Shown here: piece after piece, positions 1-64,000 of the stretch
How positions within the stretch are numbered: position 1 is the stretch's first letter
How the letters are laid out: every line of letters starts with the position of its first letter
Origin: a virus
Reading direction: 5' to 3' (one strand)
IMG/VR virus record: IMGVR_UViG_3300035665_003403
Span: 64,001 to 128,000 of that record
DNA: 64,000 bases
Made by a program: the position numbers and the translations under genes
The notes under the pieces: model-generated
What the model saw: the letters and a program-made list of their open reading frames with translations, nothing else
Database searches by the model: none
What the model was told of the DNA's origin: nothing

Positions 1-2
1 TA

Positions 3-734
3 GATGAATTACATAATAAAACTAAAAATATTATGTTAAGAAGGTTAAAGAGTGAAGTATTGGATATGCCAGAAAAATTAATTATTCCACAATACCATGA
101 ATTATCACCAACACAATGGATTGAATATGATGGGTTATGGGAGGATTATTTGGTTGAACGTAAAAAGAAAGGAAAAAGAGGTAACTTAGATAAAGATTTA
201 TTGGAGTTAATATTGCTTAGAAAATTTGTAGCTATGGAGATGATACCAAATACAATTGAATTGGTTGATGATTTGATTCTTGAAGATAAGAAAGTTATTA
301 TCTTTACCACTTTTACTGAAGAATTAAATGAACTAAAGAATCATTTCGGTAAAAAATGTGTAACCCATAATGGCCCAATGTCAACAAAAGATAAGCAAAA
401 AAGTGTCGATGAATTCCAAAATAACCCAAATATTAAGGTTTTTATTGGAAACGTTATTTCTGCTGGTGTTGGAATCACACTTACAGCAGCTAATGTTGTC
501 GTGTTCAATAGCTATGCTTGGGTACCAGGAATCAACAACCAATGTGAAGATAGAAGCCACCGATTGGGGCAAAAAAGTGATGTACTTGTCTACTACCAAT
601 TATTCGAAAACAGCGTTTCAGTTAGAATTTGGGAAACACTTAAGAGCAAACAATCAATCATAGACCAAATTATGGTTGGCAATGAAGAAACAATAACAGA
701 TAAAATAATTGAAATGATATATGAACAGAGTTAG
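3..734 (+). CDS. SNF2/SF2-family helicase, C-terminal part (gene begins before the window)
   Basis: Frame is open from position 3. MLRRLKSEVLDMPEK, KVIIFT, SAGVGITLTAA and QCEDRSHRLGQK match SNF2 HELICc motifs. Confidence 0.9.
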   Translation, partial: DELHNKTKNIMLRRLKSEVLDMPEKLIIPQYHELSPTQWIEYDGLWEDYLVERKKKGKRGNLDKDLLELILLRKFVAMEMIPNTIELVDDLILEDKKVIIFTTFTEELNELKNHFGKKCVTHNGPMSTKDKQKSVDEFQNNPNIKVFIGNVISAGVGITLTAANVVVFNSYAWVPGINNQCEDRSHRLGQKSDVLVYYQLFENSVSVRIWETLKSKQSIIDQIMVGNEETITDKIIEMIYEQS

Positions 735-987
735 AGTGTATACAACAAAAACATGTCCTTATTGTAAAACACTTAAGGATATGTTAACTGAAAATAACGT
801 TGAATTTGTTGACGTTGATGTTTCAGATGAAAAAAATAATAAAGAATTTGAAATGGTAATTAAGATTACAGATTCAGATATGGTACCCATTATAAAAGTT
901 GATAAAAATTTATTAGTTCCAGAAAAATCATTTAAATCAATACCACAAGCTGTTGAAATGATAAAAACGATAATTAATGGTAAATAA
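721..987 (+). CDS. Glutaredoxin (NrdH/Grx-like)
   Basis: VYTTKTCPYC redox motif and VP cis-proline motif; 88 aa. Confidence 0.9.
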   Translation: MNRVRVYTTKTCPYCKTLKDMLTENNVEFVDVDVSDEKNNKEFEMVIKITDSDMVPIIKVDKNLLVPEKSFKSIPQAVEMIKTIINGK

Positions 988-991
988 GCTA

Positions 992-998
992 TATTTAT
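992..998 (+). promoter_or_regulatory. TATTTAT putative late-promoter motif (representative site)
   Basis: The same sense-strand motif lies shortly before about 15 late/structural gene starts (listed in findings). Confidence 0.6.
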
Positions 999-1010
999 AA
1001 ATAAAAGATT

Positions 1011-2165
1011 ATGGCTATAACTAGAGAGGAACAAACAAAGTTATTTAACAATTTCAGAGCAACTGTTGGTGCCCCACTTAGAAATATTGAAATAACCGAT
1101 GACCAATTATGTATCTTATTAGAATTATCAATTGAAGATTATAGTCAAGCAGTTCAAAATTATTTGATTGAACATCAATGGCAAAGCCTATTGGGTCAAA
1201 ATGTTGATACACTTGATATGGCATTTGCGTTGAGCGTTAGAGGAATGAATTTCTCAACACAATATACTTATGCATACTCTAAGCAAGTTGGATTACAAAC
1301 AAATGGACCTTGGGAACTTAAAAAAGATTTTATTGATATTGAAGCTGGAAGACAAGTTTATCAAATTCCAGCTGGTAGAGAAGTAAATGAAGTTCTTTGG
1401 ATTACACCATCAACCGTAAATCAATCATTGATGGCTAGTTATGGTGGTTTAGATGCTGGTTTTGGCTTCGGTGGGGGTTTTGCTCAAGTTGGTGGTGGTT
1501 ATGGTTCAACAACAGGTGGATATGCTGGTAGAAGTGGTTATTATATAGCACCAGCCTTTGATGTGTTATTAATGGCTAGTGATATGAATTTAAAAAATAG
1601 AATTGTTAGAAGTGAGTTAACATACAAGGTAACCGCTGGACCTAATGGTACTAAATTGTTGCATTTGATAAGCACTCCAGGTTCCAAGTTAAGTTTTGGT
1701 TTGGGTGTTGGTAGTAGAGTAAGCAATGGGATAAATTTAACTGGATGTAGAGTTTGGTATCACTACTATGATACAACAGATGCTAATGTCGATGATTGTA
1801 GAAATGACAATCCAGATATTATTAAGATGCCTAATGATGTTCCATTGGATAAATTAGATTATGCATCATTTAACGAACCAACAAAGGTTTTAATACGTCA
1901 AATATTATTTGCAAAAGCTAAACAAACACTTGGTAAAACAAGAGGTAAGTTTTTAGGTGTTATTGGATTACCAGAAGGTGAAAGAACTTTAGATTGGGAA
2001 ACGATGACAACTGAAGGTAACGAAGAATATAAAGCAGTGATGGAAAAATTAGAAGAAAGATTAGCTAGGTTATCTAGCACAGAACAATTAAAGAGAGCAG
2101 CTGAAGAAGCTGAATTCCTAAATACTCAGCTCAAATACAGGCCATTAGGTATCTATGTTAAGTAA
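1011..2165 (+). CDS. Neck/head-completion protein (T4 gp13-like)
   Basis: VGAPLRNIEITDDQL at the N-terminus; AKAKQTLGKTRGKF..I.LP.G..TLD and PLGIYV at the C-terminus resemble gp13-like neck proteins. Confidence 0.7.
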   Translation: MAITREEQTKLFNNFRATVGAPLRNIEITDDQLCILLELSIEDYSQAVQNYLIEHQWQSLLGQNVDTLDMAFALSVRGMNFSTQYTYAYSKQVGLQTNGPWELKKDFIDIEAGRQVYQIPAGREVNEVLWITPSTVNQSLMASYGGLDAGFGFGGGFAQVGGGYGSTTGGYAGRSGYYIAPAFDVLLMASDMNLKNRIVRSELTYKVTAGPNGTKLLHLISTPGSKLSFGLGVGSRVSNGINLTGCRVWYHYYDTTDANVDDCRNDNPDIIKMPNDVPLDKLDYASFNEPTKVLIRQILFAKAKQTLGKTRGKFLGVIGLPEGERTLDWETMTTEGNEEYKAVMEKLEERLARLSSTEQLKRAAEEAEFLNTQLKYRPLGIYVK

Positions 2166-2168
2166 TGT

Positions 2169-2200
2169 AAAAGTGGTTTAAAATAACCACTTTTCTTTTT
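2169..2200. terminator. Hairpin between convergent genes, probable bidirectional terminator
   Basis: AAAAGTGGTT-taaaat-AACCACTTTT followed by a T-rich run. Confidence 0.55.
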
Positions 2201-5200
2201 TTACACCATCATTTACACCCTCATTTACACCCTCATTTACACCCTCATTTACACCCTCATTTACTACGTCATATACTACGTCATATACTACGTCATCTAT
2301 AACTTCATTAAAGAAATCAATTTCCGATTCCAATACCACTCTCTCATCAAATTTATCATTATAATCAATTTCACCACCATCTGATTCTTCATTTTCATCA
2401 TCTATTTTTCCTATCTCCAAAGATATGGTTTTTATATTATGTTCTTGTATTTTCTTAACAATATCTTCAATCTCTGATATTTCACCAATAATCAAATCAG
2501 CATTTCTAACTCCAGTTAAAAATTCTTTGGTTGTTTCGTTATTTACCCATAAATCAAACCTATCATCTTTTTTAACATTTTTATCCAATGATTCATAAAA
2601 TATATCTCTACTTTTAGCTAAGCTCTCATATTTGAATATTTGTATCAATGGCATCAAAGGTTCATTCCATTCATTAGAAACAAACACACCATCATCATTT
2701 AAATGTGCGAATCCGTAAATTTCAATAGGTATTTCACCTAATGACCTAATCTTACCGTAATCTTTTACCTCTAATCTTTTGAATATATCATCTAACCTGT
2801 CTTTAGCATAGGCAATATCTTTTATTTTTTTGATTCTCATCCTCTCGGTGTAATCAGCAACAATCAAATCCCAATCAGTTTGGGTCATATTGTTTGGTGT
2901 CTTATTAACTCTCATCCAAAATTTTATTTCCTTGTCTTCCATAGTCATTAAATCCTCATAACTATCTTGATGTTCTGGTTCAAATGGATTTCCATTTGTT
3001 AATTTACACTGCTCAATTGTAAAAGCTGATTTTTCTTGCAACACAAATAATTTACTTTTTTTATTTTTAACAACGTTAATCAACACATGATTTCTAACTT
3101 CAGTATCAAAACATACTAATAACGGTTTAATTCTAGTATTAAACGCAGCTAAGTATCTAGCAACATTATAGTCATCAACTGATAATTCAGCATTTATTTC
3201 ATTGATTCTATCAATTATTTCGTTATCTTCAGGTGTATTAATTAGTTCTTTATTTAACATTTCCAATTCCTTAAGCATTTCGAAATCTTTTTCAACAATA
3301 CTTGGTTCGATAAGTTTACAATTCATTTGTAAGGTAATCTTACCAGTTTCTTTATCCTTAATAGATTTTAAATCACCATGTGATTTAACAGTACCAATAT
3401 TAACATAATATAACATGTCACCCATATCAACATATAGATTATGTTTTAAAGCTAATTCCATATGAGCTTGCTTAGGTAAAGGGTTACCTTTTTTATTAAC
3501 CTTATCGGCTCTTTTTTTATATTCCTCAAGTGTTGATTTAACCTTGCTTTTTGATGCAATCTTAACCAATGGGATTTGCATATTATAAATTTTATCCACA
3601 TAAGAATAATAATACCTTATAAACCCATAACCATCACCTTTTAATAAAAGTTTTATCCCATAATCTAAAAATTCTTCAATATATGTTGGCATTTTTTTAG
3701 ACTTGATAGAATTCCCAACGAATTTAATCTTACCACCAATATCATTTGCGTAATTTTTCCTAGCAAAGTTAATAGTTGAATCAATTACATCATCAATATC
3801 CAATCCCATCCATCCAATCATATAAGTTTCATTAAATTCAGCTAAAGCAGCATCAATCCCATATAATACCTTACCACCATCACTCTTTGTTTTCCAATGC
3901 GACCCCTTGGGTGTATATGAATAACTATCAAGTTCAATTGGTACCGCAAAATTAACCCCATCAGTATCTAATAATAGGGGTGTCATATTAAATTTATCTG
4001 AGAAGAATTTAACCATCAATCTAAGATACTGTCTACCCCTACATGTTGTTTCCTCAGCGCAGTCAGTATCACCCCAATTAAATATATAAGGCGCACCATA
4101 TGAACCAAACCAAGAGTTAGCTAATATCTTTAAAGGGAGTTGTTTTTTATCATATAAGTTAGCTAATTTTTTATTTTCACTAATATCATCCAATAATTTT
4201 TTCTTTTCTTCTTCATTTAAGTCTTTATTATTTTCTAATTTTTGAACTAAACTTTTAACTATATTCTTATGTGTTGTGGTTAACTCTTTATTCTCATCTC
4301 TTGTTTCAACCACATAAGATAATAAACCACTCATTGCACCACTAATATCTAATTTAGGGAATATACCCCATGTTAATTCAGTTTTAGGGTATAGCGCAGC
4401 ATAATCTAATTTGTAAACATCCTTAGAGAAGCCAACTCTTAATAATCTAGATAATCCACCAGTAAAATCTTTCTTAACTTCAGTACTTGGAATTGCTAAT
4501 TTATTCTCATATGACCAAGCTGACATAATTAATTTCCACTGTCCAGCTGTACCCATAGTTGAACTTCTCATGTATGTTGTTGGAAGTAATTTTGCAATCA
4601 AAAACGATGCTTGATTAAAAATATTATCAATTTGCTCTGTTTCCCATAAGTCATCCAATAAATATCTTCTAACCAAGAATGCCCCATCAACTACCTTATA
4701 GTTATTTTTTATTTCTTTATTAGGTTTAATCTTATACCAATCACCATTAGTGTCATTAAAAGCATAAGTATTGTTTTTATCATTCCATAAATCAAATAAT
4801 ACATTACCATTAATGTAAACCCTATTCTTTTTAGCAATATTAGAGTACTTTGTGATATATTTTAAAGACCAAGATTTGATATCAGAATTAATTGCCTGTG
4901 CCCTTCTGACTGAATGAGCAATATCTAATATATTATGACCATACATATGGGCTTGCATGTAGTGTTCAACCTCACCACCCAATTTAATCATGGATTTCTT
5001 ACGTTTGAATTTACTATTGGGTGATAGTGTTGTCGCTAAATCAGAAACATTACTTCCTAACCTACTAACTCGTTTCTCAATAAAATCCCAATCGAAATTT
5101 TCGGAATTATAACCAGTAATTATATCTGGTTTAAGATAATCAATTACCCCAAAAAACTTTTTAATATTGGTTAATTCAGAATTTCTTAACTCCTGTGGCG

Positions 5201-5807
5201 TGTTTCCACTTATTTCAATTACACCTTCTAACCCTCTATTATCCCTTATCCCAATTTGGAATATAGCATCTCTATTAGGATTCAGTCCCTGTGTTTCCAA
5301 GTCAAATTGGAATCTATGTAAATCATTGTAATCATCAAATCCTTTAAATAACCTTTTACCCGTTTGAATCATGAATTGTTCAACTGGTGTGTAAGCTAAA
5401 AATAAGTTTCTATCCTCTTTTCTGAAGATATCTAACCCACCATCCCTAAAATAATTAATAAGTGAATTGTATGATTTATCACAAATGGCCATGAATTTAT
5501 ACCCATTTTCCATTCTATCTGGAATATGCCCACTATCATCATGTGTCCTTAGGTTTTTAATAGTAATACCATACCTTTCTCTAGCTTTTATTTGCTCAGA
5601 ATGCTTACCCCTATATAAAATCTTATTAACGTCTTCCTTGAACCACAAGAATGGTTTGTAACTATGTGTTTCAGTCCTCTTTCCAGTTTCTGGGTCATTT
5701 ATTACCAATACAACATTATTTGAGTTATACTCTGGTTCTATTGTAATTATATACTTTTGGTCATCTCGACCCAATAAAAACGCTTCAATTTCTTCTTTTG
5801 GAATCAT
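2178..5807 (-). CDS. polB: Family B DNA polymerase
   Basis: Exonuclease motifs FDLETQG, GYNSENFD, YLLDD; polymerase motifs LDYAALYP, KKQLPLKILANSWFG, LDTDG; 1209 aa. Confidence 0.95.
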   Translation of the reverse strand: MIPKEEIEAFLLGRDDQKYIITIEPEYNSNNVVLVINDPETGKRTETHSYKPFLWFKEDVNKILYRGKHSEQIKARERYGITIKNLRTHDDSGHIPDRMENGYKFMAICDKSYNSLINYFRDGGLDIFRKEDRNLFLAYTPVEQFMIQTGKRLFKGFDDYNDLHRFQFDLETQGLNPNRDAIFQIGIRDNRGLEGVIEISGNTPQELRNSELTNIKKFFGVIDYLKPDIITGYNSENFDWDFIEKRVSRLGSNVSDLATTLSPNSKFKRKKSMIKLGGEVEHYMQAHMYGHNILDIAHSVRRAQAINSDIKSWSLKYITKYSNIAKKNRVYINGNVLFDLWNDKNNTYAFNDTNGDWYKIKPNKEIKNNYKVVDGAFLVRRYLLDDLWETEQIDNIFNQASFLIAKLLPTTYMRSSTMGTAGQWKLIMSAWSYENKLAIPSTEVKKDFTGGLSRLLRVGFSKDVYKLDYAALYPKTELTWGIFPKLDISGAMSGLLSYVVETRDENKELTTTHKNIVKSLVQKLENNKDLNEEEKKKLLDDISENKKLANLYDKKQLPLKILANSWFGSYGAPYIFNWGDTDCAEETTCRGRQYLRLMVKFFSDKFNMTPLLLDTDGVNFAVPIELDSYSYTPKGSHWKTKSDGGKVLYGIDAALAEFNETYMIGWMGLDIDDVIDSTINFARKNYANDIGGKIKFVGNSIKSKKMPTYIEEFLDYGIKLLLKGDGYGFIRYYYSYVDKIYNMQIPLVKIASKSKVKSTLEEYKKRADKVNKKGNPLPKQAHMELALKHNLYVDMGDMLYYVNIGTVKSHGDLKSIKDKETGKITLQMNCKLIEPSIVEKDFEMLKELEMLNKELINTPEDNEIIDRINEINAELSVDDYNVARYLAAFNTRIKPLLVCFDTEVRNHVLINVVKNKKSKLFVLQEKSAFTIEQCKLTNGNPFEPEHQDSYEDLMTMEDKEIKFWMRVNKTPNNMTQTDWDLIVADYTERMRIKKIKDIAYAKDRLDDIFKRLEVKDYGKIRSLGEIPIEIYGFAHLNDDGVFVSNEWNEPLMPLIQIFKYESLAKSRDIFYESLDKNVKKDDRFDLWVNNETTKEFLTGVRNADLIIGEISEIEDIVKKIQEHNIKTISLEIGKIDDENEESDGGEIDYNDKFDERVVLESEIDFFNEVIDDVVYDVVYDVVNEGVNEGVNEGVNEGVNDGVKKEKWLF
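2197..2297. repeat. 12-bp tandem repeat in the polymerase 3' end
   Basis: TCATTTACACCC x4 (2209-2256), then TCAT(T/A)TACTACG x3; encodes VVYD and VNEG repeats. Confidence 0.95.
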
Positions 5808-5826
5808 ATATTTAAAACTAATTCCA

Positions 5827-5834
5827 CAAATTTA
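5827..5834 (-). promoter_or_regulatory. Bacteroidota-type -7 promoter box (TAAATTTG) upstream of polB
   Basis: Matches TAnnTTTG, about 20 nt before the ATG. Confidence 0.5.
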
Positions 5835-5845
5835 CTATTTTAAAA

Positions 5846-6220
5846 TCACTTTTTAATAGAACCACCAATCACATTTATGAATAATTCTTCAGAAATAGGT
5901 GTAAGCAAAGTTCCACTACCATCCAATACCTCAATTGAAAATTGTCCAACATATCTACCAGCATTTTTAGTGTCTATAGCCCTAAAATTATATGTTATGA
6001 AGTATTCTTCACAACAATCACTAGTAGGTGTAACCAATTCAGTACCAGCCAATCTATTACCAATCACATGTTTTCCTGTGGTAACCTCCCACATATTGAA
6101 TTTTATTGTTGAATTTTGTAATTTATCAAAAAAATTGTTAAAATCATATCTACCATCATTTATTAGTTCCATTTTAAGAACAGGTAAGGTAGCACCCTTC
6201 ATTATATTAAATTCCATCAT
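5846..6220 (-). CDS. BppU-like Ig-fold virion/baseplate protein
   Basis: F.IMKGATLP.L.MEL...Y.F...DT..AG.Y.GQF pattern; lies in a structural operon. Confidence 0.55.
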   Translation of the reverse strand: MMEFNIMKGATLPVLKMELINDGRYDFNNFFDKLQNSTIKFNMWEVTTGKHVIGNRLAGTELVTPTSDCCEEYFITYNFRAIDTKNAGRYVGQFSIEVLDGSGTLLTPISEELFINVIGGSIKK

Positions 6221-6231
6221 GTTTTTAAGTT

Positions 6232-7962
6232 TTATAATATCGTTATACCATACCTCACAGCCTCACGCCTCACCAAATAGTCAATTTCAGAAAAATTCAA
6301 ATCACAAATATTAAATTTGAATTGAGATATGCCACCTAAAAATGTACCAGCGAAATTCTCTTCAATCGGTAATCCAAGGTCTCTTGGGTCAGGCCCATCA
6401 AATGTGAAGCTTTCCAATAATCCCTGAGAACCACCACCCAAGCTTATATTGAATGGTACACCGACTTGTTTTAATTTATTATCACCAAGCCTTTTACCAA
6501 TGAATTCATCAAAATCATTTACAACGTATTTTAATTTTCCGTTAACATAAAACATAAGTCTACCTTTTCTTCGTTTACCATAAATTAAATCACACGTATC
6601 ATAAGTATCATTCATTTTAAATCTAACCATAATACTCGTCCAAACATCACCACTTACAACACCACTAGCAGAATACCCCTCTTGAACCGTAATACCACTT
6701 GAATAAGTATCACCACTACATGAACCAGTTACTGTTAACAACCTATATCCAATACTACCATCTGATTTTATTCTAAACCCTAATGCATTATCAACAATAT
6801 CCGCTTCATAATCTAATTCTAGTTTATCTGATGTAAAACCACTGAAGCTACAAGCTGTTTGATTTCCATAACCATCATGACTTCCACCACAACTTAGGCA
6901 TGAGGTACCACCAGTACTTGCTCTACCATAAATCAAGAATGGGTTTGTTGTATTTGTTATTTCTTGTTGATGTGAAGTTACTACAACACCATTACCATCA
7001 TAATTACATGCATTATATGTACCTAAACCATCATGACTTCCACCACAACTTAGGCATGAGGTACCACCAGTACTTGCTCTACCATAAATCAAGAATCCGT
7101 TCTCAATCAAATCAATATTAATAATCGGTGGAGACAATGGAATACCAACATTATAATCACCAGTCAAAACAATATCAGTTTCTTTTAATGTTGTACAATA
7201 TCCAGATACACTATCAGTACAACCACTAGGAACTGTACAACCACTAGTACATCCAGTATTCAATCCTTCAAAAACATTCCAAAATTTATTTTCAGCTCTG
7301 GTTCCCATATAAAAAAAGAAACCCTCATTATTTGGGTTCAAATCATTCAAGGTAGTACCAGTATGTCCACTACAGTTATCTGTTTTATTTAACCAAAATT
7401 CAGCAACCCAACCTTTAGATACTCTATTTGGTAAAACTTCATATGTTGAACCATCTAATTTATAATAACCTTGATAAAATCCACCACAAAATTGTGCATA
7501 TCTACCAATGCTTGTATTAGCACTCAAAATATCTATTGGATATATAACATTACCTGTAAAACCACTAACTCTATTTAATTTTAATCTAGTATCACCAGAT
7601 AAAATAGTTAGTGTTGTTCCAGTTAATGCCGACATTATTTCAGTATTAGATGTTCCAGTTAAACCAGATATATCAATACCACCGTTATCAATACCTGTTA
7701 AACCATATGTTGAAAATGTATACCCAGTATTAATGGCATCACCCCAACTAATTAAACTATATATAGTGTTAGCAGATGTTGACCCAGTAGAATATATATC
7801 AGAGTTAGCAAAATCAAAATAAGAAACCAAACAAGTACCAGATGTAACACCAGTAATGGGTGATGTTATTTTACCATCATTAGCCAATTTAAAATCCCAA
7901 TAATCATGGTTTGATAATTGAAGTTTAAGTTTATTACTATTATAATTATTAATGTTTGTCAT
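6232..7962 (-). CDS. Virion structural protein with a LamG/ConA-like C-terminal region
   Basis: S/G/T/C-rich; WTSIMVRF, LMFYVNGKL, ISLGGG, FLGGISQFKF resemble LamG-type strands. Confidence 0.55.
   Translation of the reverse strand: MTNINNYNSNKLKLQLSNHDYWDFKLANDGKITSPITGVTSGTCLVSYFDFANSDIYSTGSTSANTIYSLISWGDAINTGYTFSTYGLTGIDNGGIDISGLTGTSNTEIMSALTGTTLTILSGDTRLKLNRVSGFTGNVIYPIDILSANTSIGRYAQFCGGFYQGYYKLDGSTYEVLPNRVSKGWVAEFWLNKTDNCSGHTGTTLNDLNPNNEGFFFYMGTRAENKFWNVFEGLNTGCTSGCTVPSGCTDSVSGYCTTLKETDIVLTGDYNVGIPLSPPIINIDLIENGFLIYGRASTGGTSCLSCGGSHDGLGTYNACNYDGNGVVVTSHQQEITNTTNPFLIYGRASTGGTSCLSCGGSHDGYGNQTACSFSGFTSDKLELDYEADIVDNALGFRIKSDGSIGYRLLTVTGSCSGDTYSSGITVQEGYSASGVVSGDVWTSIMVRFKMNDTYDTCDLIYGKRRKGRLMFYVNGKLKYVVNDFDEFIGKRLGDNKLKQVGVPFNISLGGGSQGLLESFTFDGPDPRDLGLPIEENFAGTFLGGISQFKFNICDLNFSEIDYLVRREAVRYGITIL
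6870..7096. repeat. Perfect 71-bp direct repeat (6870-6940 and 7026-7096)
   Basis: The two copies are identical base for base and encode FLIYGRASTGGTSCLSCGGSHDG twice. Confidence 0.95.
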
Positions 7963-7964
7963 AA

Positions 7965-10037
7965 TTAATACCTAACTTGAGTATACTCACATTTACCGTA
8001 CCAATTAATATCCGCTGTATTTAAACCAGTTACATTAACAACAATAGCTTCGTTAGGTACATCAACTGATATTGCAGCTGAGGTTGCAGCCAATGAAGCA
8101 TCACCATGAGTTGATGATAGAGCTGTACTACCAACTAATGATACTGTACCAGCAACATTCTTAACTAAACAATTACCTCTCCATTCTTTAGCATCACCAT
8201 TTGCCACATCAACACACACAATAGTAATGTTAATAAAATAAGTGTGTCCCGTATCAATTGTGAATCTAGCATATGTGCTATCAATATACATTTCTGTTTG
8301 AACATTATTTGTTGTTGCAGTATATAATGGAATAATACCATATTGACCACCATCTAAATTTAAAACATAAGCACCATTACTTCTAGCCCACTCATAATTA
8401 TGTGTGGCTGTTGCATAACCACCAGCATGAGAATAATCAGCATTAGCGGTACCACCATTTTCAGCATGACTACACAAACCATAAGCCTGACCACTACCCT
8501 CAGCATGTGAATTAATACCACCAGCAATACTAATACCTTCAGCATGTGAATAATCACCAGATGCTGTTGACCTACTACCTTCAGCATGTGAATATAATCC
8601 AGAAGCTAAAGTTAAAGAACCCTCTGAATGGGAAGCAACACCAGAAGCTAAAGTTAAATAACCCTCTGAATGAGAAGCAACTCCATTTGCAGTCGTACCA
8701 CTTCCCTCAGAGTGTGAAGCATCACCAATTGATGAATTAAATGAACCCTCAGCGTGAGAGCAATTTCCACCACCAGTGTTATAAGAACCTTCAACATGAG
8801 ATGTTACACCAGTTGAATAATTATTTTGTCCTTCAACATGAGAATAATTACCAGAAGATAAATTTTGACCACCCTCAGCATGGGATGCAAACCCAGAAGC
8901 TGTATTTTGACTCCCTTCAGCATGTGAATAACTACCACTAGCTGTGGTGTTAGTACCTTCAGCGTGTGAATTTAACCCAGAAGCAATATTAGATTGACCC
9001 TCACTATGCGCTGCCAAACCACTAGCTGTTGTCCTAAATCCTTCACTATGGGAATATAAACCAACGGACGTTGAATAAGAACCTTCAGCATGTGATGAAG
9101 TTCCACTAGCTGTAGTAAAACTACCCTCAGCATGTGAAAAATCACCTAAAGATACTGTTTTACCACCCTCAGCATGAGAACCATTACCGTTAGCAGTTGT
9201 ACCACTACCCTCAGCTAAACTATAATCACCAGTAGCAGCTATTCCGCTATTATTTTTAGCCTTAACAGAATGAGTTCCAGAATTACCACTAGTCCAATAC
9301 GTTATAGCACTTAATGCAAACGTACCACCAGTATTATTTCTAAAAGTAGAAACATCGTTAAATTGATTATAAGTTGCACCAGTTACAAAAACATCAAAAC
9401 AACATCCACTTGAACTACCACTTGTAGTACCTGTGTTTGGTGACCAGTACCCTAAACCTTCTGGTGTCAAACAGGTCCATACATAACCAACAGTTGGGCT
9501 ATCACTAATAATTAATCTATTTGTCCTAGTAATACCAGAAACATCCACCCAAATAGTTCTTCCAGTAAAATCTAATGTATTAGCTGATAAAAATTGAACA
9601 ACACTCGAAGTAACACTACCAGTGTATGCTCCACCACCAACATCAACAATTTGAACCACACTAATATCAAAATTAACACCAGAATAAGTTAACACAACAT
9701 TATTATCATCAATAACCGTTGTTGTATTAGATGTAAATATAATACTAGTATTTTGAGTAATACCACTATTTGATGGTGTCAACGCTGATAAAACACTATT
9801 ACCTAATCCCATCCTAGCGTCAAACCAACTATAAACAGTTGTTCCAGTATTACCAGAAAATGTTGAAACATATAAAGTATATTCTTCAGTAACACCAGAT
9901 GAAATAGTAGATGGACCACTAGGTAACAAATTAAAAGGCTGACCAAATATAGTACCACCAGATAATTCAGTAAATGTCTCAATTCTCTGTTTTATTTGTC
10001 TATTATCCGAATAATCTAATTTAGTTATGAATCCCAT
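7965..10037 (-). CDS. Tail fibre/adhesin with YadA-head-like SHAEG repeats (start revised to ATG 10037, MGFITKLD)
   Basis: About 20 copies of a 14-aa A(S)G..SHAEG repeat. The longer track start overlaps a divergent gene, and a TATTTAT motif precedes 10037. Confidence 0.8.
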   Translation of the reverse strand: MGFITKLDYSDNRQIKQRIETFTELSGGTIFGQPFNLLPSGPSTISSGVTEEYTLYVSTFSGNTGTTVYSWFDARMGLGNSVLSALTPSNSGITQNTSIIFTSNTTTVIDDNNVVLTYSGVNFDISVVQIVDVGGGAYTGSVTSSVVQFLSANTLDFTGRTIWVDVSGITRTNRLIISDSPTVGYVWTCLTPEGLGYWSPNTGTTSGSSSGCCFDVFVTGATYNQFNDVSTFRNNTGGTFALSAITYWTSGNSGTHSVKAKNNSGIAATGDYSLAEGSGTTANGNGSHAEGGKTVSLGDFSHAEGSFTTASGTSSHAEGSYSTSVGLYSHSEGFRTTASGLAAHSEGQSNIASGLNSHAEGTNTTASGSYSHAEGSQNTASGFASHAEGGQNLSSGNYSHVEGQNNYSTGVTSHVEGSYNTGGGNCSHAEGSFNSSIGDASHSEGSGTTANGVASHSEGYLTLASGVASHSEGSLTLASGLYSHAEGSRSTASGDYSHAEGISIAGGINSHAEGSGQAYGLCSHAENGGTANADYSHAGGYATATHNYEWARSNGAYVLNLDGGQYGIIPLYTATTNNVQTEMYIDSTYARFTIDTGHTYFINITIVCVDVANGDAKEWRGNCLVKNVAGTVSLVGSTALSSTHGDASLAATSAAISVDVPNEAIVVNVTGLNTADINWYGKCEYTQVRY

Positions 10038-10086
10038 TTGATTTTTATTATAAATATTCTGATTTTTAGTTATATTTATATATTGT

Positions 10087-10509
10087 ATGATAATCAAAAA
10101 AAAAATATTTGAAAATATTGATATAACTGAGCTGGTTAATGCTGATGGTGGTATTATTAGTGGTGATAGAAATGCTGTTTCTAATTCCGAAATAGAAACT
10201 GGACCTGTTGATAAATCATTCAATGATAATTCAGATTATGAAAAAGGTATTTCAACAACAACAGATAGAGCATCAAGATATAGACAAGATTTACCTTGGT
10301 TAAATTCATATTATTCAGGTCAAAGCCCTTTGACTAAACAAACAATGGAAGAAACCATAAATGATTTGGTAAAAAAATCAAATAAAAAGGATGGTGAATT
10401 TGTTGATAAAAATAGTAACAACATAAAAAAAGTTACCAATTATATTGAAAACATTGATTTGACTGATGATGAAATACAAGCAATTAAGAAATATTTAGAT
10501 GAATTATAA
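10087..10509 (+). CDS. Hypothetical protein (late operon)
   Basis: ORF follows a TATTTAT motif and is TAATG-coupled to the next gene. Confidence 0.7.
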   Translation: MIIKKKIFENIDITELVNADGGIISGDRNAVSNSEIETGPVDKSFNDNSDYEKGISTTTDRASRYRQDLPWLNSYYSGQSPLTKQTMEETINDLVKKSNKKDGEFVDKNSNNIKKVTNYIENIDLTDDEIQAIKKYLDEL

Positions 10510-10961
10510 TGCCAAATTCTGAATTACAACATAAATCATTTAGTATTTCACCAGAACAAATTAAATTCTTAGGTTCTTCATCAACATATGAAGCTCTAAA
10601 GATGAAACAAAGTAGGTTAGAAGATAATAAAACTAAAAACCCAGAAGAATTTAATAAAATGGGTGGTGAAAAAACATTATCTTACGTTAAAAAAATTCTT
10701 AATCAAGAAAGAGAAACCATTTATAACCCTAAAAAAATAGCAATGGATACAGGTCTTAAAAATCAATTCAAAAAAGAACATGAAAAAGATAGAGATAACG
10801 CAAATCCAACAGCTGTAGGTGGAATTCCTAAGATGGGTAAGGGTGATTTGAATGACAAAATACTTAATAATAAAGAAGTTTATAACGAAAATTTAAATAA
10901 AAACTCAAATAAGATAAAATATCTAATTGAGTACCTAACAAAAACAACTAAAAAATTATAA
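10509..10961 (+). CDS. Hypothetical protein
   Basis: 150-aa ORF, translationally coupled. Confidence 0.7.
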   Translation: MPNSELQHKSFSISPEQIKFLGSSSTYEALKMKQSRLEDNKTKNPEEFNKMGGEKTLSYVKKILNQERETIYNPKKIAMDTGLKNQFKKEHEKDRDNANPTAVGGIPKMGKGDLNDKILNNKEVYNENLNKNSNKIKYLIEYLTKTTKKL

Positions 10962-10963
10962 CT

Positions 10964-11317
10964 ATGCCAACACCTGGAGGTCAAACACCATTAGAAGTAG
11001 CTGCAATTGCAGCTAGAAACAGCTTAATTGCAATAAACACATATAATGTAATAGCTGGTAACAATTATGGGGCAACTCACACAAGAGCATTAGCTGATAA
11101 CTTAACACCTAACTACGGAAAAGGTACTGGTGGTTACTTAGATATTCAAAACTACTTCGCTGGAAGCGAATGGGATAGAAATGGTAATCCATTGGTAGCA
11201 TTAGGTGGTGGTAGAAATCCAGCACTATCCGATAACCAATCAACTTGGGGTTATGGTCCAGCTCAAAATTATATTGCACCTAATACAAGCTTAAACGTTG
11301 GTCAAGTAATTATTTAA
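10964..11317 (+). CDS. Hypothetical G/N-rich virion protein
   Basis: 117-aa ORF in the operon with structural-protein-like composition. Confidence 0.65.
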   Translation: MPTPGGQTPLEVAAIAARNSLIAINTYNVIAGNNYGATHTRALADNLTPNYGKGTGGYLDIQNYFAGSEWDRNGNPLVALGGGRNPALSDNQSTWGYGPAQNYIAPNTSLNVGQVII

Positions 11318-11799
11318 TGCTTAAACTTTACAATATATTTAATGAGGTTATAATTGAAGAATTAACCCCTAACTTGATATTTGAATCTGTTGATATAAAC
11401 AAGGTTAATGACGCTATCAATGGAAAATATAATGTAAATATTTTGTATAGAGATTATGATGACCCAGCTATACCACCTAGTAAACGTTATATCCAAGTTT
11501 ATAATTTTGCAAAGACAAAAGGTAATGTAACTGGAGGTAATGATGCGATTAGAGCATATCAAATTTTTGGTGGAACAAAAACTAAAAATGCCACTTGGAA
11601 AATATTTAGATTAGATAGAATTGAAGGTTGGTTTCCAACAACAGTTAAGTTCAATAAACCAATTTCTGATATGGATATGTCAATACCTAAGTATAATAAT
11701 AATGGTGATAATAGTATGTCACAAGTTTATAATAAAGTAGATTTTAATAACAATACAAACAATGGAAAATCAACCATCAGCAGACCTAAACAGGCTTAG
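11317..11799 (+). CDS. WYL-domain-like protein
   Basis: ILY...KRYIQVY...IRAYQ...WKIFRLDRI pattern typical of WYL domains. Confidence 0.55.
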   Translation: MLKLYNIFNEVIIEELTPNLIFESVDINKVNDAINGKYNVNILYRDYDDPAIPPSKRYIQVYNFAKTKGNVTGGNDAIRAYQIFGGTKTKNATWKIFRLDRIEGWFPTTVKFNKPISDMDMSIPKYNNNGDNSMSQVYNKVDFNNNTNNGKSTISRPKQA

Positions 11800-12343
11800 T
11801 CATATATTAAGAGCCTCTAAGAAGGTAATGGATAAAGTTGAAACAGGTGACTTTACACCAACAGGAATCAATGCAGAATCACTGGTAACTCATGGTGAAC
11901 TTCTATCCAATTTACCAAGCAATGCACCAATAAGAACAACAAAAGCTAGTCTTTCTGAAGTAGATGAAAGAAATGCTTTGGTTAATGACAAAAACTTAAT
12001 TATGAATTCTAATTTACCAGATGTAGTGAAAAAATATATGATTGATAAACCAATTAATGTTCATGCACCAAAAAGTAAAACTAGTTTCACAAGAGAAGAT
12101 ATATTAGGTAGTGATGCCGATGAAAAACCAATGGGTATACCAAAAATCACAAATATAAAACCCAAAGCAATTACCGAAAACTACAACCCAAATATGATTA
12201 CAATCGATAAAAACGAATTGAAATCATATATACAAGAAGAAATGATTAATTCTTTATTGAAAGAAAGAGATAAGAAATTAATCGATGAAACTATCAAACG
12301 TACAATCACTACCTTGATAAAAGAAGGAAAAATGAAACGATAA
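11762..12343 (+). CDS. Hypothetical protein
   Basis: 193-aa ORF ending just before a terminator. Confidence 0.7.
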   Translation: MENQPSADLNRLSHILRASKKVMDKVETGDFTPTGINAESLVTHGELLSNLPSNAPIRTTKASLSEVDERNALVNDKNLIMNSNLPDVVKKYMIDKPINVHAPKSKTSFTREDILGSDADEKPMGIPKITNIKPKAITENYNPNMITIDKNELKSYIQEEMINSLLKERDKKLIDETIKRTITTLIKEGKMKR

Positions 12344-12345
12344 TT

Positions 12346-12372
12346 AAAACACCCATTTGGGTGTTTTTTTTT
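12346..12372 (+). terminator. Rho-independent terminator
   Basis: AAAACACCCA-tt-TGGGTGTTTT plus a T run. Confidence 0.85.
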
Positions 12373-12380
12373 ATCTAAAC

Positions 12381-12409
12381 TTTACTTAGATAAAAAATAT
12401 GATTATAAT
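12381..12409 (+). promoter_or_regulatory. Sigma70-like promoter TTTACT-N17-TATAAT
   Basis: Canonical spacing; lies upstream of ATG 12476. Confidence 0.65.
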
Positions 12410-12475
12410 TGTTTAGTAATTTGGGAATCAGATTATAAAAAAATAAAGATAAAATAATAAAATTAATTAAAGATT

Positions 12476-13738
12476 ATGGAGAACCAACAAAATATGGCCC
12501 CAGACAGTCGTAAATTTCGCATTCTTGTAGTGCCTAGCGACAGGTCTGGGGTCAGCTGAAGCTTTTTTAGAAGTACAATACCTCATATGTATCTTGAAGA
12601 AAAATATCCTGACTTATTTTCAATAGATATTGATTACGAACCAGACCTTTCAAACGATAATTTCTTAAAGCAATATGATTTGATTCATTATCATAGAACA
12701 TTAGGTTCTTATGAAACTATGGAAGATACTCTAAGGAGATTAAAATCATTTAATATCCCATCAATTATGGATATTGATGACCATTGGGCACCTGGCCAAC
12801 ATCACCCAGCATATTTAGTTATCAAGAATAATCAATTAGATAAGAAGATATTGAATAATGTCAAGTTGGCTGATAACATCACCACAACAACACCATTGTT
12901 TGCTGCTGAGATTAGCAAGGTAAATAAGAATGTATTCGTGTTACCCAATGCGATTAATCAAAATGAATCTCAGTTTATTCCATCACCAGAACAATCCAAT
13001 AGAATTAGATTTGGGTTCATTGGTGGAAGTTCCCATTTGCATGACCTAAAAATATTAAATGGTCTTGTAAATAAGCTTAAATCAGAAGGTTACATGGATA
13101 AAATACAGTTTGTATTGTGTGGTTATGATTTAAGAGGCAACATGACTGTTATAGATGAGAAGACTGGAACACAAACCCAACGTCCAATTAAACCAACTGA
13201 AAGTGTTTGGTACGAATACGAAAAAATATTCACTGACAATTATTCAACTGTAAGTCCAGAGTACAAAGAGTTTTTACTTAAATTCAAAAATGAGGAATAC
13301 CCTAACGTTGCTAACGAACCTTATAGAAGAGTTTGGACTAAGCCAATTACATCATATGCTACTGGTTATAATTTATTTGATGTTTCATTGGTACCATTAG
13401 AAGAAAATAATTTTAATTATGTAAAATCTCAATTAAAATGTGTTGAAGCTGGATTTCATAAAAAAGCTATAGTTGCTCAAAATTATGGTCCATATACAAT
13501 TGATTTAAAAAACATAATTATGTTTGGTGGTGAAATTGATAAAACTGGTAATGCGATATTGATTGATACCAAGAAAAACCATAAAGATTGGTTTACGACA
13601 ATAAAGAAATTAGTCAATAATCCAGAATTGATTAAGATTATGGGTGAAAATCTACATAAAGACATTACATCTAAATATTCTTTAGATGCTGTATCAGAAA
13701 GTAGAAAAGACTTATATTTAAACCTTATTAACAAATGA
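12476..13738 (+). CDS. GT-B fold glycosyltransferase with an in-frame TGA at 12557-12559 (recoding candidate)
   Basis: MENQQNMAPDSRKFRILVVPSDRSGVS*SFFRSTIPH is in frame with track ORF 12587-13738, which has MDIDDHW, VLPNAI, FGFIGGSSH and FNYVKSQLKCVEAG. Confidence 0.8.
12495..12554 (+). promoter_or_regulatory. GC-rich stem-loop inside the coding sequence, ending at the AGC before the TGA
   Basis: TGGCCCCAGAC (12495-12505) pairs with GTCTGGGGTCA (12544-12554). Inner pairings are GTCG/CGAC and GCAT/GTGC. Confidence 0.7.
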
Positions 13739-14004
13739 GAATATCACTTTTATTATTTCTATTTTTAATCCTTATGGGTTGTGGTGAAAAAGAATCTGAA
13801 AAACATGATAGGATTATGAGTGAATTGGTTTGCCCAGTAATTCTAATAGGCAAGACAGATAAAGCATCAGTATTACCATCAATTGTTGTTTTAGATGGTG
13901 ATGGTAGAGTTAAAACAATAAGCCAAGGTGCTGGTGATGGATATAAAATGCCATCAGCTATATCTCAAAGTAGAGAAATTGGTGATACTTTAAAAAATAA
14001 TTAG
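13735..14004 (+). CDS. Putative lipoprotein
   Basis: MRISLLLFLFLILMG-C signal peptide and lipobox. Confidence 0.7.
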   Translation: MRISLLLFLFLILMGCGEKESEKHDRIMSELVCPVILIGKTDKASVLPSIVVLDGDGRVKTISQGAGDGYKMPSAISQSREIGDTLKNN

Positions 14005-14025
14005 TACCTTTGTTAAAAATTATTT

Positions 14026-14580
14026 ATGTTAACAAAAGAAGAGATAGTAGAAAATTACAAAAAGTACGTTAGTACTGGCCAAAAAAATGGGTTTTTAACT
14101 GATGGGTTATTAGAATTTTTAGGTCCAGACCTACTTAAGGCACCAGCCTCAACAATGAAATCATTAATCAATGCATACGAGGGTGGTTTAATTGAATACC
14201 TTATGCAAGTTACTAATTATGGTATTATGATTAATAACGCATTACCAGAATCGGAAAGAGCCGATAGAAATAGCTTACTAAAAGTTTGCTTATTACACCA
14301 AATAGGTAAAGCAAAATTATACAAACCTTGTACATCTGAATGGCACAAGAACAATTTAGGTAAGATGTATGAATTTAATGAGGATTTAGTATCTATGAGG
14401 GTTGGAGAACGTTCAGTTTATTACGCTACTCAATATGGTGTATCACTTACTGAAGATGAAATGATTGCTATTATTAATCATGATAAACCAGAGGATAAGA
14501 TGAGTGAATATCACAATTCATTAGTTGGTGATATATTGAAATCAGCAATTGTATTTGCATCTAAACACTTAAAAAAATAA
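14026..14580 (+). CDS. HD-domain-like protein with degenerate catalytic motif
   Basis: APAS...NAYEGGL..Y and LLHQIGK (HQ in place of HD); E..AI..HD. A TACCTTTG box lies at 14005-14012. Confidence 0.6.
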   Translation: MLTKEEIVENYKKYVSTGQKNGFLTDGLLEFLGPDLLKAPASTMKSLINAYEGGLIEYLMQVTNYGIMINNALPESERADRNSLLKVCLLHQIGKAKLYKPCTSEWHKNNLGKMYEFNEDLVSMRVGERSVYYATQYGVSLTEDEMIAIINHDKPEDKMSEYHNSLVGDILKSAIVFASKHLKK

Positions 14581-14581
14581 T

Positions 14582-15085
14582 ATGGGAATCTTAGATTTAT
14601 TAAAATTTGGTGACTTGGATACTTTGACTGAAAAACTCAAAGTGAAGTTCAAAGTTAAGAATGTTTCGAATAATCCGATACCCAAATACGAATCAAATGG
14701 TGCCTCAGGTTTTGATATTAGAGCATTCATTGATGAACCAATTGTGTTAGAACCACAATCTTATGGTACAATACCAACTGGATTATATTTTGATATACCA
14801 GCTAATTTTGAGTTGCAGCTTCGTCCTAGAAGTGGATTAGCATCTAAATTTGGGGTTACCGTATTAAATTCACCAGCAACTATCGATAGTGACTACATTG
14901 GCCAAGTAATGGTAATCCTGATTAATCATGGTAAAGAACCATTTACAATAAATTCTGGGGATAGAATTGCTCAAGGTGTATTTGCTCCATCACCAACCAA
15001 TATGTTTGATATCGTGTCAGTTAAAGAAATAAATAAAATAACTGATAGGGGTGAAAACGGATTAGGAAGCACTGGAATAAAATAA
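14582..15085 (+). CDS. dut: dUTPase (trimeric)
   Basis: ASGFDIRA, RPRSGLA, NSPATIDSDYIG, GDRIAQ, RGENGLGSTG motifs. Confidence 0.95.
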   Translation: MGILDLLKFGDLDTLTEKLKVKFKVKNVSNNPIPKYESNGASGFDIRAFIDEPIVLEPQSYGTIPTGLYFDIPANFELQLRPRSGLASKFGVTVLNSPATIDSDYIGQVMVILINHGKEPFTINSGDRIAQGVFAPSPTNMFDIVSVKEINKITDRGENGLGSTGIK

Positions 15086-15086
15086 A

Positions 15087-15118
15087 TTTGTTTTTATTGA
15101 TTTAATTTCGTATTTTTG
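15087..15118 (+). promoter_or_regulatory. Bacteroidota consensus promoter TTTG-N20-TATTTTTG
   Basis: Both the -33 and -7 elements are present with correct spacing, 10 nt before ATG 15129. Confidence 0.7.
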
Positions 15119-15128
15119 TTAAAAAAAG

Positions 15129-15374
15129 ATGAATATGCTAACAATATTAACACCCGAAGTTATAGCCAAATTGAACTATTTGGTATTGGTTTCTTTAAAA
15201 GACGAGTTAAGTTTTCTATTATTGGATATAAGTGAACTCACAAACAATAATGATGAAATCGAAATCATTGAATACGAAGTAAACAGGAATTTAAACAATA
15301 TACTTGAAGGAATATCTAAATTTGAAAAACAACCAATAGAAAAAACTATTGTCGGTAATATTTGTTTAAATTAA
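15129..15374 (+). CDS. Hypothetical protein
   Basis: 81-aa ORF after a promoter. Confidence 0.6.
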   Translation: MNMLTILTPEVIAKLNYLVLVSLKDELSFLLLDISELTNNNDEIEIIEYEVNRNLNNILEGISKFEKQPIEKTIVGNICLN

Positions 15375-15508
15375 CCTTGTCCATTATAACGTTTTTTGTA
15401 TAATGTTGCTTTTTTATTTTTAGAAGTTTTAGTTTTAGCGTGAACACCCTTATTTTTCTTTTGGGGTTTATCTTTCCTAATAACTGTAGTGTTTTTAACT
15501 GTTGCCAT
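15371..15508 (-). CDS. 45-aa highly basic protein (not in ORF track)
   Basis: MATVKNTTVIRKDKPQKKNKGVHAKTKTSKNKKATLYKKRYNGQG; TATTTAT motif at 15522-15528 on its sense strand. Confidence 0.75.
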   Translation of the reverse strand: MATVKNTTVIRKDKPQKKNKGVHAKTKTSKNKKATLYKKRYNGQG

Positions 15509-15539
15509 AATAACTTTATTAATAAATATAATCAAATCA

Positions 15540-15755
15540 ATGAAAACTAAAATAACTATAGATTTTGATAGTGAAAGAGATAATCAAATAATTTTAATGA
15601 AAGAACCCAGCGATGAAAAACCAGATTTGGTTGCTGACATTATTGGCACATGTGCTGCGTTATGTGAGCTAATTGATTATGGTTCCACAAATAAAATAGT
15701 AGATAAAGAGGGTTCAATATTAGCTGCTATCAAAAGTCTTAACCAATTAAGATAA
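15540..15755 (+). CDS. Hypothetical protein (start revised to ATG 15540)
   Basis: MKTKITIDFDSER...; TAATG-coupled to the next gene. Confidence 0.6.
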   Translation: MKTKITIDFDSERDNQIILMKEPSDEKPDLVADIIGTCAALCELIDYGSTNKIVDKEGSILAAIKSLNQLR

Positions 15756-16315
15756 TGTTTAAAAAAATAATAAAAGAAAAGTTAAATTCATTTTTAATGG
15801 AAGGTCATAAACGAGAATTTGGTTGTGTCATGCTAGATATTGATGTTGATAAAACCAAATGGAATAAATTAATTGAATCAATTGATGAATCTGATTTATA
15901 TGAGGGTGAATCAAAAAAAGATAAGGGTGAATTTGGTGTTGAAAAACAACAACATATAACTATATTATTTGGGCTGCATTCCTCAGTAAAGGATTCTGAA
16001 GTCAATGAAATATTGGATAAGATTGAAACAATTGATTTTGATTTAACGAAGATTTCTATATTTGAAACAGATGAATTTGATGTTTTAAAATATGACGTTG
16101 TTAGTTCAGATTTGAAAAAATGGAATAAAGAATTATCTAAATTAGATAACACAAATGAATTTGATTACCACCCACATGCAACTATAGCTTATTTAAAAAA
16201 GGGAAGTGGTAAAAAATATATTCAGACTTTAAAAATGGAAGCCAAACCAGAAAGATTACACTACAGTAAAACAGATGGTACCGATAAATTTTACCCAATA
16301 AAAAAACATGAATAA
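15755..16315 (+). CDS. 2H phosphoesterase, Acb1 (T4 57B)-like
   Basis: Two HxT motifs: QHITILFG and YHPHATIAY. Confidence 0.75.
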   Translation: MFKKIIKEKLNSFLMEGHKREFGCVMLDIDVDKTKWNKLIESIDESDLYEGESKKDKGEFGVEKQQHITILFGLHSSVKDSEVNEILDKIETIDFDLTKISIFETDEFDVLKYDVVSSDLKKWNKELSKLDNTNEFDYHPHATIAYLKKGSGKKYIQTLKMEAKPERLHYSKTDGTDKFYPIKKHE

Positions 16316-16712
16316 AGAAACTGCAACACATAGCTTCACTGTATTTCCAAATGATTTAAATTATTTTGGGACACTATATGGTGGTACACTTATGTCACAC
16401 ATGGATTTAGCAGGTGTTCAAGTTGTTAGACGAGCAACTTATGGTACTGGTGCTGATGGTTGTGTAACTGCATCAGTGGATAAGATTGACTTTCATAGAC
16501 CAGCATTCTTAGGTGATTTAATTGTGTTGGTTGCCACCATAAAAACAATTGGTAAGTCATCTATCCAAGTACAAATTAAGGTTACTAGAGAAAGTACAAT
16601 TGGTGAAACAGAAGAGATTTGTACAGCCAACTTTACTTTTGTAACAATGAAAGATAAAAAACCATTTAAACATAATTTAACATTTGAAAAATTAACCAAT
16701 GGAGAACTTTGA
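16308..16712 (+). CDS. Acyl-CoA thioesterase (hotdog fold, YciA-like)
   Basis: VFPNDLNYFGTLYGG..MD.AG, CVTASVDKIDF..P..LGD, GKSSIQV. Confidence 0.9.
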   Translation: MNKETATHSFTVFPNDLNYFGTLYGGTLMSHMDLAGVQVVRRATYGTGADGCVTASVDKIDFHRPAFLGDLIVLVATIKTIGKSSIQVQIKVTRESTIGETEEICTANFTFVTMKDKKPFKHNLTFEKLTNGEL

Positions 16713-16872
16713 AAGGAAAACATTTGAAGAGTTATATGAAAACTATATTCATGACAGAACTTATTTCACTCCAACAATGGATGATATAATTAAATTAAAT
16801 ATTGTTTTTGAAAACATAGACAAATTCACAGTACAACAAATATCAGATTTTTTTGAATCAAATGGAAAATAA
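16699..16872 (+). CDS. 57-aa hypothetical protein (not in ORF track)
   Basis: MENFERKTFEELYENYIHDRTYF...; fills the gap and overlaps both neighbours. Confidence 0.55.
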   Translation: MENFERKTFEELYENYIHDRTYFTPTMDDIIKLNIVFENIDKFTVQQISDFFESNGK

Positions 16873-17170
16873 ATATTACAAACCACTTCCTAGTTATTTG
16901 ACAATAAAACCATCCCCAATTGAAGGGTTAGGTTTATTTGCAACAGAATTTATACCAAACGGTAAAGTTTTCGGGATAACCCATGTCAAAGATAAAAGAT
17001 TTCCAGATGGATATATTAGGACAGCCTTAGGGTCGTTTTTTAATCATAGTGAAAACCCCAATTGTAAATTAATTCATACTAGAGATTTTATCCTTATAGA
17101 ATCAATAATGGATATTCAACCATCTGAGGAAATTACTGCTCTATATTCTTTATACGACCCAACTAAATAA
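16862..17170 (+). CDS. SET-domain protein-lysine methyltransferase-like
   Basis: SPIEGLGLFATEFIP.G, FNHSENPNC and DIQPSEEITALY SET motifs. Confidence 0.85.
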   Translation: MENKYYKPLPSYLTIKPSPIEGLGLFATEFIPNGKVFGITHVKDKRFPDGYIRTALGSFFNHSENPNCKLIHTRDFILIESIMDIQPSEEITALYSLYDPTK

Positions 17171-17173
17171 TTA

Positions 17174-17491
17174 ATGGAAATACAAGACATTATGAAAACC
17201 TTGGCAAAGAAATGGATTTCAACAACGATGGAGTATAATAAAACACAAGATTTGTGTTATGTTGATTTACAAACAATGGCAAAAAGCCACTTATATTTGT
17301 ATGAGGATGGTACGTTGCATGGTAGATACGACTATCAGAAAAAAATAGATTTAAGTAAGAGTGAAGATGAAATAATAACAGAACTATGTAATGAGTTCAA
17401 TAATGCATTACATGGTAGAAATTACTGTCAAGAAGCGTGGGCTGAGCTATGCCGTTCAAAAGGGGTGGTTCTTAAAATGTACGGAATGTAA
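17174..17491 (+). CDS. Hypothetical protein
   Basis: 105-aa ORF in the operon. Confidence 0.65.
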   Translation: MEIQDIMKTLAKKWISTTMEYNKTQDLCYVDLQTMAKSHLYLYEDGTLHGRYDYQKKIDLSKSEDEIITELCNEFNNALHGRNYCQEAWAELCRSKGVVLKMYGM

Positions 17492-17502
17492 CATTAATTT
17501 TA

Positions 17503-17534
17503 TTGACTTATTTAATTAAAATGATTACATTTAA
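17503..17534 (+). promoter_or_regulatory. Promoter TTGACT-N17-TACATT heading the glycan cluster
   Basis: 30/32 identical to the element at 51403-51434 (-). Confidence 0.7.
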
Positions 17535-17548
17535 CCAAATCAAAAAGT

Positions 17549-18640
17549 ATGATAAGCATTATATGTTCAACACAATATCCATTAGATGGGTTTAAAGAAG
17601 AAATAATAAAATCCTCTGGATTAAAAGATAAGGTAGAGTTCCTGGAATACATAAACAATGATGAATTTTCTTTGACTGAGATATATAATCGTGGTCTAAA
17701 AGAATCTAAGTATGATATCTGTGTGTTCTTGCATAATGATATCATCATGAATTCATCATCATGGGCTGGTAAGCTTCTAAAGCATTTTGAAAGAAACCCA
17801 GACTACGGAATCATTGGTGTAGCTGGAACTAAATACATGGCCCCAAGTGGTATGTGGTGGGAAGACACTAGAAAGATGTATGGAAGGGTTGGTCATATGC
17901 ATGAGGGTAAGACCTGGATTTCTAAATACAGTGATGATTTAGGGTCTTCAATTGAAGAGGTGTTGGTTGTTGATGGTGTATTCTTTGCTGTTCACAAAAA
18001 TAGAATCAAAAAAAACTTTGATGAATCATTCAAAGGGTTTCACTTTTATGATGTTGATTTTTCTTTCTCAAATTATTTAGCTGGTGTTAAGGTTGGTGTT
18101 ATTACCAACATTCGATTAACTCATAAGTCAATTGGTATGACCAATGAAAAATGGGATAAAAATAAAGCTCAGTTTGTTGATAAGTTCAACGATGAATTAC
18201 CCAAGTCAATCAAAAGAGTTCTGCGTAAGAATGAAAAACTAAAAGTCATCTTAGCTGTTCCATCAGAAAATACCGATAACGATTATTATCTATCATTAAT
18301 CAAGGCATATAAGAATGAATTATCATTTACAGCATATGGTCAGTTATCAACTGAATTGAGAAATGTGTGTAACAAGAATGGTATTAAGATTTATGATATA
18401 AAAGAACCACCTAATTTCAAAATGGGTGATGGTCAATGGGTTTTGAATACCGCTAATGGCCCTATTACTTCAGTAGTTAACACACTTTATAAAGTAAATG
18501 ATATGAGATATGATATCATACATATGAGTGATGAACTTCTTAAAGAACATGTTAATAAGTTATATCCAACAACACCAATTATAAGTGGTAAATTACCTAT
18601 CGAAGTAATCAAAGATGAATATTGTGAAGTTATTGAATAA
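17549..18640 (+). CDS. GT2-like glycosyltransferase
   Basis: SLTEIYNRG, VFLHNDI, GIIGVAG, VVDGVF, FDESF.GFHFYDVD. Confidence 0.85.
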   Translation: MISIICSTQYPLDGFKEEIIKSSGLKDKVEFLEYINNDEFSLTEIYNRGLKESKYDICVFLHNDIIMNSSSWAGKLLKHFERNPDYGIIGVAGTKYMAPSGMWWEDTRKMYGRVGHMHEGKTWISKYSDDLGSSIEEVLVVDGVFFAVHKNRIKKNFDESFKGFHFYDVDFSFSNYLAGVKVGVITNIRLTHKSIGMTNEKWDKNKAQFVDKFNDELPKSIKRVLRKNEKLKVILAVPSENTDNDYYLSLIKAYKNELSFTAYGQLSTELRNVCNKNGIKIYDIKEPPNFKMGDGQWVLNTANGPITSVVNTLYKVNDMRYDIIHMSDELLKEHVNKLYPTTPIISGKLPIEVIKDEYCEVIE

Positions 18641-19433
18641 ATTTATGAGTTGGATTAAAAATAAAATATTTGGTTTGATGTTAGCCACAGCTAATGTTGA
18701 AAAAAAAACATTTTCACAAAATGTTGCATCAGTGGAACCAGAATCAACTCAAGAGGTTGGTAAGAATCAAATAAATGTCATAAACTCTTTGATGAATTCG
18801 GAAATAACTGAAGAAGTTAAGGATTTACGATGGAGATTTTATAAGACTGTTGGTGCCCAAATAAATTATGATTTAGGTAAAGTAGATTTAGGTAAGATTA
18901 AAGTAGATTCGTTTGACCCATATCCATTGGAGTTATTAATAAACGTTAAAACTTTATCAGATAAAGTTGGTGATGAATTTCCAACAGAAAATCTTAGTAA
19001 TCAAGAATTTAATAAAGGGTTGAATGTTGATTCGAATATTAATATCACCTATAATTCCATACCTAAATTTGATTTGACTAATTTTGTTAAAAAAATAATG
19101 GTAAGAAGAATTCATGATAAGTCTAAATTGATTGAATTACATATCCCAAAAGAAGGTAGGTCGGAAAATAGAACGACAAATTTCCTTATGAGTGAACTTA
19201 AAAAGTTAACAGAAAACCCTAGGTTCAGCAACATAACAGATGTTTCTAGTATTGAAGCTTTATTGGATATAAGATTCTTAGAAATGAAAATCGTCAAGTT
19301 TGATAAAATAGTTGAATTCAATGGTAATTTCGTTATAAAATTCATAGGAAGTATAAGTAAAGATGAGTCTATTGTTGAAAAATACAAGCAGATTGAATTG
19401 GAAGAAAGATATAATAATAAAGAGGCTAGATGA
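18615..19433 (+). CDS. Hypothetical protein
   Basis: 272-aa ORF in the operon. Confidence 0.7.
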   Translation: MNIVKLLNKFMSWIKNKIFGLMLATANVEKKTFSQNVASVEPESTQEVGKNQINVINSLMNSEITEEVKDLRWRFYKTVGAQINYDLGKVDLGKIKVDSFDPYPLELLINVKTLSDKVGDEFPTENLSNQEFNKGLNVDSNINITYNSIPKFDLTNFVKKIMVRRIHDKSKLIELHIPKEGRSENRTTNFLMSELKKLTENPRFSNITDVSSIEALLDIRFLEMKIVKFDKIVEFNGNFVIKFIGSISKDESIVEKYKQIELEERYNNKEAR

Positions 19434-20218
19434 GCAAGATAAAGATTTTAACTGGTTGGTCAAATAAGGGTGGGTCAACAACCGCATTTATTAGATTAAC
19501 AAATGCGTTAAATAAGCATGGGTTAGATGTTACATTATATGGTCCACACGATTACCATTTAGATAAATGTAAGTCAGATATTCTAAATAATTTTATTGCT
19601 GAACCAGATGATATTGTTATAGTTCACTTTTTAAGATTACCAGAAAGACCCAAGGTTAAAAAAGTAATCTTAGCGTGTCATGAAAAAGATTTATTCAAGG
19701 TTGGTGAAATTAGACAATTTTGGGATGTTGTAGTATTTTTAAATGAAAGACATAGAGAATACCATAAATCTTATACTAATAAGTTCACAATCATTCCTAA
19801 TTTAAAAGAAGTTATTCCAGTTAAATTAAGAGATGAAGATGGTGATTATATTGCTGGGATAATAGGGTCTTTTGATGAAAACAAACAAACTCATGTATCA
19901 ATACAACGAGCATTACATGATGGTTGTGATAAGGTTTATTTGTTTGGTGACCCAAACACTGAATATTTTAATTCAAAGATAAAACCCTTATTAAGTGATA
20001 AGGTTATTTTGAAAGGGTTTATGGAAAGCAAAGAAGATATGTATTCTTTGATAGATTGTGTTTATCATTCATCATTAAGTGAAGTTGCTTGTTTAGTCAA
20101 AGATGAATGTGAAGCCTTGGATATCCCATTTAATGGTAATCAAGCAACCTCCACCCCAGTTAGTCAACTATCAAATGATGAAGTAATAAATTTATGGGTT
20201 AAACTATTTGAATCATGA
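19430..20218 (+). CDS. GT-B (GT4-like) glycosyltransferase
   Basis: GGSTTAF..LTNAL..HG.DVTLY, IIPN, GSFDENK, HSSLSE..CLV..E. Confidence 0.75.
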   Translation: MSKIKILTGWSNKGGSTTAFIRLTNALNKHGLDVTLYGPHDYHLDKCKSDILNNFIAEPDDIVIVHFLRLPERPKVKKVILACHEKDLFKVGEIRQFWDVVVFLNERHREYHKSYTNKFTIIPNLKEVIPVKLRDEDGDYIAGIIGSFDENKQTHVSIQRALHDGCDKVYLFGDPNTEYFNSKIKPLLSDKVILKGFMESKEDMYSLIDCVYHSSLSEVACLVKDECEALDIPFNGNQATSTPVSQLSNDEVINLWVKLFES

Positions 20219-20712
20219 TAATAGGTGGTGGTGATATAGCTAAAGTATTAGTTGATAGAAATGACTTGACATTTTTTGCGTCTGGAGTTTCAAATAGTAA
20301 GTGTATTGATGATAATGAATTTATTAGAGAGGTAAATTTATTATTGGACGTTAAATGTAAACACTTAGTTTATTTTTCAACATTATCTATCTACGACAAA
20401 GATACTCCTTATACTAATCATAAATTATTTATGGAAGATTTGGTGAGACAATTTGATACATATACGATAATAAGACTCGGTAATATTACTTGGGGAGATA
20501 ACCCAAACACGATAATAAATTATTTTAAAAATAACGAGTGTACCGAATTAAAAAATGAGTACAAGTATCTTTGTTCATTAGATGAATTTAAATATTGGAT
20601 TTCAAAAATACCAAAATTTTCAACAGAAATGAATATAACAGGTAGTAGAATTCATACCTATGATTTATACCAACAAATAAAAACAAATTCGCCACGATGG
20701 TTAAACCAATAG
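20215..20712 (+). CDS. Short NAD-dependent epimerase/dehydratase-like protein
   Basis: MIIGGGDIA, FFASGVSNS, LVYFST.SIY, PYTNHK (YxxxK), IIRLGN. Confidence 0.7.
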   Translation: MIIGGGDIAKVLVDRNDLTFFASGVSNSKCIDDNEFIREVNLLLDVKCKHLVYFSTLSIYDKDTPYTNHKLFMEDLVRQFDTYTIIRLGNITWGDNPNTIINYFKNNECTELKNEYKYLCSLDEFKYWISKIPKFSTEMNITGSRIHTYDLYQQIKTNSPRWLNQ

Positions 20713-21440
20713 TTCATGCATTCTTTCTTTGTTATAATGAAGAAAATATATTACCACACTTAATAAAACACTATTCTTCATTCTGTGAAAAAATAGTCAT
20801 ACTAGATAATAACTCAACAGACAATAGTGTTGCAATAGCTGAGTCATTCGTTAATACTGAAGTTATTCCTTTTTCATCAAACAATGAATTTCATGATGGT
20901 ATCCATATTAATTTAAAAAATAACGTTTGGCGTTCAAGTGTAGGTGAGGCTGATTTTGTTATATTAGGTGATGCTGATGAGTTTTTATACCATGAAAATA
21001 TGGTTGATTTTTTAATTGAAGCTAAAAAAAATGGTATATCATTTTTCATACCAGAAGGTTACCACATGGTTGCTGATTTGGAGTTAGATTTAAAAAAAGA
21101 TGATAACATTTTAGATTTAATAAAATATGGTGTTAGAACACAAGTCCTAGATAAACCAATGATGTTTGATTGCAATAAGATAACAAACATAAATTATGGT
21201 TTTGGTTGTCACTCAGCTAACCCAGAGGGTAATATCCTAGTCTTACAAGACCCAAAACTAAAAATGTTACATTATAAATTTATTGGTATTAAGGATTACA
21301 TCTATAAAAATCAAATAAGACGTGAAAGATTGAGTCAATTTAATAAAAAAAACAATTTCGGTACTTATTATTTATTTGATGATAATGAACATACTATTGA
21401 CTATAAAAGATATTTTGATAAAAGAAGTAAAGTAATATGA
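20697..21440 (+). CDS. GT2 glycosyltransferase
   Basis: CYNEE, LDNNSTDNS, GDADEF. Confidence 0.85.
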   Translation: MVKPIVHAFFLCYNEENILPHLIKHYSSFCEKIVILDNNSTDNSVAIAESFVNTEVIPFSSNNEFHDGIHINLKNNVWRSSVGEADFVILGDADEFLYHENMVDFLIEAKKNGISFFIPEGYHMVADLELDLKKDDNILDLIKYGVRTQVLDKPMMFDCNKITNINYGFGCHSANPEGNILVLQDPKLKMLHYKFIGIKDYIYKNQIRRERLSQFNKKNNFGTYYLFDDNEHTIDYKRYFDKRSKVI

Positions 21441-22165
21441 AACTAATAATATTAACTGGTTTTTATAACGCAGAAAACTATATTGAAAGATGCTTAGCAT
21501 CGATAATGGCTCAATCACATTCCGATTTCACCTGCTACATAACTCACGATTTATCAACAGATAATTCTGTTAATTTGGTTAAAGAAATGATTGAAGGTGA
21601 TGATAGATTCATATTGGTACCCGATAACGATAAAAAATTATATCAAGCTGGTAATTTTGATACCGTTATTAGAAATAACCCAAACATTGATGATAATGAT
21701 GTTATTATTGAAGTGGATGGTGATGATGTATTACCACATTCAAATGTATTTTCGTATTTACATGATGTTTATCTAAACGATAATATTTGGATTACAAATG
21801 GTTCATTTAAGTACACCAATGGACAACCAGGGTTCTCTTCAAAACAAGTTATAGATGATAAATTAAGGTATGCTGAAATGACTTGTTCACATATTAGAAC
21901 CTGGCGAGCTTTTTTATGGAGAGCAATCAAAGAAGAAGACTTAAAAGATGAAAATGGTGATTATTGGCAATGGAGTGGTGATTTATGTTTCATGTTTCCT
22001 ATGTTAGAAATGGCCACTGATGAACACTATAGGTTTATTGATGAAACACTTTACCTATATAATGGTGATAACCCAATAAACGAACATAAAGTTGATATTG
22101 GTATGGTAATCAACCACGCTGAACGAATAAGAGCTAAAAACCCATACCAAAAATTAATTAGATGA
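21437..22165 (+). CDS. GT2 glycosyltransferase
   Basis: YNAENYIERCL.SI..Q, HDLSTDNS, VDGDD. Confidence 0.9.
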   Translation: MKLIILTGFYNAENYIERCLASIMAQSHSDFTCYITHDLSTDNSVNLVKEMIEGDDRFILVPDNDKKLYQAGNFDTVIRNNPNIDDNDVIIEVDGDDVLPHSNVFSYLHDVYLNDNIWITNGSFKYTNGQPGFSSKQVIDDKLRYAEMTCSHIRTWRAFLWRAIKEEDLKDENGDYWQWSGDLCFMFPMLEMATDEHYRFIDETLYLYNGDNPINEHKVDIGMVINHAERIRAKNPYQKLIR

Positions 22166-22929
22166 TATCATGTGAACTACAGGGTGGCTTATCTAATCAA
22201 TTATTTCAAATAGCCACAACACATGCGTTAGCTGAAACTAATAATGACATTGCTGGATTTGATTTAAACGCATGTTACACCCCAAATCAAGGTAACCCAT
22301 CAAAAAACTACACCAACAGCATCTTAAGTAAGATTAATCATGTTGACAACCCATATTATAGGGTAGCTTATAATGAACCATATTTTTCGTACAATGAAAT
22401 ACCATATGTTACTGACTTAAAACTACGTGGTTATTTTCAATCGTATAAATATTTCAAAGATATTGACGTGCATGATTTATTCCCATTCGATTTAGATACA
22501 AAGAATAAAATATTCAATTACTTAGAAAATAATTTTGGGGTTAACCCAGTAACTTCAGTTCATGTTAGAAGAGGTGATTACTTAAAAAATCCAGATTTTC
22601 ACACTAATTTACCTATAGAATATTATAAAGAAGCTATGGATATTATTGGTGATAGTTTCTTTATTTTCGTATCTGATGACATAAATTGGGTTAAAGAAAA
22701 CTTTGTTGGTGATAATATATTTTACTCACCATTTAATACTGATGTTGAAGACTTATTTCTAATGAGTCAATGTGATAACAATATAATTGCCAACAGTAGC
22801 TTTAGTTGGTGGGGTGCTTATTTAAATAAAAATATTGGCAATAAAGTCGTTTCACCAAAGAATTGGTTTGGTAAATTAGGACCAAAAGATACTCAAGATT
22901 TGATTCCAGATAATTGGATAACGATTTAA
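22162..22929 (+). CDS. GT11 alpha-1,2-fucosyltransferase-like
   Basis: GGLSNQLFQ, GYFQS, HVRRGDY, SDD, NSSFSWWGAYL. Confidence 0.92.
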   Translation: MISCELQGGLSNQLFQIATTHALAETNNDIAGFDLNACYTPNQGNPSKNYTNSILSKINHVDNPYYRVAYNEPYFSYNEIPYVTDLKLRGYFQSYKYFKDIDVHDLFPFDLDTKNKIFNYLENNFGVNPVTSVHVRRGDYLKNPDFHTNLPIEYYKEAMDIIGDSFFIFVSDDINWVKENFVGDNIFYSPFNTDVEDLFLMSQCDNNIIANSSFSWWGAYLNKNIGNKVVSPKNWFGKLGPKDTQDLIPDNWITI

Positions 22930-22932
22930 ATA

Positions 22933-22961
22933 TTTACTTATTAAATTTTATTTAGTAAATT
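22933..22961 (+). promoter_or_regulatory. Internal promoter TTTACT-N17-TAAATT
   Basis: Same class as the 12381 and 17503 elements; heads the AT-richer sub-block. Confidence 0.5.
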
Positions 22962-22980
22962 TATTTAAAACTAACAAATT

Positions 22981-23691
22981 ATGAATAAACCATTTTTTAC
23001 AATAGCTATACCGACTTATGAAATGGGTGATGTTGGTGTTAATTTTTTAGCGAATAGTTTTAATCTTATAAAAAAACAAACTTTTACCGATTTTGAAGTT
23101 GTTATTTCTGACCATTCAAAAAATGATGATATTAAAAATTTATGTGAAGAATATATTAATTTTTTTAAAATAAATTACATTAAAAACGAAAACAATCTAG
23201 GTTCATCATCTGCAAATTTGAATAATGCTATATTAAACGCTAAAGGACAAGTTATTAAAATTTTATTTCAAGATGACTTTTTTTTTGATGAATTTTCATT
23301 AGAAAATACCGCATCAAACTTTGATATTAAAGTAGATAAATGGTTAGTTAGTCGTTGTGAACACACATTTGATGGCTCAACATTTATTAGAGATTTTACA
23401 CCTAGATATAACGAAATGATTTATACTGGAAATAATACAATAAGTTCACCATCTGTTTTATCTATTTTAAATGATAACCCCATTTTATTTGATGAAAATT
23501 TAATAAACTTAATGGATTGTGAATATTATAAACGTTGTTATGATAAATTTGGTTTACCAAAAATTTTAGACAAAATAACAATTGTAAACAGAATGGGTGA
23601 ACACCAAATAACCAATTCAAAATTGACTGATGAGATAAGACAAAAAGAATTAAATTACGTAACAAAAAAAATATATGATAAAACTTCCTAA
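22981..23691 (+). CDS. GT2 glycosyltransferase
   Basis: IAIPTY, QTFTDFEVVISDHS, LFQDD, ISSPS, MDCEY. Confidence 0.9.
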   Translation: MNKPFFTIAIPTYEMGDVGVNFLANSFNLIKKQTFTDFEVVISDHSKNDDIKNLCEEYINFFKINYIKNENNLGSSSANLNNAILNAKGQVIKILFQDDFFFDEFSLENTASNFDIKVDKWLVSRCEHTFDGSTFIRDFTPRYNEMIYTGNNTISSPSVLSILNDNPILFDENLINLMDCEYYKRCYDKFGLPKILDKITIVNRMGEHQITNSKLTDEIRQKELNYVTKKIYDKTS

Positions 23692-24298
23692 TGTAACTTT
23701 GGTATCTGTTAGTTCTGTTAAAATTACTGAAACTATCGAAGCCATTAATAAATCTATGGAAAATATTGAATTTTACGATACAATATTAATAAGCCATGAA
23801 AAACCAAATTATTTACCTAATAATATTAATTTTATTCAATGCGCTAAAATAAATAATATTGACGAGTATAGTAAATTTATGCTTTTTGATTTGACTAATC
23901 ACATAAAATCAGATTTTGTTTTAGTCGTTCAATATGATGGTTATGTATTAAGACCAAATAAATGGTCTAATGAATTTTTTAAATACGATTACATAGGTGC
24001 CCCTTGGCCAAAAAATGTTCATTATAATGGTGATTTAAATATTAGAGTAGGTAATGGTGGGTTTAGTTTTAGAAGTAAAAAGTTATTAGATGTTATGAAT
24101 ACCAATAACTTACCATTTACCGATAATGGAACTGGGTTTTTTAATGAGGATGGTGTTATTTGTAATTACCACAGAAAAACATTAGAAAATATCGGGATAA
24201 AATTTGCAACACCAGAAATAGCTTCTATGTTTAGTTATGAATCACAATGTGATGAAAGTGTACAAGAACCTTTTGGTTTTCATAAATATAAAAAATAA
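23675..24298 (+). CDS. DUF5672-like putative glycosyltransferase
   Basis: VQYDG, YDYIGAPW, VGNGGFSFRS, NED, PFGFH. Confidence 0.8.
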   Translation: MIKLPNVTLVSVSSVKITETIEAINKSMENIEFYDTILISHEKPNYLPNNINFIQCAKINNIDEYSKFMLFDLTNHIKSDFVLVVQYDGYVLRPNKWSNEFFKYDYIGAPWPKNVHYNGDLNIRVGNGGFSFRSKKLLDVMNTNNLPFTDNGTGFFNEDGVICNYHRKTLENIGIKFATPEIASMFSYESQCDESVQEPFGFHKYKK

Positions 24299-24303
24299 AT
24301 AAT

Positions 24304-24924
24304 ATGAATAAATTAGAAATTAAAAAATTAATAAATAAAGAAAACCCCATGATTTTTGAAATAGGTTGTGCGGATGGTGGTGATACATTAGAATTCATAA
24401 ATACATTTAACGATTTAGAAATCTATTGTTTTGAACCAGAACCAAAAAATATAAAACTAGTCAAAGAAAAAATTAATTATCCAAAACATCATTTATTTGA
24501 AGGTGTTATTTCGGATGTTAATGGTGAACTAATATTTAATCGTTCCAGAACTGATAACCCAAATGACTTATCTTATTCTGGTAGTATTAAAAAACCAAAA
24601 GAACATTTAAACGAATGGTCTTTTATTAAATTTGATGAGCAAATTACCGTTAAATCAATTACTTTAGATAAATTTTGTGAAGATAAAAAAATAAACTTAA
24701 TTGATTTTATTTGGGCTGACGTACAAGGGGCTGAGGAAAATTTAATAATTGGTGGGTTAAATACATTAAACAGAAATGTTAGATATTTTTACACTGAATA
24801 TTCTAATAAAGAATATTATGAAGGTCAATTAAAATTAGAATCTTTATTAAAATTAATGGGTAATAATTGGGAATTAATAAAAGATTTTGGTTCTGATGTT
24901 TTGTTAAAAAATAAAACTTTATGA
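24304..24924 (+). CDS. FkbM-family O-methyltransferase
   Basis: EIGCADG, FEP, TLD.F, IDFIWADVQGAE. Confidence 0.9.
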   Translation: MNKLEIKKLINKENPMIFEIGCADGGDTLEFINTFNDLEIYCFEPEPKNIKLVKEKINYPKHHLFEGVISDVNGELIFNRSRTDNPNDLSYSGSIKKPKEHLNEWSFIKFDEQITVKSITLDKFCEDKKINLIDFIWADVQGAEENLIIGGLNTLNRNVRYFYTEYSNKEYYEGQLKLESLLKLMGNNWELIKDFGSDVLLKNKTL

Positions 24925-25910
24925 TACACATTTTTACTTATGCACATAAAAGACCAGATTTTATAAAAATACAATATGAATCCATTAAAAAATATGTTAT
25001 AGGGGAATACGAATATGTGGTGTTTAATAATGCAATTGATTCAATGCAACAACATAATGACATAAAAAAAATATGTGATGAACTAAATATTAAATGCGTT
25101 GATATCATTATCGACAATGACATTACATCTAAATTAATTATGGGTCATATATATAACAACACCTATAGTAATGCAAATGTAGGTACTTCTTACCCTATTA
25201 TGTATACATTTAAAAATTATTTAACCAGCGAATCAAAAATTTGTATAATAGATTCAGACATGTTTTTCATTAATAATATTAATTTTAATGAAGTAATGAA
25301 AAACAAAGACGCATTATATATACCTCAATATAGGGATAATAATAATTTAAAATATATGTGGAATGCGTTTGTATGTTTAAATTTTGAACGAAACGAATTA
25401 TTGAAAAATTTAGATTGGAATTGTGATTATGTTGGTAATATCGGTTTAGATGTTGGTGGTAAAACCAGACATTTTTTGGTTGAAAATAAATTAGATATTT
25501 CAATAATGGAAGAATATAGTATTTATGATTACATAGATGACGGCTCAACCAAAAAAATACATTTTATATTAAACGGTAATATAAATTATAATTTAGTTTT
25601 AGACCAAAATAATAATTTATTATCATTTACACACATAGGTGGTGATAAACTTTTTGATAATAAATCATTTCCACACGAACCAGAATTTTCAAATTATTCG
25701 TCATATATACTAAACAAAACACTTAAAATATTAGAAATTTTCGATAATTATGGTGTCAATTTACCTAACCCAAAACACATAGGATTTATTGGTTTTATGG
25801 GTAGTGATGATTATTTTATAATTCATTATAAATCTGGTTCAAACTATTTAGGGTTCAGCACTAACGAATACAATATTAAAAAAACAAACGAAATAAAAAA
25901 AATATTATGA
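24921..25910 (+). CDS. Putative GT-A glycosyltransferase
   Basis: RPDFIKIQ, IIDSDMF (DxD), DVGG; cluster context. Confidence 0.6.
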   Translation: MIHIFTYAHKRPDFIKIQYESIKKYVIGEYEYVVFNNAIDSMQQHNDIKKICDELNIKCVDIIIDNDITSKLIMGHIYNNTYSNANVGTSYPIMYTFKNYLTSESKICIIDSDMFFINNINFNEVMKNKDALYIPQYRDNNNLKYMWNAFVCLNFERNELLKNLDWNCDYVGNIGLDVGGKTRHFLVENKLDISIMEEYSIYDYIDDGSTKKIHFILNGNINYNLVLDQNNNLLSFTHIGGDKLFDNKSFPHEPEFSNYSSYILNKTLKILEIFDNYGVNLPNPKHIGFIGFMGSDDYFIIHYKSGSNYLGFSTNEYNIKKTNEIKKIL

Positions 25911-26848
25911 TAGTAACAGAATTATATAATGGTCAAGGATTAGGAAATCAATTATGGTGTTACGTTGTTACTAGGTTAATTGCTGACACTAATGGTTATG
26001 ATTTTGGTATAATGTCTTTAGATAAATTTAAAGGTAAAGAATTTATGGATTTAGATTTTGGTAAAACGGTTACAGGTGGTTCTGGCCCAGAAGGTGGCCC
26101 ACCAACAACTTTACCAGATGGAATATTAAATTACTATAAAGAGAATCTAGTAAGACATCCATTTAGCGGTTTAGATATTTCACCTAAAGATAACTTATTA
26201 TTAACAATTTCAGATGACACAAAAGTTGATGGAACTATGCAATCTTTTGAGTATGTTAAAAATTATAAAGATAAAATAGTTGGGTATTTAAAAATAAAAA
26301 AAGATAAACAAATTTTAGATTATAGTTATGATAACATTTGTGTTATACATATTAGGGGTGGTGATTTTAAAAATAGTTCGGCAATGTTATATTCTAATTA
26401 TTATACCAATGCAATGAATTATTTTAAAATGAAAAATAATGATATGGTATTTTATATTGTAACAGATGATTTTAATACAGCTAAACAAATATTACCAAAC
26501 GTTGAAATAATAGGTTCTTCTACAACTAATTATACTGATTCTAATAAAGCCAATCACCATTTAGGCGGTCCAATTTGGATTGATTATTCAATATTAAACA
26601 ACGCAAAAAATATAATTATATCAGCATCAAGCTTTAGTTGGTGGCCAGTATGGACAAACCGTAATAACCCTAATGTTATAGCACCAAAATATTGGGCGGC
26701 ACATAAAACTAATGCTGGATATTGGTCTTGTGGTGAGTCATTAGTTGAAGGGTGGAATTATTTGGATACTGAGGGTAAACTATTTACACACGATGAATGT
26801 TTATTAGAATATAACAAATATAAAAAAGAAAATGAATATGGATATTAA
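25907..26848 (+). CDS. GT11-like glycosyltransferase
   Basis: GQGLGNQLW, HIRGGDF, VTDD, SSFSWW. Confidence 0.85.
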   Translation: MIVTELYNGQGLGNQLWCYVVTRLIADTNGYDFGIMSLDKFKGKEFMDLDFGKTVTGGSGPEGGPPTTLPDGILNYYKENLVRHPFSGLDISPKDNLLLTISDDTKVDGTMQSFEYVKNYKDKIVGYLKIKKDKQILDYSYDNICVIHIRGGDFKNSSAMLYSNYYTNAMNYFKMKNNDMVFYIVTDDFNTAKQILPNVEIIGSSTTNYTDSNKANHHLGGPIWIDYSILNNAKNIIISASSFSWWPVWTNRNNPNVIAPKYWAAHKTNAGYWSCGESLVEGWNYLDTEGKLFTHDECLLEYNKYKKENEYGY

Positions 26849-27476
26849 TGAAATATGTTTAAAATATAAAACTGATAAGTCGTCTAATTTTCATAATTAT
26901 TCTGAAAAATATGAACAATATTTTTCAAAATTAAAAAATGAAAAAATAAAAATATTAGAAATCGGTATACAAAATGGATATTCATTAAAAACTTGGTGTG
27001 AATATTTTCCAAATGCTGAAGTTTATGGTGTTGATATTGTTAATTGTTCTCACTTAGATAATGATAGGATAAAAACTTTTATTTGTAATCAGACAGATTT
27101 AGATATGCTTAACACAATAAATGAAAATTATGGTCCATTTGATATAATAATTGATGATGGTTCTCATGTTAGTAACCATATGGTTACAACTTTTAATCAT
27201 TTATTTCCATTATTAAAACCTAATGGTTTATATATAGTTGAAGATTTACATTGTTGTTATTGGTCTAATTTTAGTAGTGAAACTAAATTTATGGACAGAA
27301 TGAAAGAACTATTAGATGTTGTGAATGGAAATGGTAAATGTGGTCTGGCTGAAATTAAAAATTTAGATTCAGACAATTACTATCAAAATAAAACTAGAGG
27401 TGAAATGGATTGGTGGGAAATGAATATTGAATTCCTCCATCTATATAGAAGCATAGTGTTTATTAAAAAAAGATAA
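26832..27476 (+). CDS. Class I SAM sugar O-methyltransferase (MycE-like)
   Basis: TDK...HNY...Y, LEIGIQNG.SL..W, DIIIDDGSH, YIVEDL. Confidence 0.85.
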   Translation: MNMDINEICLKYKTDKSSNFHNYSEKYEQYFSKLKNEKIKILEIGIQNGYSLKTWCEYFPNAEVYGVDIVNCSHLDNDRIKTFICNQTDLDMLNTINENYGPFDIIIDDGSHVSNHMVTTFNHLFPLLKPNGLYIVEDLHCCYWSNFSSETKFMDRMKELLDVVNGNGKCGLAEIKNLDSDNYYQNKTRGEMDWWEMNIEFLHLYRSIVFIKKR

Positions 27477-27477
27477 T

Positions 27478-28314
27478 ATGAAAATTTACGATACTTTCAT
27501 CTTTTTTAATGAATTAGATTTATTAGAAATTAGATTAAATATACTTAACGATTATGTTGATTATTTTGTTTTAGTTGAGGCTACTAAAACATTTACTGGT
27601 AAGGATAAATCATTATATTACCTAGAAAATAAAGCTAGGTTTGAAAAATTTAATGATAAAATAATACACATTATAGTTAATGATATACCAGATTCTTTTA
27701 ATGAACTAACTTTAAGGGGTGGTGATGAATTAGAAAAATCTATTCATCATGATTGTTTAACTACACCTAATGTACCAAAAAATGAGGTTCATTGGTTAAG
27801 GGAATTTTACCAAAAAGAACAAATAAAACAAGGGTTAAGAAACGCTTCAGATGATGATTTTATTTACATTTCAGATTTAGATGAGATTTGGTTACCAGAC
27901 ATTAATATAGATTATAATTCAGATAAAATTTTTAGATTAAATCAAAAAGTCTACACTTACTTTTTAAATATTAGGTCATCCGAAGATTGGTTCGGAACTG
28001 TTTCAACCAAATACATTAATCTGAAAAATTATAGTGTTAATCATATTAGAACCCCCAATAGAAATAATTACGAACATGTTTATAACGCTGGTTGGCATTT
28101 TACATTTCAAGGTGGTGAATTAATGATAAAAAATAAAATAGAATCATATGGTCATCAAGAACTAAATAGAGAAGATATTAAAAATATGATTTCAAATAGG
28201 TTGGTAAACTCTATTGACATTTTTGGTAGAGGTTATGTATTAACAATGGATAATGAAAATTTACCAGAATATGTAAAAAATAATTTAAAAAAATACAAAC
28301 ATTTAATTAAATGA
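27478..28314 (+). CDS. GT17 beta-1,4-N-acetylglucosaminyltransferase-like
   Basis: YDTFIFFNELDLLEIRL, VEA..TFTG..K, SDLDEI, GWHFT. Confidence 0.9.
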   Translation: MKIYDTFIFFNELDLLEIRLNILNDYVDYFVLVEATKTFTGKDKSLYYLENKARFEKFNDKIIHIIVNDIPDSFNELTLRGGDELEKSIHHDCLTTPNVPKNEVHWLREFYQKEQIKQGLRNASDDDFIYISDLDEIWLPDINIDYNSDKIFRLNQKVYTYFLNIRSSEDWFGTVSTKYINLKNYSVNHIRTPNRNNYEHVYNAGWHFTFQGGELMIKNKIESYGHQELNREDIKNMISNRLVNSIDIFGRGYVLTMDNENLPEYVKNNLKKYKHLIK

Positions 28315-28904
28315 CAAGAACAGAAATAATTAATGGGTTAATTAAAAAAAATAATTATACATCTTATTTAGAAATTGGTGTTAATACACCAGCACAACCT
28401 GGATATAATTGGGTTGGTGTTAACATACCATTAAAACATGGTGTTGACCCTAATGTTGATACAACATACAAAATGACTTCTGATGAGTTTTTTGAAAAAC
28501 ACATAACACAAAAATATGATATAGTTTTCGTTGATGGATTACATTTACATGAACAAGTTTATAGAGATATTATTAACTCACTTAATAATTTGAATGAAAA
28601 TGGAGTTATTGTTGTACATGATTGCAATCCAGTTACTGAAATAACACAAAGAAGAGAACGTGCCAGTGATTCGTGGCATGGTGATGTATGGAAAGCTATT
28701 GTACAGTTACGCATGGAAAATTTAGAATTAGAAATTTACACAGTTAATACTGATGAAGGTTGTGGTATTATAAAAAAAGGTAAACAAGAATTATTAATTG
28801 TTAACGAAAATGAAAATTACAATGAATATAGTTTCTTAGAAAAAAATAGAGAAAAAGCTATTAATTTAATTTCTATAGAAACATTTAAAGAAAAATATTT
28901 ATAA
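28311..28904 (+). CDS. Class I SAM methyltransferase (Methyltransf_24-like)
   Basis: YLEIGV, GVDP, TSDEFF, FVDGLH, VVHDCNP, GDVWK. Confidence 0.88.
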   Translation: MTRTEIINGLIKKNNYTSYLEIGVNTPAQPGYNWVGVNIPLKHGVDPNVDTTYKMTSDEFFEKHITQKYDIVFVDGLHLHEQVYRDIINSLNNLNENGVIVVHDCNPVTEITQRRERASDSWHGDVWKAIVQLRMENLELEIYTVNTDEGCGIIKKGKQELLIVNENENYNEYSFLEKNREKAINLISIETFKEKYL

Positions 28905-28935
28905 TAAAAAAATAATATCTTATTTAGTTTTTTAA

Positions 28936-29049
28936 AAGATTAATAATGACCCATTTTTTAGGGGTTGGTTAACATTGGTAAATGTAGATAACTCATACCC
29001 AGAATATTTACTCAACAATATCGAAAAGTATGGACATATGATAAAGTAA
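28936..29049 (+). pseudogene. Start-less C-terminal relic of a second GT17 gene
   Basis: KINNDPFFRGWLTLVNVDNSYPEYLLNNIEKYGHMIK* aligns with the GT17 C-terminus DIFGRGYVLTMDNENLPEYVKNNLKKYKHLIK*. Confidence 0.75.
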
Positions 29050-29075
29050 CCATATATTTATCATAAAAAGACTTC

Positions 29076-29828
29076 ATGCCAAGAAAAAAAGCAGCAGTAA
29101 AAAAACAAACAGCAAAAACTAGAACCAACACAGATTGGAATCTAGAAAAACAACCAAACACAGTTGAAGATATTATTAAAAATATCAGGTTATCAATAAA
29201 ACCACAAAGTCAAAACCAAAAAAAATTATTAGATAGTATAAGAGATAAAGAAATAACCATATGCTCTGGTTCTCCAGGTGTTGGTAAAACATTCTTATCT
29301 TGTGCTGAAGCACTTAATATCCTAAAAACATCCGATACAATAGATAAGATTGTAATTATTAAATCAGTTACCACATTACCCTCTGAACAAATTGGCTATG
29401 TTAAAGGCTCTGTTGAGGACAAAATGGAGGGAATAATTTATTCATTTACAAATAATTTTGAAAAATTAATTGGTAAAGATAAAACATCTAAATTAATGGA
29501 ATTAGGTGTCATTCAAACTTTACCAATAGCCTTTCTTCGTGGAATTAATATAGATTCAGCTATAGTGATTTGTGATGAGGTTCAGAACATAACGATACCA
29601 AATATTAGAACAATCATGACTCGTTTAGGTAAGAACAGCAAGATGGTTTTCTTGGGTGATGTGAACCAAATTGATATCAAAGATAAAAAAGAATCAGCTT
29701 TACAATTCCTAATTAATAACTTCAATGATATTGATGAGATTGGTATAGTTGAATTAACAGTAGATGATATCGTTAGAAATCCATTGATTAAAAAAATTGA
29801 AGATAAATTTAATTCATTAAAAAAATAA
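29076..29828 (+). CDS. phoH: PhoH-like ATPase
   Basis: GSPGVGKT, AFLRG, DEVQN, TRLG, GD..Q.D, DIVRNP. Confidence 0.93.
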   Translation: MPRKKAAVKKQTAKTRTNTDWNLEKQPNTVEDIIKNIRLSIKPQSQNQKKLLDSIRDKEITICSGSPGVGKTFLSCAEALNILKTSDTIDKIVIIKSVTTLPSEQIGYVKGSVEDKMEGIIYSFTNNFEKLIGKDKTSKLMELGVIQTLPIAFLRGINIDSAIVICDEVQNITIPNIRTIMTRLGKNSKMVFLGDVNQIDIKDKKESALQFLINNFNDIDEIGIVELTVDDIVRNPLIKKIEDKFNSLKK

Positions 29829-29877
29829 CTTTACTTTAAAATAAACAATATTATGTTTGTTTTAAATTATTGTATTA

Positions 29878-30498
29878 ATGAATAAAAAACAAATTTCTAT
29901 TGGTATTAGTATTAATGAGGTCGTTCGTGATTTCATTGGTCAATTAACCTATACCTATAACAAGTATTACCCAGATTTCAAAATTGAAGAAACTGAGTTA
30001 ACAAACTTTGATTTTCTGAATTCATTGTCGGCATTCAAAGATGCTAAAGAAATGAATACTTTTATCTACTCAGAATCAGCAATGGAAATATTCGCTCATG
30101 CTGACGTAAAATCGGAAGCCTTAAAAATACACTTAAATTCATTTATAAGAGATTTAAAAGATTTCTATGATATCGATTTAACTGTTGTAACAAGAGAAGT
30201 GGATAAGAGTATCCCAAGCACATTATTTTTCCTTTCCAAGCTTGGTTGTAGAGCAACCAATATCAAATTTGTACCAGGTAACGTGGACGAATGGGATGGT
30301 ATTGATATCTTGATTACGGCAAACCCAATAGCCTTGGATAATAAACCAGATGGTAAAATAAGTGTCAAGGTAAAAAGCCCATATAACTCAGAATCAACTG
30401 GAACCTATGAGGTTAATGATATCATGGAATTAATAACAAACGATGATTTAATTAAAAAAGTAATAACAACAGAACTAACACAATATGAAGAACTTTAA
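29878..30498 (+). CDS. HAD/5'-nucleotidase-like protein with degenerate DxD motif
   Basis: IGISINEVVRDF corresponds to I.IDxDGVxxDF; VVTR, ILITANP and PYN also fit the fold. Confidence 0.55.
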   Translation: MNKKQISIGISINEVVRDFIGQLTYTYNKYYPDFKIEETELTNFDFLNSLSAFKDAKEMNTFIYSESAMEIFAHADVKSEALKIHLNSFIRDLKDFYDIDLTVVTREVDKSIPSTLFFLSKLGCRATNIKFVPGNVDEWDGIDILITANPIALDNKPDGKISVKVKSPYNSESTGTYEVNDIMELITNDDLIKKVITTELTQYEEL

Positions 30499-30847
30499 TA
30501 TGCTAGAATTCGGAAACAAAACATTTTTCATTGACATAGATGCCTTGGAAAAATATGTAACAATGAACCCAGACCCAACTGACGTAGAAACTACAATTTT
30601 TGAAAGTTATGATAGTAGTGGTAATTTAGTTAGTAGAAATATGACCACAATATCCCCATCAAAAGATAAAACAATAAATTTACCTAAATATGAAACAATA
30701 CGATATTTTATAGATGTATTGACTGAAGTTTTTAGTGTTGAAATGGATGAAACTTTGGGTGCTGACAGAGCATTAGATGGGTTAAGCTTCTCACATAAAT
30801 TGGTAATTAACACCTTACTAAAAAACGGAATTATTAAATACAAATAA
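30485..30847 (+). CDS. Hypothetical protein
   Basis: 120-aa ORF in the operon. Confidence 0.7.
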   Translation: MKNFNMLEFGNKTFFIDIDALEKYVTMNPDPTDVETTIFESYDSSGNLVSRNMTTISPSKDKTINLPKYETIRYFIDVLTEVFSVEMDETLGADRALDGLSFSHKLVINTLLKNGIIKYK

Positions 30848-30849
30848 CA

Positions 30850-31959
30850 ATGAAAAACCAATTACTAAACTTAATTGAAAAATTAGAGAATAAAAATTTT
30901 AACATTTATTTTTTTACTCTAGACACTAAAGGTGTTGCAACAGCAAGTGTTGCCAACATTTATGAAAATGTTAAAATCCTAAATGAATTAGGGTATAAAG
31001 CAAATATATTACACGAAAAAAATGACTATAAATTTACTGCTGATGAAAATGGTGGTGGTTTATCAGATTGGTTAGGTGAAGAATATTGCTCACTCCCACA
31101 CGCATCTATTGAGGGTAAAAATATCAATATCAACGCTGAAGACTTTATTATCATCCCAGAAATATTCTTTGGTTTGATGGACCAATTAAAGGGGTTCCAA
31201 TGTAAGAAGATTGTTTTCTCACAAGCTTATGATTATATATTAGATATGATTCCACCAGGTAAATCTTGGAATGTGGATTGTGGTTTTAATGATGCTATTA
31301 CAACATCAGATAAACAAGCCGATTACATCAAATCATTGTTTCCATCAGTTAGAACACACATCATTCAACCATCAATCCCAAGTTATTTTAAATCTAGTGA
31401 TAAACCTAAGAAACCAATCATCTCTATTGTGTCTAGGAATCAATCTGATATAACTAAGATTGTTAAATCCTTCTATTTACAACACCCAATGTATAAATGG
31501 GTTACATTTAGGGAATTACGTGGGTTAAGTAGAACTGATTTTGCCAAGGCATTAGGTGAGTCTTGCTTGGCTGTTTGGTTGGATACAGCATCTGGTTTTG
31601 GTACATTCCCATTGGAAGCAATGGAGTGTGAAACACCAGTTATTGGCTTACTTCCAACTATGATACCAGAATGGTTAGAAACAACAAATACTGATGGCGA
31701 GGTTACTATCGCTAACAATGGGATTTGGACAAACACAACATTAATTATTCCAGAATTGATTGCTAAGTTTATGAAAGCTTGGTTAGAAGATTCTGTACCA
31801 GCATATCTTACAGATAATATGAAACTAACAACAGGGATTTATACCTTGGATAAACAAAAATCTGAGGTTGAAAGAGTTTTCAATACTCTAGTTACAAATA
31901 GAGTTAATGAATTAAAACACTTACTTCCTGTTGAAGAACCTAACGAAACATCAATTTAA
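30850..31959 (+). CDS. GT-B glycosyltransferase
   Basis: IIIPE, SQAYDY, and SGFGTFPLEAMEC (GT4-like ExxxxxxxE region). Confidence 0.8.
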   Translation: MKNQLLNLIEKLENKNFNIYFFTLDTKGVATASVANIYENVKILNELGYKANILHEKNDYKFTADENGGGLSDWLGEEYCSLPHASIEGKNININAEDFIIIPEIFFGLMDQLKGFQCKKIVFSQAYDYILDMIPPGKSWNVDCGFNDAITTSDKQADYIKSLFPSVRTHIIQPSIPSYFKSSDKPKKPIISIVSRNQSDITKIVKSFYLQHPMYKWVTFRELRGLSRTDFAKALGESCLAVWLDTASGFGTFPLEAMECETPVIGLLPTMIPEWLETTNTDGEVTIANNGIWTNTTLIIPELIAKFMKAWLEDSVPAYLTDNMKLTTGIYTLDKQKSEVERVFNTLVTNRVNELKHLLPVEEPNETSI

Positions 31960-31962
31960 AAT

Positions 31963-32493
31963 ATGTTTTCATTTATAAAAAACTATATTAGTAAAATAAC
32001 TAATAAGATTAAGTTATTTTTTAAACCTAAAAAAATTGATGTAAAACCTAAAACTAAAGAACAAATTTTTAACGAAAGGGTAATAAGATTAATTAACGAA
32101 GGTAGGGGATATGAATTTGATGGTAATAGAATTCATTTTGATGAAATTTTTTTAAAAGATTTGAAGATATCCGCAAACAAATATAACTCCTATATCAGGC
32201 TTAGACCCAAATTAACTAATTTCGATGTAATAATAAATCATAATTCTGAATTAAATCCAGATAATCCAACCAATGAATTATTGGTTTACAGAGATAAATT
32301 AAATTCAGATTTAATGCTTAAAGCAAATTATCGTAACAAAATGAAATACGATAAAATAATAAAAGATATGAATAATGATAGTATAAATAGTAATAGGATA
32401 ATTAATGAGATAAATAGTAATGAGATAAATATCAATAGGTACTATAATCATCCATTTCTAAATCTAAATAATGAAAATAAAAAAGAAGAATAA
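31963..32493 (+). CDS. Hypothetical Asn/Ile-rich protein
   Basis: 176-aa very AT-rich ORF, TAATG-coupled to the next gene. Confidence 0.55.
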   Translation: MFSFIKNYISKITNKIKLFFKPKKIDVKPKTKEQIFNERVIRLINEGRGYEFDGNRIHFDEIFLKDLKISANKYNSYIRLRPKLTNFDVIINHNSELNPDNPTNELLVYRDKLNSDLMLKANYRNKMKYDKIIKDMNNDSINSNRIINEINSNEININRYYNHPFLNLNNENKKEE

Positions 32494-33290
32494 TGAAAAA
32501 AGAATTTACAATATCTATAGTAATCCCAGTACATGAATTAACTGATATTACAAAAAAAACGCTTGAATTAGCTTTAAAAAGTGTTGAAGCACAACAAGTA
32601 CAACCTAATGAATTAATTATTGTGGCACCCAAAGATTCTGAAGTCATAACATACTTAAATTCATTACCAGAGTCACCCCTATCAACTATTACTAAGATTA
32701 TTGAGAATGATGGTAATACTGATTTTGCCTCACAAATTAACCTAGGTGTTAAATCAGCAACATCTGATTGGGTTAATATCTTAGAATTTGATGATGAACT
32801 AGCTAACATCTGGATTAAGAATGTAAAACAATACGCAACAGCATATGAGGATTGTGATATATACTTACCAATAGTAATAGATGTTAACACCAATAATGAA
32901 TTCCAGGCTTTAGCCAATGAAGTTGTTTGGGCTAATAGCTTCTCAGATGAACTAGGTATTCTAGACCACAATGCATTATTAGCTTATCAAAACTTTAAAA
33001 CGGATGGTATGGCGATTAAAAAATCAGTTTTTGAAGAGTTAGGTGGACTTAAGAGTAACGTAAAATTAATGTTTATGTATGAGTTTTTGTTAAGGGCTAC
33101 ATTTTTTTCAAAAAAAGTTATGGTTATACCAAAATTTGGTTATAAACACATTAATATGAGGGATGGTTCATTGTTTCATACTTACAAACAAACTATTGAC
33201 CCAGCAGAGGCTAGATGGCTTTTATCTATGGCTAAGAAAGAATTTTACTTTAAAAAAGATAGAGATATAACGTATATCACAACTGCTTAA
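32493..33290 (+). CDS. GT2 glycosyltransferase
   Basis: ISIVIPVH, SVEAQ, INLGV, LEFDDE, ELGGLK. Confidence 0.85.
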   Translation: MKKEFTISIVIPVHELTDITKKTLELALKSVEAQQVQPNELIIVAPKDSEVITYLNSLPESPLSTITKIIENDGNTDFASQINLGVKSATSDWVNILEFDDELANIWIKNVKQYATAYEDCDIYLPIVIDVNTNNEFQALANEVVWANSFSDELGILDHNALLAYQNFKTDGMAIKKSVFEELGGLKSNVKLMFMYEFLLRATFFSKKVMVIPKFGYKHINMRDGSLFHTYKQTIDPAEARWLLSMAKKEFYFKKDRDITYITTA

Positions 33291-33291
33291 T

Positions 33292-34005
33292 ATGCCACCA
33301 AAAAAGAAACCAACAAGTTCTGGAAATTATTTTGGTGAAAAGGAAGAATTGGCTGTAATTAAACTATTAAGTAGTACAGAAATTAACGAAAGAAGTAAAA
33401 TTTATAGTGAAGAATTAGTGTTACCTATCAATAAAATGATTGAATCCATTATTAGAAAATATAAACTATATAGTAAATTTGATTCATTTGAGGATGTACA
33501 TGCTGATACAGTATCTTTCTTGATTACCAAAGCACATATGTTTGACCACAATAAAGGACATAAAGCATACTCGTATTTAGGTACGATATGTAAAAACCAC
33601 TTATTAGGTATGGTTGATTCAGAAAACAAAAAAATAAAAAGAAATATTTCATATGAAGATATTTCTGAATCAATAGAGGATGATGAAAAATTCTCATACA
33701 CCATTGATTCAAATGGTAAAACAATATCGGAAACTATAAATAATTTAATCAAACAAATTGAAATAGAAATCGATAAGGATAGTGGTAAGAAAAAATTAAG
33801 TGAAAATGAAATAAAAGTTGGTTTTGCATTGATTGATATCCTTAAAAATTGGGATAACATATTTTCAACACCTAAACCAGACCACAAATATAATAGATTA
33901 TCGGCACTTGAAACAATGAGGGATTATACTAACTTATCAACAAAAGATATTAGAGTTGCAATGAAAAGATTTAAAAATATTTACCAATTATTGAAGTTTT
34001 CTTAG
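33292..34005 (+). CDS. Phage sigma factor, T4 gp55 (late sigma)-like
   Basis: NYF at the N-terminus and FD..KG.KAYSYLGTICKN (sigma region 2-like). Confidence 0.6.
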   Translation: MPPKKKPTSSGNYFGEKEELAVIKLLSSTEINERSKIYSEELVLPINKMIESIIRKYKLYSKFDSFEDVHADTVSFLITKAHMFDHNKGHKAYSYLGTICKNHLLGMVDSENKKIKRNISYEDISESIEDDEKFSYTIDSNGKTISETINNLIKQIEIEIDKDSGKKKLSENEIKVGFALIDILKNWDNIFSTPKPDHKYNRLSALETMRDYTNLSTKDIRVAMKRFKNIYQLLKFS

Positions 34006-34044
34006 TAAAATCAATATTCTTGGATATTTATAAATAAAAATACT

Positions 34045-34428
34045 ATGCCAAGGAGAGTAAAACAAAAAATAGAATTAAATAAACTTGATAGCCTAGGTGG
34101 GTTAGCACAAGAAATATATAATGATGCATGTTTACAAATAAAAGATGCACAAGGTGGTATTGATGTACTAACCACTTCAACACTACCAACAGATGTAATT
34201 GACCACACAAATATAGCCAAGGAAAAAGCAAATTTCCTTAAGGTTAAAGATTCAGCTATAAAAATAAAATTAGAAGTAGCTAAATTACAACGAGATATCA
34301 TACAAAATAATGGTGATACTGATAAGGTTATAACAGAAAAAACTGGTGGGGCAACTGCCGATGATTTTTCTGAAATTAGAGAAATGTTGAAAAATGGTGG
34401 TATGAATAAAAATTTAATTGAAGACTAA
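34045..34428 (+). CDS. Hypothetical protein (first gene of a late operon)
   Basis: TATTTAT at 34025-34031; 127 aa. Confidence 0.7.
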   Translation: MPRRVKQKIELNKLDSLGGLAQEIYNDACLQIKDAQGGIDVLTTSTLPTDVIDHTNIAKEKANFLKVKDSAIKIKLEVAKLQRDIIQNNGDTDKVITEKTGGATADDFSEIREMLKNGGMNKNLIED

Positions 34429-35837
34429 TGGCAATTATTGACAAAAAAAAGAAAATTTTTGGTGACATTGCAGCCGCTAAAACAATTGTGGATGGGTTAC
34501 CAAAGTTAAAATTATCTTCATCATTTGCTTCAATAACTAATGGTGGTGATTCAATTTCTTTTTTGAGTGATTTATTAAAATCGTTAGTTGGTTATGAAAA
34601 ACTTAATGATATTATAGTTGATTTATTAACTTACTCAATAAATGAGTTAGATTTAACCCTAAAACAATCTATAAAAAATGAATTAAAGTCAATTGTAAAT
34701 TGTGGTTTAAACCCAAGTATACCAAGCTATATGTTGTATGGGTCAACTGGAGTTATTACCCCAGTAAAAAAAATAGATTATTTTAATAAGATGTTAACCT
34801 CACCAAATAGTTTGGTTGGTTCATTAATTTATAAAGATATATCCAATGGATTATCTAGTTCTGATTTCAACACTTTTTTATATTATACAATACAAAATAA
34901 TGGTACACCACAAAACTGGGGATTAACCAATAATGGTTTTGATTTATTATCGATTCAATTTAATCAAATATCAACACCAAATAACTCATTAAAAATAACA
35001 ACATCACAAAATTATGTTGGGTCGTTAACCGATTTAAATAACTCATATGTTGATAGCTTAAAATTAATCAACACTGAAGGATTATTATTCAATATCCTAG
35101 ATAATATATTTGGTACCATGTCTAACACAATAAATAAAAGTGTTATACAAATAGAAAATGAATTAAGATTAAAAAATATCGTATCGAATATTATTGATAA
35201 TGATGATGAGGATGAGTCGAAATCAATATTCGATATAAACACACAAAATATCGAATCTAAAGCCAATTCAATTAAGAATGGTACAAACACATTAAATCTT
35301 AATACAAACGTAACCACAAGCATACCAATAGACTTATTATCTGATTTAAATTCGTCATTGAATTCAGTTACACAATTAAATGATAAAAAGAATGTATTAA
35401 CAAGCGGAATAAACTCAATAGGTAACACACTAAATAATTTTACTAATAAACCAAATGATGATAAAGCAATAAAATTGAATTTTATTCAAGATATGATTAA
35501 CCAAATAACCAAATCTTTAACAAATGTTATTCTATCACCACCAGTTGTTACAATATTTTTAATAAATTATAAGATAATGTATGGTCAAAATGCCGAATAT
35601 GTTGATGGGGTTGATTTTTTAAAACAAAATAAAACTCTAATTTCAACAATAATCGATAACATTAGAGATTCAATTAGTAAAAAATTATTATCGATTGTTT
35701 TAAAAGAAGTAACTAGATTAGCCGCTGAATCAGCTTTTAATATAGAAACTGAAAAAATAAAAAATAGGTCTGGTCAAATACTTAGTTTAGTTGGTGTACC
35801 ACAAGATATCATAAGACAAATTAGTGGATTAATATAA
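34428..35837 (+). CDS. Hypothetical virion protein
   Basis: 469 aa; TAATG-coupled in the baseplate operon. Confidence 0.65.
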   Translation: MAIIDKKKKIFGDIAAAKTIVDGLPKLKLSSSFASITNGGDSISFLSDLLKSLVGYEKLNDIIVDLLTYSINELDLTLKQSIKNELKSIVNCGLNPSIPSYMLYGSTGVITPVKKIDYFNKMLTSPNSLVGSLIYKDISNGLSSSDFNTFLYYTIQNNGTPQNWGLTNNGFDLLSIQFNQISTPNNSLKITTSQNYVGSLTDLNNSYVDSLKLINTEGLLFNILDNIFGTMSNTINKSVIQIENELRLKNIVSNIIDNDDEDESKSIFDINTQNIESKANSIKNGTNTLNLNTNVTTSIPIDLLSDLNSSLNSVTQLNDKKNVLTSGINSIGNTLNNFTNKPNDDKAIKLNFIQDMINQITKSLTNVILSPPVVTIFLINYKIMYGQNAEYVDGVDFLKQNKTLISTIIDNIRDSISKKLLSIVLKEVTRLAAESAFNIETEKIKNRSGQILSLVGVPQDIIRQISGLI

Positions 35838-36265
35838 TGAGTGAAAAAATTATTTCAAAAAATAAAGGTATTGGTTCTATAAATAATATTATAAAAACCA
35901 TTTCAGCTGCATTCAAAACACAAGAAAAACCAATAGCACCACTACCACCACCATTAATATTAAGTGGTGCTAATTTACGTGTTGGATTAAGTTCAAAAGC
36001 TATTGCTGGTAGAGTTATATCCAGGCTATCTGAAGCTGGATTACCAGTTGGTGATGTATATGCTGATGGACCAAATACATTTGAAGCAGCACTAACAATA
36101 ACAATTGAAGAAATAATATCAGCCATGTTGACTGAAGCTAAAGTTGAACTTGTTATACCACCTGGAACCAATGTAACAACAGTTGGATTAGGAAATTTAG
36201 GTATACCAGTAATATCTCAAGGAGCAACAACAAATATGGGTGTTGGTAATGGAGTTATAAGATAA
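35837..36265 (+). CDS. Hypothetical virion/baseplate protein
   Basis: 142 aa; coupled. Confidence 0.65.
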   Translation: MSEKIISKNKGIGSINNIIKTISAAFKTQEKPIAPLPPPLILSGANLRVGLSSKAIAGRVISRLSEAGLPVGDVYADGPNTFEAALTITIEEIISAMLTEAKVELVIPPGTNVTTVGLGNLGIPVISQGATTNMGVGNGVIR

Positions 36266-36268
36266 GTT

Positions 36269-36457
36269 ATGAATAAATTTGAATCTAAAAACAACAACGA
36301 AATACTATTCGAAATTAAGAAAATGGAAATCGAACATGAAAGTATTAAACAAAAAATGCTTAAAGACCATGATAGATTAATTGAGGTTGAAAAAGATTTT
36401 ATTGAAGCTAATATCATTTTAATGAGTAGACTTAAAGCTAATGGACGGAAAATTTAA
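36269..36457 (+). CDS. Small coiled-coil protein
   Basis: 62 aa with a heptad pattern. Confidence 0.6.
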   Translation: MNKFESKNNNEILFEIKKMEIEHESIKQKMLKDHDRLIEVEKDFIEANIILMSRLKANGRKI

Positions 36458-37403
36458 TATAAACAAACCAAACCCATATCAGTCACATGGTATCCCAAAT
36501 ATATTAGATATAGGTGAAGTTATTTCCATTGATGACCCAGATGGTACTGGTAGAATAAAAGTTAGAGTAAAGGGGTCAGCTAATTTAGGTGGGAATGATT
36601 CGCAATCAACTGATAACATAAATTTTGCATTCCCATTACTACCCAAATTCTTTCACTCACCAATAAAAAAGGGTGAGGCTGTATTTGTCATGTCATTATC
36701 AATCGATGATAAACATACAAATAAATTTTATATTGGACCAATTATTTCTCAACTTCAGAAATTACCAAATGACCCATATAATTTTTCAGCTTTTGCTGGT
36801 CTTGAGAATAAATTCCAAGGCCCAGACTCTAATGTTAATACTATACCAGAATTAAATGGTGTTTTCCCAGAAACTCAAGACGTTATTGTTCAAGGAAGAA
36901 AAAACGCTGACATTTTATTTAAAGATAGTGAAATATTAATAAGAGCTGGTAAGTATTTGAAGAAAATAAAAGATGACAATAACCCATTTGATTTTTCTTT
37001 CAATAATAAAACACAAGCCTTTATTCAATTAAAGGATAATGTTAAAGTAGATGTTGATAAAGATAATACCCCTATCATGGGTTCTATAGTCAACATAGTT
37101 TCAAATAAAATTAACCTATTATCATACTCAAAATCACAAATATTTAATATTCCAGTACCAGATGGTATGATTTCAAATGAAACTATGGAACAAATATTAG
37201 AAGAAGCTTATAGAGTCCCAAAGGGTGAAATATTAATAGAGTATCTTGAATTAGCTGAAGCAGCATTGTTATACCATTACCATAATGGTACAACACCAAC
37301 AGACCTTAAAGGGGATGGAAACCAAAGCCCAGTTGAAAATTTCAAAAAATTAGGACCAAAATTAAGACAAATTATGTTATCGGATAACGTAAGGATAAAT
37401 TAA
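36441..37403 (+). CDS. Baseplate central spike (gp5/GpV-like OB-fold N-terminus)
   Basis: GEVISIDDPDGTGRIKVRV, P.KGEAVFV and a C-terminal HxH (YHYH). Confidence 0.75.
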   Translation: MDGKFNINKPNPYQSHGIPNILDIGEVISIDDPDGTGRIKVRVKGSANLGGNDSQSTDNINFAFPLLPKFFHSPIKKGEAVFVMSLSIDDKHTNKFYIGPIISQLQKLPNDPYNFSAFAGLENKFQGPDSNVNTIPELNGVFPETQDVIVQGRKNADILFKDSEILIRAGKYLKKIKDDNNPFDFSFNNKTQAFIQLKDNVKVDVDKDNTPIMGSIVNIVSNKINLLSYSKSQIFNIPVPDGMISNETMEQILEEAYRVPKGEILIEYLELAEAALLYHYHNGTTPTDLKGDGNQSPVENFKKLGPKLRQIMLSDNVRIN

Positions 37404-37408
37404 ATATT

Positions 37409-38146
37409 TTATTTACCTCTATTTAAATTACCCTCATATATAACACCATTTATTTCTCTTGTTGTTGCCCATAGGGGTCTTAAGTTAGATAATGCGTTTA
37501 CAACAGATGGTAAACTATCTTTATCAAATTCACAAACTTTCTTGATGTGGTCAACATGCCATTCACCATGATTATCCCAACTCATACCTTCAGTAAATAA
37601 AGATGATATATGATTTTTAAGTTCTAAAGCTGAATAACCTAGTAAATCAATAGTTTTACCGTTTTTACTCATGCCGATTCTCCTTAAAGCTGACCTCAAA
37701 ACTTCTCTCCAAGCAAACACATGTGGGTTCATTTTTTTTATTTTTACCATAGATTTCCTACGAGTTTCTTTTAATTTTTCTGGATTTAATTCACAATATT
37801 TTTTTTGATAATCCTTTATTTTTTCTGGATTTGATTCACGATATTCTTTTTGTTTTAATAAAATAGTTTCTTTGTTTTCGTTATATTGTTTAATCCCATT
37901 TTCTTTAATCTTTTTTGAGTTAGCTTCACGATATTTTTTACTATATTCACGTATTTTCTCTTTATTTTTAATTTTATGTTTATGATAAGCATTATTTCTA
38001 CTTTCTTTTACTTTTTCTGGATTATTTATACAATATTCTTTACGTTTTAATAAAGTTTTTTGTTTATTTTTTTCGTAACTTTTTTTACTTTTTTTACGCT
38101 GAGCTTCTTTCTTCTCTTCTTCTGTAAAATACTTTTTTACACTCAT
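37409..38146 (-). CDS. Free-standing HNH endonuclease with basic helical repeats
   Basis: YRE(A/S)N(P/S)(E/K)KIK-type repeats; GMSWDNHGEWHVDHI...NALSNLRPLWA. Confidence 0.85.
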   Translation of the reverse strand: MSVKKYFTEEEKKEAQRKKSKKSYEKNKQKTLLKRKEYCINNPEKVKESRNNAYHKHKIKNKEKIREYSKKYREANSKKIKENGIKQYNENKETILLKQKEYRESNPEKIKDYQKKYCELNPEKLKETRRKSMVKIKKMNPHVFAWREVLRSALRRIGMSKNGKTIDLLGYSALELKNHISSLFTEGMSWDNHGEWHVDHIKKVCEFDKDSLPSVVNALSNLRPLWATTREINGVIYEGNLNRGK

Positions 38147-38148
38147 GA

Positions 38149-38310
38149 TTATTTACTTGTCATATCTTCTTTCATTATTAATCTTATACGTTTACTCATT
38201 GAGTACCCATTTTTATCGCAAAAAAGTTTAAACTCATCTTTAAATTCTTTTGTCATTCTTATAGGAAATATTTCATCCATTTCATTTTTATAAATTCTTG
38301 GTCTTGCCAT
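38149..38310 (-). CDS. 53-aa ribbon-helix-helix-like protein (not in ORF track)
   Basis: MARPRIYKNEMDEIFPIRMTKEFKDEFKLFCDKNGYSMSKRIRLIMKEDMTSK fits the RHH strand-helix-G-helix pattern. Confidence 0.7.
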   Translation of the reverse strand: MARPRIYKNEMDEIFPIRMTKEFKDEFKLFCDKNGYSMSKRIRLIMKEDMTSK

Positions 38311-38412
38311 ACTATTTTGTTTATACATAAATATACAAAATATTTTGAAAAAATAAAGTTAATGAATAATTTATTTATAAGTTTATAGATATTTATAGAT
38401 AAATCAATAATC

Positions 38413-39813
38413 ATGGTAATAAGAACATTCTTCAGTAAGAATAACACTATAATTAATAACAGAAACATCAATACTGGAAGAAATCCGATAGTTGAATTAT
38501 ATTTTGGAGGTACTGATGCTACAAACACATTTAGTAGATTCATATTTAATTTTGACGTAGAGCGACTTAAATCACTTTATACTGGTAATACATTCACTGA
38601 CCTAACTAAATTAACACACACACTTAAATTAACCAATACGGGTTCTTTTGATACAGGTCTTTTAAATGGTAATTTCCAAGAAAAAAATAGAGCATCGTCT
38701 TTTGATTTAATTCTATTTAAGATACAACAAGATTGGGATGAAGGTGTTGGTTATGATTATGGGACATCAACACCAATATTAGGTGAAAACCCAACTTCAG
38801 TTATCCCATCAAATTGGGAACAAGCACAAACAGGTGTGTTTTGGTCTGGTGGTACGGGTGTTTATTCTGGCTCACCAAGTGGAATTACAATAACAACACA
38901 ACACTTCGATTTAGGTAATGAAAATATTAATATGGATATCACTGACTATATCAATGGTGTTATTACTGGAAATACACATCATGGTTTAGGAATTGCATTT
39001 CCTAGAGGTACTGAATTAACTCAAACTTCATCACCTAATTATGTTGGATTCTTCACCAGACATACCCAAACATTTTATGAACCGTATATTGAAACAATTT
39101 ATTCTAATCACATAACGGATGACAGAGATGATTTCTATTTAGATAAAAGAAATAAATTATACCTATACGTCAATTTATTGGGTACACCAACTAATTTAGA
39201 TTCATTACCAACAGTTTCAATATATGATAATAACGATACATTACTTATTTCAGGAAACACCGTAACTCACATTACCAAGGGTGTATACGCAACAGAATTA
39301 ACAATATATAGCTCAGCTTCAACAATAAATGATATCTATACTGATAGATGGAGCAACATAGTCATCAACGGCATTCAAAGACCATCAATTGATTTATCTT
39401 TTTCTTTAAAAGATAGCTTAGGTTATTATAATATTGGTGATAACAACATGCTTCCAAAAGAAGTATCTATTATTGTGTCTGGAATAAAAAGTAACGAAAG
39501 AATAAAACGTGGTGACACTAGAAAAGTAATCCTATTAACTAAGATACCATACACTGTAAACCAAACTCAGAAAATAGATTCTATAGAATATAGACTTTTC
39601 GTTAAAGAAGGTAACAATGAAATAACTGTAATAGATTATCAACCAGTTGAATTGGCTAATAATCACTATTATTTCTTATTGGATACACAAAGTTTAATTC
39701 CTAATACTTATTACATTGAATTTAAAGTGGAAACCAATCTTGTGGTTAAGACATTGAATAATGTGTTTCAATTTGAAATAACAAGCCAATCATTATCCAG
39801 AAACTCACAATGA
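38413..39813 (+). CDS. Virion structural protein (beta-rich)
   Basis: 466 aa, preceded by TATTTAT (38390-38396); WDEGVGYD and Ig-like C-terminal repeats. Confidence 0.65.
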   Translation: MVIRTFFSKNNTIINNRNINTGRNPIVELYFGGTDATNTFSRFIFNFDVERLKSLYTGNTFTDLTKLTHTLKLTNTGSFDTGLLNGNFQEKNRASSFDLILFKIQQDWDEGVGYDYGTSTPILGENPTSVIPSNWEQAQTGVFWSGGTGVYSGSPSGITITTQHFDLGNENINMDITDYINGVITGNTHHGLGIAFPRGTELTQTSSPNYVGFFTRHTQTFYEPYIETIYSNHITDDRDDFYLDKRNKLYLYVNLLGTPTNLDSLPTVSIYDNNDTLLISGNTVTHITKGVYATELTIYSSASTINDIYTDRWSNIVINGIQRPSIDLSFSLKDSLGYYNIGDNNMLPKEVSIIVSGIKSNERIKRGDTRKVILLTKIPYTVNQTQKIDSIEYRLFVKEGNNEITVIDYQPVELANNHYYFLLDTQSLIPNTYYIEFKVETNLVVKTLNNVFQFEITSQSLSRNSQ

Positions 39814-39989
39814 TAAACTCAATTAAAATTCTATTCATACTAACAATTCTATTATTTACACCATCATATTGTGGTAAGAAAAAACAAGAAAGAAAAGTCA
39901 AAAAAAATTATGAATATGATATCAAAAAACAAATCAAGAAGCATAATCAACCAAAAAGAAAAGTTATTGAGAAAAAAATAACTATTTGA
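39810..39989 (+). CDS. 59-aa secreted or lipoprotein-like basic protein (not in ORF track)
   Basis: MINSIKILFILTILLFTPSYCGKKKQ...; ATGA overlap with the upstream gene. Confidence 0.5.
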   Translation: MINSIKILFILTILLFTPSYCGKKKQERKVKKNYEYDIKKQIKKHNQPKRKVIEKKITI

Positions 39990-40044
39990 TGTTGACTATT
40001 TTTTAAATTAGTTTATATTTATTTCTGTACATTAACAAATACCC

Positions 40045-40105
40045 TATCGGTTTTGAGCCTTAATAAGCTTTAGAAATGTGATTTATTGCATTGAAGAAAT
40101 CGGTA
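40045..40105 (+). ncRNA. Candidate structured 5' leader (three-way junction)
   Basis: P1 TATCGGTTTT/GAAATCGGTA, P2 GAGC/GCTT, P3 AATGTGA/TTGCATT, with G-U pairs favouring the + strand. Confidence 0.4.
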
Positions 40106-40133
40106 AAATAACAAAAAATTAAAAACGTTAAAA

Positions 40134-40892
40134 ATGTATTACAACAAAACAATTGAGCTTAACCAAGCTCCAAGTGTTAATCTATGTATTAACAAATCTA
40201 GATTAAAAATCTACAACAAAAATAATTATTACCTTAAAGATGGTACCGAATTCAGCATTGAATTATTCAACCCTCTACGAGAATCGATTCTATGTAAGAT
40301 TTACTTAAACGGTAAATCAATATCATATAGCGGTCTTGTCCTTAAACCAGGACAAAGAGTTTTTCTAGAAAGATTCATTGATTCACCTAAGAAATTCTTA
40401 TTTGAAACTTACGAAGTGGATAATAACTCAACAACCAAAAATGCTATTGCTGAAAATGGTGATTTAAGTGTTGAGTTTTATTTGGAATCTAAACCAATCG
40501 TAGATAAGTGGTATTCTTATTCATCATATATTGACCTGTCGAACTACAATTCTGGAACCCCATTTAATTTATATAATTCTAATATTGGAACTGGTAGTTT
40601 AAATTCTGGTTCTTATGGTAGTGTCGTATCAACCAATTACTGTTCAAACGTAAACTCAAATAAAATAGAAACTGGTAGAATTGAAGAAGGTTCTAACTCT
40701 AATCAAAAATTTGTTTCATCAAATCAAAGTTTTGATATACTTCCATTCAATCTTCAATCATTTAAATTACTTCCATTAGAATCAAAATTTGTTACTTTGA
40801 AAGACACATTTGTTAAGCAATATTGTGTAAATTGTGGACATAAATTGAAACACACATATAAGTTTTGCCCATCATGCTCAACTAAAGTATAA
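40134..40892 (+). CDS. Hypothetical protein with a C-terminal zinc ribbon
   Basis: YCVNCG...KFCPSC. Confidence 0.8.
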   Translation: MYYNKTIELNQAPSVNLCINKSRLKIYNKNNYYLKDGTEFSIELFNPLRESILCKIYLNGKSISYSGLVLKPGQRVFLERFIDSPKKFLFETYEVDNNSTTKNAIAENGDLSVEFYLESKPIVDKWYSYSSYIDLSNYNSGTPFNLYNSNIGTGSLNSGSYGSVVSTNYCSNVNSNKIETGRIEEGSNSNQKFVSSNQSFDILPFNLQSFKLLPLESKFVTLKDTFVKQYCVNCGHKLKHTYKFCPSCSTKV

Positions 40893-40915
40893 TCATAAAA
40901 TTTGTTAATGTATAT

Positions 40916-40948
40916 AAAAAAAGCGTAGAAAAACTCTACGCTTTTTTT
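40916..40948 (+). terminator. Rho-independent terminator
   Basis: AAAAAAAGCGTAGA-aaaac-TCTACGCTTTTTTT. Confidence 0.9.
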
Positions 40949-40978
40949 ATTTTTAGTAAGTTTGTTAAAAAAATTATT

Positions 40979-41143
40979 ATGTTATTAGCCCAAACTCAAG
41001 ATACAATCGATTCTACATTAGAAACCCTTGTTAATTCAAATTATTTAGAAATTATCAAAAACTTAGTTAACGATATTCACAATGATACCGACTTAGGTTT
41101 CGAAGTTAGAAAATTAATAAGTGATTTGACTAGTGGGTCTTAA
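40979..41143 (+). CDS. 54-aa hypothetical protein (not in ORF track)
   Basis: MLLAQTQDTIDSTLE...HNDTDLGFEVRK; TAAGTTTG box at 40957-40964. Confidence 0.55.
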   Translation: MLLAQTQDTIDSTLETLVNSNYLEIIKNLVNDIHNDTDLGFEVRKLISDLTSGS

Positions 41144-41461
41144 CAATAATTTATAGCAGTTATTACCTAAGCTATCTATATCGTTTTTCCACTTGAATCC
41201 CAAGTCCATTTCTCCTTCGCTAGGTAACATAAAATTAGCGTTACCATATTCAGTTATGGTTCTATTTACGAAATCATCTAGCTTTGCTATATCTTCTTGT
41301 TCTAATCCACTATCATCTCCATTTATTAATGAAGATATAGCCCATTCTGGGATAGTAAACTCAAGGATGTCATCCATTTCTTCACCTCTTTCTTTAAGGT
41401 AAGTATTTTCAGCTATTATATTAGCTTTTTTCATTGTTTTAAATCTGTCTTTGCTTCTCAT
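41114..41461 (-). CDS. Hypothetical protein (start revised to ATG 41461)
   Basis: TATTTAT lies 4 nt upstream; IPEWAISSLINGDDSGLE domain. Confidence 0.65.
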   Translation of the reverse strand: MRSKDRFKTMKKANIIAENTYLKERGEEMDDILEFTIPEWAISSLINGDDSGLEQEDIAKLDDFVNRTITEYGNANFMLPSEGEMDLGFKWKNDIDSLGNNCYKLLLRPTSQITY

Positions 41462-41474
41462 ATTAATAAATATA

Positions 41475-42620
41475 TCAATCAATCTCATTAGTCTTGGAAA
41501 AATGAGTCAATGACTCCTTTCCATCATCAGTCTTAAGCCATTCTTTATAGTTTTTCTTATCTTCCTTAGATAATTTGCTAACTAATCTCTTTCTATCATC
41601 GTCATCACCAATTGGTGATAATTCACCCTTTGGACTATCATAATGTTGAAATAGACCTGTACGTAACATTTCTAAATATCTTTTTCCTCTAGCTGATTTT
41701 GATTTTAATTCTTCTTCTATCATTTTTTTATGCTTCATTTCATCAACAATATCTTGAGCCTGAGAATCCCACTTAACTATTATTTCAGTACCAAAAAACT
41801 CATCTTTCTGTTTATGGTCTGATACTCTTATTTTGGGTTCAATAATATAAAATGAATTTGTACTATTAGAATATCTTATTTTAAAACCTTTTTCACTTAA
41901 CCATTTAGCTATATATTTTATTTTTACACCAGTTAATATGTTTACAAAAGAACCTATAGAGTGTGAACCCTTATTTTTTGGATAATTTTGAAAGGCTCTT
42001 AAATTTAGCTTTTTACCACCAGATAACGTTGTAAATTCAAACTTTAAATTAGGGAAGAACTTTTTACCCTCATCAAATAATTTTTTCATAAATTCTTCAT
42101 CAGGAATACCATCAGTCTCTTCATTTAAACTTGTATTTTTAACCTGGTTAAATACACATCTATGGAAATCATCATAACTTAAATCACCACCCAATACTAT
42201 AATTGGATTTTGTTTTATTGTTAGTTCCACATTAAGTGGCTTATTAAGCGTTTTCGCTGCGTAATAGCGATGATGTCCATCTTCAATGTAAAAAGCCCCA
42301 TTCTCATATGTAACCTCTATAGGTTCGCTTAAATCAACCTTTTTTGACCATGTTTTCTTAGCGGTACCTAAACCCAATCCTGTTTTCTTTGCAAAATGTT
42401 CGATTTCGTGAAGAACATTAAGATAATCATCCTTCCATTTAACCTTTAATTTATCTGGTGTAATGGTCTTTATGTCATCAAATGAAAAACCATAAGCTGC
42501 TCTATCCAAAGCTTCAATAGATATACCACCAGAACGTAATAATTCTTCAGATGTATTAAATTTATATACCTCATCAATTATTTCTTGTGTTATTTTTATT
42601 GGGTTACATTTATTAATCAT
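41475..42620 (-). CDS. Multidomain protein with a ParB/Srx-like domain
   Basis: EPIEV...FYIEDGHHRYYAA; further modules separated by LNEE and IEEE linkers. Confidence 0.65.
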   Translation of the reverse strand: MINKCNPIKITQEIIDEVYKFNTSEELLRSGGISIEALDRAAYGFSFDDIKTITPDKLKVKWKDDYLNVLHEIEHFAKKTGLGLGTAKKTWSKKVDLSEPIEVTYENGAFYIEDGHHRYYAAKTLNKPLNVELTIKQNPIIVLGGDLSYDDFHRCVFNQVKNTSLNEETDGIPDEEFMKKLFDEGKKFFPNLKFEFTTLSGGKKLNLRAFQNYPKNKGSHSIGSFVNILTGVKIKYIAKWLSEKGFKIRYSNSTNSFYIIEPKIRVSDHKQKDEFFGTEIIVKWDSQAQDIVDEMKHKKMIEEELKSKSARGKRYLEMLRTGLFQHYDSPKGELSPIGDDDDRKRLVSKLSKEDKKNYKEWLKTDDGKESLTHFSKTNEID

Positions 42621-43168
42621 AACTTATAAACTTTTATCACCTTACAACCAACACCTTTATTTTTAACAACTATTTCATGCTCATTTGGAAAAGCTAAGTT
42701 TTGAACAATAGTTCTTACCGCATTAATCTCACTCAATGGACATGAAACTTCCATCACATATGGTTTAACCCCATCTTCCCAATTTTCATAACCTATTGAC
42801 ATCAATAAATCACCATTCAATAACCATTTGTAAGGTGTGAAAGATTCACCCTTATTATTTAAATCAATTAATTTCTTATTCTTAACTCCAACAATCCTGT
42901 AAAGAGTTATTGGGTCACCCATATCATTATATTCAACAATTTTATCATTAAGATATTCTTCAGCATCTTCTGAGGTATTAAACCCCTCATGACCCAAATA
43001 ATCAATAATTTCTGGAGTATCATCAACAGATATATCTTTAAATGAATTCAAACCATCAATGAATTTATTTTTACGAACATTATATGGTAACTTACTCATG
43101 TAAGTAGAATAGTTATCCAATGCCTCATTTAATAACTTTTTTATTGTATTTTTATAATCAGTAATCAT
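42617..43168 (-). CDS. ADP-ribosyltransferase-like protein (R-S-E pattern)
   Basis: ITLYR, GESFT, NEHEIVV (ExE). Confidence 0.5.
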   Translation of the reverse strand: MITDYKNTIKKLLNEALDNYSTYMSKLPYNVRKNKFIDGLNSFKDISVDDTPEIIDYLGHEGFNTSEDAEEYLNDKIVEYNDMGDPITLYRIVGVKNKKLIDLNNKGESFTPYKWLLNGDLLMSIGYENWEDGVKPYVMEVSCPLSEINAVRTIVQNLAFPNEHEIVVKNKGVGCKVIKVYKL

Positions 43169-43221
43169 TTACCATAAGTTTACCTAACAACCCTTCTATA
43201 TGCATTCTAGTTTTTAAATCT

Positions 43222-43953
43222 CTAACCTTGTTTTTTTCTTTTGATAGAGGCTTTTAAATTATTAGCATATTTCATTGGGTTTGATTTCATATATAACAAA
43301 GCTGCACCTAAATTATCAAAATGATTATCAATTCCCAATATCAATGCATTCAAATCAATCCCATCTGGAAATACGTCATTAACCCACGAAGAATCCGATG
43401 TCATCAAGTTAACAATATCTTGTAATATCATCATCTGATTTTCATCCAACCTTAATGAATTTAAAAATGCATTTTTACCCATAGGATTACCATTATGGTT
43501 TCCATTAAACTGACTTACCAAATCATAGTTAGTTTCACTTATTGATTCCGATTCACCAATAACCCTATCATACATACTATGAACAATACCATCCATTTCA
43601 TCCTTTAATTCTTCTGGAGTAATTTCTGGTTTTAACCAATAATAAACTTGTCCTTCATCATCATCTGAAAATAGTAATCCGTAACCTTCTAAATTATGTA
43701 GTATTTTTTTCTCGTATGGTGAATTAGAACTATAATACCCATCATCCATATTTTTAGTTAATCCATTAAATACATTCTCACCAGATTGAATCAAAAATTT
43801 ATATTCATCCCTGGTAATATGTGTTCCACTATTATGGTCACTATAATAACCACCATCAGATGCCACTCTTTCATTCTCATTTAATTTCTTGGTCACTTTC
43901 CAGAAATTTTCAATAATTAATTTATCCCTTTCTTTTATACTTATCTTTTTCAT
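43222..43953 (-). CDS. Hypothetical protein
   Basis: 243 aa; TATTTAT at 43969-43975. Confidence 0.7.
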   Translation of the reverse strand: MKKISIKERDKLIIENFWKVTKKLNENERVASDGGYYSDHNSGTHITRDEYKFLIQSGENVFNGLTKNMDDGYYSSNSPYEKKILHNLEGYGLLFSDDDEGQVYYWLKPEITPEELKDEMDGIVHSMYDRVIGESESISETNYDLVSQFNGNHNGNPMGKNAFLNSLRLDENQMMILQDIVNLMTSDSSWVNDVFPDGIDLNALILGIDNHFDNLGAALLYMKSNPMKYANNLKASIKRKKQG

Positions 43954-43980
43954 AAAATTGATTTATATATAAATATCCCA

Positions 43981-45675
43981 TTAATCAACAATAAACTCAT
44001 ATTTAAATAATCCACAATCCCATATCCTATCATAACCTAATTCGGTCATCAATTGCTTCTCAGACTTACTAAAATCCAAATGAGGAAACTTCTTTTTTAA
44101 AGAATTCTTCCCAAATCCAAATTTATGTAGTCTCTTGGTTCTAGATATACTAGAATTGAAATACCTATAATCTGGACCTAATATTTTAACACATTTAAAC
44201 CCAATCGATAAATACATGTTTTTATTTCCATCAATCCAACGCACATCACCAAATGATATAATTTTTTCTGGTTGATATAGTTTTATGAAATGCTTCATTA
44301 ATTTATTAGCTATACCAGTAATCTTATATTCATTCGTTGTAGCGAATCTACTCAAATCATAAACACCATCTACCTTACCAGAATTCATTCCTCTAACACC
44401 ATTAAATGTCATAATAGCAACTAATTTATTATCAAAGAAAGCACCTAAACATATATTGGTCGCATCATTACCCTGGATATGGTATTTCTTTAAAAATTCC
44501 TTCTTAGATTCTAAATCAACTTCCCTAATATCACATTTCCTAGCACCTATATTTTTATTCTTATTCACCCCAAGTATATAGTCTATTTTATTAAGCACCA
44601 ACTCTCTATTATTAACCCATTCATCTTCAAATATATGAATTAATCGATACCCAATACTATTCATTAGCTTTGTTTTTGTTAGATGAAATTGCCTATCCTT
44701 ACCAAATTTTTCACTATGATAATACAATCCATTATATTCTATACCTAATTTTAGGTCATCTATTAATATATCAATCTCAACCCCTGATAATAATTTTTTA
44801 TCATTCATCTTAACAGTAAATCCCAATTCGGCAATATGATTATAAATTTCTATTTGAGCTTTACTGGAAAATACGTTTTCATGTAATCTTAACCCATTAT
44901 CATATCTAACCCTTAACTCATCTTTGTATCTATTTGAAAGAATCTTATCATTAGGATACTTTATCCTATATTCAAATAATGTAATACCATGTTTATTCAA
45001 ATGCTTAGCACCCAAATATCTAAGTTTTTTACCACAAATATTACAAATAACGTGATTATCCTCTAACAACAAATCCTTATTCTTTATATAATTCTTATGA
45101 AATACAATATCCTCTGGGAACCTAACCAAATAATCATTTAAACCAATCTCATGTTTAATTAAATGATTCTCAAAACACCCAGTCCTATTATCAACATCAC
45201 TCGTAACCCAATTACATAATTTACATTTCCTAGTCAAGGTCTCTTCAACTTCAATTATATCAAAATATTCCTCAAACCATTTTTTACCATACTCTAACTC
45301 ATACTTCTTTCGTTGATATGTGTTGTTTGGTATGGGTACATCACCATATGTCTTTATAATATGATTAGTTAAAACCCCAGATAAATTATTTGGGTCGTCA
45401 AACTCTAATTTTGTTTGCTTACAAACTGCAATGAATTTTTTACCATCACTACCAATATATTTGTTGGTCTTACTTTTTTCTATAATAACACTATTACCAT
45501 CCTTGACTTGACCACCACGCTTTTTAATTGATATAAGGTTATCATTTAATATTTTGGTTATCTTCTTATGCCCCACACTAAATCTCTTTCCTAACTCATG
45601 TGTGCTGATATTTTCTGATTGATATAATTTAATGATGGTATTTTCATCGTCCTTGGTTAATATTGTTTTACTCAT
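43981..45675 (-). CDS. Hef-like free-standing endonuclease (zinc fingers, PD-(D/E)xK/DUF559-like domain, GNAT-like C-terminus)
   Basis: CxxC..H fingers; EIDILI..LKLGIEYNGLYYHS; LIHIFEDEW; IGARKC, LSRFA, RIWDCG. Confidence 0.75.
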   Translation of the reverse strand: MSKTILTKDDENTIIKLYQSENISTHELGKRFSVGHKKITKILNDNLISIKKRGGQVKDGNSVIIEKSKTNKYIGSDGKKFIAVCKQTKLEFDDPNNLSGVLTNHIIKTYGDVPIPNNTYQRKKYELEYGKKWFEEYFDIIEVEETLTRKCKLCNWVTSDVDNRTGCFENHLIKHEIGLNDYLVRFPEDIVFHKNYIKNKDLLLEDNHVICNICGKKLRYLGAKHLNKHGITLFEYRIKYPNDKILSNRYKDELRVRYDNGLRLHENVFSSKAQIEIYNHIAELGFTVKMNDKKLLSGVEIDILIDDLKLGIEYNGLYYHSEKFGKDRQFHLTKTKLMNSIGYRLIHIFEDEWVNNRELVLNKIDYILGVNKNKNIGARKCDIREVDLESKKEFLKKYHIQGNDATNICLGAFFDNKLVAIMTFNGVRGMNSGKVDGVYDLSRFATTNEYKITGIANKLMKHFIKLYQPEKIISFGDVRWIDGNKNMYLSIGFKCVKILGPDYRYFNSSISRTKRLHKFGFGKNSLKKKFPHLDFSKSEKQLMTELGYDRIWDCGLFKYEFIVD

Positions 45676-45757
45676 AATTTTTATTCAAACTTACTAAATT
45701 ATTTTCATATAAATACACTTATAACCAATTTATTTTTATTCCATTTAAATTTACACC

Positions 45758-45794
45758 AAAAAAAAAGTCCAGCATTTCTGCCAGACTTTTTTTT
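45758..45794 (-). terminator. Terminator after the major capsid gene
   Basis: Minus strand GTCTGGCA-gaaa-TGCTGGAC followed by a T run. Confidence 0.85.
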
Positions 45795-45811
45795 CAAATA
45801 TTTCTTAGTGA

Positions 45812-47674
45812 TTATCTAAGTTCGTTGATGTTGAATGTTGGTACACCATCTACTCTAACATGTCCATAGAACCTGTTATTTACAAGCTTCTTCGCGTAAC
45901 GTGTCATGATTCCTTTTACAGGTGCGAAGTTAAATGGATTATACATTGTTGGAGTCAATTGCATTGGTACGTAAGGAGCATAGATATATCCTGTATCCAA
46001 TAATGATTTTCCTTTATGACCAATGATAATTGAGTAAGCTGGAGCATAAGGGTCACGATACACTTGGTAACGTCCACTTAAAGAACCAATTCTTTCAATA
46101 CCCATGTTATAAGTATCTTGTTCTGGAGATGCATCAGATACGTGGAAATATTCCAAGTTATCGAATATCGCAGAGATTTCAGAAGAAACTACGATGAAGT
46201 TAGCACCACCTCTAAGAGTTGCTTTATGGATTTGAGCAGAAACTTGGTTTACACGAGTAATAAGTTCTTGGTTCCAGTCCTTTTGAGTATATGGGTTAGC
46301 AGCACTTGAAGATTTTCTCCAACCGTTATAATCCCATCTCAACTGCCATGCAGCACCTTTACGTAAATCTCTAAGGATTTCACGGTCAATTTCAGCAGCT
46401 ACTTGTTCTGATAACATTGCAGTTAATTCAGCTTCAGCATCGATGTTGTGGAATGCACTAACGTCTTGAGCCAATTCTGGTGACCATGTTGCACGTAATT
46501 TTCTTTCTTCAACAGAAACAGTTACTTCATCCAATGAGAATGATACTTCACCCATTTCAGTTTCAAGTTCTAATGATGCGTATTGTGCCCAAGCAACAGT
46601 AAACGATGCTCCAGATACACCAGCAGAAGCTGTAGCTAAATTAGCAGGTGCAGAACTATTGTTTACAAAGAATGCAGTAGTTCGTCCAGTTGCACCAACA
46701 TAACCATCAAATGTAGCAGTACCATTAGCAGGTACTGGACCACTTAAGTCAAGACCTAAGTACAAAGTACCAGTTGCGTCAGTTAAGTTAGAATAGTTAA
46801 CAATACCTTTACCATATTGTTGAGTTACAACTCTAAAAGGAATTTCCTTATTAGCATCAATAATTGTGTTATTATTCGGGTCACGAATAACACCATTAGA
46901 GATTACGTGCAATGAAGCCAAGAAAGATTCAGTATCCATTTGGTTACCATCAGCACCAGTCAAAACTGATTTGTTAGTTGCACCTGGAGTAAATCCCGTT
47001 ACACCAATAACAACTTGTCTAACTGTACCATCAGTTGCAAGTGGTTGTGTACCACCGTTAGCAATAGCCGTATAAGTACCATTTGAATCTAAAGTCCAGC
47101 TGTTATATCCACCAGTAACGATTGTAAGAGTACCTTTTGAGTTATCAAACAAACCATCATTGTAGAATGCATCATACAAGTTTTTAGCTTGCATTTGAGT
47201 TATAGCACAATTAGCAGTGTTAACACAACTTGGAATACCTGTTGAGGCAAAACTAGTGTGAGCTGAATATGTTGTACCATAAACATCAGAAGATGATGTG
47301 GTTGTATAATCATTACCAGCAACACCAGCACCGTCTACACGAGAAGATGTTTGTGGTATGAAATAAAACAATTTACCAATTGGTAAGTTCATAGCTTGAA
47401 CTGAAACTAAGTCATTAGCCAAAAGCTTAGAGAATACTCTACGTACAATTGGGAAAACAACAGTTTCGAATGAACCTGAATTAGTTGCTGTAGTTGTTTC
47501 TTTCAACAACGATGTTGCTTGGTTTTCAAAAAGAATCGCAACGTTTTCTCTGATGTGTCCTTTAAGACCATCTAGGAACCCTATTGATTCCCATTTTTCT
47601 TGTGTTTCTTTACGGACAGCTTTCATATGGTCTAAACCAATATTTCCAACTAATCCTGAATTTAATATCGACAT
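45812..47674 (-). CDS. gp23: Major capsid protein (T4 gp23-like)
   Basis: FPIVRRVF, VSVQAMNLP, RKLRATWSPELAQD, EIDREI, YAPYVP, GIMTRY. Confidence 0.97.
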   Translation of the reverse strand: MSILNSGLVGNIGLDHMKAVRKETQEKWESIGFLDGLKGHIRENVAILFENQATSLLKETTTATNSGSFETVVFPIVRRVFSKLLANDLVSVQAMNLPIGKLFYFIPQTSSRVDGAGVAGNDYTTTSSSDVYGTTYSAHTSFASTGIPSCVNTANCAITQMQAKNLYDAFYNDGLFDNSKGTLTIVTGGYNSWTLDSNGTYTAIANGGTQPLATDGTVRQVVIGVTGFTPGATNKSVLTGADGNQMDTESFLASLHVISNGVIRDPNNNTIIDANKEIPFRVVTQQYGKGIVNYSNLTDATGTLYLGLDLSGPVPANGTATFDGYVGATGRTTAFFVNNSSAPANLATASAGVSGASFTVAWAQYASLELETEMGEVSFSLDEVTVSVEERKLRATWSPELAQDVSAFHNIDAEAELTAMLSEQVAAEIDREILRDLRKGAAWQLRWDYNGWRKSSSAANPYTQKDWNQELITRVNQVSAQIHKATLRGGANFIVVSSEISAIFDNLEYFHVSDASPEQDTYNMGIERIGSLSGRYQVYRDPYAPAYSIIIGHKGKSLLDTGYIYAPYVPMQLTPTMYNPFNFAPVKGIMTRYAKKLVNNRFYGHVRVDGVPTFNINELR

Positions 47675-47720
47675 TTTTTATTTATTTTTGTCTTTTGTTA
47701 TTTTTTTTTTTATCTGAGAA

Positions 47721-48932
47721 TTAACCTTTAATTCCCATTAACTGTCTTACCTTTAAAATTTGTGGGTCAACGTAAGCGGTTTTTTCAGTCAACAAAGTTG
47801 AACTACCACTAGACATACCTTTTGTAATCTTATTATCGATTGATTCAGTTATTTTCTTAGAATTCAATTCACCAAGAATTGTCTTATACAATTTCTTAGA
47901 TTCAATCAAATTACTAACTCCTTCGTCAAATCTTTTGATGATATCAGCTTTTTCCTGTTTAGTTGTTGTGTTTTCCATAAACAACTTAGTTACATATGTT
48001 AAGTTAGTGTTGAAAACAACAGTTTCGATAAGCTTATCTTTGAATTGCTTCAAAGCTTTCTTTACGTCATCATTTTCGCTCTTTAACTTAGCAACTTCAC
48101 TTAATAATTGTTTGTTCTTAGCAACAGCTTCAGTTAATAGTTTTTGGTTTTTTGCAACGCTTTCAGTTCTAACTCCAGCACCTTTTATATCAGTTAAATC
48201 ACTATAAGCTTTTCCTGATTGTGCAGTTCCTTTTGTGATAAGTTCATTGATTGGCTCTTCGATTTCTTCCTCTTCTTCACCAGATTCAGCATCTGATGGG
48301 GTTGGAACATCTTCTAAATCATCAACAGAATCTTCACCACCAAATTCAGAACCAGCGTCATCATCCATTTCTATCTCATACTCAACATCATCATCTCCAC
48401 CTAAATCAGCACCTAATTCCCCGCCCAAGTCAATTTCACTTGAACCACCTAAATCAGCTGCTGGGGTTTCGTTTTGTTTTATAACATATTCACCAGGTTC
48501 AGATACTGTCAAATGAATGTCAGTTCCAACTACTTTGATTTCATCCTCACCACTAAGTTTTTTGTAAACTGCGATAATATCATCATCTGATGCAGCTGTC
48601 ATATCAAGTTCTTCACCACCCAACGCATCAGCGTCCATTCCTAATTCTTGACCTGGAGTATCCACATCAACTATATCGGTGCTTGTTATGTCTGTTACAT
48701 CTGTAGTTGTATCTACACTATCCATAGGTGTTGTTTCCATTTCTGTATCATCACCCATTTCTGTTTCGATATCTTCTTCCTCGAAATCACTTTCTAAAAG
48801 TGATTCCTTAACAACAGCATTAATTTCTTCTCGTGCTACGTCTCGAAGTATTTCTTTAGCATTGTTGTTTAACGCTTCTTTAATTTTTTGGATATCTAAC
48901 ATAGAATCCTCAAATACCGTTTTTTTACTCAT
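47721..48932 (-). CDS. Prohead core scaffolding protein (gp22-like)
   Basis: Highly acidic with a coiled coil and many (L/I)xE sites; lies between the protease and capsid genes. Confidence 0.75.
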   Translation of the reverse strand: MSKKTVFEDSMLDIQKIKEALNNNAKEILRDVAREEINAVVKESLLESDFEEEDIETEMGDDTEMETTPMDSVDTTTDVTDITSTDIVDVDTPGQELGMDADALGGEELDMTAASDDDIIAVYKKLSGEDEIKVVGTDIHLTVSEPGEYVIKQNETPAADLGGSSEIDLGGELGADLGGDDDVEYEIEMDDDAGSEFGGEDSVDDLEDVPTPSDAESGEEEEEIEEPINELITKGTAQSGKAYSDLTDIKGAGVRTESVAKNQKLLTEAVAKNKQLLSEVAKLKSENDDVKKALKQFKDKLIETVVFNTNLTYVTKLFMENTTTKQEKADIIKRFDEGVSNLIESKKLYKTILGELNSKKITESIDNKITKGMSSGSSTLLTEKTAYVDPQILKVRQLMGIKG

Positions 48933-49046
48933 AATTTTATTTTTTTTATTTAAAAAAAATTTAACTTATTTAGATGATAAACACCTCATTTCACAATAAA
49001 TACATATGTGTTATTCAAAAAAACAAATTAATACTAAAAAATATTT

Positions 49047-50873
49047 TTATTTTAGTAAAAATTTATTTAAATTTTCTATTAGTACTTTGTTTTTATTATC
49101 ACTAACATCTTCTCTAATGCTTGAATTCATTGGCTTTTCATTAAATATATAAGCTCCTGGAGTACTAGGTGTGCTTACTATATCCCAACAAATAATTTCG
49201 AAGTCATCTTGAACAATATTTTGTCCTTTAACCTCTTTAAGACTACCAATCCCTCTAGATGATACTCCAATCTTAATTTTATTTCTTAATAAATTTGCTA
49301 TATCATCACCCTTTGTTGATACAATACCATAATTAATAAATCCTGGTGTCATCAGTATTTCCATCTTACCCATCAATGCGTTACCTTCCCACCATGTTTC
49401 AATGATGTTATGTGATACTCTATCTAACGAAATAACAGAGTCCTCTGGGTGATTACAATTGTGTGTCCAAACTATCTTATTATTTTGTTTCATTAACCAA
49501 GTTTTATTTGGAACGGAAACACAATAAACAAAATCATTGTGTGGTATTAACTCAACTTTTGTAAATCTATTATCCAAATAAATACCCTTACCTGTTCTTT
49601 CTCTGATAATATTTAATTCTTTACTATTCGAAGCTTTAATCAATCTAGGAACTCTTTTATTTACCTTAGTCAAAACTAATTCACCATCAACTTCAGTTTC
49701 AATAAATTCTCTTTTAATATCATATATTAATCTATCTTTTGGTATAATCTTATTACATGTAGCACCACTACCAATTTTCAACATTACTTCTAAAACATCA
49801 TCTTTTAATTTAGTTGATGTTGTACAATATTCTTTGATAAGAATTCCTTTACTACTTGAACTATTCTTCCCATCACCAATTAATAACCATTTTAGTAATA
49901 TGTTTAATAATCTAGGTGACCAATTTTTAGCGTACTCTGGTATAAATTTATTGTGTGAATCACCCAAAACCTTTAAATGGTTATGTAGTTTTTCATTAGT
50001 CACTGTAAATTGTCTATCACCATATAATTTAAAATTAAACGGTAATTTCTCTAACAATTCCTTAATTAAATTTTGTTGTTTACTTTTTACTTGGGTAATT
50101 GTAACTCTATTTTTATTTTTACCACCCTTACTACCATCAGTATGCCCTTCAGATATGAATATACCTAAAAATGCAGCCCAATCTTCAGTTTTTATAGTGA
50201 TATCAGTATCTGGTATAGTGAAAAACTCACTATCATCCCCATCCCAAACCCCAGAGTGTTTAATATGAGAATGTGACACTCTAGAATCCCCATTCAATAT
50301 TTTATTGTATAACTCTTCACCAGTTAAAATATATGGTTTATTGGTTCTATCCCATAAAATAACTTTATGATTTTTAGTTATAGTCATATCCAAACCACTT
50401 TCATTATAAACCCTAATTAAATCGTCATCATAATGTTTTTTTATAGTTTTACTAATTGGTTGTACTTCTAATTTATTCGACTCTAAATTAAATGTGAATA
50501 TCTCATCACCCTCAATTACTGTATCAATATCAACCCAACCATTCTTAGTGAATATTTGAGTTTCTTTTGGGACACACTCTCCTATTGCATTTCTATCCTT
50601 GATTGCTTGTTGATAAACTAAATTTTGTTGCTTAAGAATTTGTTCTGGGTATATTCTACCATTTCTATTTAATACACCATATTTTTGTAATAAGACATAA
50701 ACAATCAATGGGTCTGACATTGAACCCAAGCTGACACCTGATTCCAATTTTTTTATTTCATTAATGAAACCCTGATTTCTTGGTTCTAATGGATTAATAA
50801 ATCCAGAATCGGATTCAATCAAATAACCCCATCCTGTTTCACCCTTCTTAAGAATTTTTGCTTCTTTTATCAT
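49047..50873 (-). CDS. gp21: Prohead protease (T4 gp21-like) with an intein
   Basis: NRNGRIYP, AIGE|..|CNHP, VSHNI, GVSSRGIGS, WDIVSTPSTPGA. Confidence 0.93.
   Translation of the reverse strand: MIKEAKILKKGETGWGYLIESDSGFINPLEPRNQGFINEIKKLESGVSLGSMSDPLIVYVLLQKYGVLNRNGRIYPEQILKQQNLVYQQAIKDRNAIGECVPKETQIFTKNGWVDIDTVIEGDEIFTFNLESNKLEVQPISKTIKKHYDDDLIRVYNESGLDMTITKNHKVILWDRTNKPYILTGEELYNKILNGDSRVSHSHIKHSGVWDGDDSEFFTIPDTDITIKTEDWAAFLGIFISEGHTDGSKGGKNKNRVTITQVKSKQQNLIKELLEKLPFNFKLYGDRQFTVTNEKLHNHLKVLGDSHNKFIPEYAKNWSPRLLNILLKWLLIGDGKNSSSSKGILIKEYCTTSTKLKDDVLEVMLKIGSGATCNKIIPKDRLIYDIKREFIETEVDGELVLTKVNKRVPRLIKASNSKELNIIRERTGKGIYLDNRFTKVELIPHNDFVYCVSVPNKTWLMKQNNKIVWTHNCNHPEDSVISLDRVSHNIIETWWEGNALMGKMEILMTPGFINYGIVSTKGDDIANLLRNKIKIGVSSRGIGSLKEVKGQNIVQDDFEIICWDIVSTPSTPGAYIFNEKPMNSSIREDVSDNKNKVLIENLNKFLLK
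49458..50576 (-). mobile_element. LAGLIDADG intein (373 aa) in the prohead protease
   Basis: Begins CVPKETQIFT and ends WTHN|C; FLGIFISEG and WLLIGDG endonuclease motifs. Confidence 0.92.
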
Positions 50874-50897
50874 ATTAATAAATATGGTTATTAAAAC

Positions 50898-50933
50898 AAA
50901 AAAACCCTGTTAGTTTTACTTAACAGGGTTTTT
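50898..50933 (-). terminator. Rho-independent terminator
   Basis: AAAAAAACCCTGTTA...TAACAGGGTTTTT. Confidence 0.85.
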
Positions 50934-50934
50934 A

Positions 50935-51384
50935 TTAATCTTTTTTACTTTTATAAAAGTTAAAGTATCGATAATTATCGAATACATCATCCATAATCAA
51001 ATTAATGTATTCATCCAATATGTTGTTTATATCATTAATTTTTATTGACTCCATTTTGTTCTTTAAGAATAAATTTATTTCGCAATTCATAAAGCTTTTT
51101 TTTCCTAATCTAACACCAGAATCCCTTACATCTAAATCAACTATGGTTCTTTGTTTATCAAACAAACAATTATCTTTAATCAACATATAATCATATAATG
51201 ATTGTTTTATTTGTTTATTTAGATTTCTAATAACCCTATTATAATCATAATATGAATTATCAGTTGGCTCACACCAAGTTTTTATAATAATATAAAATGA
51301 CTTAGGGTTTTTTATATCGGTAGTTCCGACTTTTATTTTAATGTTCTTTCGTTTGTTTACGTCAAGTTCTTTACATGTTTTCAT
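50935..51384 (-). CDS. Hypothetical protein
   Basis: 149 aa with its own promoter and terminator. Confidence 0.75.
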   Translation of the reverse strand: MKTCKELDVNKRKNIKIKVGTTDIKNPKSFYIIIKTWCEPTDNSYYDYNRVIRNLNKQIKQSLYDYMLIKDNCLFDKQRTIVDLDVRDSGVRLGKKSFMNCEINLFLKNKMESIKINDINNILDEYINLIMDDVFDNYRYFNFYKSKKD

Positions 51385-51402
51385 TCATTTAAAAGTTAAT
51401 GA

Positions 51403-51434
51403 TTAAATGTAATCATTTTAAATGAATAAGTCAA
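51403..51434 (-). promoter_or_regulatory. Promoter TTGACT-N17-TACATT
   Basis: Near-identical twin of 17503-17534. Confidence 0.7.
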
Positions 51435-51448
51435 ATGTTTATTTCTTC

Positions 51449-51721
51449 TTATAACGTATCATTTGTATTTCTATCTTGAGTTTTCTTAGTGTTAGTCCAG
51501 AATTTTATAAAGATACCAACTAAAGCTAATATTTTTGGTAAATAAAATGCTTGATGTTCTGTTAACCCAGGTATATCCCCAGCCCATGTCATAATAAAAT
51601 CAATAACCAGTAATAAGAATGATATCAATAATGATATATCACCTCTCTTTCTCCATTTTGGTGGTGTTGGCTTTTTATAGTTATTCCACTCTTTGTTTAT
51701 ATTGTCTTTTAATTTTACCAT
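51449..51721 (-). CDS. Two-TM membrane protein (holin-like)
   Basis: Basic N-terminus (KPTPPKWRKRGD) and two hydrophobic segments. Confidence 0.55.
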   Translation of the reverse strand: MVKLKDNINKEWNNYKKPTPPKWRKRGDISLLISFLLLVIDFIMTWAGDIPGLTEHQAFYLPKILALVGIFIKFWTNTKKTQDRNTNDTL

Positions 51722-51732
51722 GTTATCTCATA

Positions 51733-51849
51733 TTAGTATCCATTATGGTACCCAACACATTTTGTTGTATTGTATTTTTTTGGTTTATATTTAGTTGTTT
51801 TACAACCTAATAAACTAAATGCTATCATTATTATCATTATCTTTTTCAT
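51733..51849 (-). CDS. 38-aa lipoprotein (not in ORF track)
   Basis: MKKIMIIMIAFSLLG-CKTTKYKPKKYNTTKCVGYHNGY; LLGC lipobox. Confidence 0.65.
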   Translation of the reverse strand: MKKIMIIMIAFSLLGCKTTKYKPKKYNTTKCVGYHNGY

Positions 51850-52027
51850 TTTTTCCAAATAACCAATTGAAACTAATGAATGCAATAACAATTTTTAAAG
51901 CATCATCAAATATTTTATTGATACTTCTTACAGTATCTTTTTCCCATTTTTTAAAAAGTATATTTTCAATCACACCACTAATAATGATTAAAAATAATAT
52001 TATTGTTATAACCCAAGTAATGTCCAT
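51815..52027 (-). CDS. Small membrane protein
   Basis: 70 aa with two hydrophobic segments. Confidence 0.6.
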   Translation of the reverse strand: MDITWVITIILFLIIISGVIENILFKKWEKDTVRSINKIFDDALKIVIAFISFNWLFGKNEKDNDNNDSI

Positions 52028-52620
52028 GATTTTAAATCCTTAGTAGCTAATCTAATCCCAACAATCTGAGTTTTGACGTAAGTTATTTGCTCTGGACTTA
52101 AACTTCTGTTAGGTTCTGTAAAAACCAACGATAACATTCCTTCACTAACTTCTTCACCTAATAAAAAGTTATAAGCTTTGTTTATACCGTAAAATTTAGC
52201 TGTGTGTGAACTTTCATTATCACCATCAGAACTATGTATCACATACCCAGAATTTGACCTATTTAATTCAACTAACATATCAATAGTTGTTGATACTGGT
52301 ATCGATTGATATTTAGTTATTATTTTATCTATATTTCTAATTTTACTCAAACTCTCAAATCTCATACTAGAATTATTAAACCCAATTCCATGAAAATCTT
52401 TATTTCCATTATGATAATTAATAATACTAGCTCGACACAAATCCAAACGTTCAACCATATTATCTAATATATGTTGAACCTTTTTTTCTGCCTCAAGTCT
52501 TTTTTTATTAGTTTTAGGTGAATAATTAATTTTCTTTTCAATAAACCCTTTTATCCCCCTAGCAAATATGGCAACTAATAAAATAACAATTTGTGATGTG
52601 TCTTTATCTAAACCAACCAT
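52006..52620 (-). CDS. N-terminal TM plus GAF-like domain protein
   Basis: IVILLVAIFA TM segment; CRASIINYHNG..F.G...SS..FE GAF-like pattern. Confidence 0.5.
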   Translation of the reverse strand: MVGLDKDTSQIVILLVAIFARGIKGFIEKKINYSPKTNKKRLEAEKKVQHILDNMVERLDLCRASIINYHNGNKDFHGIGFNNSSMRFESLSKIRNIDKIITKYQSIPVSTTIDMLVELNRSNSGYVIHSSDGDNESSHTAKFYGINKAYNFLLGEEVSEGMLSLVFTEPNRSLSPEQITYVKTQIVGIRLATKDLKSWTLLGL

Positions 52621-52622
52621 TT

Positions 52623-53405
52623 TTAATTACCCTCCAAAGTGTTTTTAAAGTTCATTATGTTAGAAACCTTATTTATAAATTCCTCATCCGATGAAAATGT
52701 GTGAGTCTCATTTAAAACTTTATGCTTAGTCTTTAATAAAACGTTCTTTAATTCCAAATCATCTTCTTTATCATACCTATCATCAACCATAGTCAATACT
52801 TCATTAATCAACGATTTTAAAACTTCTTCTTTACCTGAGTTATCAATAAGAGCCTTAACAACTTTTTTCTCATTCTCACTTAATTCTGAATATTTTTCAT
52901 TATAGTTATCAACCATAATACTAGTCATTAAACTAGTTGGAACATACCCACCATCAATAACAGATTCTTTTACAGTGTTTTTCACCATATAATCAATAAC
53001 ATAATTTTTAGCTTCTAATAACTCATCAATATTTTTACCAGATTTTTTAGTTGTAATAAGCTTATTAAGACATTCATGTAACTTTTTTTTAGAATAATCA
53101 ATTTCTTTACCCTTTAATAATCTACCAAGCTTTTCATTTTCAGATATGATATCCGATTTATTAAACTTACTAAGCAAGTTTAAATTCTCATCTAAAAACT
53201 GTAAAGCTAAATATTCTTTCGGTTCACATTTATTCTCTATGTTATCATAAATAAAAAATTGAGTTCTAAGTATCTTGTTTTCTTTTAAAACCTTTAAATA
53301 CTTTGAGAACTCAGCTTTTTTTTTGTCGTTTTTTTGTGTAATACCCTCAACTAATAATTCGTTAAAGTTTGTTTTTATATTTCCGAAATTAATCATATAA
53401 ATCAT
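52623..53405 (-). CDS. Hypothetical protein (head region)
   Basis: 260 aa; TATTTAT at 53413-53419. Confidence 0.7.
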   Translation of the reverse strand: MIYMINFGNIKTNFNELLVEGITQKNDKKKAEFSKYLKVLKENKILRTQFFIYDNIENKCEPKEYLALQFLDENLNLLSKFNKSDIISENEKLGRLLKGKEIDYSKKKLHECLNKLITTKKSGKNIDELLEAKNYVIDYMVKNTVKESVIDGGYVPTSLMTSIMVDNYNEKYSELSENEKKVVKALIDNSGKEEVLKSLINEVLTMVDDRYDKEDDLELKNVLLKTKHKVLNETHTFSSDEEFINKVSNIMNFKNTLEGN

Positions 53406-53447
53406 TTTTAAAATAAATACTCCAATTTAACTCAAAAGTGGTTTATT

Positions 53448-56400
53448 TTATAAAATATCGTTAATCTTATTAATCATATCACTCACATTTTCATTAATCA
53501 AATTATTCTTTTCACTTACATCAAAACTATCATTAAGATTTTTGCTAGTTAAATCAAACTTTTTTAGTTTATCATAATTCTCTAATACCAATCGTTCAGT
53601 TAGTTGTTCATCATTTCCACTTTCAACTGTCTCTAAATCACTTTCAGCTGTTTCTAAATCATCAATTGGTTCTTCACCACCTTCGGTACCACCTTCAGTT
53701 TCTTCACCCTCATCACCAAAATCTAAATCACCACTACCTAAGCCTCCACCACCGAAACCACCACCTAAGCCTCCACCACCACCAGAACTTCCACCATCTT
53801 CTCCACCTTCACCCCCTGCTGAACCACCTTCTAACGCTTTAGTCATATCACCATAAACTCTATCAACCACATCATATAATCCAGTGTGCTTAATAACACT
53901 TGGGGTGTTAGCTAATTCAGTCTTAGCAGCAAATTCCATTCTTTGTTCCAATAAATCTTGCTTGATATCATCATCAGACCAACCTAATATTTCTCTTTTA
54001 GCTCTTGTCATAGACATTACACCAAAACCATTTCCAGCATCAGATACACTATCCTTATACAACGTAACTTTCTTTTGTTCATTATCAACCCTAAGCATTT
54101 CTGATTGTGTTGATGGGTTATTCAATGTCAAAGTGAAATTATCCATCTCATCCTCAAATCCTAATAACACCAAATGAATCAAAGCTATCTTATTCAACTC
54201 TTGTAACATACATTGTTGAATCCTATTAATTGTTCTAGCAAATCTGATATCCTGTAACGCCAAATTCTTACCCTCACCAGTCGTTTCATCAAACCCCAAG
54301 AATGACTTGGGTACCCTAATAGCTGTAAATAAATTTGACCTTAGATACTCAATATCTGAAATTTCTCCAAGATTAGAAGCCCCAGCTAATGTATCAATTG
54401 GGTTTGGTGCATCCTCACTTCTTACGGGAATAAAGAAATCTTGGTCGTTACTTAACATGTTCATTCTCAGGTCCATTTGCCCAGTCGCTGGGTCATAAGA
54501 TGGTGTTCTTTTGAACCTATTGGCTATAGCATCAACATACGCTGGTACGTCTGCCTCATCAATATTACCAACAAATATCTTAAATACTCTTCTCTCAGGT
54601 GCCCTTGTAACACGATAGGTTAACATAGCATCTTCAGCTAAACAATTATGTACAACACACCCATTAGCTATAAAATTATGTAAATCAGATTCTACTTCCA
54701 AATCCCAAACAGATTCATAATCCAATTCAGTTACATCAATAATTTTCTCCAATCTAACATCATCAATTTTATTATTAAAATTAATATATAATTTAAACGA
54801 GTCAACCCTAGTTTCAATTTTACCAGTTTTTACATTAAGTTTTTTACTACCATCTCTTTTTGATATTATACCACAACCAATTCCAGATTGTAAACATAAA
54901 TGTTTTAAATCGGTTATTAATTTTTTATTAGCTAAACATATTGTACCATATCTATCAGAACCATCAGCATCAAACAAACCATATATTAATTGTCTTTTGT
55001 ATTCTAAACTCATATTAAACACCCATTTAGGTATTCTTTTTTTAGCAAACCCAGTTTTAAAACCAAGTTTTAAAAAAATATTTTTCAACTCTTTATTTGC
55101 AATAGTAACTGATTTACTAAATTCACTATGTTTACTAGTTCTTATACTTAAATGTGAATTAAATTTATTTTTAGCGTAATTAATATAAAATTCATTTTGC
55201 TCTTCATAAACACCTAAAGCAAACCCAATTGTATTGTTATTAATCCAACCATCACCTAACATAAATCCAATAAATCTAGACATTCCAGAATCAATATCAT
55301 ATGTCAAATCAATATTAACTAAAGATTTAGTATTATGATAGTATAAATCAAAATCACCAGAATTAAAATTAAACAATTCTATTAACTTATTTAAATATTC
55401 ATATTTTATTTTACCATTACCTTGAATAAACCTATGTATGTTTTTATAATCGGATTCATTAATATCTTTTAATTTTTTAACAATCCCAACCCTATCCAAT
55501 AATTTAGATTTAACCAACCCACTATCATTTAGTTTTAAATAATAATCATCACTATCTAATTTTATTGTTTTAACTTTATTTTCATTAGATATTGTTGGTA
55601 TCACTACTCTATCACTTCCAATTTTAATTTCGTCAATATTTTTATAAGTAAAATCAATCCCATTATAAACTAAAATTGGGTGATTATCGGTTACATTAAT
55701 AGAATTATATCTACTCCTTACTTTGTGAGTTTTTTTAATACCACTCTCCCAAACATCCTTAATTTTTGTAGTAACAATTTTTTTATTTTCGTAATCATAT
55801 GAAAATATGGAGTCACCAGGTTTAAGATTTTTTATTTTTTCATATCCATCAGTTGTCCAAATATGTGTGTTTTCGCTAACACATAATTGTCTCCATATAC
55901 GTCTTGCTTTTTCGAGCATTGACGTACCATAGGGAAGTTTTCTATCATCTGAAAGCATTCTAAAGTGGGCCATTTGCCAAGAAGTAAACTCAATATTCTG
56001 TGTTCTCCAAAGGAATTTTATATTTTCACTATTAGTAGAATTAAACACTCCATTCAACACACCTTCTCTTCTTTCCATTTCGAAATTAGGCATTTGCTTT
56101 GCACCCATAATTCCCTTGTCTTTATCGATATTAAGAGCAACAAAATTATCACCATATTTTACAACATTTCTAGTCCACATTGGCAACGATGTATGTAAAT
56201 CTAATCTATTAAAAAATAAATCCTCCAAAACTGTCTTTACTCTTTTGCTTTCAGAATATATATTCATCATTTTTCCTTGATGATTTAGTGTAACACATTC
56301 TTCAGCCATGATATCCATAGCTGCACCAATAATTGGAAAGTTCTCCATAGCTTCGAAATCACTATAGGCACCAATTCTTGTTGTTTCGTAAGAAATAGAT

Positions 56401-56621
56401 TGTTGGAATAAACCATTATCTACTTTCTTCCAAAGATTATTTAGGTATTTGTTTTGTTGATTGGCTAATAAAGCGGTATCATATTCAGCTTTATTATCAG
56501 TCTTTAATAATTGACCTTTAGATAAATTAAATGTTTGTTGTTTAGGTTCATAAGCTCTAGGCCCATCAGCAGTAAAGACACGACCAAGCTTTTGAAAAAC
56601 TGTTAATTTTTTATTTTCCAT
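53448..56621 (-). CDS. gp20: Portal protein (T4 gp20-like) with an intein
   Basis: PYGTSMLEKARRIWRQL|..|CLAEDAML.YR..RAPERRVF, DFFIPVR, IDTLAG, LALQDIRFARTI. Confidence 0.95.
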   Translation of the reverse strand: MENKKLTVFQKLGRVFTADGPRAYEPKQQTFNLSKGQLLKTDNKAEYDTALLANQQNKYLNNLWKKVDNGLFQQSISYETTRIGAYSDFEAMENFPIIGAAMDIMAEECVTLNHQGKMMNIYSESKRVKTVLEDLFFNRLDLHTSLPMWTRNVVKYGDNFVALNIDKDKGIMGAKQMPNFEMERREGVLNGVFNSTNSENIKFLWRTQNIEFTSWQMAHFRMLSDDRKLPYGTSMLEKARRIWRQLCVSENTHIWTTDGYEKIKNLKPGDSIFSYDYENKKIVTTKIKDVWESGIKKTHKVRSRYNSINVTDNHPILVYNGIDFTYKNIDEIKIGSDRVVIPTISNENKVKTIKLDSDDYYLKLNDSGLVKSKLLDRVGIVKKLKDINESDYKNIHRFIQGNGKIKYEYLNKLIELFNFNSGDFDLYYHNTKSLVNIDLTYDIDSGMSRFIGFMLGDGWINNNTIGFALGVYEEQNEFYINYAKNKFNSHLSIRTSKHSEFSKSVTIANKELKNIFLKLGFKTGFAKKRIPKWVFNMSLEYKRQLIYGLFDADGSDRYGTICLANKKLITDLKHLCLQSGIGCGIISKRDGSKKLNVKTGKIETRVDSFKLYINFNNKIDDVRLEKIIDVTELDYESVWDLEVESDLHNFIANGCVVHNCLAEDAMLTYRVTRAPERRVFKIFVGNIDEADVPAYVDAIANRFKRTPSYDPATGQMDLRMNMLSNDQDFFIPVRSEDAPNPIDTLAGASNLGEISDIEYLRSNLFTAIRVPKSFLGFDETTGEGKNLALQDIRFARTINRIQQCMLQELNKIALIHLVLLGFEDEMDNFTLTLNNPSTQSEMLRVDNEQKKVTLYKDSVSDAGNGFGVMSMTRAKREILGWSDDDIKQDLLEQRMEFAAKTELANTPSVIKHTGLYDVVDRVYGDMTKALEGGSAGGEGGEDGGSSGGGGGLGGGFGGGGLGSGDLDFGDEGEETEGGTEGGEEPIDDLETAESDLETVESGNDEQLTERLVLENYDKLKKFDLTSKNLNDSFDVSEKNNLINENVSDMINKINDIL
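54645..55883 (-). mobile_element. LAGLIDADG intein (413 aa) in the portal
   Basis: Begins CVSENTHIWT, has TDNHP, and ends HNFIANGCVVHN|C; IGFMLGDG and IYGLFDADG motifs. Confidence 0.93.
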
Positions 56622-56664
56622 AAATTAAATATAATTTTTTATTACTATAAATAAATAGATTGAA

Positions 56665-58443
56665 TTACTTAAAACCACTAAATAACCACATATATTCACC
56701 ATTTGGGTCTTGCATATTTTTCTTTACTATTGGTGAAAAATTTGGTTTATTGGTCTTAACTTTTTGACCATTTTGAATTGTAACGAATCCACTTTTTTTA
56801 TTATCTTCTATAGTTATTTCATTTCTATTGTGTGTTAACCAAGCTTCCAACATTGCTTTGGATTTGCTTTCCAATTTTTGTAGATTCTTAAATGAGTGTT
56901 CATAAATCCATAGACCCATAGCGATTACCATCAAACAGTCATCATGTTGACCATCACGATGGTCAGCTCTACCATTTTTATAGATAAAACTTTTCATTTC
57001 ATTTGTAACTCTAACTGACCTAACATTAAATAAACGTTCTCTTATAACAAACTCTAAATGGGCAATCATTGGTGTTCTAACATTATTAAATGTGAACCCT
57101 GGAGTTTTATTCTCTTTATTAAAACTGGATAGTGTTTTATGATAATCCAATACTTTACCTGATTGAACATCATAATGTAATCTAGGGTATTTTAATTCTA
57201 ATAATCTAAGCACTGTTGCAACCCCCATACCACCAGTTATATCAACAATAACATATCCACCATACAAGCGTCCAAATTCATCAGCTAAGTCACCTAATTT
57301 ATCGGGTGGTATTCTACCTCTATATTCCATAACTTGTTCCATTGTTGTCATATCAAGAACTGAAAAAGCGGAATAATCTTCACTATCTCCACGACTAACA
57401 TCCACAGGAATCAAATATTGATGTCCTTCTTTAGGTAATTCCCAAATCCATATTTCCTCACCCCTGGTCATCAATGGTTCTTTCACATTGAATTTTTCTT
57501 GATATTCAATATCTTCTTCAGCGATAACGTTACCACCAGAACCCAAGAATGATACATCTAATTCTTGTGCGATAGCCTTAGGGTCATTATTCAATGTTTG
57601 ACACATTGCTCTATACCATGTTGATGTTGGTTTATACCCACTATCAATCATAACTTTATATGATTCTAACGTAAATTCAACCTCATTAATTATTTCATCA
57701 CCCTTTTTCCATTGTAAATCTTTGTTGTATCTAAGGTCTTCATACCATTTCATTTCAACAATATTATAACCGTTCTTCTTTTTATCTTTGGCTTGTTTAT
57801 AAGTTTCATAATAAAGTGGGTCTTGACCATTAGGTGTACTAATAAGAATTACAGCACCACCAGTACCTAAGCTAGTCATAGCTGCACCATACACTTCTTT
57901 ACCATTATCAATAAATGCTGCCTCATCCATTACTAAGTATGTTGGTGTAAATCCCCTTAAAGCATCTTTAGATGTCGCTACAGCCTTTATTCTGCTACCA
58001 TTGGGTAACATAATCTCTTTTTTAGATTCAGTGCTGTAAATGGCTTTTTTTTCATTTTCTTCACTACCATAAAATTCTGGTCCCCATAACCATCTTGGTA
58101 ATTGAGATACAAATGCTTTTATTTTAGACAAGAACTCAAAAGCCAATTCTTGTTTATTGGCAATGATTAGAATAGCTTCTGGGTTTTCTTTTGGGGCGAA
58201 GCCAGCTTTTATAGCTAAATAAGCAGCTGTGGTTGTACTAACCCCTGCTTGTCTTGGTTTGGTAACCAAGTTTCTATTGTGTGATTCATATGCGTAAATT
58301 ATTTCCTTTTGTCTTGGGAATAATTTAAACGGAACAATACCTTCTCTCGTTTTATCGAAAGTGGAAAAATAAGTTTCTATTACATAAATTGGGTTTACTA
58401 AGCACTTAGCAAATTCTGTTAATTGTTCTTTCCTAGTTAACAT
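56665..58443 (-). CDS. terL: Terminase large subunit (T4 gp17-like)
   Basis: KPRQAGVST, LVMDEAAFI, ISTPNG, QELD, VDVSRG..DYSA, HDDCLM. Confidence 0.95.
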   Translation of the reverse strand: MLTRKEQLTEFAKCLVNPIYVIETYFSTFDKTREGIVPFKLFPRQKEIIYAYESHNRNLVTKPRQAGVSTTTAAYLAIKAGFAPKENPEAILIIANKQELAFEFLSKIKAFVSQLPRWLWGPEFYGSEENEKKAIYSTESKKEIMLPNGSRIKAVATSKDALRGFTPTYLVMDEAAFIDNGKEVYGAAMTSLGTGGAVILISTPNGQDPLYYETYKQAKDKKKNGYNIVEMKWYEDLRYNKDLQWKKGDEIINEVEFTLESYKVMIDSGYKPTSTWYRAMCQTLNNDPKAIAQELDVSFLGSGGNVIAEEDIEYQEKFNVKEPLMTRGEEIWIWELPKEGHQYLIPVDVSRGDSEDYSAFSVLDMTTMEQVMEYRGRIPPDKLGDLADEFGRLYGGYVIVDITGGMGVATVLRLLELKYPRLHYDVQSGKVLDYHKTLSSFNKENKTPGFTFNNVRTPMIAHLEFVIRERLFNVRSVRVTNEMKSFIYKNGRADHRDGQHDDCLMVIAMGLWIYEHSFKNLQKLESKSKAMLEAWLTHNRNEITIEDNKKSGFVTIQNGQKVKTNKPNFSPIVKKNMQDPNGEYMWLFSGFK

Positions 58444-58476
58444 ATATTCATAAATATATCAAAAAGGGTTAAAAAC

Positions 58477-58503
58477 AAAAAAACCGCCATTGTTGGCGGT
58501 TTT
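58477..58503 (-). terminator. Rho-independent terminator
   Basis: AAAAAAACCGCCA-ttgt-TGGCGGTTTT. Confidence 0.85.
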
Positions 58504-58522
58504 CAGTTGTGAATAACCATTG

Positions 58523-58603
58523 GTTAAAGACTAATAGATTTCTAAGTATCACGCACAGGTTATTACCTCACGTTGAGATGTGTGATATTTATTTACCTTT
58601 AAC
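58523..58603. ncRNA. Candidate structured RNA in an intergenic gap
   Basis: Nested pairings GTTAAAG/CTTTAAC, AATAGAT/ATTTATT, TATCACGCA/TGTGTGATA, AGGT/ACCT. Confidence 0.35.
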
Positions 58604-58604
58604 A

Positions 58605-59177
58605 TTAAAATGGTCCGTCAATGAATTTTATGTTTTTTATATTATACAACCCATAACAAGTTCCATAATCACCTTTTTGATTTATGAAATCAGTATGGTA
58701 ATCACCAAAATACTTAAAGGAGTTATATCCAAGTTGTTTAATAAATTTCTGGTAATATTTGTTGTAATCCCAATTATATGTGTCAGAAATTTCTCCAAAC
58801 AAATCACCAAACTGAACATTTGGATAAAGTTTATCGTCAATATCTGATTCAATATTCATATTAAACATTTTGTTAAACAAATCCAAAAGTTTTTGTTGTT
58901 CATCACCACTTATTCTTTTATTCATATCTAAAATTGGTTCATCTAATTTAATTGAGAATTTACATATATATTTACCTAATTGTTGAGATATGTTTGGTGA
59001 TTCGGAAAAATATATGGCGTGACCAAATAGAGCAACATCATTAGCTTGCTCTAAACTAAAATCTGAGTTCATCATGTGTTCCAAACTATTACTTCTGTGA
59101 TAACATATAATTTCACCAGAGCCAATTTTTGATAGACCTTCTTTAATTACTTGCCTTATATAATTTTTTAAATCCAC
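58605..59177 (-). CDS. ADP-ribosyltransferase-like protein (ART-PolyVal-like)
   Basis: CYHRS...F...FGHAIYFSES pattern (compare YHGT..F..G.YF). Confidence 0.5.
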   Translation of the reverse strand: MDLKNYIRQVIKEGLSKIGSGEIICYHRSNSLEHMMNSDFSLEQANDVALFGHAIYFSESPNISQQLGKYICKFSIKLDEPILDMNKRISGDEQQKLLDLFNKMFNMNIESDIDDKLYPNVQFGDLFGEISDTYNWDYNKYYQKFIKQLGYNSFKYFGDYHTDFINQKGDYGTCYGLYNIKNIKFIDGPF

Positions 59178-59190
59178 AAATCACTCCAAA

Positions 59191-60387
59191 TTATAAACTA
59201 TTCATCAAATCATCCCAATCATATCCTTCATCATCAGATTTATTACTATCAAAACCTAAATCTTCAGATAAATCATCACCCTCACTCATATCTTTTTTTA
59301 TTTCTTCAATAATTTGGTTGATTATTTTTTCACCAGCTTTTGTGTTTGCTAAAATTTCTTTCATTTTATAGTTGAAATCATCCACTGGTAAGCTAACCAA
59401 ATCAGAAAATATATGGTGCTTCAAATGAAAATCATCCGCTGGAATCATTTCTGTGATGCAACCCCATAATGCTGGTCCCAATCTCATATCCCAAATTTCA
59501 GCTTTAACAAAATCAGCCTTGTTTATAACATAATTTGCAATTGATTTTTTCTTTGGTAACCCATTAGCACCAATGATTTCCATAACCCCTTTTACCATTT
59601 CATGAATCAATACAGGAAAACTTGTTGCTTCAACACGAACAACGTTAGGTGCTGTTTCTTCTTCTGTAAATTCAACCTCAACCACTCCACCAGTCATAGC
59701 TTCATCTAAATTATTCATAATAAAATAAACGTAATCAGCGGTAGACATCAATTTTGCGTATAACCCTGGTAATCTAGGATTTAAAGATGTCAACTCATCA
59801 TCAACCATATGAAACATATGGTTACATTTTTTTGCTGAACCTTGAATCAATGCGTTAACAAAACGTCTTTTGTAGACTTCTTTGTTTGCAACCACCATTT
59901 CGTCATGATTTTTGAATTTCATTCCTTCAACTTCGGTTGGTTCCATATTCATATCCATACCACTTAAGCTAATCTTATCAATCAACTTAACATCAAATTT
60001 AATAATTGATTTATCAATATCAAATTCTTCATTAATCATATCAATGGCTAACTTAACCAATTCTTTATGATGTGGTTTCTCCAATTCGATTGTTTCAATC
60101 AATAATGGTATTACCATCTTAACAACATTCGTTGCATCAACATTTTCAATATCAAATGCTCTTTTGTATCGTTTAACAACATCAATAAATCTTTCGTTTA
60201 CAATCTTTTCATCGAAATTGATTTCATTTGATTCTGGAAACGCTGGGTGATTTCCCAATGAATGCTTTCGCTCCCTTAATTGTTTTTGAATTTCTGGGTG
60301 CATTCTTTCACGCATATTATCTGGGTATTTATAACCCTCAGTTAGATTTTTTTTTAAGGCCATCTTAGCCATAGATTTGTAATCCAT
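59191..60387 (-). CDS. Hypothetical protein (head region)
   Basis: 398 aa; coupled operon. Confidence 0.75.
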   Translation of the reverse strand: MDYKSMAKMALKKNLTEGYKYPDNMRERMHPEIQKQLRERKHSLGNHPAFPESNEINFDEKIVNERFIDVVKRYKRAFDIENVDATNVVKMVIPLLIETIELEKPHHKELVKLAIDMINEEFDIDKSIIKFDVKLIDKISLSGMDMNMEPTEVEGMKFKNHDEMVVANKEVYKRRFVNALIQGSAKKCNHMFHMVDDELTSLNPRLPGLYAKLMSTADYVYFIMNNLDEAMTGGVVEVEFTEEETAPNVVRVEATSFPVLIHEMVKGVMEIIGANGLPKKKSIANYVINKADFVKAEIWDMRLGPALWGCITEMIPADDFHLKHHIFSDLVSLPVDDFNYKMKEILANTKAGEKIINQIIEEIKKDMSEGDDLSEDLGFDSNKSDDEGYDWDDLMNSL

Positions 60388-61334
60388 TATTTCCTTAAGT
60401 CTTTAATTTTAATTACTCTTTTCACCAAATTGTTTGTTATTTCCTTATCCAAAGTGTTTTTTTTGATTATAACACCTTCAGCTATACCTGTACTATCTGT
60501 TTTAGCAACGTCTTTAAATTGAGTAATGATACCACTTAATTTTTGTAATGGAACACCAATTTCATTTGCCATTGTAGTTAAAAATTGGGCTTGTTCCAAA
60601 GGTTTATCTAATTTTGCTAAGTAACTACCAAATTTATTCTTAATCAAAGTTACTAATTTTTTAGTGTCACTTTGCAACTTGTTAACATTAACACCATCAA
60701 CTTCAACATCAGCTTCATTTAATTCATCAGTTTTGAAATAATCACCTACTCTGAATCTTTTTAACTCTTTGATACCCATATAATCCTCTTCACCAGGTAC
60801 CAATTTAATACCAGATTTAATCATTTCTTTTAAATTTCTAAATTTGGATGTAACCTCACCAGTTTTTATATTGACAAAAAAATGTCTGAATCCAACTAAG
60901 TCTTTTAAGTTTACAAAATCACTAAAATTTTGTTTATCGAAATGTTTTAATTCTTCACCATTATAATCATAATCATCAGTTATTTCTTCCTTCTTGCCAA
61001 CACCATTTTGAAATGTATCAATATCGTAGATTATGTTGTTTCCATCATCTTCATAAGACATAACACCTAATACAACCTCACCTTGATTATTTGTTGCTCT
61101 AACGACTCTATATCGTTTTCCATTTAATTCAAATGGTTCTTTAACTTTACCTGTTGAGTTATCAATTACATTTGACAAATATGTTAACCCACTATCAACT
61201 CCAATTGGTGTTGATTCGTCAACAACATTAATCTTAACTCCTTTTAATTGAGTAAAATCCCCCTTCATAGATTGAAAGTCTTGTTTTTTGACGTTGATGA
61301 TTGTTTTATCTTTATCTTGGTTATCTGTTTGCAT
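60387..61334 (-). CDS. Hypothetical protein
   Basis: 315 aa; coupled operon. Confidence 0.7.
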   Translation of the reverse strand: MQTDNQDKDKTIINVKKQDFQSMKGDFTQLKGVKINVVDESTPIGVDSGLTYLSNVIDNSTGKVKEPFELNGKRYRVVRATNNQGEVVLGVMSYEDDGNNIIYDIDTFQNGVGKKEEITDDYDYNGEELKHFDKQNFSDFVNLKDLVGFRHFFVNIKTGEVTSKFRNLKEMIKSGIKLVPGEEDYMGIKELKRFRVGDYFKTDELNEADVEVDGVNVNKLQSDTKKLVTLIKNKFGSYLAKLDKPLEQAQFLTTMANEIGVPLQKLSGIITQFKDVAKTDSTGIAEGVIIKKNTLDKEITNNLVKRVIKIKDLRK

Positions 61335-61758
61335 CGTACTTTAATTCTTTATGTTTTTCCTTATAATCATAAATATAGTTAAGCTTGAACTCTCTTGAAT
61401 ATAATTTAGCTTCAACACTTTCTAATGTCTCACCAAATGCAAATATAACCCTATTTTCAGGGTACTCAATATATTCATCTAAGTTCTCCCATGCTAATGA
61501 AATAACTCCATCAACAGCATCCCACACAGAAAAATTCGTGCTTTCTTGGATTACATCCAATACTAAATCACCTTCAAATTTACCAACTTTTTTTATGAAT
61601 CTATTTTTAGGTGGTAACGGTCTTCCAGCGGCTGGATATGAATCCCAATCTGGACCATCAATATCTTTTATAGTATCAGAAAATATAAACTCATAGATGT
61701 TCTTATTATTAAAATCAGAACCCAATGAATTAACATATATTAGAAATAATTTGTCCAT
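61321..61758 (-). CDS. Hypothetical protein
   Basis: 145 aa; coupled operon. Confidence 0.7.
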   Translation of the reverse strand: MDKLFLIYVNSLGSDFNNKNIYEFIFSDTIKDIDGPDWDSYPAAGRPLPPKNRFIKKVGKFEGDLVLDVIQESTNFSVWDAVDGVISLAWENLDEYIEYPENRVIFAFGETLESVEAKLYSREFKLNYIYDYKEKHKELKYDANR

Positions 61759-63158
61759 TAAGCAATGTACATATTTAACTCATACTTTGTAGGCATACCA
61801 TAAACTTGAATATTCAATTTTTGTTTAACTACTTTACCATTTTTGTACAAATCTAAAGAGTATTTGTTTGTAACACCTTCATTAGGTTTAGCTGGGCCTG
61901 TGGAAATTTGTCTAAACCAATCCCCCTCATCAATAGTGTAACCTTTAGATGTTGCATATTTTTCAGCTTCATGAACCGCACTAGTGAAACTATCATGGTA
62001 AATCTCATATGATGACTCTTTAGGTGTTTCAGAAACAGCTTTAGGTTTTGGCGCAACAGATGGGTTAACCTTAAAAGGACGTTCTCTCCTTTTAATTTTA
62101 CCTGGAACTTTGGTTCCTGGGTCAGTTTTAGGCTTTGTTGTTGGTATTACCTCAGTTTCAGTATTATCTGTACTAAATGTTTCTTTTAATATTTGCATAA
62201 TATGGTTTTTATCAAAGATACTATTTTTTTCTTTAATTTCAAAATCCTCATTTAAATTAACTGATTCCACATTCCCATGTTCATCTGAATAACCACCTTC
62301 AGTATCACCATCATACCCAAATTGACCCTCCAAGAAATGATACACTTCTTCCATATCATCAGCAGATGTCGATATGTGGTCCACAGCCCAAGCGTGTCCG
62401 TTAGCTATCAATGAATCAATTTTTTCTTTATTCATTGATAATAATTCATTAGTAACGTGATTTATGTTTTTTATATTTTGCCAAAACATATAATTATTGG
62501 ATTCACGATTATCATCCTCATTAATTGGAACACAATTAGGTACTTCTTTCCCATTCTTTTCTTTCATTCCCAATTGTTTATACCCACTCCAACAAGGATT
62601 TTGTTCATCCAAGATATCATTTGAACCAGGTTGAAACATATTATTACGTTTAGGTTCACCAAAAATACTATTTTCATTTACAGCATCATCACCAAAATCT
62701 AACCCATCACCATCTGGTTCTGACCCATCCTTTGAATTAGATTCGTCACCCTCTGGTTCTGATTCATCTTTAGAGCCAGATTTTTTAACTTTTTTTATGA
62801 TATCATTTTGGTCTTCCTCATCCATTTCGGATGTATGTGTTGCCGATAAAACTGAGTTTATAGCAAATTTTTCCAATTCAAGATTTGGTGAACCTTGGTC
62901 TTGTGTATATTGACGTATTGATTGACCTAATTTCCCAGATAATTGTTGAATGTATTTATCTGGCTCTGATGCTTCATCAGCTTCAACACCAGCGTCAAAT
63001 GGTTCTTTTTCAAATGAAAAATCATCACCCGAATTATCAGGTGATGAGGTTGTGGTATTTGTAGGTTGTGGTGCAGCAGCTGGTTGAGCTGGTGCTGGAT
63101 TAGGGTTTGGAACCTTAAGAGTGAATTTTTCCTCTTTGATTACTTCACCGAATAGACT
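61758..63158 (-). CDS. -1-frame extension of the 63140-63751 gene (modular acidic head-associated protein)
   Basis: The frame is open from 63182 with no ATG before the track TTG at 62876. It reads SLFGEVIKEEKFTLKVPNPNPAPAQ...PFDAGVEADE and contains PCWSGYKQLGMKEKNGKEVPNCVP. Confidence 0.75.
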   Translation of the reverse strand, partial: SLFGEVIKEEKFTLKVPNPNPAPAQPAAAPQPTNTTTSSPDNSGDDFSFEKEPFDAGVEADEASEPDKYIQQLSGKLGQSIRQYTQDQGSPNLELEKFAINSVLSATHTSEMDEEDQNDIIKKVKKSGSKDESEPEGDESNSKDGSEPDGDGLDFGDDAVNENSIFGEPKRNNMFQPGSNDILDEQNPCWSGYKQLGMKEKNGKEVPNCVPINEDDNRESNNYMFWQNIKNINHVTNELLSMNKEKIDSLIANGHAWAVDHISTSADDMEEVYHFLEGQFGYDGDTEGGYSDEHGNVESVNLNEDFEIKEKNSIFDKNHIMQILKETFSTDNTETEVIPTTKPKTDPGTKVPGKIKRRERPFKVNPSVAPKPKAVSETPKESSYEIYHDSFTSAVHEAEKYATSKGYTIDEGDWFRQISTGPAKPNEGVTNKYSLDLYKNGKVVKQKLNIQVYGMPTKYELNMYIA

Positions 63159-63751
63159 TTTTTTTTTACTTTTGGAGTCAAATCATCTATAATTGTATCG
63201 ATGTTACCCATTACTTTTGCTATTGATAAGCCTTTGTGTTCTTTGATAGTTACGGGTTCTTTTCCGTATTCTTTATCTCTCATTTCTTCAATCATAGCTT
63301 CATTTTCAGTCAACTCGATATCAGCTTCTTCCATTTCAATTTCCGATACTATATTTTCAATAATTTCATCATCGTTTTCCAAGATGTTCGTTGATACATT
63401 TGTATCCAATGCTTCATTCAATGAAATAAATTTGAAATTTAATTCTTTGACAGCCTTAGCGTATGAAGGATAAGCTTGGTCTTTTTTGTTTTGTAGACCA
63501 CCAATGTATTGGAAATCCTCAACAACCAAATTTTTCTTTTTGTTTGCTGTCTTGATAAAATACTCGTGGTTTTCTCTAACGATACCATAAATTTTACCAT
63601 CTGGTCCAATTTTTTGTAGTTCTAAGACGTAACGACTATTGTTAGTGTTTTCTGGAACTACATTCATTAATTCCATTATTCTATTTTTAACTTCATTACC
63701 TTTAAGTGTTAAAGGGTTTACATTTAATTTGTTTTTCATAATTTTAATCAT
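63140..63751 (-). CDS. Hypothetical protein; 0-frame product ends just after the A10 slippery site
   Basis: 203 aa ending KVKKKVYSVK*. Confidence 0.8.
   Translation of the reverse strand: MIKIMKNKLNVNPLTLKGNEVKNRIMELMNVVPENTNNSRYVLELQKIGPDGKIYGIVRENHEYFIKTANKKKNLVVEDFQYIGGLQNKKDQAYPSYAKAVKELNFKFISLNEALDTNVSTNILENDDEIIENIVSEIEMEEADIELTENEAMIEEMRDKEYGKEPVTIKEHKGLSIAKVMGNIDTIIDDLTPKVKKKVYSVK
63158..63167 (-). promoter_or_regulatory. A10 slippery site (candidate -1 frameshift or transcriptional slippage)
   Basis: GTA AAA AAA AAA GTC lies within the 43-nt overlap of the two open frames. Confidence 0.65.
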
Positions 63752-63999
63752 TAACCTAAAATAACACCAGACCCTAAAGCATAATTACCAGGGGTCATCA
63801 CATTAATTGGTTCACCTAAGACATACACGTTTGCTGTTGAACTAATACTTCTAACATTAATATATAACGAACTACCAGCATTCATTGTTACAGCAACACC
63901 ATTTATTGTTGGTGTTGCATTAGCACCAGCATAAACCTGAGTATATGTGTGAGCCGTAAAATTAGCGTTTGTTGATAATACTATTATAGAATTTATTTG
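63751..63999 (-). CDS. Small virion-type protein, 3' part (starts beyond the window)
   Basis: QINSIIVLSTNANFTAHTYTQVYAG...GSGVILG*; TAATG-coupled to the next gene. Confidence 0.65.
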   Translation of the reverse strand, partial: QINSIIVLSTNANFTAHTYTQVYAGANATPTINGVAVTMNAGSSLYINVRSISSTANVYVLGEPINVMTPGNYALGSGVILG

Positions 64000-64000
64000 A

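Follow-up and report, generated by a model that had tools for sequence, protein, structure and literature searches.

A putative short translational hop in a mobile homing-endonuclease cassette at the 5′ end of a phage glycosyltransferase gene

Efficient programmed translational bypassing has so far been known from only two sources, phage T4 gene 60 with its homologues and a mitochondrial system of yeast, and according to a 2022 survey nothing similar had been reported from other phages (10.1101/2022.08.31.505936). In T4 gene 60, the ribosome crosses a 50-nt gap between matched Gly take-off and landing codons with one retained peptidyl-tRNA (10.1101/2022.08.31.505936). A stop codon immediately follows the take-off codon, which itself lies in the 5′ arm of a take-off stem-loop (the conserved element of this system), and a mini-Shine-Dalgarno (SD) sequence precedes the landing codon by 6 nt. 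The insertion interrupts a highly conserved coding stretch for the topoisomerase II large subunit, where the gene is split in two, adjoins the gene of the homing endonuclease MobA, and adds an N-terminal extension.

The yeast system consists of the Byp elements of Magnusiomyces capitatus mitochondria, i.e., mobile, GC-rich inserts of 27–55 nt in an AT-rich genome that have spread as miniature elements within that one genome and have no endonuclease partner. They tolerate imperfect matching of take-off and landing codons, have an AU-rich gap, involve no SD sequence, and use an unassigned sense codon instead of a stop. In the programmed +1 frameshift of the RF2 gene (prfB), the ribosome pauses with a stop in its A site and an upstream element favors forward movement of the mRNA; the shift spans one base to an overlapping codon and is driven by SD:anti-SD pairing. 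Finally, the first cases of bypassing were non-programmed hops across a codon that is slow to decode or a stop, reportedly described by Weiss et al. (1987) and O'Connor et al. (1989). In such events 9 nt (a codon, a stop and a matching codon) specify one amino acid, with the peptidyl-tRNA moving by +6 and re-pairing independently of frame, at low efficiency, in synthetic or mutant constructs and without dedicated stimulators.

The locus described here is situated in a 64,000-nt window (positions 64,001 to 128,000 of IMG/VR virus record IMGVR_UViG_3300035665_003403), the source of which is a lake-water giant phage. As already pointed out in the initial annotation, a frame of 27 codons opened by the ATG at 12476 (translated as MENQQNMAPDSRKFRILVVPSDRSGVS) runs into AGC-TGA-AGC (12554–12562), after which FFRSTIPHMYLEE continues in the frame of a 383-aa ORF (Table 1). 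The latter, as delimited by the gene caller (12587–13738), starts at an ATG inside the longer open frame of 391 codons, and both frames together (27 + 391) amount to the 418 aa anticipated for the full enzyme. We put the probability at roughly 80% that this arrangement directs a short, programmed hop of the translating ribosome and belongs to a mobile endonuclease cassette, resembling T4 gene 60/MobA in kind and differing from it in construction. We infer the hop from the comparison of alleles set out below.

Table 1. Features of the interrupted glycosyltransferase locus (positions in the window).
Feature	Position	Strand	Remarks
Intrinsic-terminator-like hairpin and T run	12346–12376	+	3′ of the upstream 193-aa gene; 5′ edge of the cassette region; same in loci L001, L002 and L004
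Remnant of homing-endonuclease gene 3′ end	12377–12475	+	Aligns with the last ~100 nt of the L004 endonuclease gene; tblastn remnant match
ORF1, 27 codons	12476–12556	+	Cassette-specific N-terminal extension MENQQNMAPDSRKF, then conserved glycosyltransferase beta1 and loop RILVVPSDRSGVS
Long three-tier hairpin	12495–12554	+	RNAfold fold and covariation
Putative take-off codon AGC (Ser27)	12554–12556	+	First base closes the hairpin
In-frame stop TGA	12557–12559	+	Whole coding gap in the window allele: 3 nt predicted to be skipped, tRNA +6
Putative landing codon AGC	12560–12562	+	No second decoding if the peptidyl-tRNA re-pairs there
ORF2, 391 codons and stop	12563–13738	+	Remainder of GT-B (GT4-like) glycosyltransferase

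The gene family counts at least 591 members in IMG/VR. Uninterrupted homologues of the gene (120 listed among thousands of matches, and 62 distinct loci read at the DNA level) were found to have constant spacing at the site and no extra residues, so that the window carries exactly 6 surplus nt. Their loop reads D-R-[ST]-G-V-[SG]-[YF]-F-R-S-T-x-P, which bears out the beta-strand/DxxGxxxxRxxxP motif that had been given for the family and from which the same surplus of 6 nt had been deduced; homologues with two extra residues, as simple readthrough would have led one to expect, were not encountered. Since the window allele remains in frame (+6), it cannot exclude readthrough on its own. Including the window, however, 52 distinct interrupted alleles of the gene were recovered from viral and metagenome contigs, most of them gathered with a pattern that demanded GGGG and a stop (thereby inflating the uniformity of the 3′ arm) and placed no constraint on 5′ arm, gap or landing codon. 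The stop is located directly 3′ of the take-off codon in 52/52 alleles (TGA in 40, TAA in 12), as the pattern search itself required, and it occupied this same position in 7/7 interrupted loci (6 distinct alleles) of a 79-locus set gathered without reference to the site. The shifts amount to +5 (two alleles), +6 (17), +7 (14), +8 (17), +9 (one) and +10 (one), and since 34 of the 52 are not multiples of three, triplet-wise reading cannot join their frames. In every one of the 52 alleles, landing on the codon that precedes [YFKH][FY]RS would yield the exact family sequence. With the stop counted, the gap between take-off and landing codon measures 2–7 nt (in both +5 alleles merely 2 nt of the stop itself) and is devoid of conserved sequence, and 83 cassette pairs of at least 87% identity differ in hop length, indicating that single-base indels in the gap are tolerated.

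The codons on both sides of the gap obey strict rules, with RGY at take-off and RGN at landing in 52/52 alleles. Their first two bases are alike in 43 alleles (AGY or GGN; AGC/AGC in the window), and the nine others mismatch in the first base (eight AGY to GGC, one GGC to AGC), while seven alleles go from GGY to GGA. A G·U pair with anticodon GCU is possible in the AGY-to-GGC alleles. TCN was not observed in any of the 52 interrupted alleles, compared to 23 of the 30 uninterrupted Ser alleles at the same position. The locus thus combines two frames that are joined only by skipping (the product being collinear with uninterrupted homologues), take-off and landing codons that match and could be read by a single tRNA, and a slow-to-decode A-site codon, i.e., the stop, at take-off. 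Homologue alignment had been set beforehand as the test of the bypass reading, and the conserved stop, matched codons, shifts of +5 to +10 and covarying stem (see below) that it brought out support that reading at the sequence level. Stop readthrough or an alternative code was rejected, given the homologues without residues at this position, the alleles out of frame, and the use of both TGA and TAA.

The mismatches and the GGY-to-GGA pairs imply either tolerant re-pairing or a landing codon that is not always re-paired. The second option leads to the best-surviving alternative, which we nevertheless consider improbable, i.e., that the ribosome slides by (n–3) nt without re-pairing and decodes the "landing" codon (adding one extra Gly or Ser), or that several recoding events are mixed, with readthrough at +6 and +9, +1 frameshifting at +7 and +10, and +2/–1 frameshifting at +5 and +8, leaving 1–3 extra residues. 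Besides accommodating the imperfect codon pairs, such an explanation formally fits the +6 allele of the window, and a stop after the shift codon drives +1 frameshifting in RF2 genes as well. However, three or four mechanisms would be needed for one conserved cassette with one hairpin, the extra loop residue is without counterpart in any uninterrupted homologue, and near-identical cassettes are separated by single-base gap indels. Moreover, the landing codon is RGN only and never TCN, even though the latter is the commonest Ser codon at this site in intact alleles; P-site re-pairing would lead one to expect this pattern, whereas ordinary A-site decoding would not. A shift of the RF2 type could likewise not account for the +5, +6, +8 and +9 alleles or for the absence of extra residues.

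The GC-rich stretch preceding the stop (GC of 0.45–0.52 across 12480–12560 vs. ~0.28 in the surroundings) was predicted by RNAfold to form the same 11-bp outer stem (12495–12505 with 12544–12554) that had been noted in the initial annotation, its last pair taking the A of the first AGC, and to contain a middle (12507–12511 with 12537–12541) and an apical (12519–12523 with 12529–12533) helix. The MFE of 12476–12600 was –33.8 kcal/mol (z of –2.2), and the 75-nt fold of this hairpin (–29.7) proved the most stable anywhere on the 148.8-kb record. Since AT-rich chance helices are long, a "longest helix, G-U allowed" measure failed to separate the allele classes, and folding energy was used instead. 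The 75-nt MFE ranged from –24.7 to –37.6 in 22/22 interrupted alleles vs. –3.2 to –21.2 in 62/62 uninterrupted ones, and a long hairpin ending on the first nucleotide of the take-off codon was present in all 22 interrupted alleles examined and in none of the 62 uninterrupted ones. Within the set gathered without reference to the break site, folding energy split 6 from 56 alleles (p-value of 6e-5), and nine phylogenetically independent contrasts between interrupted and intact alleles all pointed in the same direction (p-value of 0.004).

The stem also covaries, with 91.7% of cells paired vs. 30–44% when slid and six pairs changed on both sides; one pair occurs as CG (6), UA (4), GC (3) or AU (2) and is never unpaired. 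The closing pair tracks the take-off codon, being U-A with AGY and C-G with GGN, and two relatives that have lost the gap (L030 and L033) have lost the stem too. No Rfam family was found at the hairpin. A role of hairpin and T run as terminator was rejected, as the T run lies 9 nt off the stem and is missing in other alleles. No sign of a downstream barrier structure was obtained, folding of the 63 nt from the landing codon being alike in interrupted and intact alleles. SD-like sites before the genes of the record were not enriched (6.5% vs. 6.9% background), which makes an SD-like role for the invariant GGGG unlikely.

An upstream endonuclease gene (at least 150 aa) was intact in 32 and present as a remnant in 5 of the 48 assessable interrupted alleles, and was located directly upstream in 2/62 uninterrupted alleles. 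In L004 it encodes a free-standing NUMOD3/HTH protein of 254 aa, and the window retains one of the five remnants, the corresponding deletion falling between direct repeats (ACTTTACTTA) that are present in L004. The endonuclease is labeled homing/HNH endonuclease in PHROGs and has a below-threshold match to REase_MTES_1575 (weakly PD-(D/E)xK-like), and a PDB sequence search returned insignificant matches only. On the gene tree, the interrupted state is scattered and requires at least 9–13 changes. Between L020 and L008, a cassette of roughly 135 nt is bordered by flanks of about 95% identity, and a sharply bounded replaced tract was evident both in this pair and between the window and L004. The adjoining endonuclease, patchy distribution and co-conversion tract together mark a free-standing homing-endonuclease cassette. 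Since L004 and L086 are endonuclease-linked and have no gap, coexistence with the endonuclease can also be achieved by means other than the gap. The promoter that the initial annotation had placed at 12381–12409 does exist as a site (10/12 match), but is at chance level (1 found, 2.2 expected) and lies inside the endonuclease remnant. Its suggestion that the element tunes or times glycosylation likewise found no support, the element belonging to a mobile homing-endonuclease cassette that had escaped its notice.

The interrupted gene encodes a GT-B (GT4-like) glycosyltransferase with two Rossmann-like domains and an N-terminal beta1, Gly-rich loop and alpha1. In the AF2 model (P0001; mean pLDDT of 63, N-terminal domain mostly >80) these elements occupy residues 7–12, 13–18 and 19–34, respectively; the top Foldseek matches were GlgM, BshA, MshA and PimA (E about 1e-8), and the protein matched the phrog_7162 glycosyltransferase (3e-40). 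No Pfam family was found for the 383-aa or read-through proteins, and the PDB sequence search with the glycosyltransferase profile gave insignificant matches only.

A still less probable explanation than sliding is that a selfish cassette or repair scar simply inactivated a dispensable glycosyltransferase, with the hairpin and duplicated codon as recombination by-products or acting at the DNA level only. The cassette is indeed selfish and mobile, L214 carries one further nonsense codon, and gene callers yield only the truncated 383-aa ORF. Nevertheless, the downstream frame was full length in 38 of the 40 interrupted alleles where it is complete, and two clades in which all or almost all members are interrupted gave a dN/dS of 0.08–0.24 (dS > 1). 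Between the window and L004 the ratio was 0.105, and between L020 and L008 it was 0.034. It was also low (0.06–0.15) in the first 50 codons after landing, where 11 alleles have no in-frame ATG and restart is hence not possible. The downstream frames of interrupted alleles are thus intact and under purifying selection (dN/dS of 0.06–0.24 at saturated dS), even if the mobility of the cassette means that some insertions may be recent and that intact frames say little for those. Restart at a downstream start codon found no backing either, as none is conserved among the alleles, including the one at 12587. Moreover, stem covariation, the strict RGY take-off codon and the immediate stop have been maintained across about 50 alleles, and gap-less relatives are stem-less as well, which is hard to reconcile with a one-off pseudogene.

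It is very improbable that the gap is removed before translation, via RNA excision or editing or via polymerase realignment between the 3-nt repeats, to give an uninterrupted mRNA. A stable hairpin adjoins the gap and short direct repeats flank it, but no known mechanism excises 2–7 nt between 2–3-nt repeats, the gap sequences are unconserved, and the constant stop after take-off and the RGY/RGN rule are translational signatures. No RNA run was found to contain the stretch. An assembly or sequencing artefact or a TGA-as-sense code is already refuted, since 12330–12650 is identical in three other assemblies (in L003 only from 12447, its contig start), the site is spanned, with no indels, by contigs from three further runs on lake water (confirming the 6 nt), TGA terminates 11 of the 55 long ORFs of the window (i.e., it is a normal stop, as had been stated), the stop is TAA in 12 alleles, and the two frames do not coincide in 34. 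Exact-pattern scans of viral and metagenome contigs for the window's own allele with a 0–12 nt gap (near-identical records possibly being outside the scanned set) yielded no copy of its cassette lacking the 6 nt, and blastn of 12300–13800 against the phage collection gave no match. The 148.8-kb record (about 44% of the genome) holds no tRNA gene with a suppressor or expanded anticodon, or indeed any other, and decoding by a special tRNA was rejected on this basis. Matches in genome contigs were confined to phage-like contigs binned into unrelated MAGs, which give no host clue.

Under the favored hop, the 12377–12562 region would be a decayed copy of a mobile cassette that occupies the 5′ end of a glycosyltransferase gene conserved in jumbo phages. 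A complete cassette consists of (i) a free-standing NUMOD3 homing-endonuclease gene, (ii) a new start codon with an N-terminal extension of about 7–9 codons, (iii) a recoded stretch that forms, together with this extension, a hairpin some 60 nt long, and (iv) a stop plus 0–4 nt, inserted between the G/S codon of DR[ST]GV[GS] and its duplicate. The ribosome would pause on the take-off codon (AGC 12554 in the window) with the stop in its A site and the middle and apical helices already re-formed behind it. The 10–11-bp outer stem would then zip, and its 3′ arm, which immediately precedes the P-site codon, would thereby be pulled out through the mRNA exit. The predicted product is the 418-aa enzyme with a family-normal DRSGVSFFRS loop, and terminating ribosomes would release a 27-aa peptide. 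By analogy with T4 MobA/gene 60, insertion and recoding may shield the carrier DNA from its own endonuclease, and homing may spread the cassette among phages.

The parallels with T4 gene 60/MobA extend to the matched codons and single retained peptidyl-tRNA (for Gly or Ser here), the immediate stop, the N-terminal extension, and the scattered, apparently recent insertion into a conserved part of a coding sequence, with a homing-endonuclease gene adjoining. Both systems also display a decay series from intact endonuclease, over pseudogene or remnant and loss of the endonuclease with bypass kept, to loss of the bypass, and for gene 60 too, pairing of the mRNA leaving the ribosome has been proposed as driver (10.1101/2024.12.09.627546). 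However, the two are not homologous, as the host gene encodes a GT-B glycosyltransferase (which is not split) and the endonuclease is of the NUMOD3 type and not MobA. In addition to the far shorter gap, there is no A-site room for a take-off stem-loop and no mini-SD in this phage without SD use. Instead, a long, strictly conserved and covarying hairpin lies upstream, its 3′ arm closing on the take-off codon, unlike the non-conserved 5′ stem-loop of the gene 60 family. The codon-stop-codon layout of the window allele is that of non-programmed hopping, from which the cassette differs by being natural, by its dedicated hairpin in about 50 alleles, and by its gene being under purifying selection. 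Features in common with the Byp elements are the mobile, GC-rich insert in an AT-rich genome, the tolerance in codon matching, the AU-rich gap and the lack of SD involvement, and those in common with the RF2 frameshift are the pause at an A-site stop and an upstream element that acts on forward mRNA movement.

No earlier report of such a hop cassette was found in the literature. Judging from these alleles, we deem it quite likely that they represent a second, independently evolved natural phage bypass family, i.e., a minimal "spring-loaded" hop of 5–10 nt that is driven by a covarying 5′ hairpin ending on the take-off codon, carried by a homing-endonuclease cassette, and widespread in freshwater and other metagenomes in a host group without SD use. 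If true, bypassing would have originated independently with a far simpler architecture, in which one proposed driving force, mRNA folding at the ribosome exit, is isolated from the take-off stem-loop, mini-SD and long gap (50 nt) of gene 60. The natural alleles would then amount to an experimental series that covers six hop lengths, Ser and Gly tRNAs, TGA and TAA stops and tolerated mismatches, and that includes revertants in which gap and stem have disappeared jointly. As gene callers truncate such genes (383 instead of 418 aa), similar cassettes have probably been overlooked elsewhere. Finally, the recurring link between homing endonucleases and bypassing suggests a general route for selfish nucleases into conserved coding regions that needs neither introns nor inteins.

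Re-reading the window confirmed that the frame opened by ATG 12476 runs into AGC-TGA-AGC and is shared with the 383-aa ORF, for which the gene caller placed the start at ATG 12587. TGA is indeed a normal stop, as the initial annotation had it, terminating 11 of the 55 long ORFs, and an alternative genetic code was ruled out. Since the region is identical in three other assemblies and the site is covered without indel by contigs of three further lake-water runs, the break is not an artefact. The insert also creates overlapping CAGCTG and AAGCTT palindromes (12552–12567), taken as coincidence because other alleles lack them.

Positions and gap sequences of the window allele and of related glycosyltransferase loci (take-off codon, gap, landing codon)
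Feature	Locus	Position (strand)	Description
ORF1	window	from ATG 12476 (+)	27 codons, 3′ end reads ...RILVVPSDRSGVS
Take-off codon	window	12554–56 (+)	AGC
Stop	window	12557–59 (+)	TGA
Landing codon	window	12560–62 (+)	AGC, then FFRSTIPHMYLEE in same frame as 383-aa ORF
Endonuclease remnant	window	12377–12475	aligns with final ~100 nt of the L004 254-aa gene
Endonuclease genes	L004, L097, L075	L004:1064–1828, L097:2023–2937, L075:1570–2490	255–319 aa
Gap	window		AGC TGA AGC
Gap	L075		GGT TAA GGT
Gap	L094, L105		AGY TG AGC (stop and landing codon overlap)
Gap	L045		GGC TGAA GGT
Gap	L020		AGC TGAAA AGT
Gap	L015		GGT TAAAT GGT
Gap	L097		AGC TGACTA AGC
Gap	L044		GGC TGAATTA GGT

The family of this protein is very large (thousands of matches, 408–430 aa); the protein matches PHROG 7162 ("glycosyltransferase") and has a GT-B/GT4-like fold according to a structure model and structure search. 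Intact members, i.e., those without a stop and extra nucleotides, read ...[IV]LV[VI]PSDR[ST]GV[SG][YFK]FRS..P, with constant spacing in all. Given this spacing and the sequence of the closest intact relative (P0001 of locus L004, 97% identical; DRSGVSFFRSTIPHMYLEE), the insertion in the window amounts to exactly six bases. The model places strand β1 and a Gly-rich loop before the break, which coincides with the start of helix α1, and initiation at 12587 would cost the N-terminal Rossmann domain its central strand. A long form with ~760–780 aa after the landing codon, in which an extra C-terminal part is fused to the glycosyltransferase, was found at L087, L088, L090, L094, L108, L148 and L221, all of them interrupted; five form one clade, and L088 sits on a separate branch.

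Among 80 IMG/VR family loci gathered via conserved C-terminal motifs, and thus blind to the break site, seven (six distinct alleles) carried a break at the same codon as the window. Viral contigs were then scanned twice with sequence patterns and metagenome contigs once, and after removal of chance matches and duplicates the collection comprised 52 different interrupted alleles. The conserved stop and matched flanking codons anticipated in homologues were both found: a stop directly follows the G/S codon of GV[GS] in 52/52 (TGA 40, TAA 12), although the search pattern behind most alleles fixed GGGG and the stop, and bases 1–2 of the take-off codon equal those of the landing codon in 43/52. In every allele the stop is followed by a few A/T-rich bases, an RGN codon and [YFKH][FY]RS in the downstream frame, at a take-off-to-landing distance of +5 (2 alleles), +6 (17), +7 (14), +8 (17), +9 (1) or +10 (1). 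The two frames cannot be joined by any triplet reading in 34 of the 52, and a shift of the peptidyl-tRNA from take-off to landing codon regains the family sequence in all 52 with no residue gained or lost. Moreover, hop length differs within 83 cassette pairs of at least 87% identity, so the gap tolerates single-base indels, in line with bases that are not translated. An unlikely alternative is that the ribosome slides without re-pairing, or that readthrough and frameshifting are mixed, since this would insert 1–3 residues into a loop of invariant length, and mixed recoding would need several mechanisms for a single cassette.

Somewhat less probable still is a dead gene, which is contradicted by maintained signals and by the selection data. 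The downstream frame was full length in 38 of 40 complete cases, and dN/dS was 0.08–0.24 (dS >1) within two clades whose members are all or nearly all interrupted, 0.105 between the window and L004, and 0.034 between L020 and its intact sister L008. Over the first 50 post-landing codons it was 0.06–0.15, and 11 alleles have no in-frame ATG before codon 53. The two exceptions among the 40 are L127, which contains Ns, and L214, which has an additional in-frame nonsense codon (codon 100 after landing, TTA to TAA vs. L142) beyond which homology resumes; this reflects either recent pseudogenization or an error in sequencing. Removal of the gap at the RNA level is highly improbable, since the signals are translational and we know of no mechanism for removing such a gap.

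Composition and folding bore out the GC-rich stretch and the stem closing at the first AGC. The 60 nt before the stop have 45–52% GC (vs. 28–29% for the genome) and form a three-tier hairpin, the 11-bp outer stem of which (12495–12505/12544–12554) closes on the A of that codon; no other 75-nt stretch of the entire 148.8-kb record, whichever strand is taken, folds more stably. The second most stable local fold (G000:C1:141249–141328; 49% GC; –28.6 and –26.5 on the + and – strands, respectively) lies outside the window. On the minus strand, a 39-codon antisense ORF (12467–12586) spans the hairpin, most likely just a consequence of the sequence being palindromic and GC-rich.

All interrupted alleles carry an N-terminal extension, e.g., (T/A/S)P(V/D/L)(G/S/N)R/GK, that intact alleles lack, and its DNA is complementary to the [ST]-G-V codons plus base 1 of the take-off codon. 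Folding energy over the 75 nt up to the take-off codon was –24.7 to –37.6 kcal/mol in 22/22 interrupted alleles vs. –3.2 to –21.2 kcal/mol in 62/62 intact ones. The split also held in the site-blind set (6 vs. 56; Mann-Whitney p = 6e-5) and in phylogenetically independent contrasts (9/9 in one direction, p = 0.004), and the 5′ arm was absent from every search pattern. The covarying stem pairs that the initial annotation had proposed to look for emerged from a 15-allele alignment: 91.7% of stem cells are paired (30–44% with the partner slid), six pairs are altered on both sides, and one occurs as CG, UA, GC and AU but never unpaired. The closing pair tracks the take-off codon (U-A for AGY, C-G for GGN). 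Three uninterrupted loci (L030, L033 and L046) have kept the extension, which reads for example ...TPVSHK... or ...APVGRK..., and their stems have decayed or are intermediate (lost in L030, –21.2 in L033); they are probably revertants after precise gap loss.

The upstream 193-aa gene and the glycosyltransferase gene of L004 are separated by a 254-aa gene. Its product and the counterparts in L097 and L075 start with an HTH and have a NUMOD3 motif, and their C-terminal domain gives a weak REase_MTES_1575-like match below the Pfam threshold; PHROGs names relatives of the L004 protein homing/HNH endonucleases, and a PDB comparison gave no significant sequence match. The site initially annotated as a promoter is located inside the window's remnant of this gene, the remainder of which was apparently lost through a deletion between ACTTTACTTA repeats. 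An endonuclease gene of at least 150 aa ends at or overlaps the new start codon in 32 interrupted alleles (in one group its stop lies past the 5′ arm), and the others comprise 5 with remnants, 11 without endonuclease and 4 with flanks too short to judge, vs. 2/62 intact alleles with the gene. L004 and L086 have the gene and neither gap nor extension. On the gene tree, the interrupted state requires at least 9 (well-supported branches) to 13 changes. Between L020 and L008, ~95% identical flanks enclose a replaced tract of ~135 nt, made up of the new start codon, the extension that holds the 5′ arm, recoded codons and an 8-nt insert. By analogy, the insert might protect its carrier from the endonuclease.

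On evidence that is comparative throughout, we class the cassette as a probable case of programmed translational bypassing, not as a member of the phage T4 gene 60 family. In that family the 5′ stem-loop is not conserved, whereas the take-off stem-loop and mini-SD are (10.1101/2022.08.31.505936); the glycosyltransferase cassette shows the reverse. Both systems display a series from intact endonuclease to remnant to loss, with loss of bypassing as well in MobA/gene 60 (10.1101/2022.08.31.505936). A 2022 survey describes phage bypassing as unreported outside gene 60 homologues (10.1101/2022.08.31.505936), and our full-text literature searches found neither glycosyltransferase bypassing nor a second phage bypass family.

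Folding of exiting mRNA has been proposed to drive gene 60 bypassing (10.1101/2024.12.09.627546; 10.1101/2022.08.31.505936). For the cassette, we infer from the sequence that the hop is driven by outer-stem folding followed by re-pairing. When the take-off codon sits in the P site and the stop in the A site, the outer-stem 3′ arm would occupy the 11 nt directly 5′ of the P site, and therefore lie inside the ribosome, with the apical and middle helices already outside and free to re-form. Completing the outer stem would pull up to ~11 nt from the exit, i.e., slide the ribosome forward, a range that agrees with the observed 5–10-nt hops, and the retained Ser or Gly peptidyl-tRNA would re-pair at the first RGN codon. 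Because the phage shows no use of SD sequences (no Shine-Dalgarno enrichment before genes in the 148.8-kb record), a structural role is the likelier one for the invariant GGGG. Leaders in this record are A-rich with A at –3, and a TAtaTTTG motif lies upstream of the gene in L008 and L020, signals reminiscent of Bacteroidota-type expression. The record (44% of the genome) contains no tRNA genes.

The take-off codon is RGY in all alleles (AGC 18, GGT 17, GGC 11, AGT 6), and landing codons are GGT, GGC, AGC, GGA, AGA and AGT. At this site, the Ser codon of intact alleles is TCN in 23/30 and the Gly codon is GGA/GGG in 16/32; in interrupted alleles TCN never occurs at either codon, nor GGR as take-off. 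This choice is what P-site re-pairing, and not ordinary second-codon decoding, would predict. Eight alleles go from AGY to GGC, where anticodon GCU could still pair via G.U (one such group, including L131, has lost a single A vs. the matched L173), and one goes from GGC to AGC. Take-off and landing residues differ in L131, L133, L142, L148, L175, L188, L220 and L161, which may represent recombination junctions within the gap or single-base deletions, and these alleles offer a natural test of mismatch tolerance at landing.

Follow-up and report, generated by a model that had tools for sequence, protein, structure and literature searches.

Genes that make a short and a long product by transcriptional frameshifting have been described in bacteria, among them tssM1 of Citrobacter rodentium and tssM3 of Yersinia pseudotuberculosis (Gueguen et al. 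2014, PMC4256274). In tssM1, 11 A's stand shortly before a premature stop codon, and mRNAs with additional A's are read on in the downstream frame, giving a short and a long form. The run has no flanking stimulatory signals, and AAA-to-AAG changes abolish the shift. In this bacterial secretion gene the shift was experimentally shown at ∼20-25% and both forms are needed; the arrangement is rare among tssM genes (PMC4256274). Transcriptional realignment on runs of 9 A's or T's is also known from Thermus thermophilus dnaX (tau/gamma), Shigella spa13 and mxiE, and IS elements (review: PMC5009743). In systems of the Thermus dnaX/mxiE type, a homopolymer of at least nine is the sole signal, the trans-frame product is made in a fixed proportion, and the other frames soon run into a stop. 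The dnaX gene of E. coli uses a -1 ribosomal frameshift at A AAA AAG, with a Shine-Dalgarno-like element on the upstream side and a hairpin 6 nt further down as required stimulators (PMC5009743).

Here we analyse a phage locus in which two overlapping open reading frames, ORF1 and ORF2, meet at a run of ten A's. It lies in a stretch of 64,000 nucleotides (positions 64,001 to 128,000 of IMG/VR record IMGVR_UViG_3300035665_003403), referred to below as the window. The locus resembles tssM1 in the position of the A-run shortly before a stop, in the predicted short and long form and in the lack of a flanking stimulator. Unlike tssM1, it is a phage late gene whose two forms are predicted from sequence, and its site is kept throughout a clade (74 of 74 junctions). 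In Thermus dnaX it is the short product that depends on slippage and the long one that is read in the zero frame; in the phage gene this would be reversed, and the two families are unrelated. With E. coli dnaX the locus shares a shift site in Lys codons, the -1 direction and two predicted products with a common N-terminus, whereas the phage run is without both stimulators, exceeds a heptamer in length and stays unbroken at every junction.

Among phages, a close parallel is G/GT of lambda, which likewise combines conserved -1 recoding in a late gene with a minor fusion at a set ratio. Unlike G/GT, the present locus does not lie beside the tape-measure gene, shows no similarity to tail chaperones in Pfam or PHROGs, has far larger predicted products (203 and 664 aa) and carries a long homopolymer. 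In phages T7 and T3 the capsid gene 10A/10B, which is head-related too, shifts to -1 shortly before its ORF ends, and the major, short form is accompanied by a minor, longer one. In T7, the extension of gene 10 measures ∼50 residues and arises by ribosomal slippage on a non-homopolymer site, whereas the extension described here comprises 465 residues with conserved domains of its own.

Anatomy of the ORF1/ORF2 junction

ORF1 is encoded on the minus strand (63751..63140), and its zero-frame product has 203 aa. A strongly conserved N-terminal domain of ∼130 aa is followed by a central part that is acidic and variable, and then by a C-terminal helix, again conserved, that ends in Lys-Lys-Lys; the alignment with 32 relatives (A1) contains 45 invariant columns. 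The 3' end of the frame reads GTA AAA AAA AAA GTC TAT TCG GTG AAG TAA. Here, the A10 slip site occupies positions 63158..63167 of the minus strand (T10 on the plus strand), with the zero-frame phase GTA AAA AAA AAA G. The interval in which a shift can occur is bounded on its 5' side by a TGA in the -1 frame, 15 nt ahead of A10 (63183..63185, minus strand), and on its 3' side by the zero-frame TAA five codons past the run (63140..63142, minus strand).

From the TGA at 63185-63183, the -1 frame is open for 474 codons up to the stop at 61760-61758, and 465 of these codons lie past A10. Counted from the run to the stop, ORF2 spans 61758..63167 on the minus strand, which amounts to 469 codons including the run. 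Joined together, ORF1 and ORF2 give a fusion of ∼664 aa. The first ATG, GTG or TTG in the -1 frame is a TTG at 62876, 93 codons past A10, and the first ATG follows 110 codons past the run. Upstream of this TTG the frame already has a protein-like composition, with a Pro/Ala linker and the segments PFDAGVEADE and IQQLSGKLGQ. An earlier, sequence-only reading of the window had reported the 203-aa ORF with this 3' end, the opening of the -1 frame after the TGA 15 nt before the run, the lack of a nearby ATG, the long frame beyond the run and the protein-like codons ahead of the TTG. Our coordinates and translations bear out each of these points.

The 148.8-kb contig has a GC content of 29% and contains 20 A/T runs of nine or more, so that an A10 is not rare per se. 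Only one of the 20, the A10 discussed here, has a long ORF ending just after it and a long frame opening just before it. What sets this run above chance is its conservation in relatives, not its mere presence.

Conservation of the junction among related phages

We compared 74 distinct junctions, taken from the window and from related uncultured phages at 39-65% protein identity; they belong to one clade and hence do not represent 74 independent origins. All 74 keep the -1 break together with an unbroken run of 9-12 A's (A9 in five, A10 in 66, A11 in two and A12 in one), and none has a run shorter than nine. The two ORFs overlap by 13-64 nt, the A-run falls inside every overlap, and the zero-frame stop follows 0-8 codons past the run. 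Wherever both homologues occur at a locus, the ORF2 homologue is in the -1 frame relative to ORF1. Across the set, 277-933 codons can be read in the -1 frame before a stop, compared with 2-33 in the +1 frame. Protein conservation in the -1 frame reaches right up to the A-run. Homologues that are single uninterrupted ORFs had been named by the sequence-only reading as a finding that would count against it; the comparison returned the break and the run at every junction.

The constraint acts on the nucleotides. The first A of the run falls on codon position 3 in 64 of the 74 junctions, on position 1 in seven and on position 2 in three, and the run may be preceded by V, L, S, P, I or G, but it never drops below nine. 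Since the phase is free and the neighbouring residue varies while the run is always at least nine, selection must be directed at the nucleotides rather than at the protein or the codon phase. The dominance of phase 3 may reflect common descent or a ribosomal constraint.

Codon usage leads to the same point. Lys is encoded by AAA in ∼80% of codons and by AAG in ∼20%, so that about half of all KKK tripeptides would be expected to be all-AAA. The junction has an all-AAA tripeptide in 74 of 74 cases, with no interruption by AAG, whereas the count for KKK elsewhere in the same ORFs is only 3 of 62. Long A-runs are thus avoided elsewhere and retained at the junction.

RNA structure around the A-run

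The 32 nt past A10 fold at -1.7 kcal/mol (z = -0.09), which gives no sign of a stimulatory structure next to the run. The pairings GTGAA/TTCAC and AAGAG/CTCTT pointed out in the sequence-only reading are present in this segment, and at this chance-level z they do not qualify as a stimulator. Over all 74 junctions, positions +4 to +35 have a mean MFE of -1.5 and a mean z of -0.41, without a general structure 5-9 nt downstream; z falls below -2 in 11 of the 74, and a hairpin starts right after the run in a few subfamilies. On the 5' side, we found no hairpin in the nascent RNA (z -0.31).

Further downstream, single-sequence folds are more stable than their shuffles (mean z -2.1; control region, -0.39). 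Just past a conserved KYKLK motif come the more stable hairpins, whose distance from the run varies between 25 and 170 nt, and when 64 sequences were folded together with RNAalifold no common fold emerged. A conserved downstream hairpin was therefore rejected as a stimulator, given the varying distance and the lack of a common structure. These distal hairpins may be a by-product of self-complementary codons in an Ala/Pro/Gly-rich coding sequence.

Proposed mechanism of recoding

We propose that one gene yields two proteins by programmed recoding at the conserved A-run, with slippage of the RNA polymerase as the likeliest route, a reading to which we assign a probability of roughly 0.6. Most messages and ribosomes would follow the DNA as written and terminate five codons past the run, giving the 203-aa protein. 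A minority would shift to the -1 frame inside the run and give the fusion of ∼664 aa, in which ORF1 is read through Lys-Lys-Lys and continues with Ser-Leu-Phe-Gly-Glu. In molecular terms, the all-A:T RNA:DNA hybrid of 9-10 bp may realign during transcription, so that an extra A in some transcripts brings ORF2 into frame for ordinary translation. Ribosomes slipping by -1 on the in-phase A AAA AAA heptamers may contribute as well. We infer both the slipping machine and the ratio of the two products, and it is the sequence constraint that points to the polymerase.

The locus has the features of a transcriptional slippage site. A homopolymer of about nine or more stands at the frame junction (A10 here, 9-12 in 74 of 74), it is kept as nucleotides in three phases and behind a variable codon, and the frame downstream is coding and conserved and has no start of its own. 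Nine, the family minimum, is also the length of run on which bacterial RNA polymerase slips (PMC5009743; PMC4256274). The junctions lend good support to the earlier proposal that a single gene away from the tail chaperones gives both a short and a long product. That proposal carried the label of a -1 frameshift; the ribosomal route implied by this label fares less well, and the constraint favours transcriptional slippage, which the same reading had mentioned.

Under -1 ribosomal frameshifting, the mRNA would be faithful, and a ribosome carrying tRNA-Lys in both its P and its A site would move back one nucleotide on an A AAA AAA or A AAA AAG that is in phase. We regard this as possible but rather doubtful. 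The window has an in-phase heptamer of the X XXY YYZ type, and one of the two Lys heptamers is in phase at all 74 junctions, which is unavoidable for runs of nine or more. The shared phase of 64 of the 74 junctions, the zero-frame stop 0-8 codons past the run, as in many frameshift cassettes, and the hairpin right after the run in a few subfamilies (with z < -2 in 11 of 74) would all suit a ribosomal site, and A AAA AAG is the shift site of E. coli dnaX (PMC5009743). Yet a heptamer would suffice for the ribosome, and no relative has fewer than nine A's. An interruption by AAG would keep a good heptamer, A AAA AAG, and is absent from all 74 junctions, although AAG accounts for ∼20% of Lys codons and occurs in nearly all other KKK tripeptides. 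A hairpin or pseudoknot 5-9 nt downstream, which is common but not universal at such sites, is not a general feature of the junctions, and the distal hairpins have neither a fixed distance nor a common fold. Polymerase slippage is thus favoured over heptamer frameshifting by a run that never falls below nine, by the free phase and by the lack of adjacent RNA structure.

It is improbable that the switch resides in the DNA, with slipped-strand mispairing during phage replication creating A10 and A11 genomes of which only the latter make the fusion. Homopolymers of this length do vary in replication, and two of 121 database proteins (120 longer relatives and the query), both Logan-derived and from other assemblies, read through exactly as in the predicted fusion, as if from A11; these two may be assembly errors. 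The other 119 end at KKK plus at most 12 residues. In independent assemblies of one subfamily, A10 was present in 12 of 12 IMG/VR matches and in 7 of 7 true metagenome matches. One TARA metagenome match with A9 (L190) was a chance non-coding hit to the search pattern and was excluded. Phase variation would lead one to expect more genomes with an in-frame consensus, whereas the consensus is out of frame in 74 of 74 junctions, 119 of 121 database proteins and 19 of 19 pattern matches, and the run length is stable over deep divergence.

Marginally less credible still is an arrangement of two separate genes, in which translation of ORF2 begins at a non-canonical codon, or ribosomes reinitiate past the ORF1 stop, and the A-run simply encodes a Lys-rich C-terminus. 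The short overlap of 13-64 nt is of a kind often seen in coupled genes. Against this, 60 of the 74 junctions have no ATG, GTG or TTG between the upstream stop of the -1 frame and the KYKLK motif, and where the window has a TTG inside this motif, relatives have CTA, CTG or TTA. An independent start for ORF2 was rejected on these grounds. Two genes would also fail to account for protein conservation in the -1 frame that begins at the run itself, and they leave the never-interrupted run unexplained.

A homopolymer error, with a true gene that is a single ORF with A11, was rejected on conservation and has a negligible probability: A10 versus A11 is a classic miscall, and the sequence-only reading had raised it, but 74 distinct junctions, drawn from many independent samples and assemblies and 39-65% identical in protein, all show this -1 break, A10 was recovered in 19 of 19 matches from independent assemblies, and compensating variants (A9, A11, A12, other phases) always preserve the -1 relation.

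Homology and structure prediction

ORF1 has no match in Pfam or PHROGs. When the window proteins and all alignment members were searched against both databases, only PHROGs of unknown function and sporadic EF-hand/dockerin motifs were returned, and no function was assigned. Profile searches against the PDB gave nothing below E = 0.5, and hits in the ESM Atlas were confined to viral hypotheticals, with values of at most 0.8. AF2 models reached a mean pLDDT of 55 (ORF1) and 58, and for ORF2 a C-terminal domain at residues 388-469 was predicted with confidence; Foldseek searches against PDB and BFVD found nothing at E ≤ 0.001. Among 50,697 cultured-phage genomes there was no match to ORF1, and ORF2 matched cultured phages only via short shared modules. 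The Melnitz neighbourhood consists entirely of hypothetical proteins.

A possible role in the phage head

Just past the junction, the -1 frame encodes a conserved motif (63114..63140, minus strand) of I-K-E, then E, then K-F-T-L-K, which is a candidate prohead-protease site. In the family, it takes the form [LIV]-x-E, then one or two residues, then K-[YF]-K-L-K. An [LIV]xE ending one or two residues before KYKLK occurs in 73 of 73 relatives, compared with 12% of control windows. The window also encodes a T4 gp21-type prohead protease domain (Peptidase_S77, PF03420; 49140..49589, minus strand; 54.8 bits, E 6.4e-16, above the curated cut-off), and this would be the enzyme that cuts [L/I]xE sites. 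The large terminase and portal genes follow four genes downstream of the ORF1/ORF2 locus; the neighbours of the locus are ORFs of no known function, followed by TerL and a T4-type portal.

The terminase and portal neighbourhood, the [LIV]xE motif and the gp21-like protease lend circumstantial support to the idea that the fusion is a head-associated protein, which the protease would cut just past the junction, releasing the ORF2 part. The sequence-only reading had spoken of a prohead-core-type protein. The genomic context agrees with this circumstantially; neither Pfam, functional PHROGs, the PDB profile search, the ESM Atlas nor Foldseek revealed similarity to the T4 core proteins (gp22, gp67, gp68, IPs, Alt).

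More tentatively, the slip site might be a dosing device for capsid cargo, although we consider this unlikely. Here, ORF1 would be an abundant, acidic carrier that is scaffold-like or targets the capsid. A rare slip would fuse it to ORF2 and thereby fix a small ORF2 copy number per prohead, and the gp21-like protease would then cut the invariant [LIV]xE and free ORF2 inside the head. If true, the copy number of an internal protein would be set by the error rate of a polymerase, a principle of which we know no description. If the protease-site reading holds, recoding would be linked to the control of head-protein copy number.

Occurrence and significance of the family

The recoding mechanism is of a known kind; for the ORF1/ORF2 gene family we found no published description in the literature. 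The phage papers that we found suggest slippage for single genomes only (PMC2853527, PMC6095929). If polymerase slippage is the route, the family adds a conserved, clade-wide case in a DNA phage. With runs of 9-12, three phases and A-runs avoided elsewhere in the same genes, it would also offer a natural series for what polymerase slippage needs in vivo. Gene callers split the gene in every relative, and the predicted long product is therefore missing from protein catalogues, where 119 of 121 entries stop at Lys-Lys-Lys. IMG/VR holds at least 176 relatives. The source is an uncultured lake phage, and its relatives form a widespread freshwater clade of T4-like phages.

A conserved A-run at the ORF1/ORF2 junction

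ORF1, the zero-frame product of 203 aa, is encoded at 63751-63140 (minus strand) and ends GTA AAA AAA AAA GTC TAT TCG GTG AAG TAA. A run of ten A's (A10; 63167-63158, minus strand) lies near this 3' end. ORF2 is the -1 frame read from the run. This frame is bounded upstream by a TGA at 63185-63183 (minus strand) and stays open for 474 codons past that stop, as far as 61758 (minus strand). Its earliest possible start is a TTG 93 codons past the run (considering ATG, GTG and TTG), and its earliest ATG lies 110 codons past. The sequence-only reading had described this ORF1 end, the A10 run and a -1 frame that opens after the TGA with no ATG nearby. Since coordinates, frames and start codons all check out on re-reading, that observation is correct in every detail.

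By itself, an A10 run means little in a 148.8-kb contig of 29% GC that holds 20 A/T runs of at least nine. Among these 20, only at the window's A10 does a long ORF end just past the run (205 codons upstream, 5 downstream), and at the same place the other frame opens just before it (5 codons upstream, 465 downstream). The remaining runs are intergenic or in frame within ORFs. In-frame A9 runs are found at 60347-60355, 53316-53324 and 18700-18708 of the window and at 6004-6012 and 32174-32182 of the genome, 15-63 codons into ORFs of 264 to 1877 codons, and break no frame. Slippage at such runs could cut the yield of full-length product.

The A-run is a real, conserved recoding site. Three IMG/VR scans yielded 74 distinct junctions, the window included, with ORF1 identities to the window of 39 to 65%; a profile scan of IMG/VR raised the number of relatives to 176 in all. 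The frame break read in the window is kept by its homologues, the ORF2 homologue standing at -1 to ORF1 in every locus that has both parts. Across the 74 junctions the -1 frame runs for 277-933 codons without a stop, the zero frame stops 0-8 codons past the run, and the +1 frame stops within 2-33 codons. The bounding stops of the two frames leave an overlap of 13-64 nt, inside which the A-run lies in every junction. A pattern scan of one subfamily, permitting 9-13 A's, returned A10 in 12/12 IMG/VR contigs and 7/7 homologous metagenome contigs; an eighth metagenome match was unrelated and non-coding and was discounted. Among database proteins (120 longer relatives and the query), 119 of 121 have their C-terminus at Lys-Lys-Lys or no more than 12 residues beyond it.

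Logan assemblies supplied two database proteins that are continuous across the junction and match the predicted -1 fusion: P0026, of 711 aa, and P0051, of 674 aa. P0051 is 81% identical across the junction to the conceptual fusion of locus L031, where the DNA has A10. Both proteins could derive from A11 genomes, errors or RNA-derived contigs.

Selection for an unbroken run

Run length over the 74 junctions is A10 in 66, A9 in five, A11 in two and A12 in one, and the first A falls at codon position 3 in 64, position 1 in seven and position 2 in three. Departures in length or phase are offset by changes in the flanks, which hold ORF2 at -1. The residue preceding the run also varies (V, L, S, P, I or G). 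With AAA at 79-82% of Lys codons in these ORFs, chance alone should make roughly half of all Lys-Lys-Lys tripeptides all-AAA. Off the junction this is the case in only 3 of 62, most reading AAA AAG AAA or AAG AAA AAA, whereas all 74 junctions have an uninterrupted run. Long A-runs are therefore avoided in the rest of these genes and maintained at the junction. What is constrained is an unbroken stretch of nine or more nucleotides.

Polymerase slippage or ribosomal frameshifting

We consider slippage by RNA polymerase the probable mechanism, at roughly 60% on the sequence evidence. One extra A would lead into the -1 frame, while the loss of one A, or the gain of two, would lead into the +1 frame and an early stop. 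Bacterial RNA polymerase slips at a run length of 9, the minimum here (PMC5009743). A -1 shift by the ribosome on A AAA AAA is the less likely explanation, even though every run of at least nine holds this heptamer in phase and such a shift is therefore always possible. The heptamer would suffice for a ribosome, yet no relative has fewer than nine A's. A AAA AAG is a classic efficient ribosomal site, yet AAG interrupts the run in no relative. Nor is there structure at the position expected of a ribosomal stimulator: the 32 nt from +4 fold with a mean MFE of -1.5 kcal/mol (z -0.41) over the junctions and with -1.7 (z -0.09) in the window, and the 40 nt upstream of the run are likewise unstructured. 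Slippage and ribosomal frameshifting may also operate together.

A start of its own for ORF2 was rejected: 60 of 74 junctions have no ATG, GTG or TTG between the upstream -1 stop and the conserved KYKLK motif downstream of the run (K-[YF]-K-L-K, K-F-T-L-K in the window), the TTG within this motif is CTA, CTG or TTA in relatives, and -1 frame protein similarity extends to within a few residues of the run. The same break across relatives, A10 in independent contigs and the database proteins ending at the run together exclude a miscalled homopolymer.

The 70 nt past the run form more stable folds than shuffled sequence does (mean z -2.1; 40/74 under -2); a control region another 300 nt downstream gives z -0.39. 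The hairpin stems open in the K-L codons of the KYKLK motif, close in Pro-Ala codons and vary by subfamily. Many relatives have perfect stems of 8-9 bp (L004, L007, L039, L041, L091, L161 and others); the window's copy, at 63073-63095 (minus strand) just past the motif, is weak. We did not count these hairpins as part of the slip signal, because their distance from the run is not fixed and spans 25-170 nt, RNAalifold found no common structure in 64 aligned sequences, and they fall in Ala/Pro/Gly-rich sequence where codons pair with one another. In one subfamily (L020, L022 and L028) a 7-bp hairpin, GTCTAAA ... TTTAGAC, directly follows the A-run at +1 to +20, across the zero-frame stop. It might act as a local stimulator confined to that subfamily.

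Recoding of this kind is already known from Thermus dnaX, Shigella spa13 and mxiE, IS elements and Citrobacter tssM1. In tssM1 an A11 shortly ahead of a stop works by slippage without flanking signals (PMC4256274); the window has A10 and no adjacent structure. In the published literature we found no description of the ORF1/ORF2 gene family and no clade-wide slippage site for a DNA phage; two phage papers raise slippage, for single genomes only (PMC2853527, PMC6095929).

Domains and a possible head protein

ORF1 consists of a highly conserved N-terminal domain of ~130 residues, a hypervariable acidic middle and a conserved helix leading into the Lys run. The middle is a mosaic of modules, in some relatives EF-hand/dockerin-like calcium loops. 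Modules gained or lost in the alignment of ORF1 relatives include these loops, a Cys-containing N-P-W-A-I-C-T and P-D-L-T-G-D-G-K-V-T; the window's ORF1 has none and is the shortest form, at 203 aa. ORF2 comprises a Pro/Ala linker, a conserved helical region, a Cys-containing beta-hairpin common to many phage proteins without assigned function, a helical domain and a well-modelled C-terminal alpha/beta domain. The helical domain (query residues 227-312) is present in two or three copies in some relatives. Most ORF2 relatives also carry a basic Cys/His-containing module of ~90 residues (alignment columns ~1237-1325) that the window lacks. Sequence and structure searches, including Pfam, PHROGs, PDB profile, ESM Atlas and Foldseek, returned no function for either ORF.

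A stretch [L/I/V]-x-E ends 1-2 residues ahead of the KYKLK motif in 73/73 relatives, versus 12% of control windows, and a T4 gp21-type prohead protease is encoded in the same genome. In T4 head maturation, this protease family cuts after (L/I)-x-E. Together with the proximity of terminase and portal, this circumstantially suggests a head-associated, protease-processed protein. On this reading, a cut at the [LIV]xE would free the ORF2 part from the fusion. The protease's Peptidase_S77 domain (49140-49589, minus strand) lies inside a 620-codon open frame, and a second, weak match occurs ~1 kb upstream (~50574-50741, minus strand); the gp21-like protease may have been duplicated or may be joined to another domain.

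Gene neighbourhood

On the minus strand, thymidylate synthase, a sugar-isomerase-like gene, a 607-aa PKD/CHU_C protein and an 87-aa ORF precede ORF1, the A10 run and ORF2. Four ORFs without assigned function (145, 315, 398 and 156 aa), the large terminase and an intein-containing T4-type portal follow. With these neighbours, the site indeed falls outside the tail-chaperone context, as had been read from the sequence. The source is an uncultured T4-like phage from a lake. Among cultured phages the terminase has its best match in a Flavobacterium phage, at only 31% identity, and ORF1 was not found in any. The portal gene (53448-56621, minus strand) encodes 1057 aa, with the intein splicing domain at residues 258-659. 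The 607-aa protein, two genes upstream (1080-2903, minus strand, of locus L090, equal to window 64079-65902), combines PKD-like repeats with a CHU_C type IX secretion sorting domain, which hints at a Bacteroidota host.
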